From: Octopus vulgaris
Taxonomy: Eukaryota
Length of the DNA stretch: 64,000 nucleotides
Assembly: GCA_951406725.2 (NCBI GenBank)
Contig: OX597826.1
Coordinates: 1,736,001 to 1,800,000 of the forward strand
Direction: 5' to 3'
Shown: in pieces, positions 1 through 64,000 of the stretch
Position numbering within the stretch: the stretch's first letter is position 1
Layout: every line of letters begins with the position of its first letter
Made by a program: the position numbers and the translations under genes
Notes under the pieces: generated by a model
Databases searched by the model: none
What the model saw: only the letters and a program-made list of their open reading frames with translations
What the model was told of the DNA's origin: nothing

Positions 1-1498
1 CACACACCTTATTTGCTTGTCATTTTATTGTGGCCATTCTGGGGCCCCACCTTGAAGAGTTTAGTCAGTCAAATTGACTCCAGGACATACTTTTAATTCT
101 GATGCTATGTTAATCAAACTACGAAGTTATGAGGACATAAACAAACCAACACAGTAGAGAGAGACAAGACCACAGACACACACACGCACACACAATATTG
201 CTTTCCATCTACCAAAATTCACTCAGAGTATTTGTTGGCCTAGGAGTATAGAAGACATTTGCATAAAGTAACATGCAGTAGGACTGAACCTGAAACCTCG
301 GGGTTGCAAAATGAGCTTCTTACCATGTGGCCATACCTGCACCTAGCATATGTAAAAAGGAGCAAATGGTGGATGGGAGAACATAAATATATGGATAATA
401 ATCCATTAAAGAAAATTTGCTTCTCATCAGCATCATCCTTTAACGTCTGTTTTCCATGCTGGCATGGGTTGGACTGCTTGAATGAAATAATTTCTGGCAA
501 TGAGGGGGTAACGATATTTGTAAAATGTTTTTCAGAAAAATGAGGGTGCTGAGCAAAATAATATTGAGCCCTGACAACTAATTTAAGGATAATTGTGTAG
601 GTGCAAGCATGGCTGTGTGGAAAGAAACTTGGTTCTTAACTACATGGTTCTGGGTTCAGTCCTATTGTATGACTCCTTGGGCAAGTGTCTCCTACTATAG
701 CTCCAGGCTGGCCAAAGCCTTCTGAGTGGATTTGGTAGATAGGAACTGAAGGAAGCTCATGTGTTTGTATCACAATCATCATCATCTTTAAACATCTGTT
801 TTTCATGCTGGCATGAGCTGGACAATTTTACCAGCATTGGCAAGCAGAACCAAATTTTGGGATGACTTGGCTTGGTTTCTACAGCTGGATGCCCTTCCTA
901 ACGCCAACCACTTGACAGTGTGTGCAGGGTGCTTTTAATGCCCGACCGGCATGAACACAGTTACATGGCTCCCGGTACAAGACTCTTGCAGACCTGATCC
1001 TCTTCACCAGGGGATGTGGCCTTAACACTTTTTCTGTGAAAGATGGATCTTCTTTTACTTACTTATTTATATATATATGTATATATATACACACAGGGTG
1101 CGACAGGTAAATTGTCACCATTTTATATTTTTTAATTTTGCACATGCACATTGTTTGATTTTGTTGATTACACAGTAATGTCAAATATTGAAATAAGCTT
1201 ACGGTGGGAGATAAGGACTTAACGCCAAACGTGTGCCATTGCATTGTTTTGGGGGAACCAAATTTCTGATGAGCATTATAGACCCATCAAACTTTAAGTG
1301 GAATTGTAGTCATGACAGATACTGGTGCCGTGCAACTGGCACTCTGCTGGTGGCATGCAAAAGCAGCCAATGCCTTGCAGAGGGGTTTTTTGCTGGTGGA
1401 AACTGCTGAGAATCTGTCATGTTTTTAAACATGCATGTATCATTGTTGTGTGGTGCATGGTTGTCTAAGCACAGGATTTCAGCTGAAATAAGCCACAT

Positions 1499-1710
1499 AC
1501 AGTAATCCCTCGACTATCGTGGGTGCTATGTTCCCAAAACCCCTGCAACAGGTGAATATCCACGATGTAGAAACAGTACTTTACTGTATATTTTTCTTTT
1601 CTTATTTTTATAATTTGTATATATTTATTTCATTATAAATGCAAAACACCACCATGGAGGAATCGACATAAGCGTAAATAACAAACCACGAGATGGCAAG
1701 GGATTAGTGT
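1499..1710. mobile_element. pogo/Tigger-like non-autonomous MITE
   Basis: Imperfect TIRs TA|CAGTAATCCCTCGACTATCG ... CGAGATGGCAAGGGATTAGTG; CAGT terminus typical of pogo/Tigger. Confidence 0.55.
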
Positions 1711-1880
1711 GAACCACTAAGAAACGTATTGCACGATTTTTCCTCCACATGCATTGACTGAAAGCAACATTTGAATATACTGTGTGTGCGTGCATGCATA
1801 ATTATGCATGTGTGTGTGTGTGCGTGCATGTGTGCATGTGTGTGTGTGTGTGTATGCATGTGTGTGTGTGTGTGCATGCT

Positions 1881-1911
<31 letters not shown>

Positions 1912-3021
1912 CATATTTGATAGAGTAAGCCAAGAAATTTTAAAATTTAGTTTTAATAATGAGAATCAATTATATAAATAATTCTGGTCAAAACAGGAAG
2001 GGGAGACAACACTAAATTTTAAATTAAATGTGTGTGTGTGTGAGTGTTGCTATTCCTTGCTTGTCACCATTTGGGGTACTGTAGCTTGAGTTAGTTCAAA
2101 CTTGAGCTAAGATAGCTATGGCCAAATGCAAAGAAGAGAAGAAAGCACAATAACCAGGTCACAGGCAGATTGGGAGGCCATGGGAGGCACTGGATGGGAT
2201 CAATGTGATCGATGTGATGGTGTGTAAAGTAAATGAGGGAACTGGAGAGAAAGAGAATGTCAACAATACAACTGTGTGTTTGTGCAAATCTGAAATAAAG
2301 CAAATACACACACACACACACACACATATACATACATACATACATACATACATAAACACACATACATACATAAACACACATACATATATGCACACACACA
2401 TGCACACACAGCTCTGTGTGTGTGTGTGTCTGTTTATACATACCTAGACCACCTTTGTTTATTAAAAAAGCAAGTAAGTTGCATTAAACAACTGAAAATA
2501 GAGAATGACAATTTGTTCTACCACCACCACCATCATTGCCACCGCCGCCTTCACACCACTTTCACCACCACCACCCACCACTGCCACCACCTCCCTTCCC
2601 TTCCCCACACACATGTTCAGTTCTAGAACTGAAAGTTAATATGTGAGTGAATGTAGATCTGGATGTGGTGGGGGGAGGGAGGGACGGGGAGGGTTTCGAT
2701 TCTAAGTGTGTGAGAACCGGAGTTGGGGTGTGGAGGAGGCAGGGGAGTAAGAGATTCCTGAAACACAAAAGAACTGAGCTGTTTGTATATATGTATATGT
2801 TGTGTGTATGTGTGTGTGTGTGTGTATATATATATATACACACACACACACAAACGCACATGCATGCACGCACATAACCTGCTGCCAGACACTTTCTTAT
2901 TTTTACCACCTGTCTTAAAAGAACCAAAATATCGTTTAGAAGAAAAAAATGGGAGACTGAGCAGACTTTAGCTTGACCTGCTAAAAATCATAGCCAAATC
3001 TCGCTCCATATTGTACCTTGC

Positions 3022-3255
3022 CATCATCATCATCATCATCGTTTAACGTCCGTTTTCCATGCTGGCATGGGTTGGACGGTCTGACTGGGGTCTGAGAAGC
3101 CAGGAGACTGCACCAGGCCCCAATCTAATCTTGCAGTGTTTCTACATCTGGATGCCCTTCCTAATGCCAACCACTCCGTGAGTGTAGTGGGTGCTTTTTA
3201 CGTGCCACTGGCATCGGCCACGTTCAGATGGTGCTCTTTACATGCTACCGGCATT
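3022..3255 (-). mobile_element. SINE ending in GACGTTAAACGATGATGATG (RTE-like tail); many copies (e.g. 425-480, 775-950, 5378-5545, 12683-12806, 18207-18343, 21273-21595, 40190-40370)
   Basis: Recurrent block CATCATCGTTTAACGTCCGTTTTCCATGCTGGCATGGGTTGGACG...GGATGCCCTTCCTAACGCCAACCAC, found in both orientations. Confidence 0.75.
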
Positions 3256-5159
3256 TCCAATTGATTTGATTTTAATATTGCTGATGTTGATGTACTTGAC
3301 CCAGTAGGTCTCCTCAAGCACAGCCTGTTGCCCTACAATCCAAGGTAATTTTGAGTGGGTGGGTTATGTGCCACTAGTGTAGGTTAAAAAAAATGAAAAG
3401 GAATAACACACTGGATAATGTAGTCTCAGGTATCTCTCTAATGCAAGTTTCAGACCCACCAGGTAAAAATGGTCTTCTTCAGGATTGTCTAGTAATATTC
3501 AGGAATCTAAACAACTGAATAAGAAGTAATATTTATTCCCATTTAAACATGGATGTTCTTTTAGAACAAGCTATACTGTGCTAGTTACCACGAGAAAAAC
3601 TCTCATATTGGTTTCTCTCCTGTTATCTTCTGCAGTGAGGTTTCTTCAAACAGAACAGTCATGTTTTAGTAGGGATAACTATTAGACCTTGGTATTAATA
3701 CTGCCTCTGTAGCTAATAAATATTTTTTTGCTTACCAACCACATGGTTCCAGGTTCAGTCCCACTGTGTGGCACCTTGGGCAAGTGTCTTCTACTATAGG
3801 CTCGGGCCAACCAAAGCCTTGTGAGTGGATTTGGTAGATGGAAACTGAAAGTATCCCATCGTATGTGTGTGTGTGTGTGTATATGTTAGTGTGTCTGTAT
3901 TTGTTCTCCCACCATCACTTGACAACCAATGCTGGTGAGTTTACATCCCCATAACTTAGCAGTTTGGCAAAAGAGACCTATAGAATAAGTACTAGGCTGA
4001 CAAGGAGTAAGTCCTGGGGTTGATTTGTTCAACTAAAGGTCAATTCTCCTGTGTGACACCTTGGTCAAGTATCATCTTCTGTAGTTTCAGGCTGACCAAA
4101 CTCTTGTTGGTGGATTTGGTAGACAGAAACTGAAGGAAGCCCATCATGTGTGTGTATATGTGTGTATATGTGTGTACATGTGTTTCTGTAGGTCTCCCAT
4201 CACTACTGGTGTTGGTGTGTTTATGTCCCCATAACTTAGCAGTTCAGCAAAAGAGAGTGATAGAATAAGCACCAGGCTTTAAAAAAATTTTTTTAAATAA
4301 GTGTTGGGGTTGATTCATTTAACAAAATGTGCTTAATGGAGGTGCTCCAGCATGGCAGCAGTCTGATGACTGAAACAAGTAAAAGATGAAAGACTACACA
4401 CAGAGTATACATCCACATTCAGCTGTCCAATTGTAAGATAGAGAAAGAAACAGTTAAGGCCGTTCATTACGTCAATTACCTGGAGATTATAATACTGAGG
4501 GGTTTAGAGATTAAGAAAATAATTAAAAAATAATAATTTAAAAAAGCAGAACAAGTAAGTGGAACATGGTAAAATCTCCAGGAAAATTCAATTGGCTCTT
4601 GACCCACACCAGCAAAAATTTATATGAGATCAATATTACTAAATGAACATTGATTTTGGCACAGTACCATTACATCCGACACTAAATTCCTAGTTTCTGA
4701 ATGCAAAATACTTTATATAGAATATTAGGAATCAGATGGTAACATTGTGTGATTAACGGAAGATATTGGTTAATGTGTGTTCAGTTGATGAATTGATAAG
4801 ATTGTCACAAGGGAGATGATTTAGATGTATCTGTTTATGAGATGGATAACTTGTTTGGGATGTACCCAAATGGAGAGTAATAGGAGAGAGGTGGGGAAGA
4901 GACTTTGTAAAATCTGAGCAAGAATGATGGATTGGGAAGTGAGAGAATGGCTTGGAGATGGTTTGGACATATCTGTTGGTTAAATGGGAAACTTGTTTGG
5001 AATGTACCCAATAGGAGAGGAAATGGCAGAAATAGGAGAGAGAGAAGTGGGGGAGAGACCACGAGAAATCTGGGTAAGAATGATGCAATGGAAAGTGCAA
5101 GAAGAATATGAATATGACTTAAAGGATAGCACAGGATTGGTGTGTTTGGTGAAAATTTA

Positions 5160-5249
5160 TCAAACCCTTGTGCATCCCATCCAATGATGAGGTGAAATTT
5201 GTTGACATCTTCCATCAACACAATCAGCAGGTTCTCCTTTCAAATTCCT
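5160..5249 (-). other. candidate terminal coding exon (RNLKGEPADCVDGRCQQISPHHWMGCTRV*)
   Basis: Good minus-strand acceptor GTTTTTGTTATTCTAATTTCAG followed by 29 open codons in non-repeat sequence; no homolog recognised. Confidence 0.2.
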
Positions 5250-6309
5250 CTGAAATTAGAATAACAAAAACCTTACCAGAAAAACAGGTATGGGTTCATG
5301 ATGGGAAATACATCCAGTTGTAAACTGTCCATGCCAGTATAGAAAACAGGTGTTAAAATGCATGCATCACACACACATCATCATCATCCTTTAACATCTA
5401 TTTTCCATGCTGGCTGGTGTGGATGGTTTAATGGGCTGGCAAGCTGAGTGGCTGCACTGAACTGTTTCGACACGGCTTCTATGGTTGGATGCCCTTCCTA
5501 ACATCAACCACTTTACAGAGTGCACTGGGTACTTTTCACATGGAGCCAGCACAAATATCATATATATATATATATATATATATATTTATCTTGGTGAGTG
5601 GGGTGGTTTTGGACATCCTACTGGATGAAAAACAAATCTTGACAAAGGATAGAGGAACTATGTATGTACAAGAACTTAGGAATTTCTAGTTTGGTACCAG
5701 GTGTGCATTTAGTCCACCTGGTTGGGTTGGACTATAAGCCATACTGATGGCAATTCACACAGGAGATGGAGAACACGAATGGAAAAACCTGAGAGACAGC
5801 ATTCATTCAGTTTGTAGCATAAATTTTTACCAACTTTCAGCTATTCGTATTTTCAAAATGTGTGGCTGGCCCTACACAAGTCGTGGGTCGTCTAACAGGT
5901 GTAATTATTGGTTGTTAGAATCTTGCTCAGAGCCTGTAGACTGCTTGGAGATACAAGACACATAATGAACCTGACTAGATCTGCATTTCCAAGCAAGAAA
6001 CAACTAGTAGCTCATATCTTTATACTGTGTACATTAAATGTTTTTTTTTTCCTTGATGGAGTACTTTTTATGCTATCTTATACAGTAAACTATATATATA
6101 TATATATACACACACGCACACACTTCGTTTTTGTATCTGGTTTGCAAGATTCTTTATGTGAATTCGTGTGTTGAAGTATATTATGTTATGTCTGGGGAAA
6201 GTCATTATCTTAATGCCTTATCTAGATTTTGGAAAAAAAATAAATGAGTGAAAATCAAACCAGTGAGTGTGTTAGATAAGGCATTAAAACAATAATGACT
6301 CTCCCCAGA

Positions 6310-6346
<37 letters not shown>

Positions 6347-6348
<2 letters not shown>

Positions 6349-6772
6349 CACAGGAGTGGCTGTGTGGTAAGTAGCTTGTTTACCAACCACATGGTTCCAG
6401 GTTCATTCCCACTGTGTGGCACCTTGGGCAAGTGCCTTCTACTACAGCCTCAGGCCGACCAAAGCTTTGTGAGTGGATTTGGTAGACAGAAACTGAAAGA
6501 AGCCTGCAGTATATATGAAGCAAATTATGTTATGTCTGGGGAAAGTCATTATCTTAGTATGTATATGTTTGTGTATCTGTGTTTGTCCCCCCAACATCGC
6601 TTGACAACCGATGCTGGCGTGTTTATGTACCTGTAACTTAGCGGTTTGGCAAAAGATTCCAATAGAATAAGTACTAGGCAAGAATAAGTCCTGGGGTCGA
6701 TTTGCTCGACTAAAGGTGATGCTCCAGCACGGCTGTAGTCAAATGACTGAAACAGGTGAATGAGTAAAAGAG
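6347..6772 (+). mobile_element. tRNA-derived CORE-type SINE (octopus OR-like), full length
   Basis: A/B-box-like head GTGGCTGTGTGGTAAG...GGTTC, CORE-like CACCTTGGGCAAGT, tail ATGACTGAAACAAGTAAAAGAG. Confidence 0.8.
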
Positions 6773-8640
6773 ATGTATATATATCCCAATATATCTGTCA
6801 TTCTCTAAATCAATGCTTATCTCTGCTGATCTTTCTAAGTTGTTAAACAAGGTAAGAGGCAAATTCCTCGCTAGATGGCAGTTAAGATCTCCAGTGGAAT
6901 AAATTGAGTGCATAACTACAAGTCTACATGCTTCCAATGAAGAATTATACCATTCCAGACTAATCAATTGAACTATAGCACTGCAGAACAATATAGAAAA
7001 ATCATACCATTTTAGATGAAATGAAAAATTTGTGTTATTGTAGAGGATTCTAGAAAATGATACCAATGTGGAATAATCTGGAGAATCATGCCATTGCAGA
7101 AGAATCTTGAGAATTATAGCGTCAGAGAATAATCTTTAGTCTAATACATTTCCAAATTTAGAGCCTGATCTTGGCAACAGGATCAATCCAATGTTATTGG
7201 AAGGACATGGATTGCTCACTGTTCAGCTAGAATTTTGGTTAACTATTATTGATAGACGTGTTCAGTCAAGCACAAACACATGTATAGATGCATACATGCA
7301 CACAAACACACGTTTTGTGACAGAAACGAGAAAAATAGAACACAAAATATAAGAGAATGTGTGTGTGTGTGTGTATAACGTGTATATATGTGTATGTATA
7401 ACATATCTATATATGTATGTACAACATGTATATATATATATGTGTGTGTGTGTTATACATGAAACAAAGTGCAGGAGTGGCTGTATGGTAACAAGCTTGC
7501 TTCCCAACTACATGACTCCGGGTTCAATCCCACTGCATGGCACCTTGGGTAAGTGTTTTCTACTATAACCTTGGGCCGATCAAAGCCTTGTGGTGGATTT
7601 GGCAGACAGAAACTGAGAGAAGCCTATATACATATATATATATATATTTCTGTATCTGTGTTTGTCCCTCCACCATCGCTTGACAACTGATGCTGGTGTG
7701 TTTATGTCCCCGTAATTTAGCGGTTCGGCAAAAGAGACCGACAGAATAAGTACAAAGAATAAGTCCTGGTGTTGATTTGCTCAACTAAAGGCAGTGCTCC
7801 AGCATGGCCAGTCAAATGACTGAAACAAGTAAAAAAGTAAAAGAGAGTGTGTAATTGAGAGGCTAGACCTTGCAGGTATTGTCAACCTTTTATGTGTAAC
7901 AGTTTAGTTCCATTGTGTGTCACCTTGGACAAGTGTCTTTTACTATAGGCTCAGACTGACCAAAGCCTTGAATAGATATGGTGGATGGAAACTGAAAGAA
8001 GCCCATCATATGTGAATATATATATATGTGTGTGTTTGTGATTGTGTCTGTGTTCGTCTCCTGCTATCACTTGACAATTGGCGTGATGTGCATAAGTCCC
8101 TATAACTTAGCTGTTTGGCAAAAGAGACTGATATACTAAATACCAGGCTTTAAAAAATATACGTCCTGGGGTCGATTTGTTCGACTAAAATTTGTCAAAG
8201 TGGTGCCCCAGCAATGGCTGCAGTCTAAGGACTGGAACAAGCAAAAGGTAAAAGAAAATATGGATTCTTCTGAAACGTATTAAGAAATTCTTCAGTTTCA
8301 TGTTAAATTATTTTTATCATAATTTGACATAAAAACAACACAGAGGCAAATTAGGTCAGAGTGTTGGGTAGAACACCTCATGTTATTTGTTCTGAAACTT
8401 TACGCTCCAAGTTCAAATCCCACCACAGCTCCATAAAAATGGCAACTCTGCTGTCAAGAGTTGTGACCGGTTAGGCATAGGAGTGGCTATGTGGTAAGAA
8501 GCTTGCTTCCCAATCACATGGTTCCAGGTTCAGTCCCACTGCATAGCACCTTGGGCAAGTGTCTTCTACTATAACCACAGGCTGACCAAAGCCTTGTGAG
8601 CGGATTTGGTAGACAGAAACTGAAAGAAGCCCATCGTGTG

Positions 8641-8678
<38 letters not shown>

Positions 8679-9186
8679 CTTATATATTTATGGGTGTTTA
8701 TGTTTGTCCCCCATCATTGCTTGACAACCGATATTGGTGTTTACATCCCTTTAACTTAGCAGTCTGACAAAAGAGACTGACAGAATAAGTATGAGGCTTA
8801 CAAAGAATAAGTTTCGGTGGGTTAATTTCTTTGACAAAAAGACTCTTTAAGGTGGTGCTCCAACATGGCCGCAGTCATGACTGAACCAAGCAAAAGAATT
8901 AAAGTCTATGTGTGTGCATGTATGTTTAACTGACATGGGATTTAACTTCTATTTCTAGCAGGTTGAAGTTAGTGTCCAGCCTCACATCACTGTCAGACAC
9001 TGACTTTGATGCTGACATAGTTATAGGCAGAGGTGTGGCCATGAGGTTAAGTAGCTTGCTTCCCAATCACGGTGTCTTGGGTTCAAGTCTCATCGTACAG
9101 CATTTTAGGGAAACGTATTTCATTATAGCACCAGACTGACAAAAGTCTTGTGAGTGGATGTCATGGATGGAAACTAAAAGAAGTCC

Positions 9187-9292
<106 letters not shown>

Positions 9293-10119
9293 GCACCTTG
9301 TCTTTGTGTTATTTGATGGTTGTAAATGAAGATCATCAGATAAGTTTATCGTTTTCAGTTTGCTATGAGAGAAAAAATACTACCTTATTTGGAAACATAT
9401 GAGAGTTGGTCACAGGAAAGGCAACCGACCTTAGAAAATTTGTCTCAACAGATTCCATCCAACCAATGCAAGCATGGAACAGTAACATTAACCAATGATG
9501 ATGATGCAGTATGAGATTTTAGGGAAACTTGGCTGCTATTTCTAGCATTTCGAACGACCTCAAAGAGGGTCTCTTGCATCTTCATTGCTTTGTCTGGTGT
9601 TCCTGGGGGCCTTATTTCGAATTTGTTTACAACACTTTTTTTTTTTGTAAGGGATTAGATAAGAGTAAGAAATTAGATAGGGTGGGGACATCAGACGGGG
9701 CAGGGGCTAAATTTAGTCCAGTTAGTTTGAGTTTTTGCTATTTATAAGTGTTTTCTTTGATTATTTATTTGGTTTTTCTTTTTGGTTCGGGATTGGTGGC
9801 TCCATCTTCTCTTTTGTACACAGAAAAAACATTTTGGTGTATTTTCTTCCATTTTATATTTTTAAGAAACTGAGATTACACACAAACACACACATTAATG
9901 TACACATTCTTTTACATATTCTCTGACAGTGTGTGTATGGCAATACACACAACACACACAAACACATACACACACACACATATATACACATACACAAATA
10001 TATAGAAATGTGTGTTATATGCTTGTGTGTAAATAGAAACATGTGTATCTGAAACTGCTGGAGCAACCTAAATAAGCTAGACACACCAGAGATGATTATC
10101 TCACTACCTCTCCCTCTCC

Positions 10120-10167
<48 letters not shown>

Positions 10168-10512
10168 CATTTGCATTTTCTATTTTGCTATTAACTTTTC
10201 TTTCATATCTATAAATACATCTATAGTGGTTGCTATGGCACTGAGGTAGATCTGGCCAACCCCCCTTAACAGGGACAAAACCCAGATTTAGAATGGACGA
10301 TATATATATTTATTTATTTATTTATTTATTTGTGCCTGGACGGCATGCTGGTCTGTCACATGATTACTCATTGTTACTGAGTGGACTGGAGCACCGTGAA
10401 ATGAAGTGTTTTGCTCAAGGACACAATACAATAACCTGGTCCAGGGATGGAAACCACAACCTTGCAATTGGGAGTCCAACACTCTAACCACTAAGCCATG
10501 CACCTCCACGCA

Positions 10513-10561
<49 letters not shown>

Positions 10562-10712
10562 TACACACAATAGTATGCAAACAATTAAGTATTTATATAT
10601 GAACGAGGTGACCTTTCACAGGACACCTTACATGCTAGAAAGGGCAGTCAAAACCCAAACCACAAATAAAAGCAATTTCAAAGAAAATGAATATAATATA
10701 TATATATATACA

Positions 10713-11219
10713 CTAGCAGGTAAGCCCGGTTTCACCCAATCTGTTTGGATGATGTGGCTGTGATCGTTTTCGGTTAGGCCTAATCTATAACAGTGTTTCT
10801 CAACCTTATCATTTCGGGTCCCCTATTACAATTGGAGCCTCCAGCTGTATGAAAATTTCCTGACTCCCGATTAAGATTATTAACCCCACAAAGAGGTGAA
10901 AGAAGAGAGACAGCATAGCGGAAGTTTTGGTTGATTGACATCCCGTACTCCCCTTGTTGCTAGCGAAATGGTATATGCCGTCTGTGCGAGCAACTGGTTG
11001 TTTAATGGTGGAACAAACAGGGGAATTCCATAGAGAAAAGTTTTAATCAATTTTCTCGGTAACTGTGGGGGTTAGGAAAAAAATACAAACTGCATTCCAA
11101 TCTATGCACCTGTCTCCACATGTGTGCCATTTTTCACGTGAATCCACCCAGGTGTTTGGCTGAGAACCTCAAGACAAGAAAGAATACAATGATCGCCCAT
11201 GTCCAATTTATATTATAGA
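10713..11219 (-). mobile_element. non-autonomous Helitron
   Basis: Minus strand begins A|TCTATAATATAAA and ends with a degenerate GC hairpin (TTGGGTGAAACCGGG) then CTAG|T; no TSD; contains an internal hAT-type end CAGTGTTTCTCAACC at ~10791. Confidence 0.65.
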
Positions 11220-11435
11220 TTTCAGTCATATTATGCGGAGAAAATCCCTGGAGAAGGACATCATGCTCGGAATGGTCAGTGGCAAGAGAGGAAGAGGCCG
11301 ACCAAGAACCCGCTGGCTTGACACCATCAAGAGTGATACCGGAATGGACATAGCCAATCTGAAAGAAGCGGCCCAGGATAGAACTGACCGGAGGACACTG
11401 ATCCAACGAGTGACCGAGAGTTGACTTTGACTAAG

Positions 11436-11440
<5 letters not shown>
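11220..11440 (+). mobile_element. RTE/BovB-like LINE 3' end fragment
   Basis: Translation FSHIMRRKSLEKDIMLGMVSGKRGRGRPRTRWLDTIK...AQDR...RVTES matches the RTE-clade ORF C-terminus. Confidence 0.85.
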
Positions 11441-11481
<41 letters not shown>

Positions 11482-12165
11482 TATGTTGGTGCAAACAGGA
11501 AAAGTAGAACTCAAAATATAAATATAAGTACATTTTTCATGTTTACTTGGCACAAGAACAAGAGAAATCTCTGTAAGAATCTAAATAAGAAAAAGAGTAA
11601 TGTTGAAAGAAGCAAAATTAACTTTCACAATGTGAAATTACACTGCCACCATTAGCAACAACAACAACAACAACAAATAAACATTGATTACTCCGATTTC
11701 AACAACTAGTATCAATAATAGTAATTTCTATGCTACATCAGCAGCACCACCACCAACCTCAGCAACAACCATCACCTACACCAACTTCATCACTATATCA
11801 CCAGTACCACTGCCAACATCAACACAACACTGCCACCAAAACTATATCAGTACTAATTACAACAAGACTAAGCCACCACCACCATCAATAACTCCACATG
11901 ACCACTAGGACCTATTTCAATACTACACCACAACTACCACTATCTTTTATCTTGCTTCAGTCATTAGACTGCGGCCATGCTGGGGCACCAGCTTGAACTT
12001 TTAGTTGAACGAATCAATCCCAGGTACTTTTATTTTTAAAGCATGGTACCTATTCTATCGCTCTCTTTTGTCAAACTACTAAATTACAGGGACAAAAACA
12101 CACCAACACCGGTTGTTAAGCAGTGATGGGAGACAAACACAAATACACACACACACACACTCACT

Positions 12166-12411
12166 TATTGGGTTGGTGCATAATTATTGAGGCTTTTTTC
12201 CATCAAATTTAATACAACAAAAACAATAACAATATTTAACAAAAACATCTATAAATGATGGTCTGACTGTCTGCCAAGCAAATAAGAAGCAGTAATTGAA
12301 GTAGATGGTGAATATGCTCTGGAATAATCATTTAAAGATGTTTTTGTTATTGCTTTTGTTGAATAAAATTTGTTGAAAAAAAGCCGCAAATAATTATGCA
12401 CCAATCCAATA
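12166..12411. mobile_element. mariner-type MITE
   Basis: TIRs TATTGGGTTGGTGCATAATTATTG / AATAATTATGCACCAATCCAATA with TA flanks, resembling Hsmar1/MADE-type ends. Confidence 0.75.
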
Positions 12412-12413
12412 AA

Positions 12414-12659
12414 TACAGGGTTTGGCCAAAAGTCACCCAAAAGGAAATCAAAATCCCATAAATACTTAATATTCAATTTTATTTATTCATTCTAATTATG
12501 CAGGTTTAATAATTGAATGCTGTGAGTTAAAATCACCATTTTCTTTTTTCAACACTTGTCTATTTATTAGTGAAATCTCATATAAAATAATCTTTTGCTT
12601 TAATCTTGGAATTAAATGGTTTTGATTTTACTATCAGGTGACTTTTAACCAACCCTTTA
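12414..12659. mobile_element. Tc1-type MITE
   Basis: TACAGGGTTTGGCCAAAAGTCACC ... GGTGACTTTTAACCAACCCTTTA. Confidence 0.6.
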
Positions 12660-12813
12660 TTTATACACACACACATATATAATCATCATCGTTTAACGTC
12701 CGTTTTCCATGCTGGCGTGGGTTGGACAGTTTGACAGGGGGACTGGCAAGTCAGTAGGCTGCACCAGGCTCCAATCTGATCTGGCAAGATTTCTACAGCT
12801 GGATGCATGCATA

Positions 12814-12861
<48 letters not shown>

Positions 12862-13154
12862 AGCTTCTTTCAGTTTCCGTCCATGAAATCCTCTAACACG
12901 GCTTTCTTTGATCAGCCCAAGGCTATAGTAAAAGACACTCAGCCAAAGTGCCATACAGTGGGGACTGAACCCAGAACCATATGGTTGGGAAGCAAGCTTC
13001 TTACCACACTGCCACACCTGCTCCTATATTAACCACTCTAAACACCTGTAACACCTTGTAACAAACACCAGGTATATATTAACTTCAACAGCACCCTCAA
13101 GAAATTAACAATGAAGCGGCTTCTTGGTGGTAACTCGGCTTGTTTGGCATAATT

Positions 13155-13593
13155 CTACTATAGGCACGAGGCCTGAAATTATTCAGGTGGTGATAGAGGA
13201 GGACTAGTTGATTACACTGACCCAGATGCTCAACTGGTACTTATTTTATCAATCCTGAAAGAATGAAAGGTAATGTCAACTTTGGTAGAATTTAAACTCA
13301 CACCATACAAATGGATGAAATGCTGCTAACCGTTTTCTCTGGCTCGCTAAAGATTCTCACTGCCATAATAATAATAATAATCCTTTCTCCTGTAGGCACA
13401 AGGCCTGAAATCTGAGGGGGTGGGGATAGTCGATTACCTTGGCTCCAGTACACAGCTGGTACTTATTTTATCGACCCTGAAAGAATGAAAGGCAAAGTCG
13501 GCTTTGGCGGAATTTGAACTCAGAATGTGAAGACAGATGAAATACTGCTTAGCATTTCACCCAGCATGCTAATGGTTCAGCCAGCTTGCTACC

Positions 13594-13624
<31 letters not shown>

Positions 13625-13846
13625 TGATAATAATTTTATTCAATTGGCACAAGGCCTGAAATTTTGAGAGTGGAGATTAGCCAATAGCATTGACCCCCTC
13701 CCCAAGTACTCAACTGGTACTTATTAACTTTGAAAGGATGAAAGGCAATGTTGATCTTGGTGAAATTTGAACTCAGAACATAAAGATGGACAAAATACCA
13801 CTTAGCATTTTACCCAGTGTGCTAACGATTCTACCAGTTTGCTACC

Positions 13847-13878
<32 letters not shown>

Positions 13879-14080
13879 TTCATTCAATCGGCACAAGGCC
13901 TGAAATTTTGAGAGAGGGGATTATCCAATAACATTGACCTACCCCAGTACTCAACTGGTACTTATTAACTCTGAAAGGATGAAAAGCAATGTTGACCTCG
14001 GCCGAATTTGAACCCAGAATGTAAAGACAGGCGAAATGCATTATGTCTAGCGTGCTAATGATTCTGCCGTTTCGCCACCT
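13155..14080 (-). mobile_element. head-to-tail array of four SINE copies (GGTCGACTTTGCCTTTCATCCTTTCGGGGTCGATAAA family) separated by (AAT)n
   Basis: GGCACAAGGCCTGAAAT...CTGGTACTTAT...GAAAGGATGAAAGGCAA...ATTTGAACTCAGAA repeated at ~230-250 bp period. Confidence 0.75.
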
Positions 14081-14914
14081 GTTGGAAATAATAGGAAAAA
14101 AATCTCTCAAAATCAACACACTGCGATCTTAACTCAAGAAAAGACACACCAGATAATGTAATCATTGCCATACCACTGAAATGACAGGATGGTCATGGAT
14201 GGAGCAAATTTGTAGTCATAAAGCGACTCAGTCAGAGAAGACCCTGGGTTAACAATAAGTGTAACCATAACAACAGCATCAACAGTAAAAACCATATTGG
14301 AAGTTGTGAGCTACCTTAGGTGCCTCTATGTGGTTGTTTGACTTGCTAGAATTAGCAGTAAAATCTCCCTCAAATCATACCCCACTGTCGAAAAATAGAA
14401 AAAAATAAAGGGACATGTTGGCTAATGTAGACCCTGAAGTATAAAAAGCTGGGGTGGTCATGGCAAGAAGAACCCATCCTGGAGCTAATCTACTGTAACA
14501 ACTTTATATATATATATATACAAATATACACACACAAATATATATATACCTATAAACACATACACAAACGCACACATATACGCAAACACATACCTGTACA
14601 CAAATACATAAACACATATAGATACACATATATACATACACAGATACATGTATATACACACGAATAAGCACATAAATGCAAAACAAGGTGGGAAAAATAG
14701 TACTCGACTACCGAAGGCAGAGTAATATGCTTTATTATTAAAAGCTGATCACAACTGTCCAAGGAACAGAAACATGAAACTGAGTATCAGTTTTGAGATA
14801 TTTTTACAGCTTTAATAAAAAAAAGTATATATATATATACACACACGCACACACATGCATTCATATATGCACAGATTCACATATACAAATATATATATAT
14901 ATATATATATACGT

Positions 14915-15075
14915 ACACACATTTATATGTGTGTAAACATATATCATATATATATATATATATCATATATATATATACATATCATATATATATATACATA
15001 CACACATTTATATGTGTGTAAACAAATATATATATATTATATATATATATACATACACACATTTATATGTGTGTA

Positions 15076-15111
<36 letters not shown>

Positions 15112-15190
15112 CACACATTTATATGTGTGTAAACAAATATATATATATATATCATATATATATATACATACACACATTTATATGTGTGTA

Positions 15191-15195
<5 letters not shown>
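14915..15195. repeat. compound minisatellite: ACACACATTTATATGTGTGTAAAC x5 embedded in (TA)n
   Basis: Seen directly; the core is a self-complementary hairpin. Confidence 0.9.
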
Positions 15196-15239
<44 letters not shown>

Positions 15240-17508
15240 TCATTTCAAGAGAGGAAAGATATACAAAACTAACAGAAATGTAAAGAATTTTATGAAAACA
15301 ATTTTTTTTCTTCATTACCTTTTCTTGTCTTTGGGTTGTGTTGTAGACTTGTTCCTTTCTCATAAGATTTTGGTAAACTTTCCGATATTGACACTGTATA
15401 CCAAAAGTAGTAGATGCCATAAAAAAAATTCAAAATATATCTATATAGATATACATATATATTGATAGATATATATGTATATATTTAAAAATAAACGAAT
15501 ATATCTGTATATGTTTATATGTGTATATATATATGCTATTTTATAAAAATTCTATGTGTATTATATAATTATATACACAAGTGTGATGTGTGCATAACAT
15601 GTATATTTATCATGTATATATCCAAAACAGTGGTACAGAATTCCAAGATTGACAGAGAAAATATAACTTTAAATTCTTCCTTCAAAAGGTACCGTTACCT
15701 GTTACGCAGCCATGGTACCGACAAACTGCAAGAAATTGGTATTTCAGGGGCTCGTTCTTTTCTTTCTTTCTAGTTGATATTGAGGCTTATTTTTGGGAGC
15801 TGGTTTTGATTTCTTTTAGGGGTCTGACAGTTATGTTTTAATATCTAAACACATATATATATTTACATATATAATATATATATATATATATATTAATATA
15901 TATATATTAATATATATATATATATATATATATGTAAACTTATATAAAAATTTCTTGTTTCTGTCTTACTTTTATTTTAAGTTCCTTCAGTTAGGGGGGT
16001 CCAGAGGGGGTAGTTTTGTTTTGCCTTTTTGTGTTTCTTTTCTTTTCCTTTTCTTTTCTTAGTACCCCACACTGACAAGAATTATAACAACAGCAGCCGA
16101 ATTAGAGGCAGCAGCAGTGTGCTGTAAGAAGAAGAAATCAGCACCAAGGACAACGGCAAGGAAGACCCCCACCACAGTGACGGCGGCGACCACGAAGATG
16201 TCTGAATGCCAGCACTTCACAAGCCAGAGAGCAGCAGACTCCTTCCTTTCCTTCAACTCCACCCACTTAACTTATAATAAAAACTTTTCCTATATTAAGA
16301 CTACCTTAACTAGCTTGCACTCATAATAAGCCTTTCTTTCCTTCTTTCTTTACCTCCTCCCCTGCCTTCCGTTACTTAGTCTTAGTCTTTCTTCCCCTCC
16401 CCCCACCACCATCATCTTTTTCTCTTTACTCCTTGCTTTATTTCTTCTTATTCGTTTTTATTTTCTTCCTCTCCTCTCCCCTTTACTTTCTCTCTTCAGC
16501 ACACTCATACACACTCTCTCTCGTTTGCCATTTCTATCTCTCTACCCTCCTCCCTCAACCTTTACACACACACGTTCACGTACACACACACACACGCACA
16601 CATATGCATGTATATACACAGAAAGAGAGAGAGAGAGAGAGAGAGGGAGAAAAGAAAGGAGAAAGAAAGATAAGAGTCAAAAATGGCACAAAGATGGTAC
16701 TTGGGAATAATATAATATATATTCTATAGGTAAGTGGAAAGAAATATGGAAGAAGCAGCCGATAGAGATATAATGAGAGTAATTAATACATTCAGTGATA
16801 TTTATTTATTACTTTATCCTCTATATTTTTTCACTTATCCTTCTCTATCTTCATCTATCTTTTCCATTCTTCACATCATTCCCTTACCCCGCCCCGTCTC
16901 TTTTCTCATCTTACCCACCATGACCACCACCACCACACATTCATACTCACTCTTTTCTTTTCATTTCCTCTCTTTCCCAATCTTCCTTTCCTCTCTCTCT
17001 CTTTCTGTTTTATTTCTCATACTGTCCTCTTCACCTCATACTATCACCTCTTTCCCTCTCTTCATAAAACTCTTCCCTTTCTCTGTGTCTCTCTCTCTCT
17101 CTCTCCTTATTAACTTCTGTGTATGTATGCTTCTCTCTCTCTCTCTGCTTTTTTTACTTCATTCCTTTATCTAACACCTCACATCCCTCCAAGTCACCTA
17201 CACAGCTGCCTGTCGGGGAGGGGGGTCTATCTCTGTCTATCTTCATCTCTATATATCTCACTTTTTATTGCAACCCACATATCTCTCCAGCATCCACTTC
17301 TACAATATCTTCCCTCATCTTCATCATTCTCAATATCTTTATCACCACCACCACCGTTATCATCATTACTATCATTACCATCTCCGCACCTCTCTGTACC
17401 ACCTTCCCTCTTTCGCATTCTTTACACCACTCACTCACAATATTCTACTCTATTTGCATATTCCTCAAATTTCTCTCTCTCTCCCCATCTGTCTTACTAT
17501 CTGTGACC

Positions 17509-17564
<56 letters not shown>

Positions 17565-18013
17565 ATGTGTGTGTGTGTATATCTATATCAATGACCCAAA
17601 CAGATGTCAGTGGGAACTCCAGAGCAAACACTGGATCTGCTCAGATGAATTATTATTGTCTGCCATGCTATTAATTATTTTCACTTCCTTCATTAAGTTT
17701 ATATACAGATCTACACACACACACACACACACATTCCTGGAGAGAAAGACATGATTTACAGCTAATGTAACTTAGAATCCATGTCCTCTTGCATGCATAT
17801 ATCTATATTTATATTAAAGCAATGCAGTTAATGTCCGGTCATAGAATGACCAATGGTTTCACACCCATGAACGCTGTAGCCTCCTGGATGTCTCGTCAGA
17901 TTCTAAAGCCAAAGACACATATATATATGTAGGTCCCGGGTTGGGTCGGGGTTAACCACAGTAAATAAGGTACTCAATACATAGCAGAGTAAATTAATTT
18001 ATTATATAGAAGG

Positions 18014-18064
18014 AGCTTCTACAGGACTAGAACTGTTTCATTCAAATGAAATCATCAGGAAGCT
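18014..18064 (-). ncRNA. type I hammerhead ribozyme motif (family A, minus copy)
   Basis: Identical reverse complement of 18119-18169. Confidence 0.65.
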
Positions 18065-18118
18065 TGGTGTCAAGAATAGTTTTGACATGTATAAATGCCA
18101 AAACTATTCTTGACACCA

Positions 18119-18169
18119 AGCTTCCTGATGATTTCATTTGAATGAAACAGTTCTAGTCCTGTAGAAGCT
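18119..18169 (+). ncRNA. type I hammerhead ribozyme motif (family A)
   Basis: Stem I AGCUUC/GAAGCU; core CUGAUGA; weak stem II UUC-AUUU-GAA; GAAA; stem III ACAG/CUGU with loop UUCUAGUC; cleavage triplet GUA. Confidence 0.7.
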
Positions 18170-18340
18170 CCTTCTATAAAATAAATATATATATATATAT
18201 ATATATGTTAGGAAGGGCATCCAGCTGTAGAAACACTGCCAGATCAGACTGGAGCCTGGTGCAGCCTTCTGGCTTCCCAGATCCCTGGTCGAACCGTCCA
18301 ACCCATACTAGCATGGAGAACGGACGTTAAACGATGATGA

Positions 18341-18378
<38 letters not shown>

Positions 18379-18858
18379 GAGTGGCTGTGTGGTAAGAAGC
18401 TGGCTTCCCAACCACATGGTCCTGGGTTCAGTACCACTGTGTGGCACCTTGGGCAAATGTCTTCTACTGTAGCCTTGGGCCGACTAAAGCCTTGTGAGTG
18501 GATTTAGTAGACGGAAACTGAAAGAAGCCTGCCATGTATATGTATATGCATTTGTGTGTCTGTTCCTCCACCATCGCTTGTTCACCAGCGTTGGTGTGTT
18601 TGCTTCCCTTTAACTTAATGGTTTGGCAAAAGAGACCAATAAAATAAGTACTAGGCTTAAAGATTTGTTTGACTAAAGGCAGTGCTCCAGCATGGCCACA
18701 GTCAAATGACTGAAACAAATAAAAGAGTAAAAGGGGTGATGTAGTACTTATTCTACGAGTTCTCTTTTGCCAAACTGCTAAGTTACAGGTACATAAACTC
18801 ACCAACATCAGTGGTGGGGACAAACACAGACACAAATACATACATATATGTGTGTGTA

Positions 18859-19158
18859 GAGGCACATGGCCTAGCGGTTAGAGCAGTGGACTCGCAGTCG
18901 AGGGATCACAGGTTCGAATCTCAGACCGGGCGATGTGTGTGTTTATGAGCGAAACACCTAAGCTCCACGCGGCTCTGGCAGAAGGTAATGGCGAACTTCT
19001 ACTGACTCTTTCGCCACAAGTTTCTCTCACTCTTTCCTCCTGCATTTTGCAGCTCACCTGCAAAGGACCGGTGTCCCATCCAGGTGAGGAACCTATATGC
19101 CAAGGAAACCGGGAAACCAGCCCTTATGAGCCAAGCATGGCTTGAGGAGGAAGAAACA
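18859..19158 (+). mobile_element. tRNA-derived SINE (second copy 28565-28865)
   Basis: Head TGGCCTAGCGGTTAGAGC...GGTTCGAATC; body GTCCCATCCAGG reminiscent of the V-SINE domain; two diverged full copies. Confidence 0.75.
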
Positions 19159-19589
19159 CACATCTTCCCTTCTTTCCTGAGCGTCCAATAATACTTTAAT
19201 TGTTCCACATCCTCGCGTTGTTGTCTTTTTGTTTTCTTGTTTGGATTAACTTTATATATATATATATATAGTGGGACTGAACCTGGAACCATGTGATTGG
19301 TAAGCAAGCTACTTACCACACAGCCACTCCTGCATCAAGATATCATATAAATAATATGCTTGGATAAACTGGTTAGGACATTCCTGGCACAGAATCTCAG
19401 CATCTATTTTGGCTCTTGGTCATCTTTTTCCTGTGGTTCAGCATGCTGAAAATCAGCCTTTCCCAGTTCTTTAACCCATCTTCCTTCAGCTGACTCTTCT
19501 ACAGACTCCTTCTGCTTGGAACACTTCTTCCAACTCGAATTCTTCATTTGCATCAAGTGTCCACATTAGAGTAGTCTTCTCTCTTATAT

Positions 19590-19930
19590 AAGGTAAAGGG
19601 TAAAGACCCCCATCAGTCATGAATGACCATGGGATTGCACTAGAAAGTTCTTCTCTAAGGAACAAGTCTGGGCAAGGTTGTGTATGGAAGACCAGCAGTC
19701 GCCCATGCATACCAGCCATGCTGTCTCCATGGCACCAATGTTATCCAAGGGAAAGGCAAAGGGGGCCGATACAGCTTGGCACCAGTGATGTCACAACTCA
19801 TTTCTACAGCTGAGTGAACTGCAGCAATGTGAAATAAAATGTCTTGCTCAAGAACACAATACATAGCCTGGTCCAGGAATCGAACTCACTACCACATGAC
19901 TGTGAGCCCAACACTAACTACTGAGCCATT
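19590..19930 (-). mobile_element. tRNA-derived SINE, further family (partial copies 10330-10505, 28260-28470, 55228-55457)
   Basis: Reverse-strand head TGGCTCAGT...GTTCGATTCC; shared body GTGTTCTTGAGCAAGACA. Confidence 0.7.
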
Positions 19931-20939
19931 TCATTCATTCACCATTCATGTTTACCCTCTCTCAGCTCTGATGTCATGCATGCCTCTTCCTTCTCACTTC
20001 AGCACATCCTCTTCGTGTCTTGCTAATTTGCAATAAAACACTACATTTATCTATCGCTTGTTTCAGTCATTGGGCTATGGCCATGCTGGAGCACCACCTT
20101 GAGGGGTTTAGGTGAACAACTTGAACTCAATACACTTTATTTCAATGACTGGTGGCTTATTCTATTAGTCTCTTTTGCTGAATCACTAAGTTGCAGGGAT
20201 TTAAACAAACCAACACCAGCTGTCAAGCAGTGGGGGGGTGAGAAACACAAACACCACACACGTGTGTGTGTGTGTGTGTGTATATATAACATATATATAT
20301 ATATATATAGGCGCAGGAGTGGCTGTGTGGTAAGTAGCTTGCTTACGAGCCACATGGTTACAGGTTCAGTCCCGCTGCATAGCACCTTGGGCAAGTGTCT
20401 CCTACTATAGCCTCGGGCTATAGTGGATTTGGTAGATGGAAACTGAAAGAAGCCTGTTGTATGTATATATATTTATGTGTATGTCTCAACATCGCTTGAC
20501 AACTGATGCTGGTGTGTTTGCGTCCCCGTAACTTAGTGGTTCAGCAAAAGAGACTGATAGAATAAGTACTAGGATTACAAAGAATAAGTCCTGGGGTCGA
20601 TTTGCTCAATTCAAGGCAGTGCTTGAAAGAATAAAGAATAAAAAATGACTGAAAGAATAAAAGAATATATGTGTATAGATATATAGACACACAAACACAC
20701 ACACGATAGATTCCCACGTTGTCTGTGTCTCCCAAAATTCCTTCACAAGGCATTGGTTGGTCTGGGGCTAAAAATCCCAAAGGTATTACACAATGGGACT
20801 GAACCTGGAATCACATGGTTGCAAAGCAAGTTTGTTTTTTTTTTAACAACATGGTCATACTTGAGTCTGCTTCACAAAGAAGTACCATACAACTTGTCCT
20901 TCACAATAACAGAAAAAAAGAAAACACTCTTATGACACA

Positions 20940-21185
20940 AAGGTTAAAGTTCTCTGAACTTTCTTACTCAGGTAAGCTCTGTTTTCGCACCACCCACCTT
21001 CATTACTGATTAAGTCATCCTGGTAACAAAACCTACCTGCTAATTCCAGTCGGTCTTCTGAACAGTTGACTAATTGCATGTCTTGTGTGATCTTACTACT
21101 AACCACTCCTGTGCACCTGTTACAGATCAAGTTCTTCACAGTCAACCTGCAGAAGATTCCACTGCACCTTTTCTTTTTGCACATA
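20940..21185 (-). mobile_element. RTE-X/RTE-like LINE fragment (Cys-rich finger plus post-RT region), degenerate
   Basis: KRCSGI...LICNRCTG...LELAGRFCYQDDLISNEGG resembles HKRCSG..C..C...LE.V..F.YLGD.I...GG. Confidence 0.65.
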
Positions 21186-21594
21186 GCAAAATACTAAGAT
21201 AAATTTAATCAGGTAAACCATTCCTTCAAAATGACTGGCCTAGCGTCTAAATTACTATTATTATTATTTATTCATCATCATCGTTTAACGCCTGTTTTCC
21301 ATGCTGGCATGGGTTGGACGGCTTGACTGAGATCTAGAAAGCCAGCTGCTGCACCAAGCTCCAATCTGATCTGGATGCCCTTCCTAACGCCAATCACTTC
21401 GAGAGTGTAGTGGGTGCTTTCTACATGACACCGGCACAGGAGCCAGTCAGGCCTGCCTGGTATCAATCACGTTCAGATAGTGCTTTTTACATGCCACTGG
21501 CACGGGAGCCAGTCAATGAGTACTGGCATTGGCCAGGTTCGGATGGTGCTGTTTACATGCCACTGGTATGGGAGCCAATCAGAGGGTACTGGTA

Positions 21595-21631
<37 letters not shown>

Positions 21632-22152
21632 AGGTAGGTGTGAGAGGCAGGATCTGGTTGGTTTGAAAATGAAGCAAAAGGAAGATTTGGACCAGATATT
21701 GCTGATTTAAATGCCAAAGGTTAAACTGACCTAAAAATCTTCCATCAAAATTCCATGTCAATTTATTTATATGTCAGATACCAGCTAAATAATGACAGTT
21801 ATTTTATTGAATCCTTCATTATTTATCAAAAAAATAGTTGAAAAAGAAGCAATGAGTTTCAATAGAAATATGGTAACAAAAGGGTAAAATTCGTTTTTAA
21901 TTATTTTCTTTTAACAATTAAATATGTCTTGTAAGTTATTTAGCATTAATTATTCAGTGAGAGCAATTAAAGCATTATTATATTCAAATAACCATCTACA
22001 TTATATATTTAATGTATATACACTGTTGACAGGTAAGTTACTGCAATTTCCATCCAAGATAAATGTTTATGTAGAGAGAGAGAGAGAGAGAAATAGATGT
22101 AGATAGTGAAATAGAGTGATGGATAGAAAGAGATAGATGGAGCAATAGAGAG

Positions 22153-22189
<37 letters not shown>

Positions 22190-22341
22190 CATATATATAT
22201 AGAGAGAGAGATAGCTGGAGAGAGAGAGAGAGAGAGAGAGAGATAAATGAAGTGAGAGATAGAGAGAGGTAGATAGAGATAGATATAGGCGGAAAGATAG
22301 ATGGAGTGATAGAAAGAGAAAGAGACAGAGAAAGAGAGATG

Positions 22342-22422
<81 letters not shown>

Positions 22423-25400
22423 TGTTAGATATAGAGAGACAAATCGATATAGACAGAGAGATAGATATAAAATAGACAACTCAATCAATAGATTTAGAAA
22501 CAAGTGTTCATAATTAGAACCAAAGAACAGGTTTAATAGTTTGATCTTCTCTTGACATACATCGTGTTCTTAGTTGAGCCTCCCACCCACACCACCATTT
22601 ACAGAACTATTATGAGAACCTCAAGTACCATTGCTACCATTAGTAGTACAATCCTTATCATCCGGATTACCACCCTCGGCTACATAATAACACATTACAC
22701 CAACACCACCGCAATTTAGGATCCCAATCGCCATGCCCACTGGCGCCATCACCAACACCACCCTCCAATAACAAAAACCTATCAGGTGTCAGAGCCAAGG
22801 AAAGAATCTCTAAGTGGTTTCTTGACCGGCTACAAATAGCAGTTAAATTCCATCAGATCACACCCTGGAATGTCTTTGGTTATAATCACATCTGCTTGAT
22901 TAGAACTGACAACAAAAAAAAACCATTGAGGGGGGGGGGGAGTGTCAATGTTATTTATTGCTTGTGCTGAAAGAAGAAAGAACAGCCACATCTCCCTCAA
23001 ATCACAACTGGTATTGGAAAGAACACTGAAATCTCAGATTTTTTATTAAACTGCTTTACCACAAAAGAACAAACACCAAGATAGTGTTGCTCTTGTTGCT
23101 CTTGGACTAAGTATGACAGCAGCAGTGGTCAAGATGTTGGCTGGTCATTGTGTGATGCTGCTGACCTCTGTCCATTGCTTTTGTGGTGTCACAGAACTCA
23201 GGTCAGCTGCTGCTTCTGCTATTATATATATTTTTCTTTTATTTGTTTTAGTCATTTGACTGCGGCCATGCTGGAGCACTGCCTTTTAGTTGAAGAAATC
23301 GACCCCAGGACTTATTCTTTGTAAGCCTGATACCTATTCTGCTAGGCCCCTTTGACAAACTGCTAAATTACAGGGATGTAAACACACTGACATTGGTTGT
23401 CAAGCGATGGTGGGGGACAAACATAGACACAAAGGCACACAAATATATATATATATATATAAATTTTAAAAAAACCCACCTTTTATCAATTCAATAATGA
23501 AAAATTAAATTATACCATTTAGAAAAATTACATCTTATAGAAAGATTAAATATAAGGTAAAACATATAACAATGATTAAGTAATGTGCAAAAAAGTAAAT
23601 ACAACGCATATATTTGATTTAGTATTTCTAAATTGAATTTTTCCCTGTAAGTTTGGAATAATATTCCTTCATATTATTATACCACCACCACCACCATTGC
23701 TCTACTATCTGCAATACTACCACCATCAACTATCCAACACACCAACAACACTACAACCTCTACTGTGATTATGAACTATCATCTTTATCATTACCGCCGC
23801 CGCCACCACCATCATCATCATCATCATCATCGTAAACATTCCCCCTCCCACTTTCCCATTGGTACTATCACCTCCATTGTTATCCTCACACCATATCAAC
23901 TCCCATCATCTGCCCAACCACCACCATCCACCAGCATGGCTGCCACCACCATCATCATCATCAACCACTGCTACCACTGTCATAATCTACCACCACTGCC
24001 TGCAGACATCACCATCCACCACCACCACCACCACCACCGCCGCCACCATCATGGACCATATCTATCACTCCTCCCTAGACCATCACAACCTGGTATTCTC
24101 CACCACCATAACCAAAGCATCCTCCCCTTCAACGACCCTCCACCACTACCACTATAATCATACCATCCCCACCTCTCTCCCACACCACCACCACCACCAC
24201 CACCAGTACTGCCATAACCAGTAGTTATTCAGAACCCCCCACACCACTTCACCCCCCTGTGTTTATTTTCAGCACACTTCTGTAAATGTAGCCAGAAGTT
24301 CATGACCTTGGGTCATGCAAAATAAATCTTAACAACAACAGCAACAACAACAGCATCAGCAACCACCACCACCACCACCACAAATAGCAACAACAGTAAT
24401 AACAAAGAGCCAACATAAAAAGCCTTCACATGGTAACTTAATCTGCTAGAAATACTAACTAAAATCACACCACATAAAAGAAAAGGGTGGGACACCTTTT
24501 ACCTTTTATCTTTTTACTTGTTTCTGGTTATTAAAGTGTGGCCATGCTGGAGCACTGCTTTGAAGGATTTTTAGTTGAATAAATTGATCCTGGTAATTAT
24601 TTTTTTAAGCCTTGTACTTATTCTATAGGTCTCTCTTTTTAGCTGAATCATTAAGTTATAGGGATGTAAACAAACCAACACCAGTTGTCGAGCTGTGGTG
24701 AGGGACAAACACAGACACACATATGCACACATACATATGCACGCACACACACACACACTGGGCTTCCACACAGTTTCCATCTACCAAATTCACTCACAAA
24801 GCTATGACAGGCTTGGGACCATAGTAATTTTACGGACCTTGCACACTCCGGTAATTGCCCTTGTGTAAGGCTCTTAGAGGGTCCCTGCCTGTCATACTTG
24901 ACCCTGTCCAATCATTTAGGGACTGTTAAAGATTGCCTTTGTGTATTTTGTCTTGGGCAGTGGTTCTCAACCAGGGTCCACAAGATGTTTGGGGTTCCAA
25001 CTGCAATAAATTGCACAGGCATGGCTGTGTGGTAAGAAGCTTGCTTCGGAACCACATGGTTCTTGGTTCAGTCCCACTGCATGGTACCTTGGGCAAGTGT
25101 CCTCTGCTATAGCTTCGTGTTGAACAAGGCCTTGTGCATGGATTTGGTAGCCGGAAACTGAAAGAACTCCATCGTATATTCTTTTATTTGTTTCAGTCAT
25201 TCAATTGTGGCCGTGCTGGAGTACCGCTTGTTGGGGTTTTAGTCAAACAAATCAACTGGTGCTGGTGCCATGCAAAAAGCACCTGGTACACACTGCAAAG
25301 TGGTTGGCATTAGGAAGGGCGTCCAGCCATAGAAACCAAGCCAAAATCAGACTATGGGATCTGGTTCAGCCTCTGACCTTGTCAAGCTATCCAGCCCATG

Positions 25401-26360
25401 CCAGCACAGAAAACAAATATTAAATAATTACGATATTAGATAAGGACTTTAATACTGTGACTTTTTTTCCTGTGACTTTATTACCGGTCACTGACCAGTG
25501 GACCTTTGTTGTCATGGCGATTTTGTGCTGCTGACTTTGAAATTATAGAAAGCAATCTGTGTGACAGCATGCGGTTAGTTCAAAAACAGAGAGAGCAGTT
25601 AGCAACAAGCAAAACCTCATGAAAATGCAATTGACAACTCCACACCTCTCTTCCTAACATTGCTGGCCTTGTGCAATTATCATCATCAGTGTGAAAAACT
25701 ACATCAGAACAACATTTCTTTGGAAATAATCTGGTGAAAATTTGAAAAACTTCAAGTGGTTAGAAGAAACAGAACAAGGTCCAAAAGTTAGCCTCCATAA
25801 GATTTGAACTTGGAACATAAAAAGTCAGATGCAATACTACTGTAAAGCATTTCGTCCTGTGCTCTAATGATTCCGCCAATCCACTACCCTTGACTTCTCC
25901 GATCCAGAATATCCAAAATGCAAAAAGTAAATAAAAACTATTTGCCAACATAGGCACAGGAGTGGCTGTGTGGTAAGTAGCTTGCTAACGAGCCACGTGG
26001 TTCTGGGTTCAGCCCCACTGTATGGCACCTTGGGCAAGTGTCTTCTACTATAGCCTCGGGCCAACCAAAGCCTCGTGAGTGGATTTGGTAGACAGAAACT
26101 GAAAGAAGCCCCTTGTGTATATGTATGTATATATATATGTATGTGTGTATATATGTTTGTGTGTCTGTGTTTGTCCCCCCACACAACATTGCTTGACAAC
26201 CGATGCTGGTGTGAACTTAGCAGTTCGGCAAAAGAGACTGATAGAATAAGTACTAGGCTTACAAAGTCCTGGGGTTGATTTGATTGAGTAAAGGCAGTGC
26301 TCCAGCATAGCCACAGTCAAAATGACTGAAACAAGTAAAAGAGTAAACAGTAACATAATG

Positions 26361-26592
26361 TGGCTGTCCTGGAAGGGATGATTGATACTGTTGTTCAGCC
26401 CCAGGAAACATTGTTTCCAGTTGGTTATACGACACAATATCAGTGTCCTTATATTTTCGAATAGGGAGTCCAGCACCCCCATCCAGTGCAAAGCAACATC
26501 TGTGGACCCAGAAACCGGTCCACAGATGTTGCTTTTGTACAATGTTTCCTCGGACTAAACAACAATAATGACCATACTTTCCAGGACAACCA
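26361..26592. repeat. nested inverted repeat: ~54-bp imperfect outer arms and a 19-bp perfect inner hairpin
   Basis: 26361-26414 pairs with 26539-26592; AAAGCAACATCTGTGGACC (26490-26508) pairs with GGTCCACAGATGTTGCTTT (26517-26535). Confidence 0.85.
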
Positions 26593-28887
26593 AATTCATC
26601 ATCCAGCGTTTTAAATTCAGGTTTTGCCCCCCCCATTAATGGGAGTGGCCGGATCTACCTCAATGCCATAGCAACTGAAGTACGCAGGTGCAGCCCACCC
26701 CAACCTTTGGGCTGGCTGGTGCTCATTCCCCTTTACTATCATGAGGCCTTTTTAGAGCTGGATTTTCTACGGTGGGGGGGGGGAGGCATGGCCCTTGCTT
26801 ACCCCCAACCTCAGTTTCTAGACATGAGTGACCCCAAGACCAAGGTCTCTACCATGATTTTTAAGAAATGTGGTGGAAAACTAACTCAGGAAGGCAGGGA
26901 TGCTACTCCCTGAGATCCCTTTCAGAGCCACCACCCCTTCCCTATGTTGGGAAATAGTCTTTAAAGAATTGTTACTGAATGTCTGAGAAATTTAGAAATA
27001 ATGTTTCTATTTAAAAGACATACAGATAAATAAAGAAACAAAATAAAAATAAAAAAATAAACAAAAACAATTCCATATATGGAAGGTGTGAGCAGATTGT
27101 TAGTTGCTGGTTTGTTCAGTGAAGCAATCAAATACTCTCTTATCAAGTGGGGTCTCCACTGGATATAAAATTGAAGAACCATATGTTTCTGAAACCCACC
27201 ACCACCAAATTTAAGGTCAGCTCTGTGTGTGTGTGTGTGTGTCCACCTACCCTCCAAATATAGGAGACAGCCTGTAATGATTAAGGATGTAGGAATAGCA
27301 GAGTTGATTCAGTGGAAGGAATGGGGTACAATGAGAGAAGGACATCCATCCATCATCATCATCAATATTATCATGACCATCATCATCACCACCATCACTA
27401 TCACCACCACTATTACTCCCATCACCACTGTCACTACCACACCTCATGAGCTAGTGATGGGAGCTTCACTGTGGCTACTTGACATGCTGGAAATAATAGT
27501 CAAAACTCGCTCAAACCGAGGTGTACCTATGGCTGTGCGGTAAGAAGTTTGCTTCGCAACCAAGTGGTTTCAAGTTCAGTCCCACTGCGCGTCATCTTGA
27601 GCTAGGGTTTTCAACTATAGTTCCTGGCTGACCAAAGCCTTGTGAGTAGATTTGATAGATGGAAACTGAAAGAAGCCCATCATGCATGTGTGTGTGGGGG
27701 GAGGTTGTCTGTGTTTGTCCCCCAACCATTGATTGACAGGCAGTGTTGGTCACTTTACATCCCCATAACTTAGCAGTTTAGCAAGAAAAAAAGGCTGATA
27801 GAATAAGTGTTAAACTGGTGTCAGTTTCTTTAACTAAACCCTTCAAGGTAGTGCCCCAGCATGGTCATAGTCCAATGACAGAAACAAGTGGAAAACAAAA
27901 GATTCCACTCAGTGACCATTTATTTCTCTGAACTCCACGTGGTACATTTGACAATATTTCAACCCTTTAGCATTCAAACCAGCCATATCCACCCTAACCT
28001 AAATATTCTACCAGTTTTGTTAAAACCATCTAGAACTGGCTCTCACACCTTAGCTACAAGATAAAGACCACAATGAACTGGAACAAATACCACAAGGCAT
28101 CTAATCTTGTGTTCTTACAGTATGTTTGTTATTGACCCCTTGACCCTTAAAATGATGAAAGGAAAAGTTCCCCTCAGTGGGATTTGAACTCAGAGCATCA
28201 AGTTTTAGTGCAATTATTGCATATACAAATTTAATATTTACATTGATCATAATGCACCAAAGGGTGAAGACCCCCTTTCGTCATGAATGACCATAGAATT
28301 ATACCTAGAAAGTTGCCCACTGTGGCATAACTCCAGGCAAGGTTGTTTATGGAAGACCAGCGGTTGCCCATGCATGCCAGCCTCCCCTCTCAATGCTATT
28401 GGTGTTATCCAAGGGAAAGGCAAAGGGGCTGATACCAGGCTTGGCACTAGTGATGTCACAACTCATTTCAACGAATCTGGAGCATAACAATACTCTGTCC
28501 ATAGCACTTACTCAGCATTACCTGACACCTTTAGGGTCTTCTTGACACTATTACCTATCGGGTGGAGGCACATGACCTAGTGGTTTGAGCAGCGGACTCA
28601 CGGTCGAGGGGTCGCGTGTTTGAACCTCAGACCGGGTGATGTGTGTGTTTATAAGCAAAACACTTAAGCTCCACACGGCTCCAGCAGAAGGTAACGGCGA
28701 ACTTCTGCTGACTATTTGGTCACAACTTTCTCTCACTCTTTTCTCCTGCATCTACCATCTCACCTGCGACAGACCAGCGTCCCGTCCAGGTGGGGAACCC
28801 ATACGCCAATGCAACCGAGAAACCGGCCCTTATGAGCCAGGCATAGCTCGAGAAGGAACAAAAAACAAAACATTACCTCTCATAACC

Positions 28888-28918
<31 letters not shown>

Positions 28919-29956
28919 GATGCCAAAATTGATCCTGCCTGTGGTGGTGCCAAGTCAAAAGTGCTGAGTCCACTCTGTGGAGTGCTTGGTGTTAAGAAGG
29001 GGATCCAGCCATAAAAATAATGCCAAAACAGACACAGAGGTCTGGTGCAGTCTTTGTCCTAGCCTGCCCCTATCAAACTGTCCAACCCATACCAGCATGG
29101 AAAGTGGATGCTAAATGGGGATGATGCTGATGTGTATGTGTATATATACTTACCAAGAAACACACATACACACGCACACACATTCTCAAATTTAAAATCA
29201 TTGGATGTGCAATTATAATTAAGGAAATTAAAAATCATCTCTCTCTTTCACTACCCCTCCCACCCAACCAATCTCTCTCTCTCTATCCCTTTCCTCCACC
29301 CTCTCACTCTCCTTCATTCTCCCATCTCTCCTCCCCCACACTCCCTCCTCTCCCCTCCACTGCCCACATCTTCTACCCCCACACTTTGTCCTTCTCGCTC
29401 CCCACACCCTCTATTTCATTCAGTCTTTCCTCTCATTCACTCTCCCTACCCCCTCTCAGTCTTTCTTTCCCTACCCCTCTTATTCATTCTTTCTCTCTTC
29501 CTCTCTCCCTCTCACAATCTTTCTCTCCACCCACCCACCTGCCTCTTTCTATAGAATTGTTCCATTCTATTTAAATGTCCCCTGGGAGAGTTTCCCTGAC
29601 CTCACCACATTTCCTTCCCAGCTTCATTGTCTCAACAGTGTCAGCCATTTGGGTATTTATGTGTGCAAAGTGTGTATGCATGCAAATAGCGTACATGTAT
29701 ATGTATGTGTGTGTGTGTATGTGTACAAAGTGTGTCTGCAAAGTATGTGTATGTCTGTGCATGTTTGCATATTTGCAAGAATTGTTGGTAAAAGTAAAAC
29801 TTCACAAGGAAGTTATCGATCTAGACTAAATATTCTGAGGGTTTGGGAGAAGTAACAGGACTGCTGGATGAAAATGCCTTACTTGTGAGTGTAAAAGGTT
29901 CAAATCTAACCCGGAAGTGAAACTTGGCTGTTAAATCGAGGCGCCTACTTTTTAGT

Positions 29957-30350
29957 GGTGCAGGAGTGGCTGTGTGGTAAGTAGCTTGCTTACCAATCAC
30001 ATGGTTCCGGGTTCAGTCCCACTGCGTGGCACCCTGGGCAAGTGTCTTCTACTATAGCCTCGGGCTGACCAAAGCCTTGTGAGTGGATTTCATAGATGGA
30101 AACTGAAAGAAGCCCATTGTATATATGTATATGTGTGTGTGTGTGTGTCTGTGTTTGTTCCCTCAACATCGCTTGACAACTGATGCTGGTGCCTTTACGC
30201 TCCCGTAACTTAGCAGTTCGGCAAAAGATACCAATAGAATAAGTACTAGGCTTACAAAGAATAAGTCCTGGGGTCGATTTGCTCGACTAAAGGCGGTGCT
30301 CCAGCATGGCCACAGTCAGATGACTGAAACAAGCAAAAGTGTAAAAGAAT
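29957..30350 (+). mobile_element. CORE-type tRNA SINE, near-consensus copy of the most abundant family (>25 copies, e.g. + 7469-7845, 8483-8900, 18377-18730, 20309-20650, 25953-26345, 35938-36295, 45203-45568, 52355-52775, 62689-63108; - 38350-38690, 41878-42255, 60525-60905)
   Basis: Same bipartite consensus, with an internal (TA/TG)n tract, repeated throughout the window. Confidence 0.85.
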
Positions 30351-30416
30351 ATATATTTAAGAGAGACTTCCAAGCTAATGCATCAGTTATTGATGATGAT
30401 GATGTGAGTGTGTGCA

Positions 30417-31200
30417 TACAAAATGGTATCAAGAACTTCCCAGAGTAGTCCTGTAGTGTGCCAATATATGGCAGCACATGGTTGAGTGCACAATGAGAGC
30501 TAGCAGTGACATTCACAAGGCAGTGTGTTGAGTGATATCGCTGGGTGTACTTCATAAGTTGTGAAATTTGTGTTTTTCTGATCAAGTATATGCTGTAGTC
30601 TGCAATTTTTATCATGGACAGAAAGTTGAAACAAAGAGCCAATGTGAAATTTTGCGTTAAACTTGGCAAGTCTGCTACAGAAACATTGAGCATGTGTTGG
30701 TAAGCTTATGGTCATGAAGCATTGAGTGGATTGGGCACTTCAAAAGCGGAAGAACTGTCTGCGGAAGATGATGAGTGAACTGGAAGACCTTCAAAGGAGA
30801 TGATGATAGAACTTAGGTAAATAAGTTATTTTTTATTACATGTAGCTGGCTCTATTAAACATAGCCGGTTCTATTAAACGTAGCCAGTTCTATTAAATGT
30901 GGCCAGTTCTATTAAACATGGCCGGTTCTATTAAACGTAGCCAGTTCTATTAAACGTGGCCAGTTCTATTAAACGTAGCCGGTTCTATTAAACGTAGCCA
31001 GTTCTATTAAATGTGGCCAGTTCTATTAAACATAGCCAGTTCTATTAAATGTGACCAGTTCTATTAAACATGGCCGGTTCTATTAAATGTGGCCAGTTCT
31101 ATTAAACATAGCCGGTTCTATCAAATGTAGCTGGCTCTATTAAATGTAATTAGTTTTATTAAATGTAATTAGTCTGGGAACTTTTTGATACTACCTCGTA
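30417..31200 (+). mobile_element. internally deleted mariner transposon
   Basis: TIR GTCTGGGAACTTTTTGATACTACCTCG|TA with a degenerate left mate; from 30614 MDRKLKQRANVKFCVKLGKSATETLSM..AYG..(FKSGR)..EDDE*TGRP = mariner N-terminal HTH. Confidence 0.85.
30840..31170. repeat. 19-bp minisatellite (GTAGCCAGTTCTATTAAAC), ~17 units
   Basis: Seen directly, inside the mariner next to its right TIR. Confidence 0.95.
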
Positions 31201-32752
31201 TATCCTCTATTTCTTTACTTGTTTCAGTCATTTGACTACGGCCATGCTGGGGCACCGCCTTGAAGAATCTTTTTTAAGTCTGGTACTTATTCTATCAGTT
31301 TCTTTTGCCAGACTGCTAAGTTACAGGGATGTAAACACACCAACACTGGTTGTCAGTTGGTGTTGTGGGATTTGAAAGCATAACACAAAGAACTGGAACA
31401 AATACAAGGCATCTAATCTAGTGTTCTTGCAGCTTTACCACTAGTCTGGATTGGTATGTTTGTTATTGACTACTTGACCCCTAAAATGATGAAAGGAAAA
31501 ATTCACCTCAGTGGGATTTGAACTCAGAGCATCAAGCTTCAGTACAAATATTGCACATACAAATTTAATATTTACATTGATCATAAGATCACTTATCACT
31601 ATGTGTGAGCATTTTTGAAAGTGAGTGTGTGTGTGTGAGTTTGCGTTTAGTGCCGAAAAGTACTGTCACCAAAAGATGCTTAAAATCCAGTCAGTCATGC
31701 CAAATCATCATTCTCCAAAGAGCTGCATCCAATCAACTCCTAAATCCAAGATCTACTTCCTTGTACTTTGTACTTGCGATAGCATTCATCCGGGATGGGT
31801 CAAGCTGACTGACCAACTCACCATGTACCTCACAAGTGCTGACCACATCTGACTGTCAGCTGCAGTCGAGGCTGTAATAGATACTCACTCCCGGTTCCAA
31901 TGCCAGAGACCAAAGATGTGGGGGCCAAACTGTGCTTTCACATCTGCCTTTAAATCCAATATCCAAACCTTATGATTGAAACTAGACAGACAGGAACTGC
32001 ATAGAAGCTCGTTGTATGGGTGGTATCTATAATACAAAGTTATAGGATTTAAGCTTTAAGGTTAAACGTGTCTGTGGAATACTCAACCAACTCCACAGTA
32101 ATTTAATGTGGGGGTTGATCCATAGATTAAAGAATTGGTAGATTGGTTGACAGAAGAAGGAGATTGTGTTTCTCCTTGTTTTTACTTGTGTGGTATGGTG
32201 TTGTGCATGTGTTTGTGTGCTTGCTTGTGTGTGTGCAGGTATATGTATGATGCTATGTATAGGTTTGTGGTGCATGTGTGTGCTTAAGTGTGTGTGGTGC
32301 ATGTATGTGTGTGTGATGTGTGTATGGTCTGTGTATGCTGTGTTTGATGCATTGTGTGGTGTGAGGAGTGATGCATGTGGCTGTGATGTGCATGTGTACA
32401 TTTGGGTGTGGTGTGTACATGTATGTGAGTGTGATGCATGTGGGTGTGAAGTGCATGTGCATGTAGGTGTGATGTGCATGTGCATATGTGCGCATGTGGG
32501 ATATGATGTATGACAAGGGTGATGTGAACACGTGCTTCATGTGTGCGCATATGTACATGTTATGTGTGCATGCACATGCATGCATGTCTCTTGCTCCTCA
32601 TAATTCTTATCCACTTCATCACCCACCCCCTCTCCCTTTCTTCCTCTTCATTCTGCAGAATCCCTCTCTCTTCCAATATATCTTTTATTATTCACATTAC
32701 TTTTACTTTTTGCTCCATGGTGAACTCTACAAACCTACATCACTTGCTCCTA

Positions 32753-32785
<33 letters not shown>

Positions 32786-32960
32786 CCCATCACCCTTCCT
32801 TCTCTCCGTCCCCGTCTTCACTCTTTCTCCCCACCCACACCACTGTCCATCCATTTATCTTTCAATCTATCTCGTTGACCTTTTCAAGTATCAACACACT
32901 GACCACTTTATTAATGCACACACATTCATAGTTGTACATGTGCGTATGTATGTATGTATG

Positions 32961-32995
<35 letters not shown>

Positions 32996-33718
32996 ATGAT
33001 GAGGAGGAGATTATATATATATATATATATATACAACTACAGAAATATACACATTAGAATATATGCATATATACAAATACTGTCTCATATAAAGCTCTAC
33101 TAATAATTTCTCAGTCAAACATATACACACGTGTAGTATATATATATATATTTATATACACACACATCTCACACTCTTCTAACATTTACAATATATATAT
33201 ACACACATAAACACAATATATTATATATATACACACATAAACACAATATATTATATATGTACCCACATACATATACACAGAATATGTGTAAACACACTAT
33301 ATGTAAACACACATATATAAACACACACATTGTATGATTGTATACACACACACAAACACACACACGCAGAGTCAAACTCACAAAAGCCTCTCAAACAGCA
33401 GGAAATTATGAAACATTTCCTTTCAAACCATTTGAGCTATTTAACCTCTTTGCAGTCTCTTGTTTTATTATTCATATAAATAATATTCCTTCATCACATA
33501 CATACATATATATATATGCATGTGTATACACACATTTTAAAGATCTATCTACATATATTTATGCGTGTGTATGGAAGCTTTTATGAATGTGTGCGTGGTG
33601 CGATACTAAAATGGTTTTAGTAAAAAGTTCAAGTAGTCAACAAGAAGGTGGAAGGAGGCCAAAGTGGTGCTTGGAAAGGTCAAGCAAAGTGCTTGATAAC
33701 AGAGTGCAGAGATCAACT

Positions 33719-33755
<37 letters not shown>

Positions 33756-33870
33756 AAAGGAGGTAAATGGGTAAATGTGAAAAGAGTGATAAGAAAAAGT
33801 AAAGAACAAAGAAACAGAAAATGATACATGGGTAAATATTTCTTTTATGCATGAATGTATATAAATAAAT

Positions 33871-33921
<51 letters not shown>

Positions 33922-36293
33922 CTATTATGTTAAACTGTTGTATCTCCAAATTTGGCCAAATATTTATTTTGGCCAATGTTTATTTTTGCTCGCAATAGCC
34001 AGTTCTTCTGGTCAAACTCTCGTCTTTCCAGCTGCTTCAGATGCCGAGATACCAAAAATTCTCAAAGTGTAATACAAAGGTTTTGCTATGAAATTATGAA
34101 ACTATTTTTTCATTTCCTGAAAAAGCAACGCTTTGGACTTACGACACTTTTGCATAATAGCAACGATATATCATCATAATCATTTACAATCCGGCAAGGG
34201 TTGGACAGTTTGACAAGAAGAGATAAGCCACAGGCTCTGCCATGTCTCTCTATATGCACGTGCATGTGCGTGCGTGCGTATACTCTTTCACTTGTTTCAG
34301 TCATTTGACAGTGGCCAAGCTGGAGTTCAAATGCTGCTGAGGTCAACTTTGATAATTTATTTTATTAACTCAGAAGGGATAAGATGTGGTCAAGTACTGT
34401 GGCCGGTACTTTCCTATTACTAACAGCCATTTTTTTTTTTATTAACTTGTTTCAGTCATTGAACTGCAGCCAAGCTGGGGCACCACCTTCAACACTTTTA
34501 GTTGAACAAATAGACCCTGGAACAAATTTTGTTTTTTAAAGGCTGGTACTTATTCTGTCAGACTCCTTTGCTGAACCATTAAGTCATGGGTACATAAACA
34601 AACCAACACAAGTTTTGAAAGTGTGAGAGAAGGGGAAAACAGACCCAAACACACAAGCACAACAGGGATCCACACAGTTTCTGTTTATCGTATTTATTCA
34701 CAAAACATTAGTTGACTCATGGCTACAGTAGAAGACAGCTTTCCGAGAAGCTGTGCAATGGGACTGAACCTGAAATCATGTGGCTACAGAGCAAGCTGCT
34801 TAACCACATAGCCATGCCTTAATAAACTATTACAGTCACAAGAGACGTAACTGTTGATCAATGGAATGTTGGAAGAGCTATCGCTAACTCATGGGGTGGG
34901 GAAAGAGCAAGGAATTGAGTGATTGATTCCTTCTGTGAAAGAATATTTTATCCAAAACATTTAAGCTTTTATATTTTCGCTCTCCAATTCTGGGCCTTTT
35001 TCCGGTGAATCTTTACAAGTATTTTTAACCATGAAAAGAGATATCAATTTCCAAAAGTCTATCAACCAACCATTACATACATCCTATGAGCGTTGATAGT
35101 CGATTTATTCATCTTTTAGTAAATAAAAAAATGGCAGTCAATAATAGGAAATTATACTTTGGCATTTTGCCCAATTATTTTTATCATGTTACACCAATAG
35201 AACTAAATAATCAACTGCAAATACTTTTGAACAGTAAATTGTTTGATTTAGAAAAGTGATATTCAAAGGACAGTTTATCTAACGATGACAGTTACATAAA
35301 CAGTATCAGATATATAATACTGTTAAAGATTTTTCTTTTTATAATTGATGTATGCTATTTTTGTTGAAAAATTGTATTTACAACTGAAACTAAATTTAAC
35401 ATTATTTCTATTTAAAAAAATTGATATTTATAATTCTTCAGATAGGTTTATCTCAAACAACGTAATTTTAGCAATACAAATTCTTCCATTGACACTTAAT
35501 GGAACATTGAACCAAATAACTTTGTTTCCTATTTGTATTTGACTGAAAAGCTATTTCTATAACTAATTTTTTCTTTAAACCACATCCTGTTTAACAGTAT
35601 TTTGTAATAAGGGGCTTTTGAAAGAAAATTTACTGTATGAACAATTGGATAAATATATTCTCTGATTTATAAATTAGGGCAGTCAGGTGAATTGAGAGCA
35701 TGCATCTATGTATGCAGTGTAACTTTTCATATGGTTTCTTTAAAAGGTGAAAACCTGCTTTTAATATTTAAAATTATATATATATATATATAATATTTGT
35801 AGAAAAGCATAGGCTCGAAACGTAAAAGACTTTTTCTATTCCTGAGCGTTATACTAATACATCTGTTTGTTTTGTACACCACCTGTCTTCGTTTTTTGTT
35901 TTTTTCGTAAACTCTCCCTATATATGTGTGTGTGTGGAGGCATGGTTGTTCGGTGAGAAGCTTGCTTCTCAACCACATGGTTCCAGGTTCAGTCCCGCTG
36001 CATAGCTCCTTGGGCAAGTATCTTTTACTATAGCCTTGGGCCGACCAAAGCCTTGTGAGTGGATTTGGAAGACAGAAACTGAAAGAAGCCGGTCATGTGT
36101 GTGTGTCTGTGTTTGTCCCTCCACCATCACTTAACAACCAATGTTGGTGTGGTTACATCCCCATAACTTAGTGGTTTGGCAAAAAGAGACATAATAAGTA
36201 CTAGGCACACAAAGAATAAGCCCTGGGGGAGATTTCTTCAACTAAAACTCTTTAAGTCGATGCTCCAGCATGGCCACAATCAAATGATTGAAG

Positions 36294-36334
<41 letters not shown>

Positions 36335-36437
36335 TTGTCTCAATGGTAATTTTTAGGCTAAACCCTAAATAATGCCAAAAGAGGTTTTTTTTTTATATAT
36401 ATAAATCTAATCATTGTACATGACACACATGCACACA

Positions 36438-36660
36438 CTATGCATTCCAGAAATTTTGAGACTTTTTCAGGAAAGACAATTTCAAAGAAGTACAAAACTT
36501 TAATCTCCTTCAAAATGGGATCCTTTGACAGCAAAGCACTTGTAGCACTCCAGCCACTTCATGAAGGTTCCATGGAAGTCCTCCAAAGTGAAGGTGTCCG
36601 GAACCATTGTCACAGCCTCCATCTTCTGCAGCCAGAGGAACAACCAAAAGTCAAAGGGAA
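36438..36660 (-). mobile_element. mariner transposase C-terminal remnant
   Basis: Minus translation TFTLEDFHGTFMKWLECYKCFAVKGSHFEGD*. Confidence 0.7.
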
Positions 36661-37019
36661 CTGGGGCTTGCCAACCCTATGTCAACCAAAACTGTCTGTT
36701 GTAAGCTCCATAAAACTAGATACCAATGGAGGGCTGTAATTGCTAAACTACTTCTTGTTCTTTTATTGCCCACAAGGGGCTAAACACAGAGGGGACAAAC
36801 AAGGACAGACAAAGGGATTAAGTTGATTACATCGACCTCAGTGTGTAACTGGTACTTAATTTATCGACCCCGAAAGGATGAAAGGCAAAGTTGACCTCGG
36901 CGGAATTTGAACTCAGAACGTAACGGCAGACAAAATACTGCTAAGCATTTCACCTGGCATGCTAAAATCTCTGCCAGCTCTCCGCCTTATGCTAAACTAA
37001 AAAGTTTAGCAATTGCTAA

Positions 37020-37560
37020 ACTTCTCCTGTATCCCATCATCATTGATAAGCAGAGAAAATAATGTCTAGAAAATAAAATGGTTAATGGCTAGGTGGAGCA
37101 AGGTTATCGTCTCTATGAATCATTATCTCCATATCAATGTGAGTTTATGTCTGGAAATAACCAAAAAACACCTTCAACCCTGATTGTTTGGCTCCTACTA
37201 TGACACTCAGAAATGGTTCTGTGATAAATTGGGAGGCCATATCATATATGTTTCTTGGCCTCTAATTGTTCTATATGGCAGAGATAACACCGAGGATTAT
37301 CTAAGTATTTTGGCTGACCATATCTATCCTATGGCACCAAAATGTTTCCTGATGGTAACATAATCTTCCAGGATGTTGCTGTACCTATTCATATGGCTAA
37401 TATTATTCAAAATTCATTCAAATTCATTTCCCAAACAATCGTTCAGAATCTGTCAATTCCCAAATGTATTTAAGCTGATTGATTTCCAAATGTGAACCAA
37501 TTCAGTGTTATATGAAAACTTTCAATTAAAATGCTTCCATTATTTTGTCCAACCCCTGTA
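37020..37560 (+). mobile_element. Tc1-like transposon remnant
   Basis: Frameshifted WEAIS..LYGR..EDYLSILADHIYPM..FPDGNIIFQD..PIH; ends TTTTGTCCAACCCCTG|TA. Confidence 0.7.
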
Positions 37561-37620
37561 TGTGTACACATATCAGGCATACCTATCATTTCTCTCTCTC
37601 TCTCTCTCTCACACACACAT

Positions 37621-38209
37621 TGGACCCTGGCTATCACTCAGGTGACCAGGCACTCGTGACTGAAGATAAGCTAACCAGCTCAAAACTGAGTCAGTCTTGT
37701 GGTCCTGTTGTCTGCTAGAAGATGGTAGGGGTTCGCCCCACCCTGCTAGCAATATATATTGCAGATAAAGGATGCACCGATAACCAGCTGGTGGAAAGTC
37801 TGCCTGGTGTTAAACTAGTTGTAACATGGAATAAACTCTTTGATGTAGCAATTGACTTTACTTGTTAGCAGAGTTACAACTCTGATCTCTACTTGAGATT
37901 TTACAGCTACTATTTTGCTTGTTACAAATCAGTGACCAATGGTCACTTGGTTTACAATATATTGCTGGCTGGAGTGGACTGTGGCAATTGCTCTGGTGAC
38001 CAGGTACTTGCACTGAAGACTAGCCAACCAGCTCAAAACTGGGTCAGTCTTGCAATCCTGTAACCTGCTAGAGGATGGTAAGGGTTTCGCTTCCACTGCT
38101 AGCAATATATATTGTATATAAAGGGTGCAGTGATAACCAGTTTGTGGAAGATTTGCCTGGGATTAAACTAGTAGTAACAGGGAACAGTCACTTTGAGGTA
38201 GCAATTGAC
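37621..38209 (+). mobile_element. ~354-bp tandem monomers (about 1.7 copies), each with a degenerate type I hammerhead: candidate non-LTR retrozyme
   Basis: GGTGACCAGG at 37641 and 37995; hammerheads at 37654-37702 and 38008-38055: CUGAAGA, stem II AGCU-AACC-AGCU, (G>A)AAA, stem III ACUG/CAGU, triplet GUC. Confidence 0.7.
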
Positions 38210-38245
38210 ATATATATATGTATGTATGTATATATATGTACACAC

Positions 38246-38316
38246 TTTATTAATAAAGCTGCAAAGACATCACAAGAACTGTTACTCAGAGTTTCACGTT
38301 CCCATTCGGACAGTTT
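38246..38316 (-). mobile_element. family C hammerhead-bearing pLTR-like fragment (core partly deleted)
   Basis: AACUGU CCGA AUG-GGAA-CGU GAAA CUCUGAG UA ACAGUU; homologous to 45011-45198. Confidence 0.5.
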
Positions 38317-38989
38317 TTACATACATACATGTGTGCGTGTTTATTTTATATTTGTTTCAGTCATTTGACTGCGGCCATACTGGACCCCAGGACTTATCCT
38401 TTGTAAGCATAATACTTATTCTATTGGTTTCTTTTGCCAAACCACTAAGTTACAGAGACAGACATGCCACCATTGGTTGTCAAGTGATGGTGGGGGGGAC
38501 AAACACAGACAGACACACACGTAAATGCACACACACACACGCATGTATATGACAAGCTTCTTTCAGTTTCCGTCTGCCAAATCCACTCACTAGGCTTTGG
38601 TCATCCCGAGGCTATAGTAGAAGACACTTGCCCAAGGTGTCACGCAGTGGGACTGAACCCAGAACCAACCTCTTTACCACACAGCCACGCTTACTTATAC
38701 AAATATATGTAATTTGACTACTCTTTTTAGCAGTTTGAGTAGCCATGTAGAAGCGCTCTCATTAATATATGAGAGTTTATATGAGTGATTAACTGGTTAG
38801 AGTTATTAGAGTGCTGGATAGAATGTGTTGCATTATTTATTGTGATTCACTGAATTCAGAGTTCAATTCCCACCAAAGTCAGTTCTGCTTTTTATTCTTT
38901 TGGGGGCTCAATAATAAAAGTAGCAAATCCAGGACAGTATGTGTGTGTGAGAGACAGACAGACAGACACGGGGTGGGGGTGATAATGGT

Positions 38990-39510
38990 GTGAGGGAGGG
39001 AGGGAGAGAATGAACAAAAGATAAAGAGATAGAAAGAAAGAAGGGTTAAAGGAGAAAGAAAACCAAGCAAAGGATAAAGGTGAGAGAGAGAGAGAGAGAG
39101 AGAATAGACAAAGGATGGGAGGGGGAGAGATATAGAGAGAGAATAGACAAAGGATAAAAAGGAAGGAGGGAGGGAGAGAGAGAGAAAGAGTGAGAATGGT
39201 AAACAAAGGATGGGGTGGGAAGGAGAAGGATAAATACAGGATAATGGGAAGAGATGTGGAGAAAGGAGAAAGGAAAGAGAGAGGGAGAGAGAAAGAGAAT
39301 GTGAGTGAGTGAGAGAGAGAGAGAGAGAGAGAAGGTAAGTGAGAAAGAGAATGTGAGTGAGAGAGAGGGAGAAGAGAATGTGAGGAAAACAGAAAGAGAA
39401 TGTGAGTGACAGAGAGAGAGAGAATGTGAGTGAGAGAGAGGGAGAAAGTGTGAGAGAGAGAGAGAATGTGAGTGAGAGAGAGAGAAAGAGAGAGAAAGAA
39501 AGAGCAAGAA
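38990..39510. repeat. purine-rich (GA)n tract with a GAGAATGTGAGTGA minisatellite
   Basis: Seen directly. Confidence 0.9.
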
Positions 39511-40383
39511 AACTCAAAAAGTTGTTTACAGTGAAATTTAATGTCTGAGATAAAGATATTTGGTGATGGCATTTTATAAACATTGAAGGAGATGAGGATG
39601 ATGATGAGGATGATGAGGATGATGAGGATGATGTGGTGGTGATGGAAGAAGATGGTGATGACAACAATGATGACAGTGCAGCTGGTGGTAAGGTTGATGT
39701 TACACGGCATTAATAATAATAATAATAATAATTCCAATATTAGTCTCTGCCCCTCCGCCTCTCCATCACATTCTGATTTCAAATATCTCCCAAGGTCTGC
39801 CACAAGCTGTTCTTTCATCTCTTGGCGGTAGCAAGGAAGTGGAGTAGGGGGGGAGTCATTGATAATGGATATACCAGTGATTCACTGGGGGAGGCGTTGA
39901 TTCGATTGACATATCTATTAGAAATGTTGTTGTTTAGCATCAGGTTAGTTTTAATGGACCAGAGCTATCAAAGTATTCCAGCCATGGCCCTCCCATCAAC
40001 AATCATACGTACAGTTAGGGCCCTGTGGTTCATTAGTTTGGTTTGCAACAGTGTGGTTTTTTTTAGTTTAGTTCTACTGCAGAGAAACTTGGTCGAATGC
40101 CAGTAACTATAGCCTTCAGCTGACCAAAGTCTTGCAAATGGATTTAGTGGATGGAAGTAGATAGAAGCCTGTAACATATATTTATATTCGGTGGCATGCA
40201 AAAGCACCCACTACACTCTCAGAGTGGTTGGCGTTAGGAAGGGCATCCAGCTGTAGAAACTCTGCCAAATCAAGATTTTGAGCCTGGGGCAGCCATCTGG
40301 TTCGCCAGCCCTCAGTCAGATCGTCCAACCCATGCTAGCATGGAAAGCAGACGTTAAATGATGATGATGATATACACACACAC

Positions 40384-40603
40384 ACAAGGGATGCTGAGAA
40401 GTTGCTGGTTTTGGGTAAAAAAAAAAATACAGGAAGATCAGTTAATCAAGATTTTATTCAACATATTCCCCTCTAAGATTCACACACTTATTGCAGTGGT
40501 CCTTCAGTTTTTCTAAGGCCTGTAAAAGATATTGGAAGGTTGGGCCTCAAACCAGGCATTTTACGATACCCTTAAAGCCAGGAACTCACAGCACCTCTTT
40601 GTA
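40384..40603. mobile_element. mariner-type MITE, degenerate
   Basis: ACAAGGGATGCTGAGAAGTTGCTGG ... CCAGGAACTCACAGCACCTCTTTGT. Confidence 0.5.
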
Positions 40604-40629
40604 CACCCACACCCACACACATACATATA

Positions 40630-41443
40630 ATGGTGTGTTCTGACTAAATTTGATGATTTGTTCTTTCGTCAAGAAGCAGCTTTTGATGTTTTGATGAATA
40701 GTTAAAGGAATTGGAGAGCGTAAAGATTGTAACTGAGCAAAAGTTAGCTGAGATGGGCGACTGGAAGTTGTACGAATATTGGGAAAAAGTTACCTGTATC
40801 ATAATGATTCATGCCAGGTGTCAAAATAACGAAGTTATGACTGCAGCTCAATGCTCTGTGGACAACTAAAGGCTGTGATACGAACAGTTGCTATGGAGAT
40901 CCCCAAACCATAACCAGCAGGAAAACACACCAGAATACAACCAATAAATGGTGAACACGACCTTACGCTTAGTTCAGAGAGATATGGTGAAGCTGATGGA
41001 GATTGGTCAGTCTGTAAGCAGGGAGAGTTGTTGCTGGAAAGCCACATGCATGGCTGCAGGATTTGGCTACATGTCATATATTTTGGAATGAAAAATGGTT
41101 GTCAGAGAATTTTAACAACTTCACGAGCCCCAATTTCCTATCTCCTAATTCTTCCGATTGTAATCTCATGGATTACTACATGTGGGGTGCAGTTGAGTAA
41201 GACACCAACCACTCTGCCTGCAACACCAAAGCTGAGCTGGAGGCTGAGATCAAGGAGGTGTTTGAAGATCTTAGGAATGCAGGAATGTATGCGCCAGGTT
41301 CTGGAGTTGTTTTAAGGCCACGATGGAAGCTGATTTGATGGTGGTTACTTAGAGTAAACTGATATTTTTGAAAATACGTTTAATTTTGAATAGGATATTG
41401 TATTTTCATTTCCCTTTATGCAAAGGGAGCCTGAACACCCTGT
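40630..41443 (+). mobile_element. Tc1/mariner (DD37D/maT-like) transposon remnant
   Basis: 41105-41357 reads NFTSPNF(L)SPNSSDCNLMDYYMWGAVE*DTN...ELEAEIKEVF...ARF...GGYLE*, matching the WPPNSPDLNPLDY-type C-terminus; ends CTGAACACCCTG. Confidence 0.75.
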
Positions 41444-42256
41444 GTGAGTGTGTGTGTGTGCATCTCTCTCTCTCGCTCTTCGTAATGACATTGGGTGATT
41501 GTTGTAAATGAATTTCATTTCCAATATTCTGCAAAAGATGTCTAGTCATGGAGAGAGATTACCTTAATAAGAAACAGGTATGGTTTGGCAACGGGAAGGG
41601 ACATTCAGCCAGAGAATATCATGTCTGCCTCAGCAAACTGTCCAACCCAGGAAAGCAAGGACACGAAAATGATAAATGACAATGTATATAAACCTATATA
41701 CATATACATAGGTGTTGGCTCTGTGGTATGAAGTTTGTTTCCCAACCACATGGTTCTGGGTTCAGTTCCACAGCATGGCATTTTGGGCAGGTGTCTTCTA
41801 CTAAAGCCTCAGGCTAACCAAAACCTTGTGAATGGATTTGGTAGACAGAAACTGAAAGAAGCCTGTTGTATCATTTACTCTTTTACTGGTTTCAGTCATT
41901 TGACTGTGGCTATGCTGGAGCACCGCTTTTAGTCGAGCAAATCGACCACAAGACTTATTCTTTGTAAGCCAAATACTCATTCTATTGGTCTCTTTTGACG
42001 AACTGCTAAGTTATAGTGACGTAAACACACCAGCATCGGTTGTCAAGCGATGTTGGGGGGCCAAACACAGATACACAAACATATACACACACATACATAC
42101 ATATTTAAGACGGGCTTCTTTCAGTTTCCGTCTACCAAATCCACTCACAAGGCTTTGGTCGGCCCAAGGCTATAGTAGAAGACACATAGTGGGACTGAAC
42201 CCGAAACCATGTGGTTGGTAAGCAAGCTACTTACCACACAGCCACTCCTGCACCTA

Positions 42257-42295
<39 letters not shown>

Positions 42296-42384
42296 AATGA
42301 AAAAATATATGGTAATTAAACAAACAATTTATACTGAGTGTGTAAGTTTTCATTTATTAAGTAATGGAACGCAACATGCACCGA

Positions 42385-42424
<40 letters not shown>

Positions 42425-43642
42425 GTATGTATGTATATATGTATGTATATATGTGTATATATCTGCAAGTATACCTGTGTCTGTCCACCACAACACAACT
42501 TGACAATTGGCGTTGGTGTGTTTACATCCCTGTAACTTAGCGGTTTGGCAAAAGAGAGTGATAGAATAAGTACTAGGCTTACAGAAAATAAGTCCTGGGA
42601 TTGATTTCTTTGAGTAAAAAAAATCTCTCTAAGGCAGTGCTCTAGCATGGCCACAGCCAAATAACTGAAACAAGTAAAAGAATACGAGAGAGAGAGAGAG
42701 GGGAGAGAGAGAGAGAGAGTTACATATACAAACTAAGTCTTGTACCATCCTATCTTACAATAATACCATTCTGTCGAAATGGCCTTGCCACAGTTGAACA
42801 ATCAACTATACAAATTGGATGGGTGGATTTTATTTTTAGATCGGCTCATTTGTGGCTTCAGATAAACTGCTTGGGGCAATATTATATGCAGAAAATAAAG
42901 CATAGCCTCTGCACACACACACACACACATATATTTAGATATGTATGTATACACTCTTGCATACAAAAATCTACCTGTGTGTATATATAGATATATACAC
43001 AAACACTAACTGAAATACAAACACCAATATACATTCATCTACATATACACCTATACATTTTCATACATACACAGATATACACACATGTATACATATATAC
43101 ACATATCTACATATACACACACTTACACCCAAGCATCTACAGACATATATACCTATACACACACATCAATCTAAACTTGAATATATATATATTATACACA
43201 CACTCACATATATACACAAACACACACATACACAAGCGCACACACACACACACACATATATATATACACACACACACACAAATATTCATGCACTTGTATA
43301 TAGTCATACACGGGTGTTGGGATAACACTAAGGTTTATAGAGGAAAAAAAAAACAGCAACATTCCAGAACCATTTTCTTCAGAGTGAAAATATTTGCTTT
43401 CATTTCTTTTGTTTCTCTCAAAGCCAAATCCTCGGATCTTTTTGCAGCAACATGATATATAAACTTAACCAGACATGGGTGTGTAGTACGAAGTTTGCTT
43501 CCCAATCACATGGTCCCAGGTTCAGTCCCACTGTGTGGCACCTTGGGCAAATGTTTTCTACTCTAGCCTTGGGCTGACCAAAGCCTTGTGAGTAGAGTTG
43601 GTAGACGGAATTTAAAAAGCCTGTCGTATACATACATACACA

Positions 43643-43731
<89 letters not shown>

Positions 43732-43829
43732 TTTATTTGTGAATTAAGGCTACAATTGGTTTCATGTTAAGAAAAGTAGGAAATTATCTTAGTATCTTAA
43801 TTTTTCAAGCCAATCACATGGAGAAAAGT

Positions 43830-44200
43830 GTTCACCTGTAGACAACAACTGTCTTGAGAAAAAACCCAATGGAATACCAAAGATGTATATTGGAATGATG
43901 GGAAACTTGTTCAAAGGAAGGTATGTGCAAGACCTTGCATCATTCAGAGACAAAAACAAAAAAATATGCAGCATCCCTATCAAATATAATATGGACATTG
44001 AAAGAAGGTAGAATAAGCAAGCCCCAGATAGAATGGAAAATCACTGCTAAAGCCAAAAAATACAGAGGACCGGGGTACCAAATGTGAAATCAAAATTTTA
44101 CTGAAAAATTAATTATACAATTAACAGACAACATCTTAAATATTAGGGACGAAACCTTCTCCCCCTGCATAGATAAGCAATATTTTACACTCAAATACTT
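43830..44200 (+). pseudogene. Penelope-like element GIY-YIG endonuclease remnant
   Basis: Frameshifted SPVDNNCLEK / MYIGMMGNLFKGRY...SFRDK / ASLSNIIWTLKE...IEWKITAKAKKY / TEKLII..ILNIRDETFSPC, matching CP.DG.CL...YIG.T...FK.RY..H..SF...LS..IW.LK...W.I...EK..I..LN.R.E...C. Confidence 0.8.
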
Positions 44201-44569
44201 TAAAGAATACCCGCCCCCCCCTTATAAATGAGGGAGCTCTTCATATACGTGAACATACATAGCACACAAACTTCACACAACAAAGAAGAAATAAGTCATA
44301 AACTCCACACAAAGAAGAAATAAGTCTCAATGAGTTACAACCTCAACTAAAAGGACAAAAAACCATTCCCAGAACAAAAAGAAACAAATAATGCAAAAAA
44401 AAAAAAAATAAAGAAATTTATCGTAAAGACAAATCCAAAGGATACAAACTCAAAAAAATGCCTTTTAGAGTAACAACCCTTGATTGTTTCCTTTATATGA
44501 CTTTCTGACAAAATTCGCCCCTCTGGCCAATAAGTGATGAGGAGTTGGTGACCTTCTCTGTCAGTTTTT

Positions 44570-44848
44570 TATTTACATTATTTACATTTGACGGATATTT
44601 GTCCTCATCTTGTTTGTTGTTAAGACAATGTTTTGGCTGATATACCCTCCAGCCTTCATCAGGTGTCTTGGGGAAATTTTTCGAACCTGGGTTCTCATTC
44701 CTAAGGTAAGGTGTCTTCCAAAGGTGTCCCCAAGACACCTGAAGAGGGCTGGAGGGTCTATCAGCCGAAACATTGTGTTAACAACAAATAAGATGAGGAC
44801 AAAATATCCGTCGAATGTAAATAAATCCTCATTTCTTAAATATAGAAT
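44570..44848. mobile_element. divergent (inverted) pair of Penelope pLTR-like units with minimal hammerheads (family B)
   Basis: Minus copy 44622-44667 and plus copy 44734-44779: GACAC CUGA(U/A)GA N GGCUGG...UCAGCC (G)AAA C(A)UU GUGUU. Confidence 0.7.
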
Positions 44849-45010
44849 TGTTTTCCATTTGTCTTTCTTTATCTTACACACACACATATATAGATAGATA
44901 GATAGATAGATACACATGTTTTGTAAACAACTTGCACTTGCATAAGCACACAAATACAAAACCAGGTGGAAAAAAGAAATACTCAAATAACAAAGGAAGT
45001 GCAATATAAT

Positions 45011-45198
45011 TTTTATTAAAGCTGCAAAAATCTTCAGAAACTCTTACTCAGAGTTTCACGTTCCTGTTCGTCGGACAGTTGTGATGAATACTGCATTAAA
45101 ATGGTCAATTTTAATTTAGTATTCATCACAACTGTCCGACAAACAGGAATGTAAACTCTGAGTAACAGTTTGTGAAGATTTTTGCAGCTTTAATAAAA
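45011..45198. mobile_element. foldback with two family C hammerhead-like motifs (CCGACGA core)
   Basis: Arms 45011-45092 and 45118-45198; minus copy 45039-45080 AACUGU CCGACGA AC..GU GAAA CUC U GAG UA A(G)AGUU. Confidence 0.65.
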
Positions 45199-46608
45199 GC
45201 ATGTGCAGGAGTGGCTGTGTGGTAAGTAGCTTGCTTACCAACCACATGGTTCCGGGTTCATTCTCACTGCGTGGCACCTTGGGCAAGTGTCTTCTACTAT
45301 AGCCTCGGGCCGACCGAAGCCTTGTGAGTGGATTTGGTAGACAGAAACTGAAAGAAGCCTGTCATATATGTGTGTGTCTATCCCCCCAACATCGCTTGAC
45401 AACCGGTGCTGGTGTGTTTACATCCCCATAAGTTAGCAGTTCGGCAAATGAGACCGATAGAATAAGTACTAGGTTTACAAAGAATAAGTCATGGGATCGA
45501 TTTGCTTGACTAAAGGCAGTGCTCCAGCATGGCCACAGTCAAATGACTGAAACAAGTAAAAGAGTAAAATATATATATATATATACATATCCCATTACAC
45601 AAATGTATACACAACACGTGCACATGCTCAGACCAAGGCATTCATTATATACATTTAAATGCTTGTAAGTATAGATAGGTAGATATATATATATAGATAC
45701 ATGTATGTATATACTCGTGTATTTATATACACGTAGACGAAAGCTTGAAGTCCTCCCATTAAATTTACTTGAAGAAGAAACCAAAAAACAATGGAACTCA
45801 TTCTTCCTCAAGAAAGAACAGTCCGGTCTTTGATAACCTTCTACTAGCCACCCACCAGTATCATTTTTAATGGTTTGGCTTCTTCCAAACTGCCAGATAA
45901 GATAATATAATGGTTTTTTTTATAAATGCATGAAAGATGACATTCTTTAAAGTTGCAGAAGTAGGAGTGGAAAAATGCAGCGTTGTATCATTCATGCCTT
46001 TCACAGTGTATTGTGAGTGAAGACATATCTGTGTGGTTACGAAGTTCACTTCGTAATCATGTGGTTCTGAGTTCTGCCAGTTTGCCGTCTTTGAGTCAAC
46101 AAATATTATCATCACTCATTGATCTTCCATGCTGGCATGGTTTGAAAGGTTCGACAAGTACCAGGGCTGGATTAAGACCTAAAGAGGCCTTAAGCACTTC
46201 AAAGATTTTGGTACCGCACCCCTGTATATATGTAATTCAAAATATAAACAGTTACAAACTATGAAATGATTTTTCTTTTTTTAAATGAAACAAAACTAAC
46301 AGTCGATGGAAAATAATGTTTTTATATTAGAAAAGTTTTCTTGCTTTTAATTGCGAAGTCTTTCATCAGATCCTCACTATGACACGATGAACACTTTGAA
46401 ACTCTATTTCCGATCATATAAACTACTTCGAATATTATGTTAGCAAGTTTAACCCTTTTTAGTATTTGAACTAGCCATATCCGGCCCAAATATTGTTTTA
46501 CGTTCAAACCAACCAGATCTAGCCTCTTACACCAACCCTACAATGCCATTCTGAATGCAGTAAATAGTGAACAGGAGTAGAAGTGTGGTCAAGCCCATTG
46601 TGCGTATG

Positions 46609-47355
46609 TATGAGGTGGTATCAAAAGGTTGCTGGATTAGTTCTGTAGCATGCCAACAGATGGCAGCACATGGTTGCATGTGCAGTGAGAGCAAGCAGGG
46701 GCCTTCATATGGCAGTGTGCTGAGTAACATTGAGCATGCATTGGGGGTGAAGCAAGAGGTTGCACACAAGGCTTCAAGTGGTAGGGTCACTTCAAAAGTG
46801 GAAGAACATCCTTAGAAGATGAGCAATCCAGAAGACCTGCCATAAGCATCCCCCTGGAAATGTGGTATTGTGCATCAAGAATTCAGTCCCCCAGGACCTG
46901 ACCATCAATCAAAAGTTCTACGGTAACATTTTGAAGCATTCGAGGGAATATATTCGGTGAAAGCAACTGAATCTGTGAAGCAGAAAGAATTTGGTTTTTT
47001 ACGACAATGAATCCTCTGTGAGTTTCTTGCCAAAAACATGGTATCACTTCTCTACCTGCCCTATTCACCTGCGAACTTCTATCTCTTCTCCAAGATGAAA
47101 CCACATGCCAATATTGCAGCTCAAAGGTCGCCATTTTAACACCATTGTTGAGATCCAGAGTGAATAGCAGAAGGTCCTTGACTTGTGTATGGAAAAACAA
47201 CTTCCAGGTCGGATTCCAAAAGTGGCAGGATCACTGGGACCAGTGTATTGTTGCACAAGGGGACTATTTTGAAGGAGACGATACTAAAATTTAGGTAAAT
47301 CAGTTATTTTTTATTAAGCATAACTAGTCTGGGATTGTTTTGATACTACCTCGTA
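46609..47355 (+). mobile_element. decayed mariner transposon (same family as 30417-31200)
   Basis: Both TIRs with TA flanks; GIVHQEF..TINQKFY..IL..; EFLAKNMVSLLYLPYSP..FYLF.KMK..LKGRHF..FQKWQDHWDQCIVAQGDYFEGD. Confidence 0.88.
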
Positions 47356-48274
47356 TGTCAGGTTGGGTCATTCTAGAGCAGGAGTCAAGGAAATTTTTAA
47401 CCAATTTACCCCTAAAAATCATAGATTCTTTGAATTCAAAAGGTTTATTGAATCTATTTATATGGAAAATACAATTATAAATATAAAAAGTATAAAACAA
47501 ATGCAATAAAATATGGTGTGACATCTAAAAGCATCCATTACATTGGACAGATACAGTGTTGTCAGAAGAAAAATTTCTGGTGTTACACGGGACACATTTT
47601 TTATAGAATTTTCCTTGTCTAATGAGTCTTTATTACCCAACAAGAATTTCATTTTTACCGCATTTGAGGCAATTTACCCCAGTTTGAAAATTTCAAAGCT
47701 TTGCAGAAATGACAATTTGAGTTTAGCACACCAATTTGGACAGAATTATCATTTTTATATGAATGAGATGGATCATATCTGAAAGCAGCTCCAAGAGTTG
47801 TGAAGAACGAATTTGTACATGTTCTGTTTCTGAGAGCTATTCTAATGACTAAAATGTTGTTTTAATGATTTAGCATTGAGTGCTGCAGCATGGCCTTGGC
47901 TGATCTTGGGAAAGTCTCATCTCCCTTCTCTCTTGTGACTCCATTTTACGTGTGGCAGCATGTGTTTGTTGATCTTGGGAAAGTCTCATCTCCTTTCTTG
48001 AGACTCTCGCCTTTGCTTTTCTACAATCCTCCTTCTTTTATGTTTGTTTCTGGAGAGATTACATCTTTTCTTTGGAAGCATATTTTTTTCAATATTGTAA
48101 ACAAAAAATTATGAACATAGAAAGAAATTATATATTAATCTCTATTTTTGTAAGCAGTTGTATGTATGTAGTGTGCCTTAATTTTCGTGTGTAAATTAAC
48201 CACGTAGAAGCACATGTATGAACTGCTAATTTAACGGTAAATGCTACAATAATTATTATAAATAAATTTCTCAA

Positions 48275-48315
<41 letters not shown>

Positions 48316-48823
48316 TATAGGAGCATTCCGTCGGTTTCAACGACGAGGGTCCCAGCTGATACGATCAACAGAACAGCTTGCTCGTGAAATTAACGTGCAA
48401 GTGACTGAGCAATCGACAGACACGTGTACCCCTAACGTAGTTCTCAGGGAGATTCAGCGTGACACAGAGTGTGCTAATGTTATTTGGTTTTAATCCAAAT
48501 GTAATTAATGCACACATACGCTTTGTACTCATAATGGCCTGGCTATTATTCTGTATACGTGACATGCACACAGACATGTCAGGCAAGACTTCCTTTTGTA
48601 CCCCACCAAAAACACCCCTTTTTTAATTTAATGTTTTTTTCTACACAAACCCCTGTTTTTGGCTACAGAGAATACGAATCTGCAAAAAAGATTGGCAAAA
48701 ATCAGCATTTTTAAATTACCCCCAAATTCATCATTTTCAATTTTTTTCACAAATTTCTTTTTTCAAAATATGTGGAAAAATACGGAGATTATGATTCTGA
48801 AAAAATTTTCAAAAATTTTTCGA

Positions 48824-48872
48824 CTTAGGGTTAGGGTGTTAGGGCTAGGGCTAGGGTTTTAGGGTTAGGGTT
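48824..48872 (+). repeat. short interstitial degenerate (TTAGGG)n tract
   Basis: TTAGGGTTAGGGTGTTAGGGCTAGGGCTAGGGTTTTAGGGTTAGGG. Confidence 0.8.
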
Positions 48873-49282
48873 TAGAGAAAAAAGTGAAAAATGAAGAATT
48901 TGGGTTAGAATTGGAGTAAGGGGTGGGGGGAATATCAAAATTCCGATTTTTGGCAATTTTCCGGAATCTCCATATCCGAAAACGTGGGTTTTGGGCAAAA
49001 ATTTTTTTAAAGAAACAATAATTGGCAAGAAAATGGGGGAGGGGTGATGGGAGGAAGTCTTTCCTTATTATATCAATAAACCATCTCTCAAACATTCTAC
49101 TCGGTTGTGTCTCTCTTTTCCCACTGGCATATATGTATTATTCCAGCCTTCCGGACGGAGTCATTGGTTTCACCACGCTTGACCACGACCATCTATAGCT
49201 GAATTGAAGACCAAGTATACAGCACGTGTGGTTATTTGGCAAAAAAAAAAAAAAAACTCGTCCCAAAATATAATAATATCTG

Positions 49283-49487
49283 TTCTATATTTAAGAGATG
49301 AGGAATTATGTACATTGTTTACGGTTGATGAATATTTGTTCACATCTAATAACAACAGCATCAAAAAATACCATAGGAATGAGAATCCAGGTTCGAAATT
49401 TCCCCAAGACACCTGATGAAGGCTGGATGGTATATCAGCCGAAACGTGTTAACAACAAACAAGATGAGGACAAATATCCGTCAAATG
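49283..49487 (+). mobile_element. family B pLTR-like unit with an inverted 3' piece in front; hammerhead core 49408-49450
   Basis: CTGATGAAGGCTGGATGGTATATCAGCCGAAAC; 49283-49348 is the reverse complement of the unit's tail seen at 44790-44848. Confidence 0.7.
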
Positions 49488-50450
49488 GTAGCCCTATCGA
49501 ATATGCCATCAGTGACAGAGGCAGTCATGCTTACTAGCTATGGCGACAACACAAAAGTTGCACAGTCAGTCAAGGAAACCTCTGATGCTACGCTCTTACA
49601 GAAAGATCTAGATGCCATCTATAACATACAATTTAATGCAAGTAAATTCCAGGCTCTCCGCTACCAGTTAAGCACTGGTCAGGAATTACGACATCAGTGC
49701 GTTGGACCAAGTGGAGCAACGATCCCAGAATCAAATACGGTGCATGATCTTGGAATAGAAATGAGCAACAATGCCTCATTTCACACACATAACAACAAAA
49801 TGGTAGCAGTATCCAGAAGACTGGCCGGCTGGATTCTGAGAACCTTCTGGACAAGGGACCAAGAAGCTATGATGACACTATGGAAGTCATTTATCCTCAG
49901 CCAACTGGACTACTGCTCTCAGCTATGGTCACCTTATACTACAAGGACGATAGCAGAACTTGAAGCAGTCCAACGACGTTACACAAAGAAAATTACATCA
50001 ATGGAACGATTGAGTTACTCGGACGGGTTGAAAGAGCTGCGACTCCATTCCCTGGAACGAAGGTGGGAGAGGTATGCAGTGATATATATATATATGGAAG
50101 ATACTGGAAGGACTGGTACCAAACTTTGGAATAAAGAGCTATACCAGACCACGAACAGGACGTCACTGTGCCGACTGCTTCATCTCGGGCAAGGACGATG
50201 TACTGCAATAGCTTGGGTTTCAAGGGCCCACAGCTGTTTAACTGTCTGCCGAAGCATCTGAAGAGACTCCATGGAGTGGATGTAGACGTTTTCAAACGTC
50301 AACTTGATCTCTGATCGCCGAGATCCTGGATGAGCCAATATCTAAGCAAGAAACTCAAAAGAGGGCAGTAGCATCAAACCCCATCCTTCACCAAAAGCCG
50401 CTACGACAAAGGTGGAAAATGGAAAGAGGATTACAATGGCGGTGCTGTAG
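49488..50450 (+). mobile_element. 5'-truncated CR1/L2-group LINE: RT C-terminal region, inactive
   Basis: SYGDNTKV (decayed YADDTK), LQKDLDAIY, FNASKF, DLGI, LDYCSQLWSP, LEAVQRR.TK, LHSLERR..RY; frameshift at ~50090. Confidence 0.88.
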
Positions 50451-50640
50451 CATGGCCACAGTCTTTGGACTGAAACATAAAAGAATAAAAGTAAATAATG
50501 TATATAATAATACGTTTCAACACACGAAGTCACAGCAGGAATCTTACAAAACAGATTCATAAGTATATTTCCGAGAACATATCCAATATCCCTCTCACAC
50601 ACACTTTTGTTTTAGGTAAGTAGGATGTAATTCAAAGTGA

Positions 50641-51544
50641 TTTGGCTGCCATTTCTAGCAGGTTGATTAGTCACACAGAGAATGCCTTGTCCTGGTTCTT
50701 GCTTTGTCTATGATTAAGGTGTCTCTGTATGATAACTCCCTCTTCATTCCGTCACTGCACAACTCTTGATACCAACCAAAAATAACCACACAATCAGAAA
50801 TGACCCCAAAACGTAAGATCAACCGACCTATTTGAGACTCACTTTAGAGCATGTAACGCACCGGTGAACAGGCAGCCGGTGAAATCTCCAGCAGATCCCG
50901 GGCTAAAAATAAGCTCCTAAACTAAGCTGTCAAAATATCAAATCTGCCACTTTAACACACCACAAACAAAACAAAGCAACAACAGGGCTGTAACTTTAAC
51001 AACCAGCTGTAGTATCCCTATCCGCAGACCTTCCTCCTCCCCCTTAAGTTTCCTTATTACGTGGCTACTTACTGTAAAAAGGCAACTAGACACTGAAATA
51101 TTTCATATATAATCTAATCCTTTTACCAACATATATTATACCCCCACCCACCGACATATACACCCACCTTTTTTCCCTTTTCCCTTTCTTCTAACCAGAA
51201 ACTACCATTTAAAAGGAGACAGCGGGTCCTATGTGGTCTGCGTGTGTATGTGAGTGTAACCTTTCGGATTAATATGATGTTCTCCAGCTAAACATCATTT
51301 AAATCAGGTTGAAAGGTCAGGTTTATCGTAGCTCGAAACGCACCACCAGTAGTCACTAATTACAAACCCATGCTGTTGAAGGAGTGGTGGTCGGACTTCC
51401 TCAAGATGCGATGGATTATACTCTACTAATGATGATTAGAGATGTAGCTGTGAGTGAATGCACGTGCGGTTTGGCTGCCATTTCTAGCAGGTTGATTAGT
51501 CACATAGAGACTGCCTTGTCCTGGTTCTTGCTTTGTCTATGATT
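50641..51544. repeat. 75-bp direct repeats flanking a ~755-bp insert
   Basis: 50641-50715 equals 51470-51544 with 2 mismatches. Confidence 0.85.
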
Positions 51545-51799
51545 GCAGCGTCACTGCATTGGTTGGCCCGAGGCTATAGAAGACATTTGCCCAAGGTGCC
51601 ACACAATAGGACTGAACCTGAAACCACATGGTTCCTAAGTAAGTTTCTTGACCAAACAGCTATGCCTGCGCATGTATAGCTTTTACTCCTTAAGTCGTTG
51701 TCTCGTGGCCCTGTTGGGACGATATCTTAAAGAGCTTTAGTTATATCACCCCCACTAACTGCTACTGTTGCTATTTAATTTCATTAATAGACTGGAGAG

Positions 51800-52228
51800 A
51801 CCTTGTTTAAATTCTTCCCACTACTTGAAGTTTTTCAACTTACACTGGATTTCTTTTTTATGATTTACTAACACTATGGTCCAGCAACGCCGGGTCATAG
51901 TGCTAGTGCATGCATATACAGCTGCGTGCGTGCGCACATACACGCCAGTACTGTCCAAATCTCCGACCAATCACATACAGCCAGCTGGCACTCAATTGGC
52001 GTATCAAGTTTCGGGCATTTTGATTGGGTTTTGAATACAAAATTCACAAAAAAGTCACTTCTATTGATTTTTTAATGGCTTTGCGGGGTGACTAGGGAAA
52101 TGTAAAGATGTGCACGACCACCCTTGGACGGTTTTGAATGACCATAGAAAGTGCGAGCCCTCTAACTGAAAAATTGTGGATTTGTATAAAGGACACACAC
52201 AGACATTTTGCCGTTTATATATATAGAG
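51800..52228. mobile_element. Helitron fragments: plus-strand 3' end (to ~51906) and minus-strand 5' part (from ~52227)
   Basis: CCAGCAACGCCGGGTCATAGTGCTAG|T; minus TCTATATATATAAACGGCAAAATGTCTGTGTGTGTC. Confidence 0.6.
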
Positions 52229-52515
52229 AGAGATTTCTAGATACAAATGAATGCGATTTTCTTTATCAACATGTAAATACACATTAAAAAAAATAATAAT
52301 CTGGTGAAAATTCGAAATACTTCAAACGGTTAAATCTAACAAGATTCTCGGCTCAGGTGCGGCTGCGTGGTAAGAAGCTGGCTTCCAAACCACATGGTTC
52401 TGGGTTCAGTTCCACTGCGTGAAACCTTACTTGGACAAATGTCAGCTGTAACCTCGGACCAGCCAAAGCCTTGAGAGTGGATTTGGTAAACGGAAACTGA
52501 AAGAAGCCCGTCGTA

Positions 52516-52560
<45 letters not shown>

Positions 52561-52923
52561 GCGTGTCTTTGTGTCTGTTTATCTCCCAGCATCACTCGAT
52601 AACCGGTGTTGGTGTGCTTACGTCCCCATAACTTAGCAGTTAGACAAAATAGGTCGATAGAATAAGTACCAAGCTTTTAAAAGTAAGTCCTGGGATCGAT
52701 TTGTTCGGCTAAAACCCTTCAAGGCAGTGCTCCAGCATGGCCGCAGTCAAAAATGACTAGTAAAAAGATAAAAGATACTACTGGTGTAATGTGAAACGAA
52801 GTGCTTTGTTTAAGGACACGGTGCAAGTCTTGGTCCGGGAATCGAACTCCTGATCTTACGATCGTGTGCCTCTTTGCCCAAAGCATTGTGAACATTCTTT
52901 CGGAAGTTGATTGAGCCGCTTAC

Positions 52924-53015
52924 GTTCTTAGCTATCACTACCTCGACGAGAAGGGCCAGGAGAGACTTGCGTTTGTTTGTTTCCTTTCATATTGTAATAT
53001 TCCTGTTCTCTGAAT
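52924..53015 (-). other. candidate non-coding (5'UTR/lncRNA) exon
   Basis: TATTATTTTCGACAG acceptor, AAC|GTAAGC donor, unique sequence; stops in all frames. Confidence 0.3.
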
Positions 53016-53361
53016 CTGTCGAAAATAATATATTAACTGCGGGGAATTAACTTCAGTTCATTAGTACTTTTTTTTTTATTTATAAATATTTATAAAAATA
53101 GATAAACGTATGAAAATGTTACATTTCTGAATATGTTAACATTTTAATATATTTATACATTTATAAATATACACAACTATTTTCTGGGTTGTTAAGTGAT
53201 CCGTTCAGATTCCAAAAAGAATACTCCATTGGGTATATTATATTTAACCATTCCTGCAACGCAACTAATTATTGATGAACTTATTCGGCAAGCTCTTATC
53301 TTTAATTACAATGGTGATGTGATGTCCGAACGAAAAACCGTGTCATGTCCTGACTTCTTAC

Positions 53362-53460
53362 AGATCAAATTACTCCAGAATGTAGTTTTGATGCTGCTAG
53401 GTTTCCGTAATTCCCCGATTCAATCAGTAAAAAAAAAAAGAAAAAAGCCAATAAAAAGGA
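53362..53460 (-). other. candidate non-coding exon
   Basis: ~50-nt polypyrimidine tract ending TTAATTTCAG; donor TCT|GTAAGA. Confidence 0.3.
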
Positions 53461-55494
53461 CTGAAATTAAAAGGAAAGAAAAACGAAAAGGAAAAAAGAA
53501 AAGAAAAAGTATAAATATAAAATACGGCGACCGGAAATGGTTTGTCATAGTATTTCACTGTTGACTTAACCAAACGGATGTGTAGTCCAGCAGTAATTCC
53601 AACAATCCGTTCAGCAATAAGAATAGGGAAATTACAAAGATAAAAGTGAATAAAAACAATAAAAAAATCAATGAACCAGAGAAAGAATATTATTATCCAG
53701 TTATTTCAATGAATATTATCTAATAAAGGCAATGTTATATTGTTTAATAACCAGTTCGGTATGGCCTGCTGGCTTTTGTTATATATTTGTATATTTTTTG
53801 TTCAGTTTCGAGAGAGGAAATAACGCTAGTAACAACGACAGCATTATAAGATTCCAAATTAACCTATTTGACCCTATTTTTTTGTGTGTGTCTAGCAGAG
53901 GAAGAAAGAAAAGGCAGTTTACTTCTCTTTTCTACCAACCTTCCTGTGTAATAAGTTATGTTACATAGAAAATTAATCAGGTTTCATTTTCCTTTTGTTT
54001 GTTTTTGGCTGGTGGATGTCAACCAATTAGCCTCGTTGAAGACAATCTACAGGTGAAACAAATCGAACGACAAAGGAAGTCCTGTTATAGGCCACAAAGT
54101 TGGAAATTTTGCGGGAGGATGCCAATCAATTACATCGATCCCAGTGTCCAGATTGGTACTTATTTTATCGACCCTCGAAATGATGAAAGCCAAAGTCGGG
54201 CTGGGAAACGGTTAAACTCAGAGCATGAAGATCCGTGTCGTCAAGCATTTCCTCCGACATGCGATCGATTCTGTCAGCTCGCAGCTTTTAACAGTAATTG
54301 TTCCTAAATTTGGCACAAGTTCGGCAGTTTTAGAGGAAAGGAATAGTCAAATATATTGACTCCAGTGTATAACTGGCACCTGATTTTAGCGACTATATGC
54401 ATGATGCTGGGGATGTATAATGAGCACTTTTGCGCCTTTAACGATAATATTGCTTCCCTCCCGGTGGCGACCAGCAAGACGCTGCCGGGAAATGGGACCA
54501 AAATCTAACAGAATGAGAACGGACAAACAATAAATGAATAAACAAACAATACAGATGTGGACATACGAAAATGAATAAATGTATTTCCAGACGAGACCAT
54601 TAGTGGACGGATGAGAGAAAAAACCCGAAATAAATGAACAAACAGAATATAGCCTTAGGGTTAGACGAAGACGAAAGTATGGATAACGCTAAGAGGGGAA
54701 TCCTAAAGAACTAGAAACAAAAGGACAACGGACAGCGAAACAGGCTGAAGTGAATACTGGAGAAACTACAACCGTTTTCCTTCAACGGTCTGCGTGAAAA
54801 AAGAGAGAAAGTAAAAATGACTACGGGTCACGTGTCAGTAGTAGGTGGGAGAAAAGTGGTAACGGACAGAGAGGGAAGAGGAGAGAAAGAGAGAGAAATG
54901 GAGAAAATTTTGGAGTATTGTTGTGTAGCAAGTGGCTTGATTTGAAACCGTGTGTTGACATTAAAGCAATCCACAAAAAACATACTCTTAAATTCACGTT
55001 TCCATTTACTTCTAAAATGCCAAAAGTTTTTTTGTCGTCACTTCCGACTTGGTCACTCATACAATTCCACGTAGATTTCAACAGCCCAAGAAATAAACGG
55101 AAAATGATTTTAACAGTTTAGGTGAATTTTTTTCAATAGCTAAAACGGCTCTTTCACGATACAATTGTTTCAGTTTCAATATGCGGTCTCAAACCAGCTC
55201 ACTTTTTAGGCAAGTCAAAAACGATCAAAGGTTGCTCCCGAGCCACAGGTTCATGGGGCCGATTTCCTGGTTTCTGTGGCGTATATATTCTTCCTGTGGA
55301 TGGAACGCAGGTCTGTTGCAGGATTACTCATTTTTGCCAGCTGAGTGGACTGGAGCAACGTGAAGTGTTTTGCTCAAAAATGCAACACACCGCCCGGTTC
55401 AGGAACCGAGACTACAATCTTACGATTGTGAGTGCAACACCCTAACCACTAAGCCACTACTTAGAAATTTCGAAAGCTGTTTTGAAGTCTAAAC

Positions 55495-55815
55495 TAGTGG
55501 TTCGCAACCAGGGTCCGTATAAGATTTTGGTAGGGTCCATACAAGCAAAATATTAAATTTCGGATCAACAGTAATATATTAAGGGTCTATGAAAATGCTT
55601 GGATTTAAATGTATGTATTGCAAGAAACCGCTAAATTTATTTCTCTAACGTTTTACATAGTTCACCCTACACGAGTTAATGTGTGAAAAACAAAATAGGG
55701 GTTTTGAAAGAAGTTTCTATAAAACTAGTTTTTAAACATCGAATGGCTGTGGGGGTCCACCAGAGTGAAACAGTAATCAAAAGAGTCCATAGGTAAAAAC
55801 GGTTGAGAACCACTA
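55495..55815. mobile_element. hAT-type MITE
   Basis: TIRs TAGTGGTTC(G)CAACC / GGTTGAGAACCACTA; imperfect 8-bp TSD GTCTAAAC/ATCTAAAA. Confidence 0.75.
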
Positions 55816-57776
55816 ATCTAAAATGTAGAAAATGTATAGGTTACCTTATTTTATTAGTCATACTGGTGTACAATTAAATTATGAATAACATGTTTTTCTA
55901 GACACCCAGGAATTAGTATTGAGTTTTAAAAAACCCTTAAAATATTCGAAAATCAATGACATAACAAGAAACCTCTTACGATACACATTTTGGAAACTAC
56001 TGGTTTAGTTCCGACCACTAGAGTAGTTAGTTGGAGGGTAGAGGTGGTCCACCCCGGCTGGCACTTTTAAAGGGGTGACCTTTTGGGTCTACAGTAGGCA
56101 TTGTTTTTTTGTGGAGTCCGTGGGGTCGCAAACGGAAGGGCCGCTCCAGGCCGCACACACTCTAGCTACGCTAGTGATTCCGACGTATGTGTTCTTCCTT
56201 TTCCAATATCAATCAATATATTTTCGAGTTTTCTTTTAAAGACACCAAGGCAGTGTTTCCTCATAGGGGAGGATGTGACGATTTAAGAGAGAAGAATAGG
56301 GACAAATTACTATGATTAGTAAAAGTAATAAGGTTTAATAATAATAATCCTTTCTCTTAGAGACACAGAGCCAGCAATTTTGGAAGAGAGGCAAGGCGAT
56401 CAGTAAATCGTTTCTGTAAGCTAGGTTATCGGTTTCAAATTTTGGCATAAAGCCAGCAAGTTGGAGAGAAGCGATAGGTGGATTACATTGACCCCAGTGA
56501 ACAAGTGGTACTTATTTTATCGATTACGGAAGGATAAAAGTCGACCTCAGCAGCATTTGAACTCAGAACGTAAAGACGGACGAAATGCCGCTAAACATTT
56601 TGTCCGGCATGCAAACGATTCTGCCAACTTGTCGCCTTAAAACACCACCACCAACAACAACAATAATATCCGTGATGCTTCGGAATATGGCGATCTTTCG
56701 ATACTAGTAACATGGAAAGCCAAAAATAAAAAAAATCAAGGCCAGTGGCCTACTCCAAAGTAGAGAAGCAAAGTGAATCGTTGAGATTTTATTTTTCTGG
56801 TAGAATTACAATGTCTTACGCTTAAAACATATCTCAAAGAAATATTTCGTAAATAAAGAGGGACAAAAATGAAAAAGTTAAACACATTTACGTACGTCGA
56901 CTTCAAGGTGAGAGAAGGGAAAGGTAAAAAAAATTGAATTTGTGGGATTTGGGGGGGGGGGCTGGGGGGGTAGAATTGCAATCTCTTATGTATAAAACAT
57001 ATAATTCAGAGAAATATTTCGGTAAAAAAGTTAGTCAAAAATGAAAATGTCGCAGATTTGCGTATTCCAAATTTGAATGCGGTTTGATCAAGACGGGAAA
57101 AAATGTCACGGTACCCAGTGGGTGTGCTTACTTCGAAACTGCTGTCTTTGTTTTGTATTATCAAAAACAGAATAGATATAAAATTTAATATTAAAAATTT
57201 CTGTTCAAAATCTGTTTTTATAATTTGCATGTTATTTAGCCAACAACAAATACAACCTAAATGATGTTGCTGTACGAATTATAATAGAGGTTGTACAAAA
57301 AGGTAAAATGCAAAATAAGACACCAACAAAAGATTTTGGGAGGTACAATAACAAATTTAGTACAATGAAAAAAACATGAACATACCTTAGGTAAAGAAAT
57401 TAATTTCCTTTTGTAGTTATTCGCAAACGTTTTGCGGTAAATATGGACAAATATGTTTCTCCAATTATGTCACTGAATAAAAAGTCAGGTGAACACCAAA
57501 TGAAGGAACATTGCAACGAATAATTGTATTTAATTTTTGTTTCTCGCAGCCTTTTAAAAATTTTATCTAGATTAATATTTCGATTGGTTTTTGTAATGTA
57601 ACTCTACGGTTTTGATTAAGACTGTTCCATCTCCTTCGATAAGGAGAACAAGACGTGATAGCGTGCAAGATTAGACACCGGAAGTAGTATTCATGTTCTT
57701 TCAGCGCATGGCTATCCTCTGAACAAATGTAACAACATATAACTCTGCAGTTTGGAGTTCTCCTGCTGGATACTTG

Positions 57777-58205
57777 GGATCATTTCTCCGTTTGAACGGC
57801 AGTTTTTTCTTGCGGTGTCATATGAAATTGTCACCCATAATTATGACCCTAGTATCGATCTATTGCATTTCAATCTATTTTAGAGTTAGGGTTGGTTAGG
57901 GTTAGGGGTGGGGGAAGGGTATCTTTTTTTCTTCACAAATGTAAATAAACCCAATCTGTTTCTTAAACGAGGGATATATTCATACGGCACAGAATGTTTT
58001 CACCTCAAATAGACGTCATTGATTGGTTGAAATTGCAGAAATTGAAGAAAAAAAACAATAAATATCTTACAAACTATAGAATCTTCTCAATAAAGCCAAG
58101 AGAAAAAGATGTTTTATAAACACATTCTACCAGTATACGAAGTTTAAAGGTGTTTAGTTACGTGGAAATTATTTTGAAAAACTGCCGTTCAAACCTAAAA
58201 GATCC
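57777..58205. mobile_element. TIR MITE with GG...CC ends and a perfect 8-bp TSD (Merlin-like)
   Basis: GATACTTG|GGATC...GTTTGAACGGCAGTTTT ... AAAACTGCCGTTCAAAC...GATCC|GATACTTG. Confidence 0.75.
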
Positions 58206-58479
58206 GATACTTGTTGTTATAGTAGAATTATTGGCTTCAAGTTTGGGCCTTCCATACTGAATTGCTTCTGATTACAGTAAATATTGTCCTTCAAGTTAGG
58301 GGCCCCAAACACTGAAACTTCTGGTTACAGTAAAATATAGCTTTTGAGTTCTATGAACGACTATTTAGATTTAATCCAAATATTGGTAACACTTCTTAAA
58401 TCCAATATACTTTGAATTACATTGAATGTTTCAGTGACTTTGCACCTATTTTACCGTCGAATATTGCGAATTACTAATG

Positions 58480-59022
58480 CGGCGGTCGGGCAGAAACGTT
58501 AGCACGTCGGGCGAAATGCTTAGCGGTATTTCGTCTGCCGTTGCTATGTTCTGAGTTCAAATTCCGCCGAGGTTGACTTTGCTTTTCATCCTTTCGGGGT
58601 CGATAAATTAAGTACCAGTTACGCACTGGGGTCGATGTAATCGACTTAATCCGTTTGTCTGTCCTTGTTTGTCCTCTCTGTGTTTAGCCCCTTGTGGGTA
58701 GTAAAGAAATAAGTATTTCGTCTGTCTTTATGTTCTGAGTTCAAATTCCGTCGAGGTCGACTTGCCTTTCATCCTTTCGGGGTCGATAGATTAAGTACCA
58801 GTTGCATACTGAGTCGATCTAATCGACTGGCACCTCCCCCCAAATTTCGGACCTTGTGCTTAGAGTAGAAAAGAATCGTTAGCATGCCGAACCAAATGCT
58901 TAGCAGCAGTTTGTCCATCTTTACGCTCTGAGTTCAAATTCCACCGAGGTAGACTTTGCCTTTCATCCTTTCGGGGTCGATCGTTCCCTCAAAATTGTTA
59001 GCCTTGTGTCAAAATTTGAAAC
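58480..59022 (+). mobile_element. cluster of three SINE copies of the GGTCGACTTTGCCTTTCATCC family (others: 59588-59820 +, 36755-36988 -, 56350-56638 -)
   Basis: Head GGCGGTGAGCTGGCAGAATCGTTAGC...GAGTTCAAATTCC; central domain resembles Meta/MESC-type SINE cores. Confidence 0.8.
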
Positions 59023-60703
59023 CAGTATTGTGAATTGCTGGATATTTAAGGTCGATCCAATACACTCTAGATTAAATGCTTCGATGATCCTGTAGTTGTT
59101 TCTGCTACCTTCGACTTTTGTAAAGTACTGGATATTTATTAAAGTTGATCCCAAAATACTCGGGTTGATTACAAAATCCAATTCACTTTAAATTAAACAA
59201 ATTACAGTAACTAAATTGAACAGCCACGATAAATCAACAGACTTGTTTTATGTTTTATTATTCTGCTTTTGTTATATTGTTATTCCATGCTCATTAATAG
59301 ATTTGGCTATTTCATTTCTCTACTTAGATGCATTAAACTTGACATAGAATAATTTAATTGAGATTAATTATTAATTTTCTCTAAATTACATCTATTGAAC
59401 GAATCAAATTATTATTAATATATTTTAGATACAGTAAATAGAGGAATTTCCTCTTAATTCAAAGTCTATGGAAGGGGAGATTGATTAAATTTGATCCTCA
59501 TTTTCTCTCAGGACAATTAGTCTTGTATACACGTTGTTGTTATTGTTGTTGTTGTAATAATTACTTGGGTGGTAAGTCGTCTGATAAGGTGGTGAGCTGG
59601 CAGAATCGTTAGCACGCCGGGCGAAATGCTTAGCAGTATTTCGTCTGCCGCTACGTTCGGAGTTCAAATTTCGCCGAGGTCGACTTTGCCTTTCATCTTT
59701 TCAGGATCGGTTAAATAAGTACCAGTTATGCACTGGGGTCGATATAATCGACTTAATCCGTTTGTCTGTCCTTGTTTGTCCTCTCTGTGTTTAGCCCCTT
59801 GTGGGTAGTAAAGAAATAGGTAAGTCGTCTAAATCGTTAGGAGCGGTGGACAAAAACAATCTCGCTGTATTTATCTCGGCTCTTTACATTTTGAGTTCAA
59901 AATCCTGCCATTCTTTCGAGTGAGGGGTGGGGGGCAATAAAATAAAGTACCAATCAAGTACTGGGGTTATAATTTATAATTATCAACTAGGCGCAGGCGT
60001 GGCTGCGTGGTAAGAAACTTGCTTCCTAACCACATGGTTCTGGGTTCAGTCCCACTGCGTGGCACTTTGGGCAAATGTCTTCTACTATGGCCTCTTGCCC
60101 ACAAAAGCCTTGTGAGTGAATTTGGTAGACGGAAACTGAAAGAAGCTCCACGTAAATACATATATATGTACAGGGTGCGGTGAATAAATTGTCGTCTAAA
60201 AAATGAAGAAGGAAGGTAGAAAATCGATTGTATTCACAGCTACAGAATTTTCAGAAGAAATTGGTTTAGTCTCCCAACAGATAAAGCCAAAGCCTAAAGC
60301 AGCAATAAAAATGGTCACGTTGAAGACAGGTTAATCGTTTTCACAGCCGGAACCGAATATTCTGTCGGTTTACTTAACAGTTCACGTAAAACAAAGCTTC
60401 GTCATTGAACAACATACAGTCTTCTATGAAATGGTGGTTTTCATCCAATTGATTAGAGAATCATTTACACACGACCAGTTGTCGTCTGCCGGGGTCGTTC
60501 TCCGTAAAGTTGATTTTTATATTTTACTTGTTTCAGTCATCTGACCGCGGCCATGCTGGGCACCGTCTTGAAGAATTTTTAGTCAAACAAATCGACGCTA
60601 GTACTTATTAAAAAAAAAGAAAACTGGTCTATCGGGTTTCTTTTGCCGAACTGCTAGATTACAGGGACGTAAACTCATTAAGACTGGTTGTTAAGCGATG
60701 GTA

Positions 60704-60765
<62 letters not shown>

Positions 60766-60970
60766 ACACACACACACGACGAGCTTCTTCCAGTTTCCGT
60801 CTACCAAATCTACTCACAAGGCTTTGGTTAGCCCGAGTCTATAGTAGAAGACACTTTCCCAAGGTGCCAAACAGTGGAACTGAAGCTGCTTACCATATAG
60901 CAACACCTGTTGATGAAGTTTTGTAACTTGTTCGGCTGAAATTTTTATTCAGTTCTACGCCATATGCCCA

Positions 60971-61014
60971 CAGGCTACTAACCCCAAGGTTCCTAGTTCG
61001 ATTCCAGGCAGTGA

Positions 61015-61071
<57 letters not shown>

Positions 61072-61206
61072 CAACAACAACATGGAATGAGAACCCAGGT
61101 TCGAAATTTACTCAAGTCACCTGATGAAGGCTGGAGAGTATATCAGCCGAAAGTTGTGTTAACAACAAACAAGATGAGGACAAATATCTGTCAAATGTAA
61201 ATAATG
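60971..61206 (+). mobile_element. tRNA-like head, (AAT)n, then family B hammerhead/pLTR-like unit
   Basis: GGCTACTAACC..AAGGTTCCTAGTTCGATTCCAGG; CTGATGA at 61121, stem II GGCTGG/TCAGCC, GAAA at 61149. Confidence 0.6.
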
Positions 61207-61747
61207 AAATTTTTATTGTTTGAAAAAGTTGTTCGGTGGTTTCTCCGTTTCGCGCAGTGGGACCGAAATCGTACCTGAGTGGTTGCAAAACTTACCTTTA
61301 CCACACAACTACGGTTTCCTCCGCTTAAAAAATAAAATTAAAAAAAAAAAACACCAGCAACACAACACAATACAAAAGCATTCCAAAAGGAAAGAGAAAA
61401 CCAGTCGAGAATATCACCGGCGCATTAAGTATAACTTTAGTAGCTAAGACTGTATAACATTCCAAGCATAAAGTAGCAGGCATTATTAATTCATTAACCA
61501 TAGCAAGTAGCGAGTTAAACGCTCCAGTGTAATAATAGATTAGGAGATGAAAGAATTAAGGAGTCTCGATATAAATAGGATATAAATAACGACTATATTT
61601 AGAGTAGAAACTGGCCAAAAGACGACGACAAACGGTTATTTGTAAACGAGTCGAAGAAGAAAGGAGAAAAATGTTAGAGAATAGGTTAAGTTATTCTAGG
61701 GTTTGTTTATAGATGTAATGTATATAGTTGGAAAGAGCTACGGATTC

Positions 61748-61749
<2 letters not shown>

Positions 61750-61821
<72 letters not shown>

Positions 61822-62370
61822 CTGTATGTATGAATGGACAGAAGGATGTATATGTGTGTGTGTGTGTATGCACGTAGGTGTGTATGTATGTATGCAGCAT
61901 GTATGTGTATGTCTATAGATGTATGCATGTATCTATGTGTGCATGTATATATGTGCGTACGTATGAAAGGACGGAAGGATGTATGTATGTCTGTATGCAT
62001 GTGTGTATGTATGTATACACGTAGGCGTGTACGTATGTATGCAGCATGTATGTCTATAGATGTATGCATGTATTTATGTCTGCATGTATGTATGCATGCA
62101 TGCATGTAGATGTGCATGTATGTGTGTGTATGTATGTATGTACGTATGTATGTGTGTATGTGTGTATGTATGCACGTAGGCGTGTACGTGTGTATGCAGC
62201 ATATGCCTATATATGTATGCATGTATTTGTGTGTATATATGTACGTATATATTTATAGATGTGTGTGTATGTACGTATGAATATACGCATGCATATCTAT
62301 ATATACATGTGCATCTATGTATGTATGTACATATGCACGCATACATATATGCTTGTAAACATATACGCAC
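61750..62370. repeat. (TG)n/(TATG)n-derived compound satellite with higher-order CACGTAGGCGTGTA...GCAGCATG units
   Basis: Seen directly (units near 61871, 62018, 62173). Confidence 0.85.
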
Positions 62371-62845
62371 ACTTGGTTCAAGGTTAGATATCATTACATA
62401 TGTGGATCTAATTACTAAACTTCTTGAATGTTTCACATATTTTGACAGTGTCTTTGATAGCTAGTTGCTATAATCTTTTGATTATGCGTTCTCTTTCCGG
62501 TTTTGTGAAATTTAACCTCTCGAGTTGGCATCGATGCTGCTAGTCATGTTCCCAAATGCACAAGTAATTATTGGCAGGAATCTAAAGACTATAGTCCGGA
62601 TGATAAACCTGTGGATTTCCTATTAGTTCGGCATAAATGTTGCCTTTGTCAGTAATCTATGATATTATGTTGACATCATATAGTCGTAGGCGTGGCTGTG
62701 TGGTTAAGGGGTTTGCTTCCTAACCATGTGGTCTTGGGTTCAGTCCCACTTCGCAGCAACTTGGGCAGGTGTCTTCTACTATAGCCTCAAGCTGACCAAA
62801 GCATTGTGAGTGGATTTGGCTGACGGAAACTGAAAGAAGCCTGTC

Positions 62846-62879
<34 letters not shown>

Positions 62880-63111
62880 GTGTGTGTGTGTGTGTGTGTA
62901 TGTGTGTGTATTTGTTCCTCACTACCGCTTGACTGTCAGTTTTGATTTGCTTACGTCGCCGTAACTTAGCGGTTAGGCAAAAGTGATTGATAGAATAAGC
63001 ACCATATTTTAACAAAGCAAAATACTGCTGTCGATCTGTTCGATTAAAAATCCATGAAGGTGATGCCCCAGCATGGCCGCAGTCCAATGAGAGCCACAAG
63101 TAAAAGATATG

Positions 63112-63345
63112 AAAATCTCCTGGGCAAATGATTTCAGTTGTTGCGCATAGGTTCTTTTCCCTGTTCCTAATCACGATGTCTGGTCTGTTACGCTTGCATT
63201 TTATTGAAGTGTTAATCGAGATCTTCCACCAGCTTTCTTTCATAAAATTGCGCGTTTATACTCTCCATGTCACCGTAGATCCTTTTTATTTGTCTCCTCA
63301 GGATTGTCAGCATCTTTGAAAAGCAATTTATCTGAAATAGACATC
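63112..63345 (-). mobile_element. RLE-type (R4/Dong/NeSL-like) non-LTR retrotransposon endonuclease fragment
   Basis: WWKISINTSIKCKRNRPDIVIRNREKNLCATTEIICPGD matches W...I.T.....NRPDIV.......C..IE...P. Confidence 0.8.
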
Positions 63346-63349
63346 CTGC

Positions 63350-63830
63350 AATAAATAGCGAGTGCGAAAGCGATCTGAATTAACCAACTGGAAAAGATGT
63401 CTTCCTAGGGTTGAAGCTGCTGTAGCATCTTCTCATACAAAACATCCACGTTAAAGTGGCGATAAACACTCCTTTTTGAGTCGTATACTGCTTCTATCTC
63501 GGATGGAGATTTTCTAACGGATTAGTTTCCTAGTTACAAAATCAGTGATTATATGACATTGTATTCCCTGTATATCGCAAGCGACTTTGAACTGCTGCTA
63601 TGCTTGGTAAACGAATGCCCACAACTGAGGAGATCCAATAAGATCGAAATCACGTGGTCTGGTGGTCTTGAAGCTAGGGTGGCAGGAGTTATCTCCCGCT
63701 TGCACTAAATATGGAGTGCGGAAGCGCACTGAATTGATCAACTGGAGGAGGTGTCTTCCTGGGGTTGAAGTAGCGGTTTCGTCATCACTTAGAGAAGACC
63801 CACGTTAAAGTGGCGATAAACACTTCCTTA
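63350..63830 (+). mobile_element. second locus of the ~354-bp monomer retrozyme-like family (about 1.35 copies)
   Basis: Diverged direct repeat starting at 63360 and 63714 (CCACGTTAAAGTGGCGATAAACACT identical in both). Confidence 0.7.
63619..63665 (+). ncRNA. type I hammerhead ribozyme with an intact catalytic core (family D)
   Basis: Stem I CCACAA/UGGUGG (1 mismatch); CUGAGGA; stem II GAUC-CAAUAA-GAUC; GAAA; stem III AUCA-CG-UGGU; triplet GUC, cleavage after 63659. Confidence 0.85.
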
Positions 63831-64000
63831 GACATGGACAAGCTTTTTCCAGAAGCGAGGCGTATGAAGTATGACTCATCAGCAAGCGGGCCGCACTACT
63901 AGACAAAAAAAGAAAGAAATTCAAGGTAAATTTTTGTTGCCATTCAGTAAGTCCAACGGGCCGCAGTTTGCTCATTACTGATCTAAAACGTAAATTAACC

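Follow-up and report, generated by a model that had tools for sequence, protein, structure and literature searches.

The fold-back at 17931-18186 is very probably a young insertion of a Penelope-like element (PLE), probably belonging to the Hydra clade, which entered a (TA)n tract as two 5'-truncated copies joined head-to-head. The two hammerhead motifs that it carries are likely passengers, predicted to be silenced in read-through RNA, and the locus is most likely the ordinary footprint of an insertion, not an RNA switch. Taken alone the locus matters little, being one of three fold-backs in the window, i.e. the whole 64-kb stretch of Octopus vulgaris DNA analysed. Its value lies in offering a clean example for studying the mechanism of PLE insertion, with two 3' ends that coincide with the two recurring ends of the family and a junction set on a palindrome, and in pointing to a young family, probably of the Hydra clade, that is missing among the published consensi examined.

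Organization of the fold-back

The element measures 256 bp (17931-18186) and resides inside (TA)n. Its components, in window coordinates, are listed below; X1 and X3 are contig sets described in the next section.

17919..17930, plus strand: left copy of a candidate 12-bp target-site duplication, within the (TA)n microsatellite; the same 12-mer is found at 18197-18208, and its low complexity keeps it a candidate
17931..17996, minus strand: one-sided 3' tail (long end) of about 66 nt, with high family depth over 17925-18002 in the X1 and X3 contigs; the right arm has no counterpart
17997..18091, minus strand: left arm, formed by the 3' end of the element with 5' truncation; the minus strand is the sense strand
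18014..18064, minus strand: left copy of the type I hammerhead motif, a descriptor match, with C3 at 18058 and H17 at 18020
18085..18098, no strand: junction of the inversion, with a family-borne 10-bp palindrome at its centre; two non-pairs in this copy
18092..18186, plus strand: right arm, a second 5'-truncated 3' end, whose terminus mirrors 17997, the short end of the family
18119..18169, plus strand: right copy of the type I hammerhead motif, with a predicted cut after A18163 (GUA)
18187..18208, plus strand: (TA)n target, holding the right copy of the candidate duplication at 18197-18208

The symmetry centre of the fold-back falls between 18091 and 18092. The two identical 80-bp arms described in an earlier, sequence-only reading of this DNA were confirmed, 80 of 80 pairs matching between 18005-18084 and 18099-18178. 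Over the entire fold-back 92 of 95 pairs are complementary, the mismatched ones being 18089/18094, 18085/18098 and 18004/18179. Two of the three mismatches fall within the central 7 pairs (P=0.014), and both result from changes in the right arm with respect to the family sequence. Junction repair, or later breakage of the palindrome tip, are candidate causes of the clustering within 18085-18098. The centre of the fold-back is a near-palindrome rather than a neutral spacer. AATAAA, correctly placed by the same reading beyond each hammerhead, is found at 18180-18185 on the plus strand and at 18003-17998 on the minus strand, and marks the short end of the family. The extent previously assigned to the structure, 17997..18186, is right at the right end and too short at the left end, where the element runs about 66 nt further as a one-sided tail. 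The tail hosts the motif TTGAG(C/T)A at 17977-17971, and folds no better than shuffled sequences (z -1.05). The plus strand of 17931-18091 and the minus strand of 18186-18092 are both antisense to the element. According to a check for minisatellites and tandem repeats, hammerhead units do not form a head-to-tail array at the locus. Within the left flank, 17813-17917 is itself a diverged element repeated to a moderate degree, and its minus strand carries a CUGACGA core at 17899.

Extent of the family in public sequence data

The interval 17730-18100 was compared with 4 of 24 public runs, two of which provide contigs from two organisms (X1 and X3), two raw reads (X21 and X22); X1 contigs were filtered, and about 80% of them were read. 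In the X1 and X3 contigs the family depth spans 17912-18093, far above the unique flank. Summed contig depth reaches up to 1.7 million versus 49 on the flank, depth not being equivalent to copy number. The family extends about 66 nt to the left of 17997, and enters (TA)n at two recurring ends, located before 17919 (15 contigs in X1, 19 in X3) and before 17997 (12 contigs in X1, 11 in X3), respectively. The terminus of the right arm, 18186, is the exact mirror of the second recurring end, and the locus therefore has one long end, the tail, and one short end. Other copies (4 contigs in X1, 3 in X3) continue beyond 18093 in a non-inverted manner, and the continuation completes a perfect 10-bp palindrome, 18087-18096, centred exactly on the centre of the fold-back; the background of palindrome centres in the window is 73/60921 positions. 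The interval 18094-18100 is covered by no X1 or X3 contig, and the junction of the locus is without independent confirmation. X1 carries the left flank exactly, in records spanning 17730-17860 and 17834-17919 with no other letters. The raw-read runs contain 3 (X21) and 16 (X22) matching reads among 12.9 million each, none of which lies on the unique flank, and leave the high copy number unconfirmed. In X22, reads on 17953-18014 are head-to-tail repeats of tail-like sequence, with joints going back 35-46 nt and the hammerhead not included, and suggest the presence of a tail-derived satellite, within a set of 16 matching reads.

Among the positions of 17930-18093 listed as variable at a frequency of at least 4%, the copy analysed departs from the family majority at one, in loop II (18136/18047, both arms), in keeping with the recent insertion already suspected from the letters. 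Other copies of the family were not found by blastn within the window, and an exact 28-nt pattern drawn from the arm had no matches in collections of metagenome, genome and viral contigs. Pfam searches of 140 window ORFs, picked by length and complexity, gave 0/140 matches at the cut-off, and one weak sub-threshold match. Neither a PLE protein nor a host exon was found among these ORFs, short exons being prone to escape such a search. A minus-strand frame, 18093-18046, considered as a putative endonuclease C-terminus, was set aside, being unmatched in the published Hydra consensi and differing from Hydra in spacing; its end falls within the hammerhead, where the N7 variant occupies a third codon position. 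A C-x-H readable at the junction was similarly discounted, as it is spaced from Asn and from the hammerhead in a way unlike Hydra.

The hammerhead motifs

Comparisons with published systems, here and below, refer to excerpts of the papers cited. In the right arm, stem I is formed by 6 bp between AGCUUC (18119-18124) and GAAGCU (18164-18169), and the core by CUGAUGA (18125-18131) and GAAA (18144-18147). U10.1 (18132) and U11.1 (18143) face each other, and this U·U encloses a 3-bp stem II with a 4-nt loop. Stem III consists of 4 bp (ACAG/CUGU), and is closed by a near-palindromic loop of 8 nt. The triplet is GUA, H17 being A18163 on the plus strand, and 18020 in the mirror copy on the minus strand. 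The conserved core (CUGANGA, GAAA, NUH) and stems I-III in type I order are thus all present. A strict type I descriptor, composed after the motif was seen, found two matches in the 64-kb window, both in this element, and none in 300 dinucleotide shuffles. The notion of one type I hammerhead per strand is upheld by the complete core present in both arms. The G10.1-C11.1 pair is absent, as previously pointed out, and is replaced by U18132·U18143. Its absence had been regarded as unusual, and this does not stand. Natural U10.1-U11.1 closure has been reported (Perreault 2011, PMC3088659), and a count by eye in the table of Hydra-clade PLE hammerheads (Craig et al. 2021, PMC8557442) gives 14 of 25 families with U·U closure, 4/25 with ACAG/CUGU as stem III and 11/25 with GUA.

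A search with hammerhead models had been suggested along with the sequence-only reading. No Rfam hammerhead model matched, either window-wide at the gathering score, or at E<=10 on the locus or on a single arm. Rfam matches to miRNA families at the locus are below gathering scores, and reflect the hairpin only. In the X1 and X3 contigs, variants at a frequency of at least 4% are found within the 51-nt motif at four positions only, N7 (18054), loop II (18046 and 18047) and loop III (18031). All four are free sites of the hammerhead (P about 0.003-0.014). At the same threshold the stems are invariant, with no compensatory pair, in contig data from a young family which is nearly invariant beyond the hammerhead as well. 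The restriction of variants to free positions may be taken as modest support for the hammerhead, and as modest only because compensatory changes are lacking and the family varies little elsewhere; youth alone could explain invariant stems.

Predicted RNA folding

The hairpin formed by the full element has a predicted energy of -164.6 kcal/mol, versus -81.6 kcal/mol when the hammerhead is forced, at a cost of about 83 kcal/mol. Every hammerhead pair has a predicted probability of 0.000 in the complete element, and stems I and III do not exceed 0.04 even in the right arm alone, flanking arm sequence included. As a matter of geometry, the antisense arm is transcribed ahead of the ribozyme in either read-through direction; the 80-bp hairpin would therefore form, and cleavage would be blocked. 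The hairpin is predicted to exclude the ribozyme fold, a condition of suppression rather than a balanced switch, and the earlier idea that dsRNA formation competes with self-cleavage appears overstated.

The minor allele of loop II (18136/18047) found in this copy favours an off-path 5-bp hairpin occupying G12-A14, at a probability of about 0.6-0.7. The predicted probability of stem II is 0.02 with the minor allele, versus 0.13-0.18 with the majority allele; with 3 bp and such a value, stem II is as weak as originally described. The near-palindromic stem III and loop could dimerise, the predicted energies being -12.8 kcal/mol for the cofold versus -1.4 kcal/mol for the monomer. The 80-bp duplex holds 57 A residues on the plus strand.

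A model for the insertion

The PLE origin with an inverted copy, first proposed from the letters, is sustained by the head-to-head arms, the junction palindrome and the one-sided tail, and membership of the Hydra clade is likely, judging from shared motifs. In the model favoured here, the GIY-YIG endonuclease of the element would nick both target strands about 12 bp apart, and each 3'-OH would prime cDNA synthesis on element RNA. The left cDNA would start at the distal site, generating the tail, the right cDNA at the proximal site, ending near AATAAA. The two same-sense cDNAs would anneal at the 10-bp palindrome of the family, and then copy each other. For two same-sense cDNAs, annealing requires a self-complementary sequence, and the position of the junction on the palindrome would be explained by this constraint. 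Arms copied from each other in a single insertion would have identity built in. Homogenisation by gene conversion, which had been envisaged for the locus, is therefore unneeded, arms from one insertion and one source family being identical at the outset. Both halves are antisense to the element, as would be required of first-strand cDNAs. The hammerhead may normally serve the RNA of the parent element, and the 80-bp hairpin, if transcribed, may represent a substrate for ADAR or small-RNA pathways.

In a possible, still doubtful reading, the stub represents the 3' terminus of a Hydra-clade PLE family that is young and undescribed, and is at the same time the direct footprint of two-strand target priming with cDNAs joined at the family palindrome. 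Clean annealing leaves the clustering of the two central mismatches unexplained. A PLE origin has to be reconciled with the finding that no RT or GIY-YIG ORF is linked to the family (0/140 window ORFs at the Pfam cut-off), with the lack of compensatory stem changes, with the uncovered interval 18094-18100, and with the low number of X21 and X22 reads. Unmatched Hydra consensi, a different hammerhead in Hydra-1_Obim, an over-long tail and the negative Rfam searches count against a PLE of the Hydra clade as well. If the reading is correct, counts over the many fold-backs in the genome could be used to test how inversions and tails of PLEs arise, and each such insertion would silence its own ribozyme and leave a long dsRNA target. 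Such loci, if located in transcribed regions, would supply the editing or silencing machinery with additional long dsRNA.

Alternative explanations

The same PLE stub could have been inverted by self-priming, i.e. through a single cDNA, or an antisense template, snapping back at the palindrome. This route, which overlaps with the preferred explanation, seems somewhat unlikely. Junction palindromes are interpreted as the outcome of self-priming on an antisense template in PMC3846280, and the minor allele at 18136/18047 is common to both arms, as if derived from one template; yet a shared minor allele is also expected from two RNAs of one source locus. A snap-back copy must moreover stop by coincidence at the second recurring end, since 18186 mirrors 17997, and a purified PLE extends both target strands (PMC11167929). 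Self-priming does not account for the clustered central mismatches either, and the two routes are not distinguished by the data at hand. The element could alternatively be non-autonomous, a retrozyme-like sequence or a PLE parasite mobilised in trans, with no coding parent of the same sequence. The very high contig depth, the lack of any ORF found, and the head-to-tail repeats of tail-like sequence seen in X22 are in line with this hypothesis, as is the description of retrozymes as non-autonomous PLE derivatives (bioRxiv 10.64898/2026.07.22.740005). The locus is inverted and truncated, whereas retrozymes are tandem arrays of hammerhead units, and the few X22 repeats exclude the hammerhead; the hypothesis is regarded as unlikely.

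Other readings move further away from a PLE insertion. Insertion at TA of a palindromic DNA transposon (MITE) whose hammerhead-like core arose by chance would account for the long terminal symmetry, the TA-rich target and the failure of Rfam models to match. It is largely refuted by the asymmetric profile of the family, as the tail is one-sided and other copies continue non-inverted past the centre. The absence of descriptor matches in 300 shuffles, the confinement of variation to free hammerhead positions and the close resemblance to Hydra-clade hammerheads make it highly improbable. To about the same degree it is improbable that the fold-back is an artefact of assembly or library construction. 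The interval 18094-18100 is absent from X1 and X3 contigs, though X1 has the exact left flank; but X1 was filtered and about 80% read, and the site may be polymorphic for the insertion. Three of 95 arm pairs differ, the tail is one-sided, the flanks are distinct, a candidate duplication is present, and older, diverged fold-backs of the same plan reside in the window. That the locus works as an RNA switch, with self-cleavage set against the formation of dsRNA or editing by ADAR, is scarcely credible. The core is intact on both strands, and the 80-bp duplex has 57 A residues on the plus strand. Pairing probabilities of the hammerhead are in contrast nil in the complete element and negligible in the right arm alone, and this copy has the minor allele favouring the off-path hairpin over G12-A14. 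The insertion is furthermore young, its architecture recurs twice in the window in a decayed form, and no host exon was found among the 140 ORFs.

Other repeats in the window

The window is rich in microsatellites and repeats, and hosts two further, older head-to-head fold-backs, with 85/91 and 97/108 identical arm positions. A relaxed hammerhead script, run on four other regions, returned one match (44739, plus strand); motifs at 45011-45198 and the others in the 44.6-, 49.4- and 61.1-kb regions were annotated by eye as decayed cores. The fold-back at 45011-45198 (85/91) carries in each arm a decayed type I hammerhead, the left one with a CCGACGA core, and the palindromic stem III resembles that of Hydra-clade motifs. 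AATAAAA stands at the end of each arm, and TTGAG(C/T)A recurs in an extension present on the left arm alone. The head-to-head fold-back at 44578-44824 (97/108) belongs to a third family, single copies of which are located at 49413 and 61121. Its motif is similar to min-HHRs in having an extra nucleotide after A9, G10.1-C11.1 and a long stem II. The copy at 49413 is fused to a decayed reading frame, 49383-50261, with no Pfam match, which we take to be LINE-like. An inverted repeat at 12165-12412 lacks a hammerhead, and presumably is a stub resembling mariner-type terminal repeats. Additional CUGANGA cores lie in repeated context, and form a divergent pair at 63301 (minus strand) and 63625 (plus strand), and a 353-bp direct pair at 37660 and 38013 (plus strand). 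A 19-bp minisatellite of 16.7 copies spans 30851-31167.

Comparison with known systems

Inverted insertions of this type have been described in the rotifer Adineta vaga, where EN+ PLEs form inverted repeats arranged head-to-head, with palindromes at the junctions, a tail attached to one of the inverted pLTRs, and target-site duplications of 8-10 bp (PMC3846280). The octopus locus shares with them head-to-head arms, a junction palindrome and a tail on one arm, to which the 12-bp candidate would add a short duplication. It differs in that truncation has left halves of about 95 and 160 nt with no ORF, and the tail measures about 66 nt versus 31 (PMC3846280). An inverted 5'-truncated copy and a one-sided tail are features of PLEs in general (PMC8557442); the tails described for PLEs are 30-40 nt long, shorter than the one of about 66 nt found here.

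Dual hammerheads located on opposite strands 100-700 bp apart have been reported in metazoan PLEs (Cervera and De la Pena 2014, PMC4209133). As with min-HHRs, a type I motif resides in PLE termini, close pairs lie on opposite strands, the palindromic stem III and loop would permit dimers, and low activity is expected. Unlike min-HHRs, the motif pairs 4 bp in a genuine stem III, its stem II is short, and both G10.1-C11.1 and the extra nucleotide after A9 are absent (PMC4209133). Retrozymes are presented as non-autonomous derivatives of PLEs (bioRxiv 10.64898/2026.07.22.740005). The locus is akin to non-LTR retrozymes in being non-coding and PLE-linked, and in carrying a type I hammerhead; it differs from their head-to-tail tandem arrays in being head-to-head and truncated.

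The biochemistry of Poseidon PAc from Anolis offers a precedent for the favoured model. On AT-rich DNA the purified enzyme, a predicted dimer, cleaves each of the two strands and extends it (Frangieh et al. 2024, PMC11167929). Reverse transcription proceeds from two sites bounding the tail. The PAc hammerhead is active only with the protein, and insertion in vitro proceeds without its cleavage (PMC11167929). Two start sites bounding the tail and an AT-rich target are common to PAc and the octopus locus, for which we infer two-strand extension. PAc belongs to a different clade, and its hammerhead overlaps the start of the ORF (PMC11167929).

The Hydra clade is the closest match. At the protein level this clade is recognised by RWK, DKT and CxCX5C motifs, by the lack of CCHH and by its place in the RT phylogeny. 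A preference for (TA)n is given for nearly all its families, and is not exclusive to them, being found in Naiads as well (PMC8557442). Penelope-9_HM has a 3-bp stem II with a 4-nt loop, and Penelope-13_HM an inverted copy bearing the hammerhead (PMC8557442). The (TA)n target, the type I hammerhead near the 3' end, the U·U closure, the ACAG/CUGU stem, the GUA triplet and the inverted truncated copy are all shared by the octopus element (PMC8557442). By eye, two Acropora families, Hydra-1_Amil and Hydra-2_Amil, carry in their 3' ends a motif similar to the TTGAG(C/T)A of the tail. Points of divergence are loop III, of 8 nt versus 1-3 nt in the published table, a weaker, A/U-rich stem II, and the fact that the element is known here without an ORF. 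Short motifs of the family that were tried did not match the published Hydra consensi, and literature searches found no description of the family. The Hydra clade is present in Octopus, where it is represented by Hydra-1_Obim (PMC8557442). The hammerhead of Hydra-1_Obim is different from the motif described in this work, and the family of the locus is therefore a separate one; every structural feature of the locus is already in print.

Follow-up and report, generated by a model that had tools for sequence, protein, structure and literature searches.

A decayed, 5'-truncated copy of a non-LTR retrozyme lies near 63 kb in the window, as we call the whole 64-kb stretch of octopus DNA analysed here. 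We put the probability of this reading at about 0.8, with the additions that the parent family likely used a promoter of the snRNA type, likely formed 354-nt RNA circles and was likely copied into the genome by a Penelope enzyme. By its testable features the locus belongs to the metazoan non-LTR retrozymes. An earlier sequence-only reading had already called the element retrozyme-like. Its hammerhead, its repeat period and its homology to a second locus at 37.6 kb stand, but its monomer array and its intact ribozyme do not, and it missed both the Penelope marks at the insert ends and the likeness of one block to U1/U2 promoters.

The hammerhead can be read directly from the letters. The core sequence CUGAGGA occupies 63625-63631 and GAAA 63646-63649, stem II (63632-63645) pairs GAUC with GAUC around a CAAUAA loop, and the UC that follows stem III places the predicted cut after C63659. 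In fact, all 11 of the 11 core nucleotides are kept, and stem III, UCACGUGG, does contain the palindrome CACGUG, both as first described. Yet "intact" is too strong a word for this ribozyme: stem I carries two mismatches, A.G adjoining the core (63623/63661) and A.C more distally (63615/63667), both of which are paired in the majority sequence of its family. The hammerhead fold of the window copy is worth only -1.8 kcal/mol, against -14.2 kcal/mol for that majority, and its minimum-energy fold is not a hammerhead. The covariance search that had been suggested as a check gives a divided answer. The best Rfam match, Hammerhead_HH9 (RF02275, clan CL00010), covers the motif over the full length of the model (63611-63678, 28.9 bits, E 0.0042), but the gathering score is 52 bits, so that by threshold the window hammerhead is not an HH9 member.

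The insert around it is short. The repeat period is 354, the repeated part spans 129 columns with 103 identical (80%), and the element amounts to 1.36 units with a single hammerhead, which is not the array that had been proposed; Tandem Repeats Finder reported neither this locus nor the one at 37.6 kb. The insert begins at about +40 past the cut, ends at +170 in the unit that follows and is 87% identical to the family majority. A 7-bp duplication, TAGACAT, adjoins both of its ends and, because about 900 register pairs were tried, this candidate target-site duplication rests on its position at both ends (Table 1). The unit itself has the traits of a retrozyme unit (150-450 bp, head-to-tail, GC under ~45-50%, no LTRs), with its length of 354 bp, and in the open-frame listing it holds only short open frames, as expected of non-coding retrozyme units. 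The contigs of four RNA runs contain scattered pieces of the family, none across the insert and none with a joint, and are uninformative on level, strand and circles. Just upstream of the insert, a minus-strand open frame of 158 aa occupies 62782-63255; its first part may resemble a restriction-like endonuclease fragment of site-specific non-LTR elements. Window positions 63030-63110 are the 3' portion of a short interspersed repeat of very high abundance, and hundreds of RNA-run contigs match there.

Table 1. Features of the 63-kb insert and of its relative at 37.6 kb (window coordinates; + offsets count from the cut site).
Feature	Position	Strand	Evidence
Left copy of the candidate 7-bp target-site duplication TAGACAT	63338-63344	+	Abuts the independently mapped 5' end
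Complete insert of family B (retrozyme; 5'-truncated; 1.36 units of 354 bp)	63345-63828	+	Alignment, duplication
Repeated part, first copy (80% identity with 63701-63829)	63347-63474	+	Self-alignment
snRNA-promoter-like element, ATCAGTG core at 63541	63535-63552	+	Matrix match to U1/U2
Type I hammerhead	63612-63670	+	Motif reading, Rfam, fold
Stem I (internal loop UGC/U, two mismatches)	63612-63624 with 63660-63670	+	Sequence, fold
Stem III, short, palindromic	63649-63658	+	Sequence
First part of the structured domain (+71 to +240), up to the short 3' end site (+165 to +170)	63730-63828	+	Fold, family ends
Right copy of the candidate 7-bp duplication	63829-63835	+	Flank comparison
Copy of the sister family A, 1.66 units, with two hammerheads (cores 37660, 38013)	37621-38209	+	Alignment, motif

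The element at 37.6 kb is a true relative. Aligned locally, the two loci score 85, against 24.5 +/- 2.9 for shuffled sequences (0 of 500 reach 85), and 288 of 502 columns are identical (57%); the pairwise comparison proposed earlier thus upholds their homology. The period, held to be the same at both loci, is 354 at 63 kb but 353 at 37.6 kb, where it is 354 only upstream of a 1-nt gap (repeat identity 81%). Shared blocks had been described at matching offsets, and the upstream one, GTTACAAA(A)TCAGTGA, indeed precedes the core by 92 nt at both loci (63533 and 37921), but the downstream one, CA(A/G)CTGG, lies 114 nt after the core at 63 kb and 125 nt after it at 37.6 kb. Both hammerheads at 37.6 kb lack G12 (CAAA for CGAA) and neither has an Rfam match; the insert stops at the short 3' end site and is followed by (TA)n.

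Each locus stands for a family, which we label B for 63 kb and A for 37.6 kb. Genome searches returned 470 first-look candidates for B, on many contigs, and 1175 for A, the best 40 being scored in each case; the best non-self match in B is 82% identical to the copy at 63 kb, and the best ones in A are up to 83% identical to the copy at 37.6 kb. Family B is therefore dispersed and multi-copy, as mobile retrozyme families are. From the best 30 loci of each search we built majority monomers of A and B, which are both 354 nt long and identical at 237 of 371 columns (64%). Both form a canonical type I hammerhead with a six-pair proximal stem I, an internal loop UGC/U or UAC/U, a loop 2 of the form CAAnnA and a palindromic helix III whose stability depends on dimerisation (cofold -12.3 kcal/mol, against 0.0 as a monomer). 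Such an arrangement of stems and loops has been described for metazoan type I ribozymes (PMC4209133). The claim that the stems differ completely between the two loci does not hold for their families: compared by eye, the majorities differ in one stem II pair and in three of the six proximal stem I pairs.

A further family, D, has a 364-nt unit and 2344 candidates, of which the best 40 were scored; two damaged pieces excepted, its copies are 93-99% identical to one natural unit. Aligned globally, it is 55% identical to B and 51% identical to A (0/300 shuffles), and the significant segment of this homology lies at +71 to +240 after the cut, in the structured domain that is the best conserved part across families A, B, C and D. 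The core of D is the U3-A8 variant, a known one among hammerheads (PMC4209133), whereas the A/B branch has C3-G8. Members of D such as L176, L179, L187 and others of L162-L191 show the same fold and the same two-end rule. The third diverged subfamily, C, was met at L083:5583-5810, 1.3 kb after a Penelope ORF and separate from it, in a copy whose 3' end falls at the long site and is followed by (TA)n. Searched across the genome, Rfam Hammerhead_1 gave 6 matches, none of them an A or B hammerhead, and HH9 gave 4, including one A and one B copy. An exact 35-nt pattern of the common core had 0 genome matches, and a shorter one of 29 nt, its position 7 left as N, had 4 at 3 loci, the window included; no young B copy was seen with these two core-pattern searches of the genome. 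Another hammerhead family, with a long stem II insertion and inverted pairs, occurs at L089, L090 and L093 (~1500-1650).

What the families share beyond the ribozyme is a predicted shape. Folding the monomer as a circle, a check that the sequence-only reading had suggested, succeeds for the majorities but not for the window copy: compared with 40 shuffles each, the A majority reaches a z of -8.7, the B majority -5.4 and the natural D unit -7.7, while the window monomer (z -0.7) folds no better than its shuffles. The highly self-paired circular monomer expected of a retrozyme is thus found in the B majority and not in the window copy. The predicted layout in A, B and D consists of the ribozyme, a rod of 45-60 bp that extends stem I and, as a head, five or six hairpins. 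Between the A and B folds, 50 of the 112 aligned A pairs are identical, 10 have changed on both sides, 13 on one side, and 23 are broken; this retention of changed pairs (23/46) beats a uniform null (7/5000) but not a transition-rich one (374/5000). In all three families the main 3' end site is bridged by one predicted helix, which would require the RNA to be continuous there.

The upstream block shared by the two loci, already singled out in the earlier reading, resembles host promoters. In a set of 15 U1 and 15 U2 loci, representing four promoter types, ATCAGT (ATTAGT in one) stands at -57 to -61 in 15/15 U1 and 13/15 U2 loci, and this element is matched by the block, 118-122 nt before the cut site. 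In B the block is the best matrix match at four widths (0-2 of 1000 shuffles); in A it is the best at three widths (1-21 of 1000) and is lost at the widest; in D the best match falls at the homologous place at three of four widths but is not significant (82-792 of 1000). Leave-one-out recovers three of the four promoter types, and the block also lies in a predicted stem. We lean towards taking it for an internal snRNA-type promoter; by the spacing of U1/U2, transcription would then start at 63598-63600, about 25 nt before the core. At matching distance in nine other hammerhead loci, the promoter matrix found nothing in eight, and the ninth match is a family A copy; the family of L089, L090 and L093 has no match at that distance. 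A block at +134 to +152, likened to a vertebrate promoter element, was dropped, the host U1/U2 genes pointing to the other block. Loci that combine the promoter-like block with two downstream cut sites are rare (1/51 in B, 0/55 in A and 0/29 in D). The one B locus, L016 (G000:C3:134193583-134197045), has ~2.1 units and core changes in both ribozymes. Two high-scoring U2 copies, L197 and L204, share identical upstream sequence without ATCAGT; they may be retrocopies or result from an insertion at the start of U2.

The ends of the inserts suggest how they were pasted. Among 51 unique B loci, 34 have their 3' end at +150-180 (the short site), 11 at +205-240 (the long site) and none within 12 nt of the cut; for the 55 A loci the counts are 31, 15 and 0. 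The 5' ends are scattered. In D, ends lie at +229-238 and inverted arms at +170-178, a search in which the query was biased towards long ends. Among 32 A/B loci that include an inverted piece, 16 join a short to a long end, one is short-short, one long-long, and in 14 an end falls into neither class. A microsatellite is found within 40 nt of the 3' end in 23/51 B and 26/55 A loci, against 16% of 2400 flank windows. The copies thus show the ends expected of mobilisation by Penelope: two internal 3' ends, a one-ended tail, 5' truncation, inversion and microsatellite targets. In fact, all but the first of these traits are described for Penelope elements (Craig et al. 2021, PMC8557442), and in vitro the tail is delimited by two internal sites where a Penelope enzyme begins reverse transcription (Frangieh et al. 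2024, PMC11167929). We consider it likely that A, B and D were pasted by a Penelope-type, Neptune-like enzyme.

Candidate sources of such an enzyme abound. The genome has many frames that join a reverse transcriptase (RT) to a C-terminal GIY-YIG domain, several of them 781 aa long, and in translated RT/GIY-YIG frames we saw the cysteine linker that is a trait of the Neptune and Nematis clades (PMC8557442). We compared 27 GIY-YIG loci (15, and 12 with wider flanks) out of 150 scored and 6136 candidates. Blastn of the A and B majorities against these 27 gave a single match, the separate subfamily C copy at L083; the 14 regions downstream of GIY-YIG loci that were searched for an autonomous partner held no convincing match to A/B, and no Penelope frame was seen beside A/B copies in an open-frame listing read by eye. 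Because none of the 27 loci shares A/B sequence, it is the insert ends that point to the carrier. At L076-L080, Penelope elements that are young and intact have, besides the 781-aa ORF, a second frame upstream. Downstream of the ORF, their 3' region contains repeated CCAAT- and CRE-like boxes and a TATA-like box, and by eye a U3-A8 hammerhead-like motif can be made out ~80 nt before the 3' end.

How, then, was the template presented to the enzyme? Loci retrieved with a short downstream query (one duplicate locus per set) cross the cut site in 24/30 cases in B and 18/30 in A, and start at it in 2/30 and 3/30, about as often as chance predicts. Indels at the cut affect 6/55, 2/60 and 0/26 crossings, where 6.9, 5.8 and 0.8 are expected, so there is no excess. 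Since inserts cross the cut without a scar, the template was continuous over it, be it a circle, an uncleaved multimer or the product of an end-to-end jump. Circles of mussel, coral and axolotl retrozymes have been demonstrated (Cervera and de la Pena 2020, PMC7229834), and from the octopus junctions we judge an RNA circle to be the likely intermediate of the spread of these families.

To explain these results, we propose the following cycle. From the ATCAGT-like block, transcription would begin some 25 nt ahead of the ribozyme core, and a promoter would be carried within the RNA by the unit that follows. A tandem pair of ribozymes would free a monomer to be closed by a host ligase, a step borrowed from the mussel, coral and axolotl retrozymes. 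The monomer would fold into the ribozyme, the 45-60-bp rod and the multi-hairpin head that are predicted alike in three families. A Penelope enzyme would nick AT-rich DNA and start reverse transcription at the two internal sites, with the circle as its template, read for more than one turn. Such prolonged copying is favoured because, if the promoter holds, a linear transcript loses a unit at each generation. The window copy would be a fossil of this cycle, without monomer release.

The same family and the same carrier might instead have relied on a linear template, with read-through multimers or cleaved monomers joined by jumps and with circles as mere by-products. We regard this as the less probable course, but a serious one: ribozyme-dead mutants transposed normally in vitro, uncleaved RNA being the main substrate of the anole Penelope enzyme (PMC11167929), and with a helix III that is short and predicted to be stable only as a dimer, cleavage may be slow. 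A linear template would however lose a unit per generation if the block is a promoter, so that something must regenerate the tandem, and loci that retain the block with two cut sites are as rare as stated above. The junctions are free of scars and the 5' ends are not piled up at the cut, which again speaks against it, even though an end-to-end jump between monomers would look alike.

The cyclic model can be carried one step further, tentatively and with somewhat less than an even chance of being right. A, B and D may form one old lineage with three parts, an RNA-internal promoter of the U1/U2 type, a hammerhead behind the start and a hairpin head with two Penelope start sites, whose ring of 354-364 nt and whose fold would have persisted at 51-64% identity through the swap from C3-G8 to U3-A8. 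With the promoter just downstream of both start sites, renewal would be possible only by copying for more than one turn, and the circle would therefore be obligate. If this three-part replicon is real, the young D family allows a direct test.

We think it improbable that the 354-bp unit is a pseudo-LTR, multiplied by truncated insertions of an autonomous Penelope element not found here. Pseudo-LTRs do hold hammerheads and form partial tandems (PMC8557442), and the retrozymes of Xenopus are related to them (Li, Clavereau and Pollet 2026, 10.64898/2026.07.22.740005). The octopus copies, however, pass seamlessly into the next 354-bp unit, over up to 739 nt; mapped copies have no shared 5' point of exit from the unit; the ribozyme, which has a loop 1/loop 2 contact motif, is of the canonical and not of the minimal Penelope type; and the 27 Penelope loci yielded just the one separate copy 1.3 kb after the ORF. 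Nor do the mapped copies look like autonomous Penelope elements, as they run unit into unit and into unrelated flanks without an attached RT/GIY-YIG ORF. An ancient descent of the unit from a pseudo-LTR may lie behind the family.

The retrozyme copy at 63 kb is itself old. It has decayed by ~13% from the B majority, and repeats within one insert are on average 81% identical (20 B and 26 A pairs). The core is complete in five of 33 ribozyme instances in B, where neutral decay would leave 6.9 (a chance of 0.21 per copy), and non-CpG changes are as frequent in the core (41/337) as elsewhere (1398/12511, p 0.54). In A, 14 of 41 instances have a full core, against 9.6 expected, and core changes are fewer (31/425) than in the background (1571/14780, p 0.025), which speaks weakly against decay alone in A. 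The window insertion with its flanks is present in DNA of three other organisms, and its 5' junction in a fourth; one ortholog contig covers 63150-63898 with 65 substitutions and 12 gap letters. Because it has one ribozyme with a damaged stem I, in an insertion common to several organisms, the window copy is a fossil that cannot release a monomer and is predicted to be unable to make a circle. Active retrozymes are recognised by two consecutive units with complete ribozymes (10.64898/2026.07.22.740005); at 63 kb there is one ribozyme, and at 37.6 kb both are without G12.

We accordingly give little credit to a locus that is intact, under selection and making circular RNA today, or to a ribozyme kept by the host. 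Its 11/11 core bases would fit such a locus, as would the ribozyme pieces in two other organisms, which differ at only 3/171 and 3/190 bases; but about one copy in five keeps its core by chance, and this divergence matches that of the flanking pieces in the same two organisms (19/~400 and 10/326; 11/318 and 9/333). A single ribozyme, two stem I mismatches, a fold of -1.8 kcal/mol and a ring z of -0.7 likewise speak against activity. Monomer length and ribozyme structure had been said to be under selection, which is supported for the families (354/354 nt, circular folds, the same architecture, D) but not for the 63-kb locus, with its one ribozyme, its damaged stem I, a ring that folds no better than shuffles and a family in which the core shows no protection after insertion (p 0.54). 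Selection acted on the replicating parent RNA of A, B and D: the two majorities are both 354 nt at 64% identity and have one architecture, which D has kept.

The idea of a hammerhead motif formed by chance in an ordinary satellite or a local duplication is refuted, despite an Rfam score below gathering and a window copy that does not fold as a hammerhead, by the hundreds of dispersed relatives, by majority monomers with every helix paired, by the core and fold analysis, by an inter-locus homology reached in 0/500 shuffles and by the fixed 3' ends.

Among known systems, the nearest are the metazoan non-LTR retrozymes, with units of 350-390 bp in mussel and 331/353 bp in axolotl and GC <45% (PMC7229834). 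The octopus element shares with them the type I hammerhead, the non-coding ~350-bp unit, the self-paired predicted circle and co-occurrence with Penelope elements, and rolling copy from the circle is proposed there as well. It differs in that its copies are old and mostly 0.3-2 units long, and in that cleavage and circles, demonstrated in those animals, are predictions for the octopus families; the parts of that text used here name no cephalopod, no fixed internal 3' ends and no promoter. A Penelope link and many dispersed, monomer-size copies unable to transpose are also reported by Li et al. (10.64898/2026.07.22.740005). Their link consists of co-occurrence and pseudo-LTR homology in vertebrates, and ours of the end structure, with no homologous pseudo-LTR found. 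With Neptune-clade Penelope elements the octopus families have in common 5' truncation, partial tandems, inverted 5' pieces, a one-ended tail, microsatellite targets and two internal starts downstream of the hammerhead (PMC8557442, PMC11167929); unlike them, they are without an ORF, have a tail of 55-60 bp instead of 30-40, and carry a canonical, not a minimal, ribozyme.

The hammerhead repeat of newt satellite 2 is about 330 bp long. Transcription of this satellite by polymerase II from an internal snRNA-type promoter has been reported (PMC2220036); the newt promoter was tested, whereas that of the octopus is a match to host U1/U2 sequences only, and in a mollusc. Our literature search, which left supplements, subscription papers and Repbase/Dfam outside its scope, found no paper on cephalopod retrozymes, none on octopus non-autonomous Penelope elements with a ribozyme and none joining hammerhead retroelements with a proximal sequence element.

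The copies of these families record the transcription and pasting of animal retrozymes, which the literature leaves as proposals. What they record are two fixed internal starts as in Penelope biochemistry, a scar-free passage of the cut and a candidate snRNA-type promoter. New from the window are an old C3-G8 branch, its homology to a young U3-A8 family and the promoter match. As a fossil, the window locus is unsuitable for cleavage or circle assays; family D, a young relative with thousands of candidate copies, is a live system and the best material for experiments.

The window also holds repeats of other kinds. Near-perfect long inverted repeats lie at 18030-18153, 44635-44767 and 44997-45210, where they give spurious microRNA matches, and are probably miniature DNA transposons; a half copy related to them follows right after the family A insert, at ~38250-38320. 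A 19-bp minisatellite of 16.7 copies with 84% matches occupies 30851-31167.
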